Assembly (NCBI GenBank): GCA_002633005.1
Contig: NMRA01000318.1
Location: 211,594 to 275,593, forward strand
DNA from: Phoronis australis
Taxonomy: Eukaryota > Animalia > Phoronida
Length of the DNA: 64,000 bases
Reading direction: 5' to 3'
Positions 1-64,000 of this stretch are shown here, in pieces. Positions within the stretch are counted from its first letter, which is position 1. Each line of letters starts with the position of its first letter. The translations under genes were made by a program, and so were the position numbers. Below the pieces are notes generated by a model, which saw only the letters and a list, made by a program, of their open reading frames with translations, did no database searches and was not told where the DNA came from.

Positions 1-59
1 CTTACCGTATTTTGGTCAATGAAATTTTTCAGGTGTTTAAGCATTTATTAGGAAAAAGG

Positions 60-255
60 GGCTTGTAAACGGAAAAAGGGGCTTTTAAAAGAAGTAATAG
101 TTTTCCCGACTTTGGCATATTTTACTTAAATATGTGTTTTTAAATTTTATGTTAATAAAAGCATAGTTCGTCAACACCTTGTTCGTTTTTACGAGTGATA
201 AATGCTCCATAAAACTGAATTTGTGACAAGAAGTTGACACTGAGTGAGCTTATTA
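60..255 (+). repeat. Dispersed repeat copy 1 (probable non-autonomous DNA transposon fragment)
   Basis: Aligns by eye with 1985-2155 (shared blocks include tagtttt.ccgacttt, catattttacttaaa, gtgataaatgct, aaaactgaatttgtgacaa). Confidence 0.7.
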
Positions 256-1034
256 AATAATTTACACTTTTTAATTTTCGTACGTAACACTCACCTATGG
301 CCAGAAATACAATTCCCCACTAAATGATGATTGCTTTTTAGATTAAATTCCCATCAAAGGGTTCAACAGGATTCCTTTTCCCTTCTACACAAAACAAAGT
401 ATTCAATAAATTTCTGAATGATATCACATAGTGGTTCCACTCAAAATATTATCTCTATTTTTAAAACGATGGTTGCAAAAAATCTACTCTTCAAATCAAC
501 TTTGGCGTTACTTCTTGTCCTGCCTATATTTAAAAGAATTAAACAGACAAATGTCACAAAACCCTAAGACGGAAAGAATAGTTAAAACCTGGTAAAGGGT
601 TGTGTTTCTAAAACATATATGTAACAGACAAAATCGATACGCATAGTTTACATGGGTTCGCCATGTATTTAAAAAATTACATATTAAGCACTTACAGTTC
701 TCAGTGTAACGTTCTACCTTGTTATGCATGTTCTAATTGAAGAAACCGTGATCACCTATCTTACGTCTAAGTCATATGCTTTTCTAACCGTGCGATCTCC
801 CTTGTACCAACAGTATCGGTGTTAAATTCTTGGTAAAATGCATTTAAGTTACGTTTTTAAAGAAACTTGCATTGTATCTTATTTCATTGTAGATGTACAT
901 TTTCTTTTGTTATTTATATTGTTCTTCTTAATTGTTAATATCTATTTAATTTATTGTTACTCGGTGGTCAGCTAGTAGCGGCCTATGCCTTTGCTGGCCA
1001 CAATGTGTGTTTTATATGATTTAAAAAATAAAAG

Positions 1035-1086
1035 TCTCTCTCTCTCTCTCCCTCTCCCTAGCTCTCCCTCTCTCCCTCTCTCTCCC
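1035..1086 (+). repeat. (TC)n / TCCC pyrimidine microsatellite
   Basis: Direct reading: tctctctctctctctccctctccc... Confidence 0.9.
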
Positions 1087-1255
1087 GAGATCTTGGACAA
1101 TGCCATCAATTCTGAAAAGGTATGTTGAACCTTCTTGGTAAGATTATGCGTCTTATTTTTCATAGCGTATAAATGTCGGTGCAATACCCTTTTCTGAACA
1201 TGCGATTGTTGCGCGTGCTCATTTAAGTATTCTATTTTCACGTTCGATGACGTCA

Positions 1256-1447
1256 GCCGCAGAGTGGTTTAGTGGTAAAGTCGGCGACTCGCAACTGTTG
1301 AGGCCCGGGTTCGAATCCGGCCTCGGTTTCCCGCCAAAATGTTATCTCACTAGTGAGATAACTTTATGGGTTATTACACGGTTGTATCTGCCATTCGAGG
1401 CTTATATTGTGGTATAAAACTACATACAATAAAACCGACTTTTTTTA
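1256..1447 (+). mobile_element. tRNA-derived SINE-like element
   Basis: A-box-like tggtttagtgg and B-box ggttcgaatcc at tRNA spacing, weak acceptor stem (gccg..ag/ctcggt), unrelated body, ends aataaaa...ttttttt. The anticodon arm does not fold properly, so it is not a true tRNA. Confidence 0.65.
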
Positions 1448-1984
1448 AAATCAGAATTGTTTGTTTAACAAAACTACATCATAAAATGTTTGACAGTTTC
1501 AGAAAATATGCCCCTTCCCTTTCCAAAAATGTGACCGAATCGGTACAATCGGTTTCATTTAATGTTTTACCATGTGCCTGTTTTCATACACAATCTGACC
1601 ATTTTGTTGTGACAGTGTCGGTTTCATTTTGCGATTCTTTTTAACAATTCGAGTTGGTTGAAAGGGAGACAATTTGTATGGTGCAAAGCGCATGTGTGAT
1701 ATTTTAGAGTGCAAACCACATAAATGACAAATGTGCATCTTGGTAACGGTTTAGACAGTCTGACGTTTTCATAGCTTTCGTGGAACTTTAAATACACTGT
1801 ACGTGCATTTGCGTTCAACCAAATACAGCTAGGTGACTGCACATTTAATAGGTTTTCGCTAGCGTTTTAGTCAGTAAAACTACTACCAGGATTTTCCGTA
1901 GAAAAGCCCATGGGCATGTATTTAGAAAATGAAAATTTTCCGGCGTTTTCGTAACGCCAAATAAACGCCCGGGCGTTTATTAGC

Positions 1985-2155
1985 AAAAGGGGGGTTTTAA
2001 ACGGAGTCATAGTTTTGCCGACTTTCACATATTTTACTTAAAACTGTTATGTTAATAAATGCAGAGTTTGTCAACATCTTGTTTGTTTTTACAAGTGATA
2101 AATGCTTCACAAAACTGAATTTGTGACAAAAAGTTGACGCTAAGTTGGCTTTAAG
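1985..2155 (+). repeat. Dispersed repeat copy 2 (same family as 60-255)
   Basis: Direct similarity to 60-255. Confidence 0.7.
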
Positions 2156-4184
2156 AGGAAATTTTCCAAATCAGCCAAATTTCATGGCTGTTTACATCAA
2201 GTTGCATCTGTTTGAAATGGCCAACACGAGTTGAATAGAAATAATGATTTTTCTAAGAAAACGTTAAATTGCATGGCATTCTACTCGAATATAAGCACAT
2301 AAAGACATTACCTTAATTATGCGAATTTATGGTATTGCAGCGCCCCGAAATAGGTAACCTCGTAGTTCTTCAGTATAGTGGGTATGACAGACAATCGAAT
2401 ATACACTGAGCTTGTCAATTTCACAAAATTACCAAGTTTCAATCCAATCATTTGAAATTTGTGAGCCAGGAATTTTATGTACATTAGAGACGCATGTAAT
2501 TATCTATTATTGTAGGGAAATGAAATTATGCTCAAGGACCAGCATAACTGTCAACTCCCGAAAGCAAAATACTAAAAATCGACAGACAACACGAATATAA
2601 TTATTCATAATTTATAATTTATAAATTTTTTAATAGGCACAAATTAGCTAATGTTTGAGAACAATGAAATTGGACTGTGTTTGGAAACAGCAGCTAGCAA
2701 AATGAATATTTTAGGATGATGGAAAAAGCCTTTTATATTTTCTCAAACTTTTATCTGTTTCTACATATTTTAAAAGGAATATGAAAAAAAATTACTGATC
2801 TATTAGCTAAACTCCATATTCAACAGGAACGGACGGGTTTTTTAGTATTCTGCTGCTTATAAGTGCCATTGTAGCTAATGAACCAAAATCATTATATAAC
2901 CCACCTGGAAAAGCCTATAAATAAAAATTTCAACAACTCATATTCTTATTTATTCGAACAGATCCTTTTTCACCCCTCAAACTAGATATTTCGTATTAAT
3001 TTCATAATTTCATTCACTGGTATCTCGGATTCCACTTAGCCCATGGCTGTCTCGCTTTTGGACACGCAGTCAAAAGGCGTCGCTACTGAAAACCGGTGCA
3101 AGAAGCAAGCTTGTAATTTTTTCACTTTGAGTTCCCGCTCTCTTTTATGGCGTCGATTCCAAAGCTCGACTTCGTTACAAGTATTGAATCTATAAAAATC
3201 TCCACTTCAGGTCTATAAACAAGATAATGTCGGGTATCGACTGGCTGTCACATAAAAATACCAATGATATACACCGAACAATCATGTGGTATAACAAAGA
3301 ATTTGCCACCCTGATGGTATCAATAACATGGTGAAATATGTTGTGCAGCGGGAACGTTAAACGCAATCTACTGCTTTCGTGACAACAGTTTTGCGGGATC
3401 GAGCTAAACTTTTTATCCAAAAATAATTACGTCACATAAATTTTCAGTATGTGTGACTGCTGTGGCCGGTTCATGAAACATTCCCTAATAGGGTCTCAAC
3501 TAGGTTCCCTAATTCTTCGGTGCGTTTGTGCTTTTGTTAACACAGAAATGTTATGCTTTTCTATCAATTTATCTCCCCTGTGACTAACACTACTATCCGG
3601 GAGCAACCGGGAGCTAAATAAATGCCTTTCTCACTACCCTATAGGTGGCACTATGAACGGTACATTGCTGTAGATCAAGCTGACTTTGTCAATGATTGTC
3701 ACGGTCACTCCTTTCCAATTATAATAGTCCATCTTAAGAACTTGATGAGCGAGAGGGAGGAAGTTGAGAGGAAGGGAGTAAGGTGAGAAAAGTAAAAGGC
3801 AGAGGAAAAGAGAACCGGGTGAATTAACTTCGTAAATCAAATTCTATAAGTTTCTGCGTCCAACCCCGCAATATTCACGTCCTGGTGACACGAATTTATT
3901 TCCAAACTCTGTTTTTGTTATTCACTCGTTATCTTAATAACAACATGTATTTTGTCGGCGCCTCACCTTTATTTTATCACACATTTACTAATCTGTCAGA
4001 CAAAAACAATCACTGCTACAAGTCCAAAGCATACAATTTTTCGAAAAATGGCGACAAAAAGTATAGAATAGCAACAAATGTAATTGGATGAAGTACAAAA
4101 TGTCGAGAAATTAACAAGATAAAAAGCCATTATTAGAGATGTAAATATGAAAATAGAAAAATTTTTCACAAATCACCAGGCTCA

Positions 4185-4272
4185 CTGGGCCAGTTACTAA
4201 CCTGGTTTCTGTCTCTTAATGAAATATCTTTTCAAGCTCCTCCGGCTGGGATGCAAGTCCATCACACTGTTA
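4185..4272. mobile_element. Degenerate fragment of a widespread invertebrate SINE body
   Basis: cctggtttctgt...ctcctccggctgggatgcaagtccatcacactgttac resembles, from memory, the 'ctggatgggatgctagtccatcgcagggttac' segment of marine-invertebrate SINEs. Not searched. Confidence 0.35.
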
Positions 4273-4381
4273 CTCATCATCTGACTCAATTTCATCACTA
4301 ACTTTGACATTCCCACAGTTTTGGCACTTGCACATTTCAGTGCATTTTAGTCCAGCATTTACAAAAAGAACAAATGTTTGC

Positions 4382-5730
4382 TTAACAACAATTCACTCTG
4401 ACTCCGTTTTGGACTAAGGAATCGTGAAATAGGGTAATTCTCTGTAATTTCAATTTCAGATTTCTAGTTCGGACACATACATTACAACCTCTTTTGGATA
4501 AAGTTTCCTGGAGGAGTGACTTTAACAGAGTCAAATGCAATATTTTCCCATGCGAGATTATTTGTTGCTCCACAACTTCAAAGCAAAACTTTTGAAATAC
4601 ATCTGTGAAAATTTCACTATCGTTAGATTTCTGTTTTGTCAGGAAGCTTTTGTAGCAAGAACGATGGTATTTGACTTCGAGTGCTACCAGATCTCTTCCC
4701 TGTACTCTGGTCAAAAGGTCCATGCCATTTCCTGCCTTAGCAGCATCCAAAAACAACCCACCTACAACCAAGCAAATTCAAGTGATTTTACCATAATTAT
4801 GGCAAGCAATTGGTCAGTTTTCGAGCTGAGCTTCGAGTATGGAGATTACCTCTCTCCCACCCCTGGACATTACAAAAGTATAATTTTGATAGATATCTTA
4901 CGTCGTGCCCAGAGTTATGGTTACTGAGAAAATAACAATGTACACTGAAGAAAATGGTCACCTTGTTACTGGATTATGTGTCCTACCTGCAATTGAATAC
5001 CGTCACATGGGCCGATTATTCAGTGAATTATCTGGCTGCTCGATTCAAACACAAGCAGGCCATATACAGAATCCATTCTTTTTACCAGTTGTGTATATGA
5101 GGGCTTTCCAGTCAGTTCGTACCTTAGCCAACTCGCACCCAAGTCAACTAGTACCCGTGCTAAAAACATTACAAATAAATTTTCATTTTCATTCACTAAA
5201 TAACGGGTAATATTGAGTCGTTTTGCATAAACATGGCATGATTGATTGATTTTAATCACTGCTTTGTCAAATTACATAGTTTTGAAATACTTTTGAAATT
5301 TGACTTGGGTATGTGTTGATTTGGGTATGAAGTGATCTGCTCTGACTCAGTGACTTGCATCAATTTATCATACTTCCAGGAAAAATTTAACACTCACCAT
5401 CATCTTGGTCGTAATCAGGGGGTTCTATTCTCGGCATACTTTATAGTTTCGCAATCTTTCCTCTTTCAATCTTTGTAACGCCAGAAAGCTTGTATAAAAT
5501 GATTTGTGATACTATTGCCTGGAACCCACGCCAATCCCTGAAGTTACTTGATGCAAATGCCACCTGGTGACACACATTGTGCTCATTACTGTCTTCATCT
5601 CCAATGGAAAGTCATTCTTTCACACAGTCAATGTTCTTTGCCCATGTCAGTTTGGAGAAACTCAACAAATCAGATGAATTTAGTGCTTGAAAGTGTATGC
5701 AGCAGTCATTGACAGCATCTCCTACGGGAG
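4382..5730 (-). pseudogene. Decayed N-terminal part of a large invertebrate DNA-transposon ORF
   Basis: ORF 4382-4771 has DLVALEVKYHRSCYKSF. Upstream 5400-5730 reads CCIHF...W...(TGA)L and, after a frameshift, YHKSFYTSFL. Paired CxxH/YHxxCY motifs are typical of repeat-derived proteins often auto-annotated 'Tesmin/TSO1-like CXC'. Stops, frameshifts and truncation are present. Confidence 0.6.
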
Positions 5731-5821
5731 CTGCGATGTTAGATTAAGTCTGCAGTTACTTAATTTCTGAGCTTGTGATTGACTTAAAATGTCATCTTGT
5801 GCTAGTTTTTTTTTTGTTGGA

Positions 5822-6670
5822 TTTAGCGCTACCTCAGCTCTTGTTCATTAATGTAACATTTGGACTCACAAAAAACTGTATTTCTACAAAAAATGTGCAA
5901 CTTAATACGTGGGAACTTTTCAGGTATCAATTGCTTAATGGTATATCTAGCCATACAGAAAAAAATCAAGTTGCTCCCCTGAAATGGTCACAGGATGAAA
6001 AGACTGGAGCTACGGCCCATGGCCTATGTTCTCTGCCACATGCATCCAGTAGTGCGCATGTGCTACGCATTTATTACAGGGTTTTGGCTGCCAACGCTTA
6101 GTGGAGATGAGTCCTTTCCATTAACTCCTTATCAAGAGTCTGACAAATACATATATTAAGGTTTTGTAGCATTACCAACTCCCAAGCACTACTCGTGATA
6201 ACTGAAACTTACCGATTTCATTCACATTGAAAAAAATCCCGGTATAGACTGAAAAAATATTACTAAAAATTCGAATTTGACATTTTTCTCCCCAAAATTA
6301 TCACTTCCCTACAAGTGCTATAAAATCTGACTACAGATTCAGAGTTCTCATTGATTCTCTCTAGTTTCTAAAAATGTGGTCATAGTACCCTCCTTACCCG
6401 CTTGGCAATTTTGAATTGTTTGACAACTACCTGAAATCGGCGGTTAGTCAAAGCAGCAGGCAACAGGGGTTGTAGTGGATGGGCCAGATCTCATAGCGTT
6501 CATCCTTGTGAGTACTTTGAGGGGGCAACCTAGTTTTTTCTATGTGGCTAGATAATATACCTATCAATCAAATTCCAAAAAGTTCCCACGTATACACTTG
6601 CACATTTTTTGAAAAAAGGTGTTTTTGTTACACGAAATATTTAGCACATTCCTGCCACTTGGTAGCGCTT
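5822..6670. repeat. Diverged inverted repeat pair (about 5822-6021 and 6478-6670)
   Basis: aaaaaatgtgcaa..tacgtgggaactttt...tatctagcca.a.agaaaaaa...gttgc.cccct...ggcccat at 5888-6020 is the reverse complement of 6478-6610. Also agcgctacc / ggtagcgct. Confidence 0.8.
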
Positions 6671-6729
6671 TTCTATTGAATTGACCAATCAGAGAGCCAG
6701 ATTGTATTGTTGTGCTTAGTTACTTCAAT

Positions 6730-7185
6730 ATGGCTGCTCCCATGGAGTGTGATGCCTGTATAATTCAAGGTTTATCATACAGCACAAAATTGTGATGCCC
6801 GAACCCAAAGAAGCTTAGAGAAACATCCTGATGAAATCTGATGGACTGTGGAACTCTGTATATCAAAAAGAAGAAGAGGTGTCACAAAAATGTGTGCAGA
6901 AAACAGCTGCATGTCCTGCTATCCTGCCTATATTATACTGCTGTAGAAGACCAAGTGTCAGACCAAAAATTGAAAGGACATAGAAAGGCATAGCAACGTT
7001 TCAGCACACCAGCAGCAGTATTAAAGCTGAAGCTGCTGAAATTGATACAGATGTTACCCAAAATTTCCCAAGAAAATCAATTAGACTTCCAAAATCTGAA
7101 ACACCCAATTCACCTGATAGGAACATTCTGACCACATTTCAAGAAAGCAAAGAATTAACAACTTTGTAGCTTTGATAAACAGGTA
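6730..7185 (+). pseudogene. Second, highly decayed transposon-ORF remnant related to 4382-5730
   Basis: Follows the right arm of the inverted repeat. Contains KGHRKA*QRFS (about 6973-7005), resembling the YHRxCYQxF motif, and ends at a cag|gtacgt donor-like site. Confidence 0.35.
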
Positions 7186-10100
7186 CGTGTTTCTGGAAGG
7201 TACATCTTGATGTTTTCAATGTGTGTTTCAGTATTATCACAAGTTGTTTAGTTCAGCCCCTTGGCTGCCTATAGGCCTTAGACAATACCGCTGACCCAAC
7301 ATAGACGGTGATCATACCATAGGACGGGTACTCCATATGCCGGATGCTTTTCGGCAAATTATGCATCACACAGGTTAAACCATAAGTCATGTTGTTATAA
7401 GTTTAGAAGTACCGCGTAAAGAGATGCCTCTGAGAAGGCCGACTATTGCATCGAAATTTCGAGTTCGGACTCCAGCTTTTACCTTTAATGCTGGGGTCAT
7501 CAAGTGCAAATTAGGATATTAGACAGTCATCTAAGTAAAACATATTGTACTCTAGCACAATATTATACTAGACACTTATCTTGAGTTCGCCCAAAAGTAG
7601 GACAGAAAATGAAAAATATTCTCGAGATCGATTTCGAGTACAAAAGATTAGACCCCGGGTCGTGTAGAAATATTAAATTCTCAGTTCCTTGCAAGCCCAG
7701 ATATCATTTTGTTTTCATTTGAGTAAAGAGCGAATTGCAGCGAGCCCAACAATATTAGCGTTAAGTGGTCTCAAATCAATCCTTTGCTTCTTTGACTCTA
7801 CGCATAAATGGTACGGCTATAAAACGATGATTTCACCTAAAGCTGATTCCATCAGTTACTATTGATAGATAGTACTCCTTCCGACAGATTGAGTATTGCT
7901 GAGCTAACACTCAGTCTTCACTGTGTCACAAACTGTGGATTCACTGGTTCAGACCCCCCCCCCCCTCCCCCATCGTCCATTAACTCAACTGAAGCGTTTG
8001 CACTTGTCCGGTGGAAGATTTTGCAAGGAGTGGTAGAATGTGAATCATGCTTTTGAAGGTATCCTGTACTGTTCAGTTTTGAAAATAAATCGTCTCTTAT
8101 GATTCGTTAATAGCAAAAAGTGGGATTTAGTATCCGGCCTTTTAAGTTTTGAAATAAAGTGAATTTACACAAAGTTTGCCACCACCGTAACCCAACTACG
8201 CATGAAGTTTACAGCTAGGAGGCATTTTTGGCGTGCCAAACCGTCCCAAACTTGTTTTACCTTAGTTTGAAGTTGCATGCTTTTCAGCCTCCGAGAGCCA
8301 GCGCGCGTAGTCTCACTTATACAGCTACAGCGGCGGGTCCATGGCATGATGCAAATGGCCAACTTCAAAGTACGGTTAGATAAGAATGAAGCTGTAATTG
8401 GTTAGCCAAATGGAAATAACATCTATGAGCTCCATTCCGACCCCGTTATAACCATAGAAAATAAAAAGAGCTAACTTATTTCATCACTTGATTTTTATGA
8501 AGACCTCAAACGTAAATCATAGCATTTCACACTCGCCATTTTAGAAACTAGATGTCCCAAAGTAATAGTTTTGTTACCCAAACAGTGCTCAAGATAACCA
8601 ACAAGTTTTTCAAACGTCTTTTGTTCATTCACATTCAGAGGCTTTTGTGAAATCTGAGTCTCTCATTATATACATCTTGCGTACGCTGACAACAACGTCG
8701 AAACAAAATTTCAGAGTAGAATTTTAAGGAAATAATCTTTTCGAACGTACTTTTGTTTTCTTACACTAATGTCCATTGAGAAATCGTCTGCTGACATCGG
8801 AATTCCCGTCGTGCAACAGATTTCCACAATTCATAGCGCGTAGTGTACCTTTCGAGATATTCCTTAAAGGGACAATAACAAATTGTCGGAGGTCTTTAAA
8901 ATCTACGCGACTGGTGATCTATAAGTGACTTGAAATTGTCCCGGTCAAAAATTTACCGGCAACATTCGTCTGCTTCTAATCCTCTACGTTAACGTTTATC
9001 GTAAACCCAGTTCGAAGGGCAGCCAACCTTCTGACCTCACAATACACTGAACGAACTAGATTCTTGTTAAGAAACTTGTTTTTTCCTCACGAAAGTTTGC
9101 TGATGAGTAAATGGCACTGCTCATTAGAACATTGTTGTATTTTGTGTGGATTGGTAGGTGCTCGTAAAAAATAGTTATATTCCATAAAAAAATAAATAAA
9201 GCTTGCGATAAAAAGACAATACCTCGCTTTGTGAAAATTTCCGCGCGGTTTATGGGATAGCAAGACTGGCTATCTTGAAGTACAGTAGGTCCTGCATAGT
9301 TTGCTTCTTAACAGAACCTCATTGTATTGAGCAAAATTGTTGATACTGAAACTCGTGACATGTAGTGAGACACGTATAGCTTGCGGACCCTAACTTTGCT
9401 TCAAATGTGATATATTTCACCAATATAAAATACTACGTTACAATTCATTACAATAAAACACATATAAATTACATCTCTATAAACTTTAAATAAATATATA
9501 CAAATACACATAACCTGAAATAGTGAGTCGCCATTCACAATTTGCACGACAATTTCATGCTAGTGGAGGCGAGTCGTTCAAACAATTTCATTGACGCTCT
9601 GTTCATTTTTATGTAGTCCTGACCCAGAAATGCATTCCCTGGGGCTAATACCTCGCCAGTTAGGGGAAATCATGCAAAACCGCGCCAGTGCAACACAAGA
9701 TCTCAATATCGCTTTGTGAGTAAACACGTAAAATTCGCCCAAAGTAAGCAAAATGTGCACCACCAATATGTGATTGGACAGCTTCTATGGACTTTTTACG
9801 ATTCGAGAATTGTGAGATATATATTTTCCTCGCCATCTGCTGGCTGAAAATGTAGGTGTACGTTTCATCGGTTGATTACATTCTGATAGGAATACGATGT
9901 CCCATCCCATCGCAGATATCCCACGCAATTCTATGTAACCGTTTTGGGAGAAACGTAGTTAATCCACAACCCTCGCTTTTCCTATTGTCTCAGCTAACAT
10001 ATCTCGCTGCTGATATCATGTGAATAATTAGCCTCAACGAACGCGCCCCAGTTTTTGTTCAACCTAAGTTCTACAATCCTACTGCTCGACCATTTCCGTT

Positions 10101-10320
10101 TTTTATGCGGGTTGCGTACATGTTGTTGCAGAATTCGCTCTGATCGATTTTTAATTCTTTTCGCCACCAAAACGCAAAATCCGATTTCCATTAAAAAAAT
10201 TCAGAACATTCAAATAATTCAATTTCTGAAACGAATCAAACACAAATGTTCAGCGGAAAATAATGTTACTTTTGTTATTAATCATGATAGGGCTGCTGGA
10301 ACATAGTGCTGTACACAAGT

Positions 10321-10326
10321 TTTATT
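10321..10326 (-). terminator. Candidate polyadenylation signal (AATAAA) for BMP3-like gene
   Basis: Minus-strand AATAAA about 280 nt after the stop. More distal sites cannot be excluded. Confidence 0.35.
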
Positions 10327-10606
10327 TAACTGATGTCCAGCTAAAACCCATAACCATAGGTCATAATAATTGAATTGTAGTTATGAAAAACGACAAAATC
10401 TCATGTACTTGCACGTTACCGCCGCGTAGTAACGGTTCTATGAAATGGAATTGGCTCAGTCACTATCAATGAGTCCTGACGCCACGATTGGGCTAACGTG
10501 ACCTGTTTTGAATTAGTAAATGAACATGCAATTACTGTTCCTTGAAAATAAATTGGACAATTGATTTTCCGCCCTGATTTTTTTCGCATTCCAGCGATGG
10601 CGCTCT

Positions 10607-10798
10607 CTATCGGCAACCGCACGACTCCACCGTCATAGAGGGATAGTTCTTGAGTACAATAGTTCCGTCGTCACCCACGTACAGAAGAGTGACAGACGAC
10701 AGTACATCCGGGACACAGCAAGGTTCTGGGACAGCTTTCTTGAGGCCAACCGCATGAACGATACTTTGAATTGTCGCATGATTGGAGGGACGGCTTTC
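10607..10798 (-). CDS. BMP3: BMP3/GDF10-like ligand, coding exon 3 (C-terminal half of the cystine knot)
   Basis: tttttcag acceptor, phase 0. Translates [84 protein letters not shown] and YP.MTVESC.CR are characteristic of the BMP3/GDF10 subfamily. This exon is missing from the ORF track. Confidence 0.93.
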
Positions 10799-11844
10799 CT
10801 GAAAAATGCGAAATTAGTTTATTGGTGATGTGATTGCCATTAAAAGTAAAAACGAAGAAGTGAGTATGACTTTTTGTCGACAGAAACATTTTTAATCAGA
10901 ACTCAGACATTGCAGTTAGGATTCTCGGTATATATCAGTACATGGTAATGGTTATCAGAGAGGAGGGTTATTGGGAAAACATGAGGAGTGTCTAATAACT
11001 ATACGATGCCTTCGACCGTTTGATAATCCGAGTTCATGTTTAACAAGGATTAAGACACCCCTTTAAGTAATTCAAAAAGAAGTTAGTCTTGTTGACTATC
11101 GCGAACTGATTATATACGAAATGTTTCGGTAACTTAACAAGAAAGATTTCTGCAAACATTATATTGCAGCAAAGCTTTCATTCAAAAGCGTAGTCACGGT
11201 CGATTCGTTCAAGATAAACAACGAGTTCGCAAACCGATAAAAAGGATTGGCATCACGTGATTAGGTGTTCCATCGAACGACGCTAATATCAGGGTTCTGT
11301 TTCATAAAAAGTGACAAGACTTAAAGACAGTAATTAGGTTTTGGGTCCCACTTCGCAGTTGCTGAATAAAGTTTTAGCCAAGTAATTATAAGCCGATCAC
11401 ACTGTAGCAATAATTATAGAAATTATGTCAGTAACTACAGTTATGTGGGCTTTCTCTGACACTGCATTTTGTTCAAGAGAGATTTAATTATTTTTCAGAA
11501 AAAAATGTGCGTGGAACGTCAAACCGTTTTTTTTTTTTACTATAAGGTTTAAAAGTGACCTTTAATGAAGCAAACCCATGGGTTACGTAGAGAGGGGGGA
11601 GAGGGAGAGAGGGAGAAAATATACCATACTCAAGAGATCTATGGAATGTGGACATCTGGTTTCATTTTAATGTTCCATTTCAGATGGAACAATAACATCA
11701 CATGAATTTAAGTAATAAAGGCTGTGCAATTAACTTCGGTTATCACAAAATTCCTTTGATTTGTGTCCTCTGCATTCTTTGTTCTACCTCCCACCCAGTT
11801 TCGGTCAATGACACACCATGGCTATTCAAATGCAATGGACTTAC

Positions 11845-12830
11845 TTTTTGTAGCGGAAAGGTACAGTTTCCTGAGCAGTAATTAGCCTCAAACGAGCCTG
11901 GCGCTATAATCCAGTCGTTCCATCCGATGTCGGCAAAATCGAGTACTAGTTTCTTTTTCCCGCACGACCACGACTTAACCTTTTCCTCGTCGGCTGGGAG
12001 GTTTTGGGAATTGACCCAGTCTTTCCACTGGTCTGCCGGCGGTAAATCCCTGTTGCGATTCCTTCTGCGATTTTTCCTGCGATTTTTGCGGTTCTTGCGT
12101 CTGCTGCGGCGGTACTGCTTCGGGTACGGTATGTATTGAGTATTGTCCGGTTTACGCTTGGGCTTCTGTCTTCCTTGTAAGATACTAGGGTGTGTGTGAG
12201 GAATATTGAAAGGTCCGCCACTCTTTTGATACGTATAAACACTAGTTGACGGATCTTGTGGAATTTCATTGTCGTATATGGATCTTCTGAACAACTTGTG
12301 CCGTACTCCATTTAACAGGTTGCCAGGGGTTTTCGCCTGCTTTCGATACCATTTTGAGTTCTTCGATGCATGATTGGCCATTTGCTTTTCCTGATCACTC
12401 GCTTTGAAGTAAGTTTTTAAATGATCTAAAGAAATGTTCTGAGTTTCGTTCGCATAAACAACTAGAAATGGTTTCGAGTGATGGAACATGAATTTCTTCA
12501 CGGGTATCTTTATCGCAATATGCTCCCCGTTATTCTCCTTTTGGTCTTTCACAAAGCGAATTGCCAATAGATGGGGTTGGCTTCTTTTTGCTGCTAAGCA
12601 GCTGCGCACAGACTCCGTAGCGTCGTTAGCCTGCCATCCGTAACTGGGCGTTTTTAGGTCTATATCTGTGAGATTAGTAGCATAAGTGGGCGCTACTTCT
12701 AATAGTAGCATGTGCAGATTGTCTCCCCTGTGTTTCCTTTTAAAGAAGTGAATGTCAGCTTTTAACACATGTGCCCTCGTGGTTACAGCGCTCATGTTGA
12801 AAAGGAACACGTCTTCTCCGTCGACCTTAC
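11845..12830 (-). CDS. BMP3: BMP3/GDF10-like ligand, coding exon 2 (prodomain, basic region, start of mature domain)
   Basis: tttcag acceptor (phase 1) to CAAAAA|gtaagt donor (phase 0), 986 nt. Contains [18 protein letters not shown] (compare vertebrate RKKRS...NNELP) and [37 protein letters not shown]. Confidence 0.93.
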
Positions 12831-13169
12831 CTGAAACGCACAACGACTGGTAATAAAAATATTTACAAACTGTGATCCCTTAAGATGAGATACTTTGTTC
12901 ATTTATTTATTGTTATATTTAAATGAGGGTGAGCTCACTGAGCTCTCCAGTGAATATCGCATTATCAGAGGGCCCCTTCCGTTGACGACTAGCAAAGCAA
13001 AAATAGCCCTTACCGTGTACTCTTATTTAGGCCCATGCTCCTATAAACGAAACAATGAAATTTTCAAAGAAAATTTGTTTTTTTCAGTGTTTCGCTTGTT
13101 GGTGCATGCGTCCAATTCCGGATATAGACAGACACAGTTTCGAACACTGGCCTACTACTCGCATATAAC

Positions 13170-13550
13170 TGAAATGACCTACATAACACTTTGAGGTCAA
13201 GTGCGTGATTGGATCATCATTCCGCCTGAAAGACTCGCTACAAAACACTCCTGAGGCAGCGGCGTCTGCGTGAAGGGCCACTTGGGCCAAGCCCGATCAT
13301 TATGGGCGATTATGGCGATAAAGAGACCACATGTCCATTGGTTCAAAGGCGACCGGGTGGTCGAACATTGTAGAGTGACCTCAGAGAACGACAATCTGAG
13401 GACATCACTGGGGTTAATCACGTTAATGACACGATCATTAACTGACCAGAGCCTATCATTGGACTCCGATGCCTCCGGGTTTGGGATTCTTTTGGCCGAT
13501 AGGGGTCACTGCGGTTTCGGACGAGACGTCATACCTTTGTGAACTTTCAG
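13170..13550. promoter_or_regulatory. Candidate intronic enhancer with clustered nuclear-receptor half sites
   Basis: Six RGKTCA half sites (13175, 13194, 13340, 13376, 13503, 13540) in a relatively GC-rich block next to exon 2. Confidence 0.3.
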
Positions 13551-16386
13551 AATCAATTCAAAATAGTCTTAATGAAAGTGGATTACAAACTGGTAACCAT
13601 AAATAAATGGCACTGGTAACCAAGACACCTCGCTTGAGAAAGCCTTAAGTACAGTCGTGTTGTAGGAAACTTCAGTTCTAGTGCCTACGAGCCTCAGATA
13701 AGTCACGACAAGAACGATTGCAGAATTCCTTTTAGTGAAGAACATATTTATACTTATTCATCGAGCAAAACCATTTGCCCTTCACAACGCTATGGGCGTC
13801 GGTTGTTGTCGGAGAGGACAAACTTGGGCTTTTATAATTCAATGGTGACCTAAACGAATCGGTGCTGTGGTGAGAGGGGGGGGGGGAAACGGGGGAATTG
13901 CAAACGCTATCTGGATATGTTACTTATGCAACAGAAGTATTTTATCTTTGGGTAATATCTAATGGTCGCGTATTTGATAGACAGTTTAAATACACATCTA
14001 TGGTATGGCCACAGTAACAAGGCACCAGTGCAGTGTTAGAACCCTTGAAACACTCGCTATTTCTCGTCTTCATGTTAGCGCTATCCGATTTCCAGCGCAG
14101 CGTTTTTGCATTTTTCAAGATGTTACACATTTCGAAGAGTAGACATGGTTTAGCCTATACAACGCGCGTTATTAGAAATCCTAGTAAATCATTGTACACT
14201 CGAAAGATTTAGAAGTCTGTCGAAAGTCCCATCACGGCGCCCGCCCTATCGGTAACAGTGCAGTATTTGAGTGCTTCGATAACACGTGTAAACCAACCGG
14301 CTTGGCGGTACATGTTCTGGGTTACATCTTCCTAGCGAGACAACAACTCAATGACGCCAACTTAAATTTACAATCGTCACTAATTAAAGAATCTAAACAT
14401 TAACCATGTCTACGGAAGCTTAAGAGTAGAACATCTTAACGCTGGATGGCAAGCAAAACATTAGCTGTTTTATGGCACCTGAATCCCCGCCTGAATCGAT
14501 GTTTTTCATAACGTATCATCTATTTTCGTCCGTTATCTCCATTTGAGCAATTTTTCTAACGACTGAGTCGAGTAGTTTTTTAGTTTAACCTGATACATGG
14601 AGCCATACGAAAAGTTTGTTGAAAAAGAAGGAATGTGATATTTTCAAGATGCACTAGTTGTTGGCAACGACAACGAAAGTCTTTAGCAACAAAGTTTAAA
14701 TAAAAAGTGAGGAAATTTTGCACACTTTTCAGAAAAGTGTCTCATTGAAAAATTCGAACGATTCACATTTGATTGAATTTAAGACTTCAATCATTGTCAG
14801 AACAAAAATTCCTGGTTTGCCAAACGGTAAGGAGGTGACACGGGGTACGCAAATTTCTTCACTTTTTAAGTGTTTTCTATTATCATTACTCATCGTTGCT
14901 ATCACAAGTTAGCATCAAGTGTCTTAGACACGCTGCGAGAGGACCACGCGCGGCGAAGGGTAAATATCTCAAACTGCATTTAATTCTTGTACGATAAGAT
15001 ACCATCCATCAAATTCTACGTTAAGACCCTTATAAGTGTTGATGCCGACGTAAATTGTTATTTATTGAGACTCCATGGCTTATAAATTGTCCTGTCGTTC
15101 GCTTATTACAGTTCTTTAAGAATTGTCGTGGGAACAGATAGCATTTAAAGATACTGTTTCTGTTTCATTTTTGTTAATAACTACACGAAACAAATAGTAA
15201 GTCAAACCAACTTAGGTAAACATTATTTACAGATGACGCTCCAACATGACGTCATCTTTGTCCAATTAAACAAAATTTAATGGGAAATTTTTAGTTCAAG
15301 TTCTCCATTTCCTCTGGTGCGCTTTACAAAATGGCCGCCACAGTTCAGAACCAGTTATGCTAGCTTTTAAGAAGTGTTTCAATTTCAATAAAATCTTTCG
15401 ATTGGCGAGCTTCGTTGTTTGTTTTTGCACTGGTGAAAACAATGGAAAAGAGGCTTTAAAATCACACTGGTGAGTTCACGCTGTAAACAGTTTCCTTTGC
15501 CTATTGTATCTTATACGATTAAAAATAAAGTGAGGAAACGAAAGTGTTTTCAAATTCACCAAAAAATCAATAGTCCTCAAATCAAGAAATTGTGGAAACA
15601 TGTAACGATGCTTTCTGTTTTAGTGTACGAGTCTTGTTGCGGAAACTGTTTGTGTCCTCAGAATGTTAAATAGATTATTAATTGAGTTTATGGCGCAGAT
15701 ACTAGTCTTATCAACGAAGTATTTATGATCTCACATAAGTATTCTACAAAAACTTGGTTCATGCTGTAGAAGAACAATTCATACAGTTTATGGTCTCGTT
15801 TGCCTGTCGACAACCGACGCTCTGAACTAAATATTTACTATTTGTAAATCTTGTAAGTCATTTTAAAGGCTATTAAGGACATAAACCTTAAACACGCTGA
15901 TAGAATTATACAAACATTTTTCAGTCTGTCTTTTGCAGTGGATTTGCTTATAATATGCGTCAGCATGTTTTGACCGATGAAACGATATTATTAAAATATG
16001 ACGGAATGTTATGGCGTAGCGAACAGCTAGTATCAGTTAGTTTTGACACCACGGGAGTTATTTCCTGGAAGCAGGAGTAGAGTTTGAAATCACAAATTGC
16101 GCACATCAATTCGACCAAAAAATGCTGCAGTTCCGAGTTTAGCGGATTACGGCTTGACGTTCGGGCCGCACGTGCGTTCTTAGTTGAGGCTGTCGTGGGC
16201 ACATGGTTTGTTGCGAAACGCTGTGTTTTTTAGCAAAAAGCTTTATAATTAACGAAAAGTCTAATGGTTTTGATTAAAACGTAGCAAAGAAGTGGCTTCG
16301 GAAAAAAGCAACTTTTGTGTAGGGACCTTTTAATGTTATAAAATAGGTCTCGCCTTGTTTCTTGCACAGATTAGAAATGATTTCTG

Positions 16387-16748
16387 TTCTTCAGTGCCCG
16401 GATGCATGAATCAGTCCCAAACAGGGACTCAGCTAAGTTCTTTAAATCTACTGCGTATTTGTGGACTTGCGAAAACGCCGCGATTGTCCTTTCTTGCACT
16501 GTTTTAGTTTCATTACTAAGTAAAATTTTGCCTTTGATACAAATCGAGAGTGAACTCTGCGTTGATTTCTCAATATCATCGAAAATTAATAGGGATTGTT
16601 TCATGCAACGCTCCTAATTTAAGGACTAAGTGAAACGATAGAAAAAGGTTACGTCTGTGAGTAAAGAAAGACACAAATACTCAAAAGATTTAGGAATCTT
16701 AGTCGAGTCCCTGTTTGGGACTGTTTCATGCAACTGGGCACTGAAGAA
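16387..16748. mobile_element. MITE with about 60-bp terminal inverted repeats (PIF/Harbinger-like ends)
   Basis: ttcttcagtgcccggatgcatgaatcagtcccaaacagggactc... versus ...gagtccctgtttgggactgtttcatgcaactgggcactgaagaa. A related end, tgcaactgggccctg, occurs at about 17775-17789. Confidence 0.8.
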
Positions 16749-18132
16749 CTGACAGTCGGCAATTGATTCAGACGAAGCTGTCACGGCGGGTTAGTTTCAG
16801 AAAGAATCCCACGCGTTTTATGATTACAAATTTCAGTTGACACACACAAGAACGCTATGGCATAATAAAATGGTTTAAATCTGCTTTAAAAAATCTAAGC
16901 TTCGGCGTCTCATCTACAACTGAGCGAACCCCTTAAAAACGCTACGGGTCCGTTGGCGGGACTCCGTAGACGCAAGAATCTCGCGAACAAGCAAGATTGC
17001 ACAAGACTTTGCGTCGTTTGCGAAAGAATTGGTATGCATTGCAAAGCAATTGGTCCCACGAGATTCTTGTGTCTATAGAACGCGGCCATGGCCTTTCTAT
17101 TATAGACTTTGAATCCTGAAGACGAACTCTCCCTCCTGGGAGAACGAATGTGACGAGACACTTGACGTAAAGGGACACGTCTTGAAGTAAAGATCCAGTG
17201 GATTATTACTACTGATAAGTTTTGCGGGACTTTTTGAGAGATAAAAGACGATTTCAGTGTTTCCAAAAAATATTGAGATACATGGTCAAAGACTTCCTGT
17301 AACTCTTGACGTTTGGAGTCACATTTCGATGCTGGCGCGGTGTAGTAATGAAATACCGAGGGAAAGGGCATGATAATATTAGCAGTTTGATAGAGGATTA
17401 GTTATCTGAATTTGTTCGTCTAAAAATAAAATCTTGAGTTGAGTACCTATCAGGATGTAGCTGAAAACAACTGAATCGATGACAGCGGTCAGTTTATAAA
17501 TCAGCATATTTTCAGAATATAGGAAAGCAACGACCAACTTCACTTGAAACGCATTGAATTCTTTACCTGCTCAAACCAGTTATAAACCCGATTTCCGTAA
17601 AATAAAAACTTTTGATTTAGGACTTTTGTCGCTATCAATCTGTGTTGCATTAAACTTCAAAGTTATCGGCTGGATAAGTTTGATTGTTGCGTTACGTCAG
17701 CTGCATTGTTCACCAGTAACAACGTGGCGAGTGATAATGCGACGTCGTTGTTGCCATGCAGCGTATAACTTTTATGCAACTGGGCCCTGGTCTTAACTTG
17801 TCCCTTACTCGGATTAGAGACGATTCCTGGGCTTGGAAAGAAGCGACGTTTCGTTATTGCTTAAGATCAGGTTCGATAAGTTGGCTTGTCACGGTGTGTC
17901 ATTTTATGCGCCGAGAATAGTATCAAGCATAATCTATCTGTTCTATCATAGCCCGTAAATTATTCCACATCAAAGACCAATTTGATAGCAACAAGTGATC
18001 TAAATCAAAAAGTTGTTTTAAAGTCGAAAAGCTGATATGCGACCATTTAACTAAGCTGCGACTGTTTGCGACAACTGGGAACAGGATTAGAGATATAGTG
18101 TCGCACTGTTGCCATTTTTTAGATATGTTTAA

Positions 18133-19282
18133 AATAGCTCACTTGCGAGTTTCTCGTTAGTCACTGTGACGTCACCGGAAAGGGGGCAAAACCCGCCATA
18201 TTGCTCTTGTTTTGCCCCGAGTCTTTGCTACACACGCTAAAACTTACTGGAGCTCTTATGGGGAATTTTACGCTTAAAACGTTAAAACAACATAAGATAT
18301 GGTAGATGGGTCGTGGAATAACTGTGAATGGACGAAGAAAATGTGAACTTGTTATGTTGTGCGAAGCTGTGAACGGACAGAAATTGGAACTTAACCCGCT
18401 CTAGGCCTGAATGGCGCAGGCATACAGGGGCGATAGTGTAACCCCGTAAAAAGATATTCAAATGAAACATGCATATGTGCACATGAAGTTATAATTAACA
18501 CATACCCTGACTCTGGACACAATTTAGTCAACAAATAACTTGAGCATATTCATGAAAACCTCACGGTTCTCTCGAGTTTCTCTCACTAGCCGCCATTTTG
18601 AGGAAGTTACGTGAAATCACGCCTGTTGACGAACAAAAAGTCCAAGGGACACAAATCTTACAAATTTCACTTGATATTTTCTCATGCTATTTTGCAAGTG
18701 TCACGCGCCAGGTCACGCGCCAGATCTCGCGCTTCGCTCAGTCTCGCGCTAGCCTTTGCCTCATACTCACCTGACTCCAGTTGAAATACTTATTGTGGTT
18801 ATCGCGCGCGCGGACAAAGTTAACAGTAACCACAAAGTGGAGTTGGAATTCTTCGTCAAAGTCACCTGAATTCCCGTATATATGCTTCATCGAAGATATG
18901 TTTAGAAGCAGAAAGAGTCACTGAAGAAAGTAAGAGCCTTTTAGGTGCTAATTTTAGGTGTAGAATGTATTTTTGACGAGGTGAAAACTTTATCAGTGAG
19001 CGGATTTCGCCTACCGCCCGTTTAAAATACACGGGACGAAATTAGTACAGAACGCGATAGAACGTATTGTAGTGCGAATCTGAAGTTCATTTGCCATAAC
19101 AGCAATGCTTTTGGACATTTTTCGAACTAAACGGCTAAAAACTCGAAGACAATAACAGAATACACTCTGCTACCGTATTGGGCAAATGACCAAACGACAA
19201 GCTTTTGCCCCACTTCCCGTGACGTCACAGTTAAGTCTCACATAATCTCGCGTTATTGTTATAAACTCGCAAAAGGCCTATT
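18133..19282. mobile_element. Non-autonomous TIR element (about 1.15 kb, AT-flanked ends, ISL2EU-like)
   Basis: Termini aatagctcacttgcgagttt / aaactcgcaaaaggcctatt. Subterminal inverted repeat actgtgacgtcaccggaaagggggcaaaa / ttttgccccacttcccgtgacgtcacagt. CpG-rich interior. The superfamily call is inference. Confidence 0.7.
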
Positions 19283-22200
19283 CACATGAGTATTTTCTTT
19301 TCAAAAAACGGCAGAAACAGGCTGGGTCGTCGTGAACCCGACTCGAACCTTTCTCATTGTTTGTGAATCAGGGACTACGAACAATCCATGGTAACTTTGT
19401 GGTTGATTGAAGACCTGTCGAAGAAACGACTACCTAAAATTTAATTGGAGATAAAGATTCGCAATTTTAATGCAAAAATGCTGCGCAAACGTCATGTCGT
19501 TTGAGGGTCGTTAAAGCATATATTTTCTCGCCGTGATGTATTTCCAAGTTTTCTGTGGTACGAACAACCTGCCACTCCTCGCGTCATATTAATACGCCTA
19601 ACAAAACTGTGATTTTTTCAAAAATTTGATAAGTTTTTGAGACAGTACTGAGACCCTCGTGACGACTGAATTTTATGTCACAGTCATTGAAAGGTTGACG
19701 TCCTGTTATATTGTCCTAACGTCAAATGTGTTAAATTTGGTCGCGTGCATCAATTTTCTCCGAGCTCCAATAAAACTGTTAAGACGGCCATGGTCCCGTA
19801 CAGAGACGTAACTTTCGGTCGACTGCCGTTCAGTTGGAAAATGGTCGATTTAGTTGTGCACGTGAGTATTCGGCATGGAAAATATAACATTTGTCGTCAA
19901 AATTGATGGCAAACGGGCAGGGGCAGAAATCACAGACTGTGAAGAAATGTGAATTTGTTTGCATAGTGCATACTCGCACTCCCGTCCCCGACATGAAAAC
20001 ACCAGCTTCGCTCCTGGGTCTGTGATTTCCTCTTTGTAGGTTCATAGCCTCTCTTGTAAATGACATGTACACGCACTTAAAACAATCTCAACGAACCGTT
20101 AGGATTTGACGCGCCAAACTGTAAATGTTGACATTCGATGCGAGGGAGACAACTGTGTTTGCATGAGGACGACCCATAAATTTTTCGAGGTTTCATTCCG
20201 CGGGTTGGCGATTCTCCACCTGGTTCTCATGTTATATTTGTTTTGCATGGTCTCCCGGCGCGTACTGTGTCATTGACACTATAAATTACTTATTACACAT
20301 TTAATTTTTCAATCTTACAATGTATACTGCCTTTAAACCCCGTGGCAGCTTTGTGAATAGCTTTAGTAGGAACCTTGTCAGAGTGTGGATTACAGTTCCT
20401 CGGGGCAAGGAAGACGTTGAACTTGAATAGTTTTAGCATAGCCGACACAAGTACATTATTTATCGAACTGCGATACTAACAACATCGATAGGACAACAGA
20501 TTGCTATGACGTAATGCAGTCACTCGATTATTACACAACTGAACAAATCCATCTTTTTCTCAATTCAACTACAACAGGGTAATATTTTCACACACAGGTA
20601 TGCCCTGCAAGTATGCAGTAATTATAGAATCTGAGCAGGTCCTTCTTTGGTACTAAAATATAGCGTTTTCTTTAAGACGGCGCTTCACGGTACTTTTACA
20701 GATGGAAATCCGTCTGCTCGTGCCCTATTATCCATAAACACTGCACGCACCCTGTGTTGGCACATGACCAACTTTTGTCAGTCACGTCAAAGCTTACCAT
20801 CCAAGCTGAGGATTCTAACCCTATCGTATCCCAGTATCGCGAGCGCTCACTCAGTCACTGCGCCATGGTGAACCCACCAAGCCTCGATGTTTTCTTACAT
20901 TTCACTTGGGAAAGAAAATATCTAAATTTCGAGATGGGACTCTCACAGCATGCTATACATCCCTAACAAGTGCCTTCTACTTGAAAACATGAACCACAAC
21001 GCATGGTAACTCGCCTAAACAGGTTCACGTGCAGCGTTTTTGTCTAAGTTATTGCATTATGTTTTGTCCACTGCAGTCAAAAGGGATTGAAAACACAACG
21101 TATGCCACGACTTGAGTGAGTCTATCAAAATGCATGACGACAGATTGTCACGTTTTTAAACATTTTGTGTGCAAGAAGGGTTTATGCCAAACTATGCTGT
21201 TTCATTACAATAAACAGATAAATTAAGAAGTGCCATTTTATATGTGCATGATTTTTCGTCCATACATCGGCATGACGTTTCATTATATTTCCCCACTTGC
21301 TGCCGCTGTTGCAGCTGCTGTCATTGCAGCCTCAGAATGGCAAAACGCCATCTTGCATTTGGTTGTGAATTTCAAATCCTCTGTCTCATTATTGTCAGCA
21401 CAAGAGCACTACCGGAGACCTTTCATATAGCACAATCCCTAGTATAATAGAAACGAAAACTATAACGTGGTACATTGGCAAATTTTCTTCCCTAAATATA
21501 CACCCCAAGGTCGCAAGTTACACCTCGAATGAATGGAAGGTGTTATTTGGCAAAACAAATTTTCATTCGAATTCGTCAACGTAACTTTGATTTCGACAAT
21601 AAATGCCAACAAGCTATTTCACACATTCTCGTCTTTCCCGTTACACAGTTGTATAGTAAACAAGGTACCGCACTGAGACCGCATTTCCTATACAAATTCG
21701 AATAGTGTTCTGGAGCCACGTCTTCCTCGTTCGACGTCTCCCGTGTAAGTTTATGTCATCTCGGTCCGAACAACAAAACCGGACAACAATTACAACAACA
21801 AAACCGTGGCGCCAAGCTCGACGGACAGTGGTCAGAGGAAATTAGGCACAGACAAATTATTTGAAGTCAAAACTGCCACTTACGCAATTCTCAAGATGGT
21901 GTTATTTTGTATTAATATGTTGAAGTTCACGTTTCATCCTGATGCCCTATAGGAATATTATCAATTGGAAGATTGAATGATTGTTTCATCGAAGAAGGGT
22001 TAGTGATAGAAAATTACCCCGTTTTTATCGCGGTGAAACAGTGGTCGGAGCGAGAATGAGTAATTTTGGACCTTAATTTCGCAGTCTAATCCCCGTGTTG
22101 ATAACAGTGATAACTTCAAAAGAATTCGTAATTAACTTCTATGCATATTTCGGCGACGATTCCGAGTTCAGGTTGCAAAGAATTCCAACTTTCTGCTGGG

Positions 22201-23435
22201 CTGTGAACTTCACGTAGATAAAAAGAAGAACTCGACCTGAGTTCGCTTCATGCAAGTGGGACATACCTACTACACACAGGTACTAATGCATAACATTTTT
22301 TAACGTAACCAAATCAAATTCCACCACTGACAGCACTGGCCTCCTGTGTTACATTCTTGTCACACCTAGAAAAACTACAAAATATTTCAATACATCAATG
22401 AAGAATTACGAAAAAATTCCACCGCCTTTTGAATCAGAACTTGCAATAAGAGACCGAATCATTCGAACCTACTTCCTAGAGGGCGCTATTACAACACTTT
22501 TGTGTAAGCCATCTCCCGCCATTCACGCAGTGATGAGATTTCCTCGCTAAACACGTGGCTTAATGAAACGTCTTCTGCAGCTATCACAACTGACATTCGG
22601 CTATTACAGTTGGAAGATTGCACCCCTGAAGATTTACTGTTGTTTTACAACCATTAGGCTTCAATATGCCGAACTCCTGCTATAAAAAACAATGAGCTAT
22701 ATAAACGCAGCTGTGCTTGAATCAACATCAAAACAACTAGAAAGTGATGATTTAAAACCAGTTCCATCAGTGCATGAGTTGAGACATCGACACATGTACA
22801 CAGCACACAAGCACCTGTGGCAGAAATTAGCCTGGTCTTGTTAAAAGGACATTCTAAAAATGCGTTGACGACGATTCTTTGAATTATTACTCGAAAGACT
22901 GTCATTCAATGATGCAAGTACACCTAATAAGTAGTACGTATAACGTGCAAAAACGTCGAAAAAGTGGGATTGTTGTAAGCAGTTTATTGTGAAAAAAATT
23001 AGAAATCTCTTTAGTTTATGTCATATCTGAGACAAAAAGTAGTCCTTCTTAATGTCATCTAAATTTTTAAACGAAAAAAGAACAGCTCGGGATTAGGCCA
23101 ATATGCAGTGTTCTCCCTGCATGTATTCGAACGTCGTGCTGCACCGTGTTTTGAAAAGTTCCGAATCATGTTTGACATCTTGAGTTATATTAGAGAAACT
23201 CTGAGCCATGTTAAAAAACTTGCACCGTGGGGGAAAAGCCGGAGCTTTTTTGCTTCACAGGACCACAGTATTGCACTGTTGGAAGTATTTGATAGTGACA
23301 AGTTCGGCAACTGAAAATGGGAAACTATACCTCAGGTGTTTCTATGAATTAGCAAACTGGAAGATCAGGGTGCAAAGAATATTTAAAAAAGGTGCTATTT
23401 GATCCGTGTTTGGATTTTTGCCTAGGAAGAGCCCT

Positions 23436-23457
23436 GATAGATAGATAGATAGATAGA
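23436..23457 (+). repeat. (GATA)n microsatellite
   Basis: gatagatagatagatagataga. Confidence 0.85.
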
Positions 23458-25395
23458 AATACACGATTTTGGACAGATAAAGAAAACTGACAATAACAAA
23501 GCATTCTTTTCTCTCATAACGGTCAAGAAGATTTTAATTCAACGATGAATGTCAAATATCCACTTTTATAGTCTTGTATCCCGCTTAAGGCTTCTTACAA
23601 CAATACTCGTGACACTTCAGTGCTGTTCCATCAACACGCGAGCGAAATCGTCTTCTAGTTTCAAATATAAGCCTTTCAGGGCGTGCAAAGAGTATTATAC
23701 GGCGTAGCTCTAGGTTGAGCTCCGTAGACTCAAGACATTCGCGAAAACTCGAGACAAAGCAAGTGTTCGCGAAATATCGCCATGCGTTACAAGCGAAGCG
23801 CTTGGGTCGTAACACAAGCTTTTCTCACGATTGTCTTACACCTATACTCTACGCAACCATGTATCCCTTGCTGTAAGTTTCGTTGTTTTGAGATCTGCCA
23901 GAGACCCAAATAGTGAGGAAATTGAACTACCAAATGTTGAAATAGTCGACATTTGTTTGCCAGGATACCACGAAAGAACCTCTCTCAGTCTGTTCTAACT
24001 ACACTTCACTGATACGAGTGATTGCTTAATAATTGATAACACTCCACTTGTGTTTAGTTCCATTAGAGTGGTTCTTTGCATTAATGCAAGTTTTGAAGTT
24101 TTGTACATCATAGATTCATGGCCACGTATCCTTCCTATCCCATAGGTAATAACAAGGAAATGTCCCTGGCGGTATCGAGCGCCGTATACCACTTCCTTTG
24201 GTAGCGTGGGGGAGAGAGGCAAAGAGGGGAAGCATTGTCCCGGATGATCAGACAGTCTGAGGCTGATATATACAATTACTAGGCAGACAGATGATTAAAA
24301 CGTCGGATTATCGGATTAATGGTTGTCCTTAACCAAAACATACAAATCTTGCTATGCTGTCCGTGCTCCGCCCCTGTTAAGTTGACTGCAAGACTTTGAC
24401 GCCAATCATTCATTACCAGAGTTCTGGAATGCGGCTAAACAATGCGGCATTTGTTATTGTTGAGTACAGTCCAGCTACCTGGACTATTTAATATTAATAA
24501 CGTGGTCGGAATATCAGAAGACGTCACGTGTGAAAAACGAATAACTTAAAGAACCAATTCCACAATGCCTGAACAGGGTTTGTTTATAAAGACGTTGTTT
24601 ACTGAAACTTTCATCCGTAGGTGCAGTAATTCAAACAATAAGTTCTGTTTAACATGAGCTTACATAATGTACCTGGAACTCGGTAATCATAAAAACAATT
24701 AGCCAGATTAATTAACCCTTGTTAGTCATTATACTTGTCAAAGGGGGATATTTGCTCGCGCGCGCGCGATGAGAAGTCCGTAAAGGAGTAAAACAACAGA
24801 GAGAGAGACATAATCCTAACATTTTGTTGATCCAGCTCTTGAACATTGTGTAGAGCTTGTGACTTTATCTCGCCGACTTTGATATTAAGACATGCTTACA
24901 TTAACTACGAATTTCGTGTGTACGTTGGCACTCAAGCACTGTAACGGTTCCGTTATCGAGATGTCACCGGGGATTAACTTCGCATTACCAGCCAACTGTT
25001 ATAAACAAGCAGAAAATTTGACAAATCTTTTACTGATCCTCGCGCGTGACACGTCCAAGAACTTTATCAGTTTTGTAATTACATATAAATTGTTTGTTTT
25101 AATGCGTCAAGAATTTGAATGTGACTGAACCAGACCAGTTGTAAAGGTAAATCATTGTCACAATTTCCACCTCACATTTTTAGCCATAGACGTGGCATGA
25201 CGATAAACAACTCCACCCAGAACATGGACACCTATAAACCGCTTGTAGGTGTCTTGTCCCTGAGTTCGTGTGAATAAAACAATGTAGCTTATCTATAATT
25301 AATGAAATGATAACTACAGCTGCAGTTGAATGAGTGCACTCAATTTCTATACGTTACACAGTGAACGCGAATTTGACAACAAAATATGCTCTTAC

Positions 25396-25672
25396 CTATA
25401 GAGGCCTGTATACTCCTCACTGTATTGGTATCGAGACCCTTAGGCGATAGTCCGTGCCTAAAGTTTTTGTACAGGTGCATCATATAACGAGTGCCTTCCT
25501 CGCGTTCGTCCACAACCGGCACTCTACCACGAGGCACATTTTGACTGTTAAAGCCCAACGCAGACTGTACTGCTCTCCCTAACAAGTTAGTCTGTTCTCT
25601 GCTTTCTCCAGCAAAAGACAAGGAGAATGTCTCTGTTAAACAGAGGATAAGAATGATTACATCACTAAACAT
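25396..25672 (-). CDS. BMP3: BMP3/GDF10-like ligand, coding exon 1 (signal peptide plus prodomain start)
   Basis: ATG plus hydrophobic signal peptide MFSDVIILILCLTETFSLSFA, the TGF-beta prodomain motif YMMHLY...NTVRS, and donor ATAG|gtaag in phase 1 matching exon 2. The spliced CDS is 1455 nt = 484 aa plus stop. Confidence 0.88.
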
Positions 25673-26224
25673 CTTGATGCGTTCCTCCTAAGTCACATCT
25701 AAAACAAAGTTTATTGTAAATCTCCGCTCAGGTCTACAAATACACCAACGAATCTTCTTTTACGGCGTCAGTCAACAGGCACCTATCGCATTGTTCCAGT
25801 TACCCGAAGGCAAGTTAATAATTAAAATCGGTGTCACAATTCTAACAATCGCGTCGCTGGTCGTGCCTCACACCCTGCCGATGATTATCCCAGTAGGCAC
25901 CGTCGGTCACGTAAACATGTTTAATTTAAAGCTCTGTAACTGTCCCGCACTTGTTTCGTTCCTTTTAAGCGCCAGAACACCCGTAAAAATTGATACTGAT
26001 AGTCCCGTCCGCGGAAATTGAGTTTTAATTGCCGTAACGATAATAAGCAGACGGCAGAAAAAGTAAAACAACAACTCGGAAAATTCGGCTATAAATTAAT
26101 CCACTTCTCGAACTTCTAACAATGTCAAGTTTTGAAACACGATTGATAACATTTCACATTAGTCCTGAACACATCGACGTCCATAGAAGGTTTGATCGTA
26201 TCGAGTGGTGGCAGAGCAGTTTGT

Positions 26225-26290
26225 ATGAAAGCGCTCTGCACAGGTGTATAGGCCCCAAATCTGGATAAATAAACCTGGTCGATTGGCTCG
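26225..26290 (-). promoter_or_regulatory. Possible core promoter of BMP3-like gene
   Basis: Minus-strand CCAAT (26282-26286) followed by TA-rich tttatttat and cctatacac motifs, 550-600 nt upstream of the ATG. TSS unknown. Confidence 0.2.
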
Positions 26291-26844
26291 AAACGGCCGC
26301 GGCAACTCTTCAGCTAATTACGGTCGTATTGTGCCCTGGCTCCGTCTTTCTGTCCAAGATCGCGTCTTAATATGCAATCAATCGGTCCTGAGCAGACCGT
26401 ACTTCTGACAAGCTCAGTGACCCTGTATAACACCATTTTGTCTCCTGTTTATTTCTGTGCCTTGTTTTGGTTTTTATCGTTTTGTCCTAGGAGCCAGCAC
26501 TGGTTCTCAGTTTTGTCTGAATAGTCTATTTGCACGCTTGGACAAAATGGTCAGCGATAATTTCCAGCGTTGAGCTTTTGACATAAGTTGAACTTCTACC
26601 GCTTCCGCTGCACTGGAAGAGCAAGACATTAAATCACCAAAACAAGGTGAATTCCATATGATTCGTCATCATTTTAAACCGCAATGGTTTACATGTCATA
26701 GGGAAACACCCTTTCAGCTGCTTGTTTAGATGTTGGAGGACAAAAATAAGGATTTTTGTTTTTGTATCTTTGCAATAAATATTTATGGTCATGGTGACAA
26801 CTATTTGATAGTCACAACAGTTCTTATGATAACTATTTGTGGTG

Positions 26845-27083
26845 CAGTGGCAGATCTACGATTTCAGTAAGGGGGGGGTTTAGGATTCGAAAGAATCCGA
26901 GGCGCGTAGCGCCGAGGAGAAGGAAGGTCGTGAGAGGGTTTCCCTCCTCCCGTGTAAGATTTTTTGGGATTTTTAGTAGCTAATTTCGTTTTTCTGGCGA
27001 TTTTTTTTCCAGTTTTTATTTTTTATCCTGTCCCGAGGGGGGGGGTTTAAACCCCCTGAACCCCCCCTGTAGATCCGCCTCTG
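26845..27083. mobile_element. MITE with CAGTGGC.GATC termini and apparent 5-bp target duplication (hAT5-like)
   Basis: cagtggcagatctac ... gtagatccgcctctg, with flanks tggtg / tggcg. Confidence 0.8.
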
Positions 27084-30000
27084 TGGCGCATTATATCTGT
27101 ATAGCAGCACTATGTCATTTAAAAGTACATGTACTGTGCACTCGTATGTGTTACTAAGCCGGCCTTTGAATACTGAATTGACACCGATATAATCTCTTCT
27201 CACTAATACACATTTCAAACCATTAATTTACAATTGATTCAGCTTGGTATGGTCCAATACACTTTGGTTCGTCACGCTATCTGGTGTCGGACGTAATAAT
27301 TAACCACGTGTAATACACAGAACCGAGATTGTCCATTTCACGTTCTCTCAAGAAATTTTCCTATCTCTTATTTCAACGTCACAGAAGAAAGGTATTCACG
27401 CTCGTGAACACAGACAATAAGCTCAAAATACAAAGTAACACACCTGACCCCTGCAGAACATTGACAAGAAAATTGCTTAATTATTATTTGTGTGTTCAGA
27501 AAACTTTACAAATATCCGATGAAAAACTTTGTAGTATTGAGAGTCTCGACCGTCAATCCGTAAGTGTTGATCACACATCAGGTGACACATGACATTGACT
27601 GCGTGCAGAAATCGATCTCAGCAAAAGAAGATCAGTTGGTTTTCTCAGTGTGGTACAAATGGGTATCGCATAGAAATGGAAGTGACACCGATTAATGTTC
27701 GACATAACCTAAACACCTGAGCCAGACATCGGAGCTAAATGTTTCAAATCGTTCTGGACCGATCATAGCTGAGACGGTCGTACAATGACGTCATTTTAAA
27801 AGCTACGTTGTGCTTTTTAAGAAAACGATACAATTCTGAGGTAAATTCGACCGCACACAAAATTCGCAACTAACTGCCATCTTCTTAAAGTTGTCTACTG
27901 CAAAATTCTTGACATACGACCGCTTTACTGCGACTGCACGTGCGACCTTTCATAAAACGGGTGCCTCCACCCCTTTCGTCTTTAGCATTATTCATAATTG
28001 TTCTCGATTGATTATTATCTTATATTCGGTGAATTGTGGCTTATGTTCTCGTGTGTGTGTGTTTTATTATGTTTTTTTTCGTTTTGCTGTTTTCAAACAA
28101 ATAACTGGTTTTGGTTTGTTAATTTTAGAATATGTTTTGTAATAAATACGTTCGGCAGACCACATTTGTGTCACAGTCTTGCAAACAGGGACCAATGTTT
28201 AGATTTATATCAATTCACACTGGAATACTTAACATTCATATCTCTGCTGTCAAAGAAGGGTGAACTATATTTTCAACGTTTCGTAACTGATGCGTCCAGG
28301 CCAGTTTCAAATATATTAGAAGAGATATGATTAGTATATACAAACGATAGATAACATTATAAATCCCTGTTCAAGCCCAATTAATGGCGATTTTACAAAT
28401 ACCGCGTTGTAGGAGGTAGCCTTATAAAGCGTCCCTTAATTCTCTACAATCTGAAAATCGTTAGAAAATAGCACCTCGCCGATAACAAATCTTTTGAGAT
28501 CTCCAGCAGATTAAGTATTTCTAAAATTAGATTTCGCAAATGCATACGCGCGATTTGTATCATTGAATTTATGTAGTTGTATAGTAAATATTGACACATA
28601 ACATTTTAGCGAAAATTTTAATTGTTCTCTATATTTGAAATCAGAGAAATTTCTTGTTTGCGCATAAATATTCAGCAAATAATTTGAGACGAGTACAAAC
28701 GTCACTTGTGAAAGTCGTTGTAAGTCGCGTCACATGATATTTTGTTCTGTATTTCGTAGGAAGTTGTCAAAGGAAAAGCTACCGCTGTAACCATGGAGAC
28801 CATTAGACCAAAGGTATAGCTGACGGAGCGTGGGACACTGAGTCACCAACTGGGGTAGAGCGGCGCAACTTTGCGATGCCACGAAACGGTGGAGGTGCAG
28901 GTGGGCAGGTGGGAAATTTGTGACGTCGCGGTAACAAAATTATTTCGGGAAAAGTGAAATGGGTGACGACCGGAGAGCAGCGAGTATTGGTGGCAACAGG
29001 GGAAGGCGGTACTATTTATTGTCCATCGTAAATCAACTTATGATGTCACAGATATGGCTTACTGAGTGAACAAAAAGGTTGCTCGTTTCTATTTTTGATT
29101 TCCCAAAGGTAAGATATTGACCACAACTTCTAAAACAAATTTGACAAAAGAAACTTCCGCGTTGAACTGAAACTTTTTTGATTGAAACGGCAAAAAGTGC
29201 GTTAGCCATAAAACAAATTGTTTAGACCATAATAGAGAGACAAGCTGATGATGATGTAGCGAGAAACTTTATTTTGCTATAGCGTTAAAAAGCAACATTC
29301 AACAGAATATACAAGTCACTCTTTTTAAATAAGAAATTTATGAAGCTCCAACACACTATTCAAAGTTGCCACTGCTTTCGCACACATTTCCACAGTATTT
29401 TTGTTTCGTGTTACCTTCCAAAACACGGATAGCACTTCAGAAGAGTTAAAATGTCCATTTATCTCGTATCCCTTTGGTTCTGCTCTGGTTTGTGTACATC
29501 CTTAGGATTACTGCAAGGTGCCACGAGCAAGTTGTCTCTGTATTTCATGGATGCAACGCAGAGCCGTTGACTGTTATGACTGTGTGTTACGCTGGCATTG
29601 AAAGTGTTCTGGTCATTTCGGCCCTGCACATAAATTACCACCAAAGCCTCCAGGCCAATATCTCTGGCGAAATGAACCAAATCACCATGCTTTTCATGTT
29701 TTTCAAAGTCACCATGTGCAGCTATATTTAACAAATATGGCGTCATTTAAGATTGGGATAACTTTGTTAGATTCCACAGATGGCTGGTCTGTGATACCGC
29801 TATTTCTTTCGGTGCGCCTGGTTCTCCGTTCTAGGAAAAAACGAAAATTTCCATTGCGATACCCCACAAAAACAATGCCAAAACGAAAGATAAAAAGGAA
29901 TGATTAACACAGTTTGTCGATCGCCCTTAAGAGATCTATCTGGATCTGAATCGAATTAACAAGAAGGTCTTTCAACCACATTTAAGGTTTCGGCCATCAA

Positions 30001-30459
30001 ACGGCAAAGATATGGTTTGTGTGTGGCAAGTCGACCACGAGGGCGTAGCGAATATCTTCGAGTGTTTTTTTACTGTAACAGAAAGCAGATGCCCCCTTGT
30101 GTGTGTTGAGCCGCAACTCGCGAAACGAAAGCTGTTGAAATGTAAACTTGCGAAAGCGGGCAGGTATTGATTGACTACGTGGGCAAGTTCTTGAAAAACA
30201 GGTGTTTGTTTCGCAGGGAGTCTGTTACTACGGTAGAGATTATGCTTGCAAAGATTATTACTATTAGGAAAAGGGCAAATTCTTTTTCCAGAAAGCATGG
30301 TGATGAGTGAAACGTTTCCAGCCCTACCGGTTATGATCACTGACTGCAATGAACTTTAAGTGATAGACTGACTCATCAACCAACAAGCTTTCTGAAATTA
30401 CGTTTGTTCATTATTACAGTCATCCGAAAGTAATGCAAAAAATTCCATCGCATCGTTTT

Positions 30460-30780
30460 TATCATTATCGTTATCATGAGTACTATCACTATCACTTATC
30501 ATTTTTTGAACTATTACTATAAGTATTACTATAACAATAGTTGTAATAGTATGAATAACACTACATAAACAGTGATAACATTAACAATAACATTTGCAAA
30601 AAATAACGTTGTTACGATGATAATGACACTAGTCGTGCTTGTAATAATGATAATAATAACTAATTATTAACATTACTCTTACAACTTGTAGTTTATTGCT
30701 TTATTACTGCTGTTATTATTAACATTTTTTCAACCATAATTAGTGTCATTGTTACCGTCAACATTCATCTCATTGTAATG
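30460..30780. repeat. Degenerate AT-rich trinucleotide low-complexity tract (TAT/ATA/ACA)
   Basis: Runs such as atcattatcgttatc, taataatgataataataac and ttattactgctgttattatt. Confidence 0.7.
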
Positions 30781-30864
30781 CTTTTCGGTCGGATAATCCA
30801 ACTTACTAGTAGTATAAATTCTTTTAAGAATTAAAATTATTAAAATATTATCCTTTTTATATGA

Positions 30865-31192
30865 TTAAAGCTGCATTTCATCCCTTGTTAAGGTGACTAA
30901 AAAAAGTTAAATTAGGCATTTTGTTCTCACAGAATCGATCTCATGATGTCCCTTGCCGTGACAGGATTTCATTTCTGTTACCAATTCAATTCCCAGGATA
31001 TGCAGACACGCAACATTTACAATTCGCAATTTCAGGGTTCATTTGCCCAACCCCAATCTTGAGTCGCTGATGGTAAACGGAGATTGGTTAATATCACGAT
31101 AAGGACTGTTGTGAAACCGGTTTTATGAGAGTATAAAGCCTAATTCGATTTTTGTTTTTTAACCATCTAAGCAAGGCAGAATACAGCTTCAA
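30865..31192. mobile_element. Fold-back MITE with about 120-bp diverged TIRs, TTAA-type (Kolobok-like) ends
   Basis: ttaaagctgcatt...aattaggc...ctca...atctca...gtga...gttacca mirrored by tggtaa...tcacgataagg...tgagag...gcctaatt...aatacagcttcaa. Confidence 0.7.
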
Positions 31193-34100
31193 CATGCAAA
31201 TTTCAAATATATACCGAGCAAAACCAATTTCAGTGGTAATGTGAATGTGCGACGTTCTCAAGTCTCTGAATTTTACAAAAATGACTTTGCCAAATAAAAC
31301 ACGAGTGACCGCTTATCCGTCAATGAAATAACCCGAGGGACAAAAATGTGACTTCTTGACTCGATCGTGTCAAAACGATGAAAATCTAATTTCGCTGAAT
31401 GATTCAATGAACAGAAGTCACAGTAGGGGACGCGACTGTGGCCCCGGGTCGTTATTCCTGAGAATAAAACTATCGCCGGGAATTTCCTTAAGAGCTATCA
31501 AGAATTTGAATTTTCAGGGTTCATCGCTGAGTCATCTTCAGAGCTTCTGAAACGACCAGTGACGACGCGTAGCCCAATTTTAATTATATTATTAATCGTT
31601 GTTATTAAACGTGTCAGATTTATTATAGCATGTTATGAGTATCATATGTGTGACTATCGACGAATGCGTATTGTAAGAAATTTGTATAATAATCGTTTTT
31701 ACCACTTCATCACGTATTCGCATCTTCCTATTGAAAATTGCTCTATTATGTATAATTTGAAAATACGTTACACTGTTGATAGAAAAAAGATTATTTTTAT
31801 TTTTATTACATTTTGTATTATAAACAAAATTTTGTATTGATAACTCTATAAGAGATCAAAAGAGCATAGTACTTGGTCTTGATCTGCACCCCAACTAATT
31901 TTGAGATCTGCGCTCACCGACTAAAAAACGCTCACCCGCATCAATTTCATTCAAGGTCTCGTGTTTTTTTGAAAAGCAGCGCAAAAGTATGTAAGGGTAA
32001 CTGGAGTTTGAAACGCCATGGTTTGCCAAGCGATCAGAACCAACTATGCTTTTTGGCCTAACGTGGTCTCCAGTGAAGTTGTGCTTTGCCTTGGGGGATC
32101 TTTTGTGTTTGTATACATGTGTATGTTTTAATGTGTTCGGCCAAATGTTTATGAGATAGTAAACGTATCGTCTCCCAGCTACACTCCACTTGCATGAATA
32201 TGCTAACAAGCAAATTGATCGAAGGCGAAACCACCTTTGGCTTCAGTAACCGTACATCGATTGATGATTCGGATAACTTTAGAAAGTGTCCCGAGTTCCC
32301 GAGCAGGCGACGAATGCGCATATCCACAGCGACGACCGGCGTAATGGAACACCGCATTTCTTTACATGCAGTTTCATTATTATAATAATCCATTTCAGAG
32401 TGCGCTCTGGAGCATTTCGAGTTATTAGTAATATCGTAAAATAGATATTCAGCAAAAAATGCATGCGTTAAGAGTAACTTTGCAAATACAGTAGCAAATT
32501 TCCTTTTACTGGTGTTTTGCAAAGGGTAAGGCTGAACATCGTTTCATTTTTGTTTTCTTTACAAATCATACGAGCTGATAAACGCGGTTGGATCAAAATA
32601 CTGGGTGGGGTGGTGGCTATTTTTAACTGATAACTATTTTATTTTGCCTGTTTATTATTCTTACACATTTCTGACACGAGGCACGCGCCCATGGTAAGCG
32701 GAAAGAAAACATGATTACTTCTGACACGAGACCAGATAAGACATCGTCTTCTCTCGTCGTTTCATCGTAATCGTTTGAGACTTGCAACTGCAAAAAGTTC
32801 AGATGTGCTTATCTACATGTGAAGGCAATCGGTTCAGCAGCTCAATCTTAATTGAAGACATACATGTAACTTATAAGGACAAATCGTTCATAACATATAG
32901 TATTGCACGATTTGTATGTCTCCATTTTGATCAACTTTATTATCTTGCTAAAAGACTTTCTCGCTGCCCCACAAAGTGAATGCAGTGTTCCGAGTTAAAC
33001 AATCTTTCCCTCCCACAGAGTTAGTCACATTTTCCGACATTGCATGTTCTTTGTGGCGTCTTTAAACTTGCTTTACCAATTTTTAGGTTAAAGTTGGTTG
33101 AAGAGCATTATTTTGTTTCAAAAATTCAAGGGATGCATTTGTAGTAAAAATCTGCTATAAGGCTAAAACTGGGTTTAACATCGTTTTAAATTTCAAATTG
33201 TCCGGGTATGTGTTCTTTACTTTACAAACCCGTCTCTAATGAATACTCTAGTGCCAAAACCTTCATATTAATTTGATCAGCAGTCAATGTATTTGACGAT
33301 GAGTAAAGTACATCTTGTTAGTTGAGAAGCGATCGTTTTTTTTGTTCTGTTGGCCCGCCCAGCTTTCATCTTGGACTAGTCATTTCTTCGTCAGTTTACA
33401 CTAAAGTGTGGTCCCGTCATTCTTACCGCTTCTGGGGTTTTCAAAACACCACCAAATACCATAGGGATGTCCGCTGAGTTGAAACGCGCAAAACAATCTA
33501 TAACACTCGCTCAGTATAATTAAAGAAACGGCACATTCCTGGATTTTGGTTACTGTGGTAGTAAACGACACTACATCTTTTAAATGTTTCAAGAACTCGT
33601 TTATCTAACCGATTATAAAGGCACTTTCATTATCAGGGCTGTGTTGCATAACACTTAACATTTTTATTAGATTTTGTTCATGGTTGTCATATGACGTCAC
33701 GAACATAGACCGTCAGCTATTACTGGGCAGTTCAGGATTTAACGTCACCGGAGATAAGAAAAAAGTACTCGTTTGAATTGTTTAAATTGGAACTGGACTC
33801 TTAACAACTATATCAACGCAAGAAAATGGGGTCTTCCAACTAACAATTTGTTATTGACACCATTTTTAAATACTATGTGGAAAATTGGTGAGCAATTGAC
33901 TTCGAAAAACAATGGAAATCATTATTGAGACTTAAAACCGGATATACGTACGTATTAAAACAAGTCTCAAATGCATTACATTAATGGAAAGCAATACGAT
34001 AAATGCGTTTCCTACCAAACACAATGCACGTAACGATAATTACAAGTCAAATCAATCGATTGAAGGAAGAGCGCTCGAGTAGACATGACCCCCTGTGAAC

Positions 34101-34360
34101 TGTTTGACTTCCGGCTAATTTGTTTATCCTACCTTTGTATTGTTGTTTTGTTTGCGAACAGGTAAGAGTAACACCTGTTATGTCAATTTATACAGTAAAC
34201 AAAGGACTATGTTGAATTGTTTAGATAACCGAGAGTCTTACATGAAGTCCTCCGTTTCGTTTGCAATCCACCTGTCGGGGTTTGTGGTAGGGCGAACTTG
34301 GGAACAACCCATTCACGTGTGTATCACATACCCGAGTTAAAAAAGATTAGATTTTACCTT

Positions 34361-34361
<1 letters not shown>

Positions 34362-34429
<68 letters not shown>

Positions 34430-34430
34430 T

Positions 34431-34461
<31 letters not shown>

Positions 34462-34548
34462 CCATCACCATCATTATACTCGTCATTACCATTGTCACAG
34501 TCGTCTTCACCTTCATCGTCACCGTGATTAATCATCATTATAATCATC
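34362..34548 (+). repeat. (CAT)n microsatellite with degenerate tail
   Basis: About 30 near-perfect ATC units to about 34460. This is the source of the poly-His, poly-Met and poly-Asp ORFs. Confidence 0.95.
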
Positions 34549-34686
34549 TACACCACCACCACCAGCTTTCCGGAGGAGCACTCCCGTAGAAGAGGTATAC
34601 GCAATGTACGTACCGCAAATCTCAAAATGGGTAGATATCCTAATTTTCCAACTGCATCTCCCTTCAGAATATAATCTCGGATCACC

Positions 34687-34782
34687 ATGATGATGATGAT
34701 GATGATGGGGATGATGATGATGAGAATGATGATAATGATGGTGATCATGACGGTCATCATCATCATCATCATCATCATCATC
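34687..34782. repeat. (ATG)n followed directly by (CAT)n
   Basis: atgatgatg... 34687-34741, then catcatcat... 34756-34782. Confidence 0.9.
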
Positions 34783-34910
34783 GTCAGCTCCTCCTCACAC
34801 TTAATACCATCAACATGGTCATCATTATAATCCACCTGATTTGGCTTTGTACTCCACAGAATGTTGAGATAACTCCGACATCTTATGCCCTGAGGTGTCC
34901 ACCACACTAA

Positions 34911-35260
34911 ACACATTCCACCCTGTTAAGCTGGATAAAAACGAAAATTGAATTAGACCTTTTGCTCTCAGAAAATCGGTCTCGTAATATTCCTTACAGT
35001 GATAGGACTCTGTTTCCGTAACCAACAAGAAAGCATTAGCGACTCATGAATGTGCTTCAGGGAATATTGAGGTTGGCCAACCCTAAAATTGCGAATTTGG
35101 AAATGGCACATACAAGCATTAGCTGGGACTTGAGCAAGTAACGGAAATAGAATCAAATCGTGATAAGAAATCACGTTATGTGACCGGTCTCGTGCGATTA
35201 AAAATCCTAATTCGTTTTTTTTTCTTTTGTTTTTAGCCAGCATAACAAGGGCGTGTTATA
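34911..35260. mobile_element. Second copy of the fold-back MITE family at 30865-31192, opposite orientation
   Basis: TIRs ccctgttaagctggataaaaac..gaattag / ctaattcg..gtttttagccagcataacaaggg. The core aaccctaaaattgcgaatt is the reverse complement of aattcgcaatttcagggtt in the first copy. Confidence 0.7.
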
Positions 35261-37179
35261 ACAATAATCTATTCCCCGGTGGCTCAACGTGCATACCGAG
35301 CTGTAGTTTGAGTGAAGGTCCATTGAAGTAGATAACAGACAGCGATGTCGCGTCTTCAGACGATTTTTCAAACAAAATAGTTGGTAACTTCCGAAGTTAA
35401 TGTTTCTCATTAAAGATATCCTGTAAAAAATGCAAATTCCGAGCAATGTATACAGCTAAGGGCGGGCGTTGGAATTCAAACAAAAACAACGCCCATTCTA
35501 AACCAAAGGAGTGCCGGTGCTTACACAATAAAACAAGATAATTCGCAACATATCAGCTTTATTGAGTTTCATGTTGTAACAGTTATTTCAAATAACATTT
35601 GGCTACACAAACAAATTTAGGCATAGACGATTTATTGTTGAACCTCAATGAAAGTGATTCGTTAACAAAAGATATGTGTCTGATATCAGGTTGTGGACAG
35701 GTCAGATTTCGAATTGGACTTCCGCGTCATCGAAATTAAGGACTAGAAAATGTAAACAAGTTGGAAAGAAAATTAGCATACGTTTCGTTGTTCCTGAAAC
35801 GTCACAGGATGAGCATAGAAATCTCAACAAAATAGATACAATTCACTCCATCCAAATCGTTCAGCGAGCCCGCACGGTGACCGAGATATGGACTAAGAGT
35901 GGGCATTAGTCAACACTCGACGCGCCCTTTTCAGGTGGTGGCTGTTGTTTGCGAGCAACTTAATTAATTGCAATGGAATGCACACAGCATCCCCTTACTC
36001 ACGTAAAATTTCCATTTATTTTGTGGCGTTAGGTATTGGAACAGAGAAAAACTGGATTTCTAACAATGAAAAGTTGTCTTGAACATCTGCGAGTAAGCGG
36101 ATTGCCGGGGCGAGCAGCTGCACTCTCCTAAAGTGTGGTTGGGCTCCCTTTGCGACATCTTAGACCCGCCACTGGTTTGTTAACTTTTACTAGAAAACGA
36201 TAGGCTACTATATCACGGATACTGTCATTCTCGTTTGTTGCTAGATCGCGGGACGTGACATTTGGCGCAGTACCGCACAATGGGGCGCAAAACTTATGGG
36301 TAATTAACGTGACTCTTCAGACCTTTACAGCTGAAGACCTCTACTTGTCAAATAAATTCACCTAAACAAAGCAGGTAAAAACACACGGCGGGTGGTACTC
36401 ATATATTGATTATTGGGCGATAATTAGCCCATTGAGTCCAGAAGTACCGTGACAGCCAATTAAGAATGACAGTGAGTAGTTAATGATTTAAATGTGTCCT
36501 GGCAACATAGAAAAAATACATTCCGTATCAAATAAATCATTTCGCGTGCGTTAGAAGAGCAAAAAACCCCGCTAATTCTACCCAAAACGTTTTTTTTTTT
36601 TGATTTACGTCACCACTGTTATAAAATCGATCTCGTCACGTGCCTCACCAAGATTCAGAGAAACGAGTCCTAGGTTTGAAATCTGACAGTCCGCGCACGT
36701 GACGTTCGCTTGTCAGTTTGGGTCAGTAGCTGAGCAAGTATGGCCGTCAAGTGAATTTTAGGTGGTTTATTGCCATCGATTTTAATTGAAGCAAAGGATG
36801 CACTATGACATGACTTTGGAGGTGCAACTAAGTTAGTGAAGGAAGTCGCTATGACAATTGGGGTCTGTTTCAGGAAAAGTGAATAAAGACTTACGTCAGA
36901 AATTTGGTCTTACGCTCCACGTGCTATAAATTTCTGAAAATATAATTAAATCTTACTCAAGCAAAATGCAATGTTTCTGAAAATATTCGCATAACTGTTA
37001 CTTACTGAAAAAATATTTTAAAATTTTATCCATAAATTATTTCTACAGATTATTTTTAAGAGTGTGATGCACTCAGTTACTTGTCTTAACCTTTATTCAA
37101 CAACTGTGAAATGGGAGCATCAGACCAAATTTCTGTCTTAAGTCTTGTAATTTTTCAGGAAAGGGACACCAGAACATGA

Positions 37180-37424
37180 GGCCAGTTCCAAGAAAACTTA
37201 TTTGGCTCAGAGAAATCTTAAATTTAAGTCAATTTTCAGATAAAGCTTCAATTCGTTTCAAGTCCTTTCCAAGAAAGTGACCTGGCTTTTGACTTAAGTT
37301 TTTGACTTAAGTTATTTCTAAGTCCGACTAATTTACCAGATACAGAAGTTTCAAAGTTTGAAAGTTGAGACAAATCTTAAACCCAAGTCAAAAATAAACT
37401 TAAAAAAGTTTCTTGGAATGAGCC
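37180..37424. mobile_element. Harbinger-like MITE
   Basis: ggccagttccaagaaa ... tttcttggaatgagcc, flanked by atga on both sides, with internal gacttaag/cttaaa repeats. Confidence 0.6.
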
Positions 37425-37499
37425 ATGATTTAAGGTAGCTTAAAGGTTTTGCCGCAATTAAAATACAACAATCAAAATGAAATAACATATAACAGACAT

Positions 37500-37505
37500 T
37501 TTATT
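37500..37505 (-). terminator. Candidate polyadenylation signal of the coiled-coil gene (3' UTR about 2.3 kb)
   Basis: Minus-strand AATAAA followed by T/GT-rich downstream sequence (tgttatatgttatttcattttgattgttg). Close to the end of the CpG-poor domain. Confidence 0.45.
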
Positions 37506-39022
37506 TATCTTAAGTGTGCAAAGTGAACACATTTTCTCATGCCACAAACTGGGTAAAGAAAATTCTCTTAAGAATAGTTGCATCATTAGTTCATTCATAA
37601 ATCACAACACCCAGACGGTGAAATGAATTTTCACTGAAAGATGTGAATAAACAAAATAATTTTTCACAGATTTAAGTGGCACACTGCCCATACGGGAATC
37701 CTCCCTAATTTCAGGTAGCCAAACATGTACAACGCACTTTGAGCAAGGTTGAACAAACGAATTCACACAGCTACATGTGATCAAGTTTTATAATAATAAC
37801 CAGTTTTCAAGATAAATACTCATCAATATAATACATAAATATAAACTGAATCATGGCAAACTTAATCATAAATACAATCACAAATTTGCATAATCCAGAA
37901 TCAAAATGACTTACAGAAACAACACCATGAAAAACATGGTTGCAGAATGATACAAAAGGTCTTCAGAGGCATACTTAAAGTGGTGCACAATGTAAAATCT
38001 TGTTCACATAAACTATGTTTTAGAAACCACTATAATTGATACAATGAAAGGCGACATATTTTGAAGAATTCAAAAAAATTAATTGAGTTTTCTTCAAGCC
38101 AAATACAAGGTCAAGTCAAAACCAACAACTCCAATATGAAATAAATGGCATTGATGGTAACATATAAGCAATCAATGTACAGTTAGGATTGCGAATGCCA
38201 TATTCAATTAATTAGGTGTAGCTTTTTCCAGGCAAAGAAAAAGGTTTTGTAAAATAGCCTGTAGGTGACTTCCAGAAGGAATTTTCAGGAAATATTTGGT
38301 AACAACAGGAAACAAAAAGGCCCATATTACCATTTTAAGAGCATAACTGATAAAATCTTTCCAAGAACCAGTAATTTTTGAAAAAGAAATTTTTAGCACC
38401 AGTCCTACTTTTGAGCAAAATCTAAATACACACCTTTTCTGGGAGAGAGAAAAAATGTAGACAGATCATAACTGACACGGTAGATTTTCAAAAATACAAT
38501 TAGAAGCTATGTAATCTCATCCGTGCAATTTTAAGGCCAGCCTTGTCTCTTTTCAAGAGCAAGATAATTTTCAGGTAGCAACCTGCCAAAATTATGAGAT
38601 ATACCTTGAATTAGAGTGTCAAAGTTCATTCGGAAGATTTTTCTTGTTGTCATGGTGACTCATATGTCAAGGTCTAAGAAATAAGTTTTGAACACGTTCC
38701 TGGGACCATAACATACTCCAAGTGTATAAAACACATTCTTTTGTCAGCTTAACTTAACAAGTGTTCAGCTACAGCAACAGGGCTGGGTTGTAAAAAATGC
38801 CTGCTTTTTATCATTACATAAACTAAATAGCAAATTCCTGCACCAGTTCAGTGAAATGCTCCACAGAAGAAACCGTGAAAAGAAACACAATCATTTAAAC
38901 TTGCTATCCCACACATAACGTCTACGCATTAGTGTAAAGATGGTTGACTTTGATTCAAAGTGCACAATTTTAGCAACTTCAAAACATACAGGCAAAGCAA
39001 TTGGAAGGATTTCAGTTGACTG

Positions 39023-39609
39023 TTAAAGGGACACTATATGCAAGAAAAACAATATTCTGAGATCAGCCACAGTACAGAATCGAACCTGGAAAGCCTGCAG
39101 TTGCAGCCTAATGCTCGGCTGTAGTAGCTAAATCTTAGTCGAAAGATAGAAGAATATTGAAAGTGTATTTATAGACTATAGTACATGGACCGCCAACTCC
39201 GTATACTTTCAATGGACGAAACCTGTGCTCTTACAGACGCAATGACGTCATATTCACTAGCGACACCTGGCCAAATTATATGGTGTTATTTCCAGCAAAT
39301 ACGTCGTCTGCTAATCATGGTCGGCTGTTGAGTTGTCACAATACGCTAACTGGAATCTGGGACAGATAATTTAAGAGAGTGGCGCCTCCTCTAGGACATT
39401 ACCCAACAAAATGTCGGAGTTGCGAGTCTGTTGTCTATAATCTATGGTGTATTTAAATGGTGAAGTCACCAGCCAAAATTTTGGCGAATGTCTGATTACG
39501 TCGAAAATTGGTGAAATCACAAAACACAACAAAATATGTCGTTTATCACATCCACTAATAATCCCCAAAAATGCATTTTTTGGCTGTAAGACTGATAATG
39601 TCTCTTCAA
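39023..39609. mobile_element. Kolobok-like non-autonomous element carrying a tRNA-like segment
   Basis: ttaaagggacact ... aatgtctcttcaa ends. Minus-strand tRNA-like block at 39062-39134 with ggttcgattc. Confidence 0.6.
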
Positions 39610-39808
39610 CTGGCCAAAACTAGCACACACCTTCCTTTTAAGTGAGCTTTGAATGTATGTAATTGAAATTCTAATATTGCCTTGTTAAAACTCAAAATTT
39701 CTTAGAACGGACACATGTACAAACTTTCAGAGTTATTTGTTGATTTCTTTACTGTGAACTTTTTGACGCGGCTTCCTTCATACGACATTACTGCGATACA
39801 CTCTAACA

Positions 39809-39853
39809 CTATGCCTCATTACTCAAACCTTTTGGGTTGCTTCTGTTAGTGAT
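39809..39853 (-). CDS. Coiled-coil protein, last coding exon (14)
   Basis: ttttcatttcag acceptor, phase 0. ITNRSNPKGLSNEA*. Confidence 0.7.
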   Translation of the reverse strand: MTNRSNPKGLSNEA

Positions 39854-40342
39854 CTGAAATGAAAACGGTAGAACAATGAAATTAGGTGTAGCGTTGTTGT
39901 GCAAACGGTGATTCAATGATGTCATATTGATGATGATTTTATAAATTCCGTTTCTGCATTCATGATTTATTATCAAGCCTGCTGATTAAAAAACGACAAT
40001 ATTCACGCAAAAGAGAATAAACATTAGAAAAAGGACCCAATCAATTGTTTCACATCGCTGTGTCTAAGACTTCATTTTTGTGGCCATTAATTCAAGACCA
40101 ACTTAAAATGGTTATAACCCCGCATGCTGTAGAAGAAACTCACATATGTTTAGACCACCTACCCCACCACTCAACTTGTTCCCTACTTAATTGAGAAGTG
40201 ATTCTTTGTCTTGCAAAAAATGATATTTACTTATTTCTCAAAACCATGCTTGGCAACTAAAGAGGCGAGACATGACAAATCAATTTGTAGAGCCTGGTCC
40301 CAAGCAGAAAGGAATGATCATTTCTTTCCAAGTCCAGATACT

Positions 40343-40406
40343 ACATCAATTTTAACAAACATCAATTTTAACAAACATCAATTTTAACAAACATCAATTT
40401 TAACAA
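40343..40406 (+). repeat. 16-bp tandem repeat x4 (acatcaattttaacaa)
   Basis: Four perfect copies, intronic. Confidence 0.95.
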
Positions 40407-40537
40407 AGGAACAAATTACGACCAATTTTAAAAGTGCAAGTGGCCTAAATCACAAGTTGTTTTTCATGACGGAAGGCGGGTTTATAGACCCTTTAAACAC
40501 AGACCATACAGACTAAACAGATTGAATGAATCCTTAC

Positions 40538-40651
40538 TTTGATGAGCCTGATATGTTCACGTTCATGTTCGCCTAAGTGATACTTGTCCTCACGTAGTAG
40601 CTCTCTGTGTTTTTGCAAGGCAACGTAACTCTCCTCCCGCTGAGCGTGCAC
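40538..40651 (-). CDS. Coiled-coil protein, exon 13
   Basis: ttacag / gtaagg, phase 0-0, 114 nt. VHAQREESYVALQKHRELLREDKYHLGEHEREHIRLIK. Confidence 0.85.
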
Positions 40652-43600
40652 CTGTAATGCAGCAATGATTCAATTAAAAGTGTAACTGCAAAATAATGAG
40701 TGATATTAGCTCACTACGGTTCATAGAATGTAGAATGTGTTTGCCCGATTACACTAAATCACTAAAACAGAAACATTCAATAAATAGCAGCACCGAATAG
40801 ATTTTTGTTTTTAACACACCTTTATTCAAAGTGAACATAGGTGTCCACTTTGAGAAAATTATATATATTTTTTTATATTACTATAAAAGCACCATAGTTT
40901 AGGATGGTCAGCTGACCTTTAAACACTGGAGCTTGAGGAATTTACAAATCTTATTGAAAATTTATTCATTCTTATGAAAGCATTTTCTACTAGACATCAT
41001 TAATTTACATTTCTTATCAATCATTCTCAGTTGTGTTCACATGCCTTAAACTTTCTGTAAAATCAATTTTCATAGTCTGAATGAAGAATGGAGGAATTTT
41101 GCAATAAAATACGTCCATAAAATTAAAAATCTTCGTGTATAAGTTTGCCCAATGCAAATTTCAAGTACACAGTGCAATATTTGTGAATATTTCGAGTCTC
41201 ATTAAGTTGTCAGAAACTTGAGTCAAGGTCAACTCAAACTTTCCTGTTGCAGTTATAACAGTTTGGGCAATTAAACGCACCAACCATAAAATTCCCACTG
41301 GAAAAAAATTCCCTGTTCTAAACACATAAAGATATTCAACACACCTTAAGGAAAACAGTAGCCATAATTTACAATGTTGTCAAATTAGAAAAGCCTGGTA
41401 TATGTTCAAAACTTGTTCTTTCAACCAATGACCAACAGTTACTATACAATACTATAAAACCTATTAGGGAACAACAGAGGGCAAGTAGTCTAATCTGTGA
41501 GCAAATGTTTGTCTTTATGCGTTGATGTAGCGTAGGGTTATCACAGCACTGATATGGGCAATTGAGAGGCAAGAAAAAACAGTCTGACAGCCCCAATATA
41601 TTTTACTCAGTCGACTATTTTGTTGACACAGGTGTGAACAGCAGTTAACCGAGTGGACAGTAAAATTGACCGTGAGTGAATGGTCTCTGGAACTCTTTGA
41701 AAATTCTAGGAGTGTGCATTAAACTGACGAGACAGGTCCCCTAGTATCACTGAAGTCAGTTTTCAAGCACAGATGACTGAGCACTAATACGCTGCAGGGC
41801 TATCCAAACATTAATAACTTACCAAACGGTAATATTTCATATTCACAATCAAGATAAACTTAACAACAACTCATCAATAAAAGGACGAGCAATAAACAGA
41901 AGGGACAATTTAAGTCAAGTTCTCCCACAAAGCAATAGTTTAAAATCTTGACAAGGCCCAATGAGAATTATAACAATTATTTTTCATCTTCACAATGGGT
42001 GGTCTGCAACACAAAAAATTCACTGCAACAGCAGTACCATTGACTTTCTCTGGTCATGCAACAATAACTGGTGGGTTTTATGACATTAATAGTGTCATTT
42101 CTTAAATTACCAAGACAGATTCATCTGCTAAGTGATTAAGTAGCATCAAATAAAATGATGACTGGGGGTTACAGTTATAGTATTTCAACACAAGGGCAAC
42201 AATGGCAAACTGACAAAGAGGACAACACAAATTGTCAAGAACAGACACACTCTCATGTTTTGTAGATTTTTCAATTAAATGTGTTCGCAGTGCATTGTGA
42301 AAAGGTGTCAAAAGTGGAATGAAAGCAAACACCAAATACAGCCAGTTGTCATATCTGATAAATTCAAGACAACCCATAGTGTCAAGTGTTTTGTCAGGTA
42401 GATCATGTTTTATGATCACCTGAGATGAGACAAGTTTATAGACCCTTTCATATCAACTTAACTACAATACTACACGACAAGTCGATGTTAACTGCAAAGA
42501 CAGTTGAACCTTTCACAGAGTCCCCAATTTATCAAACCTTAATGCCTGTGTCATCAAAGTCCATGCAAGATGGCCCCGGAAACAGAATCATAGACGCGCT
42601 GTTTTTTTGAAAAATTTAAATTATTGTATACATGGTCAGGTAAGAAAAGAAGGGCTCATACTTCTGGTAGTAGAGCATGAACAAATAACACCACAGAATG
42701 TGCTGTCATTGACAGTGACGCATGCTGGTAACTAAAATGACACTATTTAGAGGCAACCTGAGGAACTGCTTGGATTTTTCATGACTATCAATTAAGTCAC
42801 AAAGACAACGGAACAATTACAGAAATTCAAAGGTGGATTAGGACAGCTGTTTTTTCATTTTATTTTTTCATATTTCATATTACAAGTCTCTTTATTCTAG
42901 TTCTCAGCTGATTGGCGGGAAGAATGAATACGAGAACGAAAACAGACTTTGGGATTAATAGCCACCTATTAACTATCAAAATACTATGATGAGTGCTGAT
43001 TATTTAACCTTATCAACAAGGGTGACTCACTGAAAATAAAAAACACGTAGGAGGGAAGGACCTTCATAATTCCCCAACTGACATTCAGCGAAACATGCCC
43101 TAGTTGGCCAATTAAAACTCCTAGATGAGTCTTCACAGCTTCACAACCTAATACCTATAGCGGATCTCCTGCAGTGTCCCCTGTGGGCCGAACACAATCC
43201 ATCTGTCATTTGCTGGCAAACTCACACAGGTGAGCGAGAGTCATGACCCTCAGAAAGGTACCAAAGTGATAGATGCCTGAGGGACCCACCGTGGGGTAAA
43301 AAAATGTCTGCTCTAATTTGATTTGTTCCGAAAAGAAACATACAAGTGTCAAGCGAATGTTGATGCAGAGAGCACTTGTAAACAGTGCCTTGAGGCTGAT
43401 TACTCGTGCAAAATAGGATGGAAGCTTAGATGCAAGGTGTACAAACACTCTATCAAATGTAATGAGACTTATTTGTACTGCATATCTTATAATAAACACC
43501 CTTTTGAAACAGTAATGGCGACCAGTGAGAGAATTAGCATTGCCCCAGGTAGTTTTCTTTATCAATCTGTGGGTCTATTGTCTCTGGTACCACTTTTCCT

Positions 43601-46205
43601 GGTTGCCTAGATATTGCGCTTACCTGGATTTCAAATGATGAGCTTGTTTGGTACTTTAATTGTTTAATTATAGTAGGAAATACCACAAAGTTATTGCTTG
43701 CAAAATAACAGTGTTTCAACCCCAATCTTATGAGGCATGCATCAAATCAGATCGTATTTTTCACCAGCATAAGAAATGTCTAACCTGGATCTCAAAAGCA
43801 TGACTGCAACAAAAATGAATTTAACATGTTTTTGCTTGGCTGATTAATTGAAATTATGACAGCTGTCAAAGTTATCCCAACTTGTATGTTTCCTCGACAA
43901 GTATTTTCTCTCTAGGTTCTGCTATGAGTCTATATGTTGGAATGTCACCACTGAATTTCATATAAAAATAATTGTCAGAATTGCTCTTTTCCGTTTTCAT
44001 GATCTTCTACTGTTGTTGAGAATGCTCAAAATTTTTTTTAAAACAATGTCTGACAGTAGCTACAATACAAAACTTGAGAAGGTCTAAAGAATTTACTCAT
44101 TTCAAATTATCTTTTAGAAAAAATTAACAAAATACACACAATCTGACATATTGTGCTTCTAAAATGGTGAAATTTTTACCGTAGTTAAAAACTGTTGACG
44201 CAAGTGTACGGCCACCTGAGAATAATTCCATTAAATGATTTCAAGTGGCCAGGGAAGGTAAATTTGGCAGGCAAACAAGGGAGAATACACCTGCACTGCT
44301 GTCATTAGGAAACAGTGAGATGAACAAACAACACTGAAATCTGAACTTAACTTCTCAATAACCACACCTGTAGTAATAGTAGAAGTTGAAGCAGAAGATA
44401 GCTCCCAACTCTGACACTTTTATAGAGTTTTCCTAGAACATGTATATATACCGACTGACTCTAGATAGAGTGACAGATACTCAATGGGTGCTACTCTGAC
44501 AGTCAATTAACAGTTTCCGTTCGGCATTAAGGGATTATAAAGTAATCACGCTTGTTTTCCTACTTTGACGCAAGCAAAATAATTCTTTTCACTACGCATA
44601 TTGCTACCACAAACATTAATAAATAATTCCATTCTAACCAGAAAGTTCTGAGGATTAATGTCAGCGGAAATGATGATACATAAGACAGCAGTGTCTGCTT
44701 CATCTTTGAGCCCCCACAAAATGACTTGGAGCATTAGAGACAAACTTCGTACTAATTGTCTTTTAGACTGGTCAAGAATGTGAAAGAACTAGCCCATTTT
44801 TCAACCGTTCCAAGTCAAGAACAGTACATCACAAACAAGATGAGAATATAATTACCCAAATTTACAGACTGGAGCCAAAATATAAGCTTTTACAACAACA
44901 TAAGACATAAGCTACAGACCCATGAAGAGCAGATAGCAGTCGACTGTTTTGAAAGTTTAATTTCAAATACCTTAAGCAAAACTAATAATGTTGACTACGG
45001 CCAAGATAAGGGTACTCAATCAACTCTACAACTGGGACCTAAAATAAGCATATCTACTCTAGTACAATGCCATTGTACAGTAATCATATGGCTGTCTGCA
45101 TAGGGTGGAAAATTCAAAATGACATCCCATTAAACGTAACCTGCAATTACTATAACGATATGATGTAAACAAGCTGTGTTGATCAGAATCGAAAAGAGGA
45201 AACAACATGGGGAGACAAAGTGAGGACTGTCGGTGAGCTGTAGTACACAACAGGAAATGGTGAAAAAAATAGGTGTTTCTCGGAATATACCTGCTATGAT
45301 AAAACTTTAAAAAGGAGTGATCATTTGTCTAATCACACCTTGGCTATTATAAATACGGGAAGCATGCGAAAACAGACATACAAAGATGGGTCAGGTATTT
45401 CAAAAGATCCACCCATGTTCTCGATAATTGAATTACATTTCATAATCCACAAATCTGCGTAAAGTTCTTCCTCAAAGTACTACATTTATGTTGAAAAAAT
45501 CAACATAATGAAATTTTGCTGAAACTGATTCATCAACCTTAGACTATATATGGCATTTCACTCTACAACAGCATTTTTCTGTTATTCTGTTTAAGGTACA
45601 GAGCTATGGTCTCCTGCAGGTTGTTGAGTACTTTACATTCTAAATTGGCAAAGCTAGACAACGGTAACCACAAACAAGAAAATTTAATGGCAGTTACAAG
45701 CAGAAACTAAAATGGTTATATTAATGTATCTAACTTTCAGAGGCCAGAGAGCTACCCACATCCATTGGGTCAACTCAAATATGCTGTTTTTCTTTTAAGT
45801 GGAAAGATAGTCTTACAAGTCAATGCTTTCTACTATACATAGAATCAAAATTTCAAGACTGACAAAAGCCTATGTAAGGAAAAAATTCTAGAAAAAATAA
45901 AAGACAAAAGTAAACAAATTTTGAAAACAAAAATGTTTTGAGCAGTCGAATTTCCTGGAGAAAAAATTGATTCCATAAACACACGTACATAGTTTATTAA
46001 TCCTACGATAAGGTGACCTTGCTCTGACCTTGCTTGGTTACCAAACAACAGAGTAATTCTCAGAAGAATTGAAAAATATAAATAGAAACCTTTCAAAATA
46101 GTAAAACTCTACAGACAAAAACTTGCACTAGGGTCAAAACTATGACAGAGAAAAATTCCAATACAATAAAATTGTTTTAAAAAGCACCTAGAAAAGACTG
46201 GTTAT

Positions 46206-46380
46206 AACAAAAACACCTTCGTAAGACATAACTCTTTCCACTCTCAACTTGTACACACAGCTTACCTTGGTGAGCTCAGCACGCTGTCGCACAACAAAAA
46301 CACCTTCATGAGACATACTCTTTCCACTCTCAACTTGTACACAATGCTTACCTTGGCGAGCTCAGCACGCTGTCGCACAA
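46206..46380. repeat. About 86-bp tandem duplication spanning the exon 12 3' end and splice donor
   Basis: Two near-identical copies starting aacaaaaacaccttc at 46206 and 46293. Both contain cttaccttgg (donor CCAAG|gtaag). Confidence 0.95.
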
Positions 46381-46579
46381 GTTTCTGTTGTAACATCTCT
46401 TCCTGCATCTGTGCCTCCACCATTTCTTCCTTCAGTCGTATGGCGTTCTTTCGCTTTGTCTCGTGTAGCTTATTCTGCAGTCGCCGCACTTGCTGCTCCT
46501 GCTTTTGACGAGCATACTCGGTCTCGCGAACTGTGTTGTAAAGCGAGTGTTCGATGTCTTCATTCTTGCTAACAGTTTT
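46352..46579 (-). CDS. Coiled-coil protein, exon 12
   Basis: attcag / gtaagc, phase 0-0, 228 nt. KTVSKNEDIEHSLYNTVRETEYARQKQEQQVRRLQNKLHETKRKNAIRLKEEMVEAQMQEEMLQQKLVRQRAELAK. Confidence 0.9.
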
Positions 46580-47636
46580 CTGAATCAGACGAAAGTGGAA
46601 TGTATTGACATGCTGCCATGTTAAATGAGTAGCCGTTTTCTCAATGTATGATGCATTTAAATTGAAATTGGCTCAGGTGTAATTCAAATTAAAATGTGAA
46701 TAAAATTTCTGGCAGTCTCGGCAAAAAAATTCTAGCTGTAATGTGAAATGGGCATCAGTTAGGTGGTATATTAAAAGTATATGAACTTTCACCTCACCAA
46801 GTTTTCTAAATTCCTCATGGCAGTTTTATGCAGTAATTTTCAGTGAATCTCAGATCTTTTGCCAGAGACTCCTTTAGATGTATTTATATCAAATCGATCA
46901 GAATCTTTTCCATGAGCATTCACTGACCCCCTCCACGCATATTCTCTGTCAGACGGCAGTACCAAGATATGATGGCTGACCAGTATACACCAGTAGCCTC
47001 GAGGATGACCTCAAACTTCACAGATGGCACCAGTGATGCAACAGTCATACTTGAAAATTGACTGCATTTGGGTGGCTATATGAGACCTTCACAAACACCC
47101 GGTGTTTAAAACAACTTTCTGTTCTTAATCTATACTGAGACAGAAAAAAGGAGACACTGCTCGTTCATTAGCATCACCTACTCTGTTTTTATACAAGGAA
47201 CAGTTGTCACAGTGCGAGCTGTCACAGTGCGACTTGCTCCACTTAAGCTGCATTTACACGACATTAGATCGCAAACTGGATCAACACGAGTCATTTGCAC
47301 AAGGACTGTCTGCGCATGCTCGCGTAAACAATAGCTAACATCCAAACCATGCAGAACGCCAGTGGGTCACCCGTATATACGCTACTGCGCAAGTGCATTG
47401 AAAGATGATCCTGTTCTGCCCTGCTCCAGTAGTGTGGTAGTTATGTAGTTGACACTGGAGCAACTGATCAAGTGCAACTCGCTCTACCTCTCAAACCGGT
47501 GTCAAATATGACCGCCGTGGTGTCAACTTGCTCTGTGTCAGCCATGTTCACACATGCACTTGCTCCCGATCAGCTGTTCCGTGCTAGTTGCTCCGTAACT
47601 GAATGCGGCTCCGTCTTCCAGTGCAGCCACAAACAG

Positions 47637-47768
47637 CAAACTTGTACTCAATAACACCAAACTTGTACTCAATAACACCAAACTTGTACTCAATAACACC
47701 AAACTTGTACTCAATGACACCAAACTTGTACTAAATAACACCAAACTTGTACTCAATAACACCAAACT
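47637..47768 (+). repeat. 21-bp minisatellite x6 plus partial (caaacttgtactcaataacac)
   Basis: Six copies with two substitutions. The partial seventh copy overlaps the exon 11 donor (gtgagtttg). Confidence 0.95.
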
Positions 47769-47771
47769 CAC

Positions 47772-47927
47772 TTGATAATGCTTCAGATGGTCCTCATGTT
47801 CACGTACACGTTGTTCACTGTACCTCTTCTGAGACTTCTCATACATGTGACTCTCGTGTTCCTCACTGCGCTCCTTTTTATCCCTCACTTGTTGGGAGAG
47901 CAGTGTCTTTTTCCTAACGTCATGTGC
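47772..47927 (-). CDS. Coiled-coil protein, exon 11
   Basis: gaatag / gtgagt, phase 0-0, 156 nt. AHDVRKKTLLSQQVRDKKERSEEHESHMYEKSQKRYSEQRVREHEDHLKHYQ. Confidence 0.85.
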
Positions 47928-48295
47928 CTATTCAACAGTAATGAAGAAAACAAATATAGTCTATTCGTTCTGTGTCTGTGTTTTTTCAGTGCATGTGATT
48001 AGTCGCATGGGACATTGTATCGACTTTGAACCCTGACAATCGACAAGTGCATGATATGTACTCTAGAAATCACATATGACTTCTGAATTGATCGAAAATT
48101 GGAGAAAAGTCTGACAAGCTCCACTTGAATGAAAAAGTCGTGACATTTTAGCTTCGAATTTGAGTTGGGACACCTAATTTCCCCTTCCAATTAGTTGTGT
48201 ATGACAGTCGACCACAGCGTACAGACAAGGCTTGAGGGCTTAGAAAAACAAGTTTTGCATACAGCTTTTCATTAAAGTCGATAAGATAATAGAAT

Positions 48296-48628
48296 TCAAA
48301 GGCACATTCTTGACAAGAAAAGTTTTACAGAAATTAGCAGCAACACCGAATCGAACCCACAAGCTCCCCAAAGCAGCTGAATGCTCTGCCACTTTGCCAA
48401 ATCACATGCGTTAAATAACAGAATATTTCAGAATTTTAAAATTAGTAAAGACACCGGAATTGACTTCAGCAAATGTTTGGCAGACAAAAAAATGAACTTT
48501 TGTATTAAAATCTTAAAAACCCAATGGATATTCTTGTTTTGTAGCTCTGGTCACTTCGAGATGTTTATCTCATCCAACAACAACCCCAAAAAAGTGTTTT
48601 GGACATAAAAATGATAATGTCTCCTTAA
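48296..48628. mobile_element. Kolobok-like element related to 39023-39609, with tRNA-like segment
   Basis: tcaaaggcacatt ... tgataatgtctccttaa. Minus-strand tggcaaagtgg (A box) and ggttcgattc (B box) at about 48336-48403. Confidence 0.6.
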
Positions 48629-49386
48629 AGAGTTAAACTATACAAATTTGAGAATTTTTGACACAATTTCATTGATGTTTTGAAATATTAGTGCTGAAAA
48701 TTGCCTAAAATAATCCTGGTATTTTTTCACCTAAAATTTTAACAGAAAAAATCTTGCATTGGGGCACAAATTCTTTGCTGGGAGTACTACCAAATTTTGC
48801 ACCAAATTTTGTCCATGAGGTGATCTTTGTTTACTCAAATTAAAATTCCAAGCCAGACTGCTCTTGACCAATGGCAGAATTGCAGCCAATGTTCTGACAT
48901 TTATTTATTCAATTAACTAACTGATGCTATCAGTCTCACAGATGTCTTTTCAACGACTGCCAATAGGGGGCTACAGAACTTGCTTGGGTTGTTCCTGGAT
49001 TGCATGGGAATACAACAGGTTAATGGAAATAATTCCAGGGAAATTTTCCTTTGAAATTTTTGGAATTTTGAAACACATTGGAACACTGCTAGTTTTAGGC
49101 AAGACTAGAAAACACTTAATTCTTAAATCCATTATTAAGACTTATCATTATGTAATCAAAGCAAGAAAAGTGAACGTCTCATACATTACTCATAACTAAG
49201 AACAAAAGTAGTAACATTTAGTAAATACTATACCATACATATCAAAGTTCTAAGAGAATTTCTCTTCACTGCCGTACAATTTATTATAAGGAAAATCACA
49301 AGAAATGTCAAGCATTCACTACGTTGCCATATGGTATGCAACCAAGTATGCTGGGGTATAAAACTTTATGTAGCGTATCGGCGTAC

Positions 49387-49514
49387 CTGCAGTTTTTGAT
49401 CTATCTGTTTCGATTTTAGATCTAACTCGGCATGAAGAGCGGCTTGATTTAACGCCTTCTGTTCTTGGGTGTTGTCAGTTAATGTGTTGCGAGTGTCAAG
49501 CAGCTGTCTGTTCT
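49387..49514 (-). CDS. Coiled-coil protein, exon 10
   Basis: tttttacag / gtacgc, phase 1-0, 128 nt. (E)NRQLLDTRNTLTDNTQEQKALNQAALHAELDLKSKQIDQKLQ. Confidence 0.87.
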
Positions 49515-52500
49515 CTGTAAAAAGAGGCAATAAAACAACAGTGAGCGAGTTTTGATACTCTCAGCTGGCAACAAATATGAACTGAACAGGTGTGAGTTTG
49601 TAGCTCTTATACGGCTGGGCTGCGAACTCAGTTACACACAGAGTCTGTACAGATGGAAAAATATACAATGGCAATGCCAGGGTACTGCTGAGGACCCGTG
49701 TGTGCCTGTGAACCCATAGCTAAAGCCACAGATTTGGAATTTTCAGCATGTGGCGACATGCAAAACAATTGACTAAAACCGAGGAGCAAAATTTCAAAAT
49801 GGCATACGAGAGAAACTTTCATCCTTAACAAAATGGTTGACGTTGACAAGTATTCAAAATTTAATATTGATTATTTAAATGAAAAATACTAAAATGGACA
49901 AAAGACCAATAAAACGGCACCAAATTTAACAAGTATACATATGCCACAAATAGCCGACCTGATCTTTGTAAAGTTTGAAAGCCATGCTCATATATGTGAG
50001 ACACTTGAGCAAAATGTTTGAGAAAATATGCATTATTCCTTCCCAATATAGGAGCATGACCTAAAAACATAACCAAAAAATTTTGAAACCAAACATTTTT
50101 TTTTCATAATCACACAATGACATATGATTGGCCCTACCTTTCACCCAAAACACGTTTAGTAACATTTTTAACATTTATTTTTTACAAATCTTTGTAAAGA
50201 GAGATTTTTTCAATCATTCATTTCACATTGAATGTTTGGTATGCACAACAACCAGTTCAGTCAAACAACAAATTAAAGTACTTCAGAGCTTACTTTGAAT
50301 CCCAAAATAAGACCTACTTGGCTAAGAACCTTGTTCTTATCTTAGACCAGATAAATTAACACTTCCACTTCAAGAGAACCTATCAGCCTCAAGACTTCAG
50401 TACACAAATGTGGCAGGGTTTTTTTACTTCCAAACTTCTGTTTTCTGTTTATGATAACCTACTATTGCCTGTCTCTATCATAGATCAAACGATCTTTTCA
50501 TCTGCCAAAGCACTGAGTGAGATGAATTATCCTCACTAGTTCAGGCAACGATATATATAGCCTCAAAGGTCAAGATGTTACACAAACTTTTTATGATATT
50601 TCTCGCATTAAATGCACTCACTGCTATCGTATGAAATCCAGCAAAACAAGAGAATAATAATACAAAGCAAAAGAAAATGTAATCAAGAACTAAAAACCTT
50701 CCAGCAAAACCCATAGCTATAAACAAGGGGGGAAATGAATAACATCATTGGAAAAGACAAAATTCCAACAGGTGTAGAGCACAATAATTCTTCTTGGCTG
50801 ACTTTTCTGACTTGTTGAGTGTGTCTATTTTAAAACAATACATTAAATCAGAGTTGCAGAATGGATTAGACAAGAAAAATTACGCCAAAGTTATCAAACA
50901 TGAAACATGCGACTCTGACAAAACAAAACAAAATGAAACAAACAAAAAAAATGACTCAGTCTAAAAAAAGTAAGGCAGACGTTTCTCATTACTCAGGTTC
51001 ACCATTTGACCAATCAACATATTCTCCTTCCGAAGTTGTTATTACACTGAAGAGGGCATTCTTGCTAAATTTCAAGAGGTGTAAAATTTAACAAAAAATG
51101 CCACCACTATAAATTTTTAGAATGACTGAAATATGCTTATAAGATGGCTCATTCTAAACCAATTATTCAAAAAACCCTGGCTGGCAATATCACTGCGTCT
51201 TTTAAGTCTACACATAAAATGTCCATTGTACACGTGTTATGCATAAACTGAAATCCCAGCTGCCCAAGGGTACATCAATATTCAACAAACAATTCATCTG
51301 TATTTAACAAATACTGCACGTGATATTATATAACACAAAACAATGTTTGTTTACACATATAATCTTCTTGCACTCAATGCCCTCACATACTAGTCACTAA
51401 AAACAAACGCAGCTCAAAGCTGGCATGTCTATACACATATTTCAGATCTGATTGAAAATCAGCACCAGGTGGAGGCACAATAGAGAGAGATACATTTTGC
51501 AATTTCCAAAGTTGACAATGATTATTATTAAATGCTCACAGAACACAAAATTAAAACATGTTACAGTGAAAGAAAACTCAACAGACTGCAACAAACAAAA
51601 CAAATATCTAAAATGCAGATGTCAAATCAAAGTTTTGATATCCAAATGAGACTTACATAATGTTGACGTTCTACCAAAGAGGAATATTTTCATATGTGTG
51701 GGGTGGAAACAAATAACAATCAAAGGTTCAAAATAGCAGATGACAGGTGGGAAAAATATTTCCCAACTGCATTTATCAGATTTCAGTTCACACTTCAAAA
51801 GCTCTCAGTTGTGTCATAAATTGGTTTATAGCAAAGTAGATATAATCACACATAAAGTGTCAAATTCATTGTTAAGGAATTTACGAGCATTTCTAAACAG
51901 TAACTCATGTAGAAATTGAAGCCTACTACAACCACAAATGACACTGGGGAGAGTCTCAAAGTAACTGCTGAATACTTGAGTCATGCATTTCACAGAATAT
52001 GGCACCCACATTTTCCAGATCACCTTTGTATCTGTTTAAACGGAACTACAGTATGAAAGAATACACAGTGTTTTCATTCAGAGAATGAAAAAAAGGTGCT
52101 TAATATTGTAAATGTAAGGGCACAATTCTAGACAAGTCAATTTTCAGACTTTTCAATTGTTGGCCAAAAAAAAAACATAACGGAGGTTTCCAGTAATTTG
52201 GCAACAGCCATTCTTTCAAACAAAACAAACTGAGCATGTGACTGCCATGTCTGTTGCATTTTTTGTGGAAACTCGCTAGTGTGTGTCTCCACAAGTTCAT
52301 CATAAGCAATTTTGTACAGAACTATGCAACAGGTAACACTACAGTGTCCTTAAGTGGAATAGATAACATTCACTGCTAGGTAATTTATGTTCAAACACAT
52401 ATTGATGAAAGTTCATCTTTGACAGTGGTGCCCTCTTACAGAAAAATAATGATCAACTCAAAGCCATGATTAGCCACCATTATTGATTTGAAAATGAAAA

Positions 52501-53709
52501 GCTACAGCAGAAGTACCATGGTGTGAAATACATCCCTGTACACAACAAGCAAAGTTGCAATTTAAAGTCAAACAATGCAATGCTTAACCATAAAATGTAA
52601 TGCTATCTTATTAAGGATTCACGGTAGATAAGCTGACCATTTTTCCATGCTCCTCTTTAAAATGTGTAAAATTTCAATCTACAGCATTTCAAAATTGACT
52701 CAAAACTTGAACAAAAGAAAATAATTATTTTTAGTCATTCATTTTTTATGAAAAAGCACATTTTTCTCATTCCGTTTCTCAAAAAGTCCCATAGTCTAGT
52801 TCTGAAGTCACGAACAAACAAATACAAGAATAAAGTCATCACAGAGCTCACACTTTTTGTAATTTGCTTTTGAAATTTGGCAGATATGATATTTTACTTT
52901 TGCATCAAAAAATAAAGCCATCCTTAGATTTAAAGTTCACCTGGATTTTATTTCAAATTAGGTGATTTTTTAAAAATTAATTAACACACGGCTGAGAACT
53001 AAACTCCAACGCATTGCCGCCACCGTGAAATTTCATGAACTGAGATAAAACATGACACGCAGTCCTAACATGCTACTTTTGGTCAACTTTCACTCTGAAA
53101 ATCTATCAATGTAGTATTCAAGTTTTACTGCACCTAACACAAACATGCCAGAGAGTAAGTTACATTGTACAGTAACTAACTTAACTGTTTGTGTGCAACT
53201 AAGCCTTGAACTTTTTTCTTAAAATTTCGAAATATCCTTGAGCCAAAATCAAAATGGCTACCGGACCTTAGTGCCCATTCTACCAAAGGTTCTCTGTGTA
53301 GTGGTGTCATAATTGACCAATTCGTGGTTGGTTTAAGCTTATGGGCTATAGCCAGTTCTTTCCAGTCAGCAACCATCCAAGTGCACTGAACAGTGGTATA
53401 GAATAAAAGACCTCCAGAGGTGGGATCAAACTGACAACTTTGCCGTATTCAAACCAATTTCACTTTTCACAAAAAATGTAAGAGAAGAATCAAAGGCTAA
53501 GATGATAAGAAAATTCAAAAAATGTCAAAATCCAAAATTCGGAGTAAGTAACCTCCTCTAACATGAGAATATAATAATTTTGCCAATAGACAAGAAAACA
53601 AGGATGGTTAAAGCATACAATACATTGCCAACTGAAAATTAGTACTCTATGTATGATTAAAAAATCTGAAATGTAATTTAAAACACAAAACACAAGCAGA
53701 ACTGCCTAC

Positions 53710-53810
53710 CTTCTCTATTTTTCATGTTGAGGTTTCCTCTATTCAGCGTCAAGTCTGCACTTAACTTTCGTCGCATCCGAATGGCGGTCTTCACATTTCC
53801 ATCACTTTTT
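53710..53810 (-). CDS. Coiled-coil protein, exon 9
   Basis: ctttcag / gtaggc, phase 2-1, 101 nt. KSDGNVKTAIRMRRKLSADLTLNRGNLNMKNRE. Confidence 0.85.
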
Positions 53811-55021
53811 CTGAAAGCACGACACAATAATACATTCAATTGGCCTCACAAAAAGATGTGACAATATTTCAATTGTTCTTGCCACCAATTCCAACATCTC
53901 GATTCAAAGCTCTTTAGCGGAGGTAGAAAAACACATGGGACAATTGATCTAGTTTTCAAAAGGTAGGACGGCTAACACTCTTCAGAGCATAAATAGGATA
54001 TTGCCTTTACACAACTTTTCAATTTTTTATGTCTCCACTGCAATTCATTATACAACACTAAGACTTTATTGGCATTAAAATGAGGAACGGCGAACCTTAA
54101 TGTACCACAGTGATGAATACAGTGGCGGAGTACAACTGAAGGGCAAGCGGTATATAGACAAGCAGCAATGCGGGTAAATACCACAGGCTCAGAGGGGTGC
54201 TCTGGTATATTCCAGGGCTATGCCAGGCAAAAACTGACTATAGTACAAATGATCCCATTTCCAGCCATTGTAGAAGCATGTGAACCGTTATGGATTTAAC
54301 TACCATAGAATCATGAATGCACACAATGGATAATGAAGTATCACCAACTGAAAGCATAGACACGTCACGAATGAGTCAGCGATTATATCTACCATGGTTC
54401 GTCGCTTACTTCGCACAAAAAATCGTCACATTTCTATTTTCAAAAGCTAATCACTTTGCAGCAAAAAATCATAAGAATTATTAACAGTTGTTTCACAACA
54501 GCAGCAGTAGTAACAGAAAAACATGTGTTAAAGATTTTTATTTTTGTTAAAAATGAAAAGGAATAAAATTTCACTTCTCTGGCAGGATGACATGCTAAAT
54601 AGGTAAAAAATACTGTAAAAACTCTTTTAAAAATGGCAATGCTGAATATCACAGATACCACTTTAACAGCTAGAAAACATTAGCGTTCTAAAGGAGTTGG
54701 TGTGTATCACCTGAAAAGTCAAACTAGACCTTGTAAGTTAAAACCAAAATTCATGAACAGTTTATGAATTGTTGTACAGTGAGTTAAAATTGGGGTGTGA
54801 TATTCCATTCAGCTTTTCTTGACTGGCTCTTTGAAAACTTGTGGGTAAGTCACACACAAATTCTTTAATCTACCTCCAAAATAGAGAGCTGGATTTTGGA
54901 CAGTACTGTAAGACCGACTGCATTTACTGTTTAACTAACACAAGAATACTTAGAATATTGATCATCAATATTTTCATCTTGTTCTGGCATCTGTAAGTTT
55001 CTCTTACGCATCCCAACTTAC

Positions 55022-55096
55022 GTGAGTTTATTATCCAGTTTCGCAGTGGTCTCATTGTCCTCTTTGATCCGATCCATTGTCTCTTTTTTCTTATCC
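55022..55096 (-). CDS. Coiled-coil protein, exon 8
   Basis: caattag / gtaagt, phase 2-2, 75 nt. DKKKETMDRIKEDNETTAKLDNKL(T). Confidence 0.82.
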
Positions 55097-55753
55097 CTAA
55101 TTGCCAAAACAAAACAACAATGAAGCGTACACATGACCAAACCAACATTAACATTGCACTTTCTACAAGAAGCTATCATATGGACTGCCAAAAGCTCATT
55201 GTCATAAGTGACATGGTAAATATTGTCAAAATCATTACTTCTGATTATGCAATCGCTTGGGATAAGTGAAACAAATTTGTAAAACTTCAAATATCTCGAC
55301 TGCAGCAACACTATCGCATCTATTAATCAAAGAGGAGGTATCATGAAAGAACGGAGGTCCCCTGGAGTGGCAACCAAGTCTCCCATAACCTATATCTTTA
55401 TTTCAGCAGACAACATGAAACTAATTATGTTTTCTGACCACTTGAGTCTGTCAAGTAGCGGTAATGGATGAACAGGATAGAATTGGCTGCAATTGTTAAC
55501 GTGTCATTGATTGTGGGACCAACCCAGGCTAATTTATACTGTTTAAGGTATTTAGCAGTAATTTTGTCATTTTATCAGGGATGGTTTTTAGTGAGAGAGC
55601 ACTAGACAGGGGATCATTGATTCGACTTCCTGGGAGAGAAAACTTTGAATGGGTAATAGAAAAAATATCATGCAAAAGATTTTAGAGAATTGTGGAAAAC
55701 TAGCAAGGAAAGGATGACAAATGTGAAACCCTGGACCATTTAAACTTACCTAC

Positions 55754-55762
55754 CTTTCCATT
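55754..55762 (-). CDS. Candidate 9-nt microexon of the coiled-coil gene (adds M-E-R)
   Basis: ctttcttctctgtctatttag|AATGGAAAG|gtaggtaagt. Phase 2-2, in frame between exon 7 and exon 8. Confidence 0.5.
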
Positions 55763-57967
55763 CTAAATAGACAGAGAAGAAAGTTTTAATAGCAGTTACA
55801 ACTGACTCATGTTTAATAACACACGAATATCCGCATGCATCAAAATATCTTAAATCGGCCAAAAAATTGGTATTGGGGGGAATAATTTTAATTATGAATA
55901 TTTTGAATACACAAAAACAACAGGTGGAATATGAAATCAATCAATGTAAGAACAGTAAATTTAAATACTGAATGCCTCAATTTGTAAATGACAACCGATT
56001 ACCCTCCACTTATCAAATGGCAATGATCAATTCAATGTGTCAGTCAACACATGAAACTGTGCTGACACCTTTTGACAAAAAAGACAAATACGAACAGCAT
56101 GGCCAAAGCTTGGTAGAAAGCAACCACTTAACACATTCTGTAAATTGTGTGAAGAACTGAATTATGGGATGCATGTCACCGTTGGTCAAATCATAACAAA
56201 GATAAAGAATGACACGTCAGCAAATAGCTAATCTATGTCTTCCAATCTCTGCCAGAATGCAGATGCATTTGTGGCTGGTTTCCCACACATGAATGAATCC
56301 AGGCAAGATGTCTAGTAGTATATAGTAGGTCAAAGTCCAGCATTGGATTTCAGGCCAAAGTGTTCACCAAATTCAGCCGCAGAATTTTAATGTTAAACTT
56401 GCAGTGTATATATTGGGGTCTGGCTAAAGGATCCGCTGTCTGACACAGACAATGAATTTTCCGAAATTAGGCCTAAGGTATTTCTGGATTTGCTCTTGTG
56501 TTGCAGAATGTGCTTAGAAAGCCTTCACTTGTTCATGAATTTCCGATCTTGCAGCATGCAGTGTTTTTGGTCTGAAGACAGGATTTGAATTTTGGTCCTA
56601 AGCTTTTACCAAACCAGGGACTTTCCCAAAAGACGGACTCATGGTAGGGATGGTAAAACAACAGAGGGTGGACATCGTCTAACCAGGTGGGTAGTGAGAA
56701 AGGCCGGTGAACGTGTAAGCGGTCCCAGCATAGCATTGGTCTGGATTTTGTTATTGTGTGGAAGAGAACCCGAGGGGTGTTTATTAGAGTCCGGTAGAGC
56801 TGTTTGCAAGCGTGACCACTGACTCAATCTCCACCATGTTTCTACACCAACACCACTTTAATTCACGCACATCACATTTTTGATGCCCATCATTTGTATT
56901 ACTTCAGGACACCAAGACCTCATACACACTATTTTCTTTGCAGCTGCTCCACAGTTCCAAGTACTGCAAACTGACCAAGGAAAATACGAACCAATAAAGA
57001 AGACACAATAACACTCAAACTAAGGTTGAAAAAGCATTGTCGGTTCTGGTCTGTGGTTGCTTTGAACACTGCATGACGAGGTAATGAAATATTTTCTTGT
57101 AGTTGTTCACTTTTTAGTATAATTTGTTAGAATGTCCTATATAAAACAAGTCTCTTTAAAGAAAACACTACGATAATTATTATAATTTTAAATCTACATT
57201 TCTTACTTTTTCAGAAATAAAAAAATCACTCAATATTGGTAATGGTGGTATGTTTTTTTTCTCAGCTCAAAACATCTTCAGCGATTCCACTGCCACTGCC
57301 AGGTAGTAGAGGATGGGATGTGACCTGGTTCATTTTAAACAGAGGTTAAGGTCTCATAGGAGGTGATTGTGGCCGACTTGACAAGACTCTTCATTTAAAA
57401 ACTATAGCTTGGATGCATGTGCCTTAATTGAAAAGAAATCAAGAACTTTGCCAAACTTGACGCTTGTGGGTTTTCTTTTTCCTTTTCCCTGATGCAGTGA
57501 AACAAAGGTTTCAAATTGTGTTTGGGTGCCGACCAGAACCAAATATGCTTTCTTGGCCTAATCAAGTCGATTTTACGGTGTTACTTTCGTCATTTAAGAA
57601 TGACATATTCCTTCCTCAAGAAAATGATGAGTTAAAATCCGTAAACCATTCAGAAAGCAAGTCAAACGAAAGCGAATTCACTTTAAGAAAAAAGAACTAT
57701 TAGATTTTTCAATTTGCTAACATTGCTTATACAGCGCAGTTCACAAATATTGTGCTGAGCGGGCAATGACAGACGTCAATAGGATGGCTCTGGATGGTTG
57801 ATGTTTAAACTAAATCTGCTTTGCTGGGCTGTTAGCTACCTCTTACCATCCTTAAGACGTCTGGACGCCACCTCAACAAAATGTTCGAGAGTTGTAAAAT
57901 GTAAAGAAGAAAGGCAAAGTGTAAGAAAGAAAAACCCATGCCAGTCATGTTCAATAACGTGACTTAC

Positions 57968-58065
57968 CTCTTAAATTCAAATTTTTCAACCCGGCCTTTT
58001 TGAGCCTCCATATTTAAAGAAATAGCCATTTCAGCCAACTCTTGTTTCAACTTAAACTGTTCTTG
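57968..58065 (-). CDS. Coiled-coil protein, exon 7B (mutually exclusive with 7A)
   Basis: cttgcag / gtaagt, 98 nt, phase 0-2. QEQFKLKQELAEMAISLNMEAQKGRVEKFEFK(R). Confidence 0.85.
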
Positions 58066-59021
58066 CTGCAAGTGGCAAAACTAAGAAATTAGATCACTAG
58101 AAAATGTACCGTCTAACTGACAAACAATTACCAGGCAACTGTTCAGAATCAACATCCCAGTTCAAGCAACAATACTTCTCAGTTAAAATTAAACAAAGAA
58201 ATATTGGCAATTTTTTAGAAGTACCATATGCACTTGGCATTCTATTACAAAACTCCTTGGTTTTGATGATTTCTGTTCTACTAAGCAAGAACTTAAGATA
58301 AGAGTCTTTGATTAAGTGTTCAATTTATGCGGATGAGTACATATAACATACTTGCACTCGACGACCCGCAAAGCAAACTACAAACTTGAGTTGAGATCAT
58401 AAGATACCTTCATTACCAAGGATTAAACTTCTTTTGCAAGTGTTGACAGAAGTCTAATAAAACTTCCAAAAATGATTTTGTACACCAAACTGTTTTTGTA
58501 TTCTATTAGCTACAAAAGCATGTATGGGATTTTCTTTTAAGGCCTAGCATGAGAACTCGACTGTCAAAAATCATGCTTTTCTGGAAAAAAGCACCGCACA
58601 TTCCATTTAAAAATCATGGTTGAGGAAATTACGGCAAGCTGCATAAAAATCAAAAGAGTATTTAGTAAAAACACATGCAGTCACATGATTACAAACATCT
58701 GGTAACTATTCTTGTACACATAATAAGATTTATTTGTGATTATCAGCAATTTTAAAGATTTATGGTTTTATGTGCCTACTATTAATACTTAAAAATTATG
58801 AAGAAAATTTGGCTCTTGGTAACAAACAAATCCTACTATCTTAAATGTTGAAGTCAACAAATGAAAAGTTGTAAACCATCATATAAGAACACAAAATCAA
58901 AAAAACGTATTTTAAGTTCATTCTTAAGTAGAAGAAATTAAATTGCAATTAGGCTTTGCATGTTGCCAAACAAGGATGTCAACTGAACAGTTATCTGTCA
59001 TAACAATTCACTCTGTCTTAC

Positions 59022-59119
59022 GTAAGAGATTCCAGTTTTAACACGCGCCCTTTCTGTGCTTCCATGTTGAGACTGATTGCCATTTCTGCAAGATCTTGTT
59101 TGAGTTTGAACTGTTCAGC
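59022..59119 (-). CDS. Coiled-coil protein, exon 7A (mutually exclusive with 7B)
   Basis: ttttcactgtag / gtaaga, 98 nt, phase 0-2. AEQFKLKQDLAEMAISLNMEAQKGRVLKLESL(T). Confidence 0.85.
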
Positions 59120-59161
59120 CTACAGTGAAAAGTGTTTCATCATGCGACATGCAAATACACG

Positions 59162-59312
59162 CAGAGGCGGATCCAGGATTTTTATAAAGGGGGTTCAAGA
59201 GTTTTTTAAAAAGGGATCCAAGGGAACAATTTGAAAATTCTAGATTTGATATCACTAAAATCAAGGGGAAAAGAGGGGTATGGACCCCTTGACCCCCCTG
59301 GATCTGCCAATG
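59162..59312. mobile_element. hAT5-like MITE, same terminal family as 26845-27083
   Basis: cagaggcggatccagg ... cctggatctgccaatg, with flanks acacg / gcacg. Confidence 0.8.
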
Positions 59313-60430
59313 GCACGTGACTGTATGCATTAAACATCATGGCAGAATATCTAATGAGTACAAAGTATATGAATTTTTGTTTGAGTTGAATGTTTATATT
59401 TGCAAAGTATTGATCAATGATTACATCCAAAATTGTCAAGTTTTTAGGAAGTTGTGTCAATTGAAACAATGTTAAATCAGATCAAAAGGTACTCCATTGT
59501 CAAGTGACCATTCTTCACCTATTCAGCACACAATATACTGGCATTTCATTTTGTCAAATTGCTCAACAAAATAAACATTAAGAAATTTCACACTTGTTAT
59601 TAGAAGCATTATCTGTACAGAACAACTGTTGCTAACATCATCTGGTGAAAATTTTGAGTTCATATACCAAGGAAATCAGCCACTGAAAAATGATTATTAC
59701 ATTATTAATAGTGTTTTAACCAAAAACTTAAGAATTACCATGATAACATAGTTTCAACAAAACTGTAAAAATGATTGATTAACATTAAGATTGGGATAAT
59801 GCCTAAAGATTAAAATCTTGAATATGCACAGGTGGTTTTTCCAAGGCAGAATTGCCAACTCGAATCAAATAGTATGTCGTGTTTTCGCGGTACGGTCTCC
59901 AAATTCCCGCATGAAATTATGAGCATCCAATGCAATACTATTTCTCTTTACATAGAATGTATATCAGAAAAAGCTAAGGCTATTCAACCACAGCTAAACA
60001 GTATTAAACATGGCTCAGAACTTTTCACTGTTACCAAATTTGAATAAATGTACACAGAACACAGATATACAATCACCGGTAAAACCTCACCAACTTCCAA
60101 AACAAGAAATACTACAATCCCTCCTTCTTCATTTTTCAGTAGTTTGTAACATTGCATTGAGTACAGATAAAAGTGTTCGTCGTTGTCTCCTTTGATGATG
60201 GTAAAAACATAATTAATTTTTCTCATTACCGATTGCAGTGAGTGCCTGCAATGTTTCAAAGCAAAATCTTCATCGTAGCTATGGTACGAATCATGGGCAT
60301 GGTAAAGTAATTTTTTAGTTTATTTATCAATTGTGAATAGATGACATAATTAACATTTCACTTGTCCGCCATATTGCAATCTAAATTGGTGAGCTTTTAT
60401 CGCGTTCAAAATTTCCTTTCATTCACGTAC

Positions 60431-60539
60431 CTCCTTCTGCCTCATTTTCATTTCAAAATCTTCGGAGAGACGCATGATCTCAATGCGTTTCAAGTCAATC
60501 AAACTCTGCTTGCTCCTGTACTGACGTGCAAGATCGGAC
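60431..60539 (-). CDS. Coiled-coil protein, exon 6
   Basis: tttcgtcag / gtacgt, phase 2-0, 109 nt. SDLARQYRSKQSLIDLKRIEIMRLSEDFEMKMRQKE. Confidence 0.87.
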
Positions 60540-60914
60540 CTGACGAAATGTTGCAAACAATTACGTTCAGATGTTAGATCAACTCACAAAGAGCACAAAG
60601 AACCCATCTTAATTATACAATTTGCACGACTTTCCTACAGGAAATGACTTGCAAATAAAAAGTACAGCTGGCTTTTGGAGAAACAGATGCAGACTCGCTT
60701 GCAGTGTCAGCTGATTCACATACAAGATAAGTTAATAAGTTGAATATGCCATTCATATCAAAAAGATTTTCTATCAAAAAGTAGACTAAATCAAATGAAC
60801 TATATTTTTGAGTCATACATTTTGAGTTTGATTCTATAAGAGACACTGCTATATTACTGGTTCTCGTGGATCCAAGAACACAGAGTAGAAGGTGATACAG
60901 TAAATTTAACTTAC

Positions 60915-60994
60915 TTGACTAGCTCAACTTTTCTGCCTTTGTCTTTCCTCTGTTGCTCAAAGGTAATGTTTTGGTCCGTTCTAAGTTTTGAGCG
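60915..60994 (-). CDS. Coiled-coil protein, exon 5
   Basis: catttcag / gtaagt, phase 0-2, 80 nt. RSKLRTDQNITFEQQRKDKGRKVELV(K). Confidence 0.85.
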
Positions 60995-61661
60995 CTGAAA
61001 TGAGCAAGAATGTTAACAAGTAATTAAATGACAATTAATGTGTTCTTTGTGCACCTGGATTCACATTACCACTCTTCACCTTAGCCCATAGGAGAATAAT
61101 AAAAATTAATGTACAATGTCTACACTGGCAGATCTAGAATGTTGCAACGGAGGGTTCAAACAACCGCATGCTGCTGAGTTTGCAAAAAAACTATGACTGT
61201 GACTGTAGGAGGCCAAGCTTCCAGTGGATCCTAAATCCATACAGTATAAGGAGAGGACTAGTGATTTTACATTAGAGAAATTGTTAAAACAAAACTGCCC
61301 TACAAAATTTGCTCTGACTTCACCCTAGTCATTACAAGTTTCAACTGCCAGTGCCACTAGAATTTCCCGGAAGACAACATGTTCTGCCAGTGCCTTGCAC
61401 CTTCCTCGGTTGCTGCAATTTTCCTACCCCTATTTACTGATGCTAACTTTATATTCAATAAGGTCAGAAATATTTACTTTCCATGCTCTTCACATCATTT
61501 CCTGTAATATCTTCAACAAGTTTAACTATACCACTGCTTGACCATCGTTTTTCAAACTATGGCTAGAACTGTCTATGCACTGCACGCAAGCGGGAAAATA
61601 GCCAGGATTTTAAGCTTTTCCAGTTCAGACACTGACGTAGCGCGTGACCAAAGAAACAAAC

Positions 61662-61759
61662 CTCTTCCTTTTTGTGGACAAAGTCCCTTTGAAGTTTTGT
61701 GTAACGCTCCATGCCTTGGTTGAAATGTTTTTCTTCCTGCACCCTTTTCTTTTGCACAG
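61662..61759 (-). CDS. Coiled-coil protein, exon 4
   Basis: tactgcag / gtttgt, phase 1-0, 98 nt. (S)VQKKRVQEEKHFNQGMERYTKLQRDFVHKKEE. Confidence 0.85.
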
Positions 61760-61913
61760 CTGCAGTAAACAGAAAGTGTGTTAAAAGTTAAAGCATAGCA
61801 AAATTCTAAAATGTTGTACTGAATCCTGATTTTAGGAAAAAACGATAGTTCATGGTCCCAAACTGAAGAGTTTTAATCATATGATCAACTTCAAGTTAAT
61901 CTAATTTACTTAC

Positions 61914-62022
61914 AATTTTCATAGTCTCTGAGAGTTTTGCGCACTTGACGCTGATTTTTGATGACATCGCCTTCAACTCTCTTCAACTCCCGCTCTTCTT
62001 GTTTGTGTTGCCACATGTGGTC
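61914..62022 (-). CDS. Coiled-coil protein, exon 3
   Basis: ctgttgtag / gtaagt, phase 0-1, 109 nt. DHMWQHKQEERELKRVEGDVIKNQRQVRKTLRDYEN. Confidence 0.87.
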
Positions 62023-62707
62023 CTACAACAGAAAGTTAACGACTCCATAAATTTCTAAATATATTACACAGACCATTATTAGGATTTTAGTAAGAAGGTG
62101 AAATGAAATTTACCAGAAGCCTGAACTGAGATTTAAAAGATGAACAACACTGTTACTGAATTTCATGTGATGTATTCACAAACATAGATACCGACATTTT
62201 AAGTCCTACACATTGCTAATGCAGATCAAGCTAAAATCAGAAACTTCAAATCAGAATAAGTCAAGTTACCAGCAACTCCTCCACACACCATGGTTTTATC
62301 ATTGCTAACTCGCCTTAAAAACAAAACAAATACTTCCTATCCAAACTCAATTCAAATCAATGTTTTCAAATGTGGCGCTGCATGTAAGGTTTCAAGTGAA
62401 CATGACAAAATTTTTGTAATATCACAGTTGTCTAGATTAACACCAGGCATAATGCCTACCTCTCATTTACATGATGGAGATTTGCTTGAAAGCACCTGCA
62501 AGCCCTGCCATGCCAATTTTTGTTACCTTTGAGTAATGCAGAGTCAGAATATTAGCGACATTTTAATTGACTCATTCAGGCATAGAAATACCCGTGTTCT
62601 CCCACAATGTTTCATTTGACTCCCCCATGTGATGCATTTGGTGTAAATGTAGTCTCTGGATGTTTACCCAAATTGAATGTTTGCCTAAACAATGATAGGA
62701 AACAAAC

Positions 62708-62894
62708 CTCGATAACTTTAAGTCTTCTCTCGTAGTCCTTTTTGTCTTGTTGGATACGTGCCGCCAAATCAACGGTGGACTGGACTCTGGGACTTTCGCC
62801 TGTCTTCGGCTTGTCTGTCCGGTCGATTGTGAAGGCATGTGTGTATCTCCCAGAATCCAGGAATCCATCAGGACCACACTTTCTTTCTTGTTCT
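62708..62894 (-). CDS. Coiled-coil protein, exon 2
   Basis: tttcacag / gtttgt, phase 2-0, 187 nt. EQERKCGPDGFLDSGRYTHAFTIDRTDKPKTGESPRVQSTVDLAARIQQDKKDYERRLKVIE (a different frame from the ORF-track entry). Confidence 0.85.
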
Positions 62895-63694
62895 CTGTGA
62901 AATTGAAATTCACATTTTTATAAAAAATGCACCATAAGTTTTAGGCCTAGGTTTCTTTTGAGTATGGCCCAGATCAAATGCCCTTAACACTTAATACTAT
63001 CCATTTGTCACCTAAAATCACAGACTTTTAGCACACATTCTTAGTGAATATTATTTTATACTTGAAAGCATACTATGCAGCAATATCTATAATGGGAAGC
63101 GTTGTTAATTACAGAACACCCTAGTATAAATAATCAGTGTTCCACAACCTGGTTTGACTCGTCAAAGTAAAAGCATTGAGATCATCCCAGATGAGTTCGG
63201 TTTAATAGCTTGGCTTGAGTTAGAGCAACGAGATTGAGGTTTTGTGATATAAGTCCCTGCCTAAGAAAAATTAAGACGTTTTGGACTTTTGACTTCAGTA
63301 TAATACACTGATTCTAAGACTTTACATATGCCGGGTAAACCTTCCTTAGCATGGACATGGACTTTGGACACTCACTTTTGACTATGTACAAGAAATTGGT
63401 AATTCCTGCCGTGTTTGAAAATTTAATGGAAAACACTGATAATAGCCAAGGCCAGCACTAATTATAACAATTTCTAACCCTGGAACTATCTGGAACTTTT
63501 TTAACTTTCAAAAACGCTGCTTTTTCATTGACTCTAAATAAAGCAGGCTAGGACTCAGTGTTTAGAAACAGTGTTCCTAGTAACATCTTGAACTATACCG
63601 GCTAATTCAGGCACAAACTTTAAGTATACCCAGAAATCCAATGACATTTGAAACATATCAAGTTTTAACTTAACAATAGGCAAGACTTGCTCAC

Positions 63695-63843
63695 TTCAAA
63701 AATGTGGCATATTCGCGGCTTGCATTAGTCTTCTCTTCTTCATTATCAGAGGGGTTCTCCAGAGTACTTCCTGGTCGGCGAATCACAGCATAGCGACTTT
63801 TCGTAAGGTTGGGCCGGGCAAACGGAAGATCAGTGAGCACCAT
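63695..63843 (-). CDS. Coiled-coil protein, first visible coding exon (uncharacterised charged alpha-helical protein, about 558 aa)
   Basis: Acceptor tctttctccag at 63850, AAAATGG start context, MVLTDLPFARPNLTKSRYAVIRRPGSTLENPSDNEEEKTNASREYATFL(K), donor gtgagc in phase 2. All 14 exons join in frame (1677 nt). An upstream (UTR or coding) exon must lie outside the window. Confidence 0.8.
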
Positions 63844-64000
63844 TTTGTACTGGAGAAAGAAAATTACGATGTAAAGCAAAATGTAAGTTTACTACAAAGG
63901 TAATATGTTTCAAGCAACACTGCAGATTACAATTAACAATTAATTTTGAAAATTTCTTCTGGGGCCGAAAAACATGAGCAAAGGATATAGCACATGTGAA

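Follow-up and report, generated by a model that had tools for sequence, protein, structure and literature searches.

Tandemly duplicated exons that substitute for one another form a recognised class, in which duplication has recurred independently within one gene family, for example in tropomyosins and ion channels (in the accessible part of PMC9741552), a recurrence also described in the accessible part of PMC6071210; PMC11802352 and PMC8042237 have, in the sections available, little bearing on the case treated here. In human ATE1, exons 7a and 7b are subject to a competing RNA structure formed by the elements R1, R3 and R4, in which pairing between the copies, ahead of the second copy, favours the first (PMC7797038, available sections). 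Decoy exons, in turn, are associated with intron retention, as described for intron 4 of SF3B1 and for OGT in the accessible part of PMC6097662.

The exon pair that we compare with these systems lies in a 64,000-nucleotide stretch of the Phoronis australis genome (contig NMRA01000318.1, positions 211,594 to 275,593; hereafter the window, in whose coordinates all positions are given), within what an earlier note, made from the sequence alone, had described as an uncharacterised coiled-coil gene with mutually exclusive exons. The gene is read on the minus strand from an ATG at 63843, and its coding exons 1 to 4 (63843-63695, 62894-62708, 62022-61914 and 61759-61662, within the segment 61662..63850) were delineated by RNA junctions and translation; loose read ends were found at 63851, and a further 5' exon lies outside the window. 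Exon 5 (60994-60915, 80 nt) and exon 6 (60539-60431, 109 nt), both placed by RNA junctions, are single here. Exon 7 is present in two copies, A (59119-59022) and B (58065-57968), followed by exon 8 (55096-55022, 75 nt; junctions 59022>55096 and 55022>53810) and exons 9 to 13 (53810-53710, 49514-49387, 47927-47772, 46579-46352 and 40651-40538, with junctions down to 46579), all on the minus strand. Coding exons 1 to 12 are backed by RNA junctions and exon 13 by its profile only (66.8 bits); the profile search did not locate the last coding exon in the window, and a candidate for it at 30985 was rejected, as it has no acceptor. A possible in-frame microexon of 9 nt (55762-55754, minus strand), with AG/GT flanks and two overlapping donors, is unsupported, having no listed RNA junction and no matching insertion in 88 aligned homologs. 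Homologs carry small optional inserts elsewhere: in bivalves, inserts of 7 and 4 residues precede exon 3, and in Lineus one of 10 residues follows exon 1. Just downstream of exon 12 (46290-46210, minus strand) there is a near-identical local copy of its 3' end, donor site included. The minus strand of the window also holds a TGF-beta family gene (12879-11743; PF00019, E 1.5e-11), to which a stretch resembling a signal peptide and prodomain exon (25687-25340) probably belongs.

Copies A and B are each 98 nt long, run from phase 0 to phase 2, and are preceded by AG and followed by GT (B with the donor AG/GTAAGT), exactly as the earlier note had placed and described them. They are identical at 65 of 98 nt and specify the same residue in 26 of 32 codons, and within the first 26 residues they differ at positions 1 and 9 only, in agreement with the two differences claimed for that stretch. 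The differing patch at their ends, which had been given as seven residues (LKLESLT versus EKFEFKR), is real, with the corrections that K28 and E30 are shared by both copies and that the seventh residue belongs to a split codon. The two are homologous exons of similar length with the same frame and splice pattern, as expected of validated pairs in the available part of PMC5740500. When the window was searched with a family profile of exon 7, B scored 71.0 bits and A 63.6 bits, with the next best match at 4.5 bits, and of the other 12 exon profiles that detected their own exon not one gave a second match above 11 bits; the A/B match is not a product of chance. The introns flanking the two copies yielded short local alignments only (scores 26 and 24), in line with the claim that they share no obvious similarity.

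With either A or B alone the reading frame stays open through the modelled exons (the modelled frame used a guessed last exon, 39853-39800). A stop is met at 282 residues when both are included and at 245 when neither is, so the incompatibility of frame that had been proposed holds. We rejected an incompatibility between U2 and U12 sites (as in JNK) as the basis of exclusion: when compared with the minor-type (U12) consensus, the donors around exon 7 (GTACGT, GTAAGA and GTAAGT) and the acceptors, all AG, include no minor-type site.

The codons of A and B point to an old duplication. In codons 2 to 26 the third positions differ in 16 of 25 cases, the first in 4 and the second in 1, and among codons for the same residue that have synonyms 16 of 24 differ, including 11 of 11 of those with at least three synonyms. 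Over all 32 codons pS is 0.94 and pN 0.19, and a Jukes-Cantor dS is not computable at such a pS. Since synonymous sites are saturated, the duplication should be old, and gene conversion would not explain the likeness of the two proteins. We also simulated neutral evolution with A as the ancestor and without indels; a copy that kept at least 26 of 32 residues, acquired no stop and preserved both splice dinucleotides was obtained in 2785, 116, 1 and 0 of 10,000 runs at 0.1, 0.2, 0.3 and 0.5 substitutions per site, respectively. The codon pattern, the family profile and the simulation agree in supporting long purifying selection on both copies with constraint at the protein level, as the earlier note had argued from the many differing third positions, and its suggested dN/dS comparison comes out the same way, with synonymous far above nonsynonymous divergence. 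B is also the more typical member: of 179 homologous segments, many of them isoforms or close kin and so not independent, 153 are closer to B, 4 to A and 22 tied. A and B have 26 residues in common, and the closest homologs match A at 23 and B at 24, a distribution that fits a duplication within the lineage of this genome, judging by residue counts. A tree of the 32-residue exon-7 segments did not group A with B, and single-exon trees gave no resolution.

Four RNA runs (X1 to X4), picked by their species label and given without tissue of origin, were used to ask which copy is spliced; about 18-19% of each raw run was read, and junctions were listed only at three or more reads per run. X1 and X2 express the gene, X3 barely does so (2 reads, one junction) and X4 contributed one contig over exons 11-12. 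Exon 6 was joined to A (60431>59119) by 16 and 8 reads in X1 and X2, respectively, and A to exon 8 (59022>55096), bridging B, by 15 and 6. The junction from exon 6 to B (60431>58065) is absent from those listed in both runs; B, whose two borders have no listed junction or loose end, is covered by unspliced reads only, and no listed junction joins A to B. The share of B is accordingly below 12% for a true count of zero and below 30% if two reads per run went unlisted. The earlier interpretation is thus supported in part, by the age of the duplication, the selection on both copies and the incompatible frames, but for these samples the junctions go against mutually exclusive splicing, as only A has listed junctions in X1 and X2; support for one copy alone is the very pattern that the earlier note had said would speak against it, here seen in partial reads of two runs. 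Compared with the junctions of validated pairs (PMC5740500, in its available part), joining of A to exon 8 across B was found, joining of exon 6 to B was not among the junctions listed in X1 and X2, and the double junction was likewise not listed and would shift the frame. In the present data, A and B behave like a tandem duplicated exon substitution but lack one junction of a validated pair.

The reads also revealed that the RNA derives from another haplotype, which diverges by about 1.3% in the intron: nearly all read differences listed at 54900-59200 are fixed in both X1 and X2, including one at 59030 that changes codon 30 of A from Glu to Asp.

The intron between A and exon 8 (59021-55097, minus strand, 3925 nt), which contains B, is frequently retained. 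Its mean sense depth over 25 bins at 55188-58787 is 10.0 in X1 and 12.5 in X2, compared with exon depths of about 28-29 in X1 and 9-26 in X2, and depth is close to zero in bins that lie entirely within other introns (0-0.45 across 49764-53327, for example). The junction between exons 8 and 9 is spanned in X2 by 23 reads whose loose parts have a median of 51 nt; at least half of them thus extend past the 75-nt exon 8, and just 6 reads join A; some molecules already spliced downstream probably still carry the intron with B. The retained intron, the predicted hairpin described below and the duplications of neighbouring exons in relatives had all been missed by the earlier note.

For the 956-nt intron that separates A from B, folding is predicted at -240 kcal/mol, compared with a shuffle mean of -200.7 (z -7.9, 0 of 20 shuffles as low); at 10 shuffles each, its antisense gave z -2.5, and z ranged from -0.25 to +3.5 in four other introns of the gene. 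After correction for composition it has the second lowest residual of 62 windows; the segment 16001-16956 folds more strongly for its composition (residual -43.6). The predicted hairpin, on the minus strand throughout, has an outer 5' arm at 58997-58962, starting 24 nt after the A donor, and an outer 3' arm at 58170-58132, ending 66 nt before the B acceptor; nested within these are middle arms (58938-58887 with 58321-58269) and inner arms (58841-58815 with 58420-58394), formed by the inverted repeats I1 and I2. Helix probabilities are 0.79-0.96 for the outer arms and 0.80-1.00 for the nested middle and inner arms, and every arm pair is more stable in sense than in antisense, the outer duplex reaching about -39.0 to -40.3 in sense and -30.9 in antisense. 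The long-range pairs include 17 G-U of 116. Complementarity of the arms scored 55 against a shuffle maximum of 40 (60 shuffles), and other intron segments were at shuffle level in 5 of 6 pairs.

Weaker helices (probability 0.4-0.7) would in addition cover the A donor and the B pyrimidine tract. The branch point of B presumably lies 24 nt before the exon, judging by the branch-point motif. Were the outer stem to form, the free path from donor to branch point would be about 67 nt, which exceeds the 50-nt steric limit given in the available part of PMC5740500, and in the linear intron of 956 nt exclusion through a short distance between donor and branch point does not apply. Upstream of A, 59646-59617 (minus strand) could serve as a second partner of the outer 5' arm (duplex -28.1) and would then loop A out, giving the layout of ATE1; this is a weak lead from duplex prediction, as the scan took in six arms and two unrelated places in about 8500 windows were as good or better. 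No homology was detected between the elements upstream of A and upstream of B, their score being equalled in 196 of 300 shuffles. Within the 64-kb window nothing else matches the A-B intron over more than 17 nt, and an Rfam search of 54900-60600 returned no match. About 45 nt upstream of the A acceptor there is also a short repeat with inverted ends (59308-59166), matched on both strands by many reads from elsewhere, which resembles a miniature inverted-repeat transposon.

With the Lingula protein as query we found 88 homologs (a search by exon 12 alone recovered the Lingula protein only). Named members come from cnidarians, rotifers, a flatworm, molluscs, annelids, nemerteans, a brachiopod, a bryozoan, hemichordates, echinoderms, amphioxus, a tunicate, lungfish and amphibians; arthropods, nematodes and amniotes are not represented among the named homologs, which does not by itself show that they lack the gene. 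From this taxonomic range alone we infer that the protein acts in cilia or flagella; its names in the source records, "myosin-11" and "trichohyalin-like", were assigned automatically, and we drew no function from them. The protein of the window groups with those of Lingula and Watersipora (support 0.94). A model of the Lingula protein (mean pLDDT 77) has three long helices, at 88-232, 238-396 and 408-553, and exon 7 would start at about residue 243, near the start of the second and not, as had been thought, in the middle of the coiled coil. Pfam gave no family for five homologs, PDB no sequence match, Foldseek no match at E 0.001 or better, and all ESM Atlas matches were below 0.9. A search for short forms returned two ENA fragments only, resembling single-exon gene calls, and in L002-L005 (10034-11524) we came upon a homolog with exons 2-13 fused and intronless, on contigs of 12-25 kb. 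Literature searches found no paper under six homolog accession or locus identifiers, none naming this gene among the listed papers on mutually exclusive exons or exon duplication (supplements aside), and, for mutually exclusive exon duplication in lophotrochozoans, work on human exons only.

Relatives were compared through the isoforms of 57 protein pairs and through 30 metagenome loci. In 15 bivalve and gastropod species, isoforms of equal length differ by a swap of precisely the exon-5 segment, and the isoforms of the nemertean Lineus swap the exon-6 segment, of which the Capitella model carries two in a row. At the genomic level, locus L012 has two tandem 80-nt copies of exon 5 and locus L028 two tandem 109-nt copies of exon 6, with proper splice sites. 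The single-exon trees gave no count of origins (once or several times) for the exon-5 or exon-6 pairs. The introns between the copies fold at z -0.6 in L012 and z -2.6 in L028, so a hairpin is not a rule of the family. Eleven of the loci carry exon 7 in the same 98-nt form, and it occurs once in each of the four that hold a later coding exon (L012, L018, L024 and L029, from more distant animals); none of the 57 protein pairs swaps it, so that nothing in these comparisons confirms B outside this genome. In three heterodont bivalves, Ruditapes, Dreissena and Mya (P0101-P0108, P0031/P0033), a homologous C-terminal segment is swapped, a further duplicated-exon event in the gene. In two other animals, recent partial duplicates stand beside the full exon 7 (L027, 2805-2866) and beside the full exon 3 (L013, 75-131), and local exon copying seems to be frequent in this gene, to judge from the compared sequences.

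Taken together, we slightly favour the explanation that B, one half of an old and intact exon-7 pair, is a mutually exclusive alternative for another tissue or stage, which is switched off in the RNA examined, probably by the predicted hairpin. The hairpin would draw the A donor toward the branch point and pyrimidine tract of B, and sites so drawn together would hinder joining of A to B, hide B and slow removal of the intron. At least a third of transcripts may then keep the intron and meet the stop right after A, and any double or skipped transcripts, being frameshifted, would be degraded, with decay as a backup and retention as a side outcome. If the hairpin were opened or A looped out, B would be used, changing six residues and the junction residue. 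We thus infer the use of B in another tissue or stage, the control by the hairpin, the decay of double and skipped products and a decoy effect. Against this reading, B has no listed junction in either expressing run, the predicted hairpin has no covariation support, one unrelated window folds more strongly, the outer stem alone would leave more than the steric limit between donor and branch point, with only weak helices to close that gap, and the intron between the exon-5 copies of L012 is unstructured.

A broader proposal, to which we give limited credence, is that one intron-wide hairpin constitutes a three-way switch between A, B and the held intron, with the paralog B doubling as a decoy that sets the output of full-length protein. 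The gene itself would be a hotspot in which molluscs, nemerteans and annelids, and the Phoronis lineage separately doubled exons 5, 6 and 7, retuning the same stretch of a helical protein that is likely ciliary or flagellar.

It is rather unlikely that B was long a working alternative that fell into disuse recently and is intact for lack of time, retention being a leftover inefficiency. This would account for B having no listed junction in X1 and X2 and for no exon-7 pair being confirmed in other animals; yet B is closer to the family than A and has kept a consensus donor and a plausible branch point. The haplotypes argue weakly in the same direction: among the differences listed, none that is fixed between reads and genome falls in 57961-58441, which takes in the outer 3' arm of the predicted hairpin, compared with 36 in the 2871 nt downstream. 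We rely on this absence only within 57968-58211, a well-covered stretch of 244 bases in which about 3 differences were to be expected.

Similarly unlikely is that B and the hairpin serve mainly as a decoy that holds the intron and lowers or delays full-length protein, coding use being minor or absent. This intron alone of the gene is retained, it is longer than 1 kb and contains an unused exon bearing splice sites, and exons of this kind are common in retained introns above 1 kb, where their splice sites are needed (PMC6097662, accessible part). However, a pure decoy would not keep its residues while third positions saturate, and the decoys described in that part of PMC6097662 are non-coding cassettes.

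The depth profile of the intron might instead reflect a second promoter near 58790, from which an unspliced leader would run through B into exon 8, encoding a C-terminal fragment or nothing, with B unused or rare. What suggests it is a dip to 0.18 (X1) and 1.77 (X2) at 58788-58931, from which depth climbs downstream, together with a depth of 9 at exon A in X2, less than intron depths of up to 26. The dip, however, is the most A+T-rich bin and lies within a hairpin arm, intron depth follows G+C (Spearman 0.49 and 0.45 over 26 bins), and the implied depth just past the A donor (5.2 and 3.9) means that reads leave A unspliced; we therefore prefer retention of the whole intron. Junction counts are moreover alike upstream (13-31 in X1, 8-22 in X2) and downstream (13-26 and 7-20), and we regard an inner promoter as improbable.

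Still less probable is that B is an alternative last coding exon, to which exon 6 would be joined and from which translation would read into a stop, giving a short protein. A TAA does follow B at once, and alternative C-termini occur in bivalve homologs, but no junction of exon 6 to B is listed and the consensus donor of B is in phase with exon 8. Reading through past A likewise meets a TAA right after the split codon, and an immediate stop after exon 7, which follows from the donor consensus, is found in 8 of 11 other loci, so neither the stop after B nor that after A is special. Finally, an assembly or haplotype artefact, which the earlier note had named as a threat to its reading, can be dismissed, as 33 of 98 nt differ in a codon-patterned way and RNA reads from the other haplotype cover B in place.

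If B, as we favour, is used elsewhere, the locus would be a compact case in which one RNA structure joins an either-or choice of exons to intron retention, two mechanisms that are treated apart in the available parts of the papers cited; if B proves to be unused, it would be a well-preserved snapshot of the loss of an alternative exon. In this protein, which is unstudied but widely conserved in animals, the pattern in the family marks residues ~180-280 as a region diversified in several lineages through the doubling of different adjacent exons, and one where protein partners probably bind.

Compared with the systems described above, A and B resemble other tandem duplicated exon substitutions (PMC9741552 and PMC5740500, in their accessible parts) in their equal length and phase, in a length that is not divisible by three and in conservative differences; they depart from them in that junctions are listed for one copy only, the gene is uncharacterised, and three consecutive exons are doubled in different lineages. 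As in ATE1, an intron element is predicted to pair ahead of the second copy, and the weaker partner upstream of A would mirror R1. In ATE1, however, R1 and R4 are conserved, alike, overlap splice sites and were tested by compensatory mutation (PMC7797038, available sections), whereas the stem between A and B is a prediction, takes up most of the intron and stops 66 nt before the acceptor, and its upstream partner is not clearly above chance. As in SF3B1 and OGT (accessible part of PMC6097662), a long intron with an unused exon is kept in a large share of transcripts while its neighbours are removed; unlike those non-coding decoys, B is a full coding paralog of the upstream exon under selection at the protein level. 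Closest of all are the exon-5 pairs of bivalves and gastropods and the exon-6 pairs of Lineus, Capitella and L028, which are equal-length, in-register alternatives for the same protein stretch of the same gene, although exon 5 and Lineus exon 6 have both forms annotated as isoforms, and their copies differ at 17-23 residues, compared with 6-7 for A and B. The A/B pair, in short, belongs to a known class and has an unusual anatomy.
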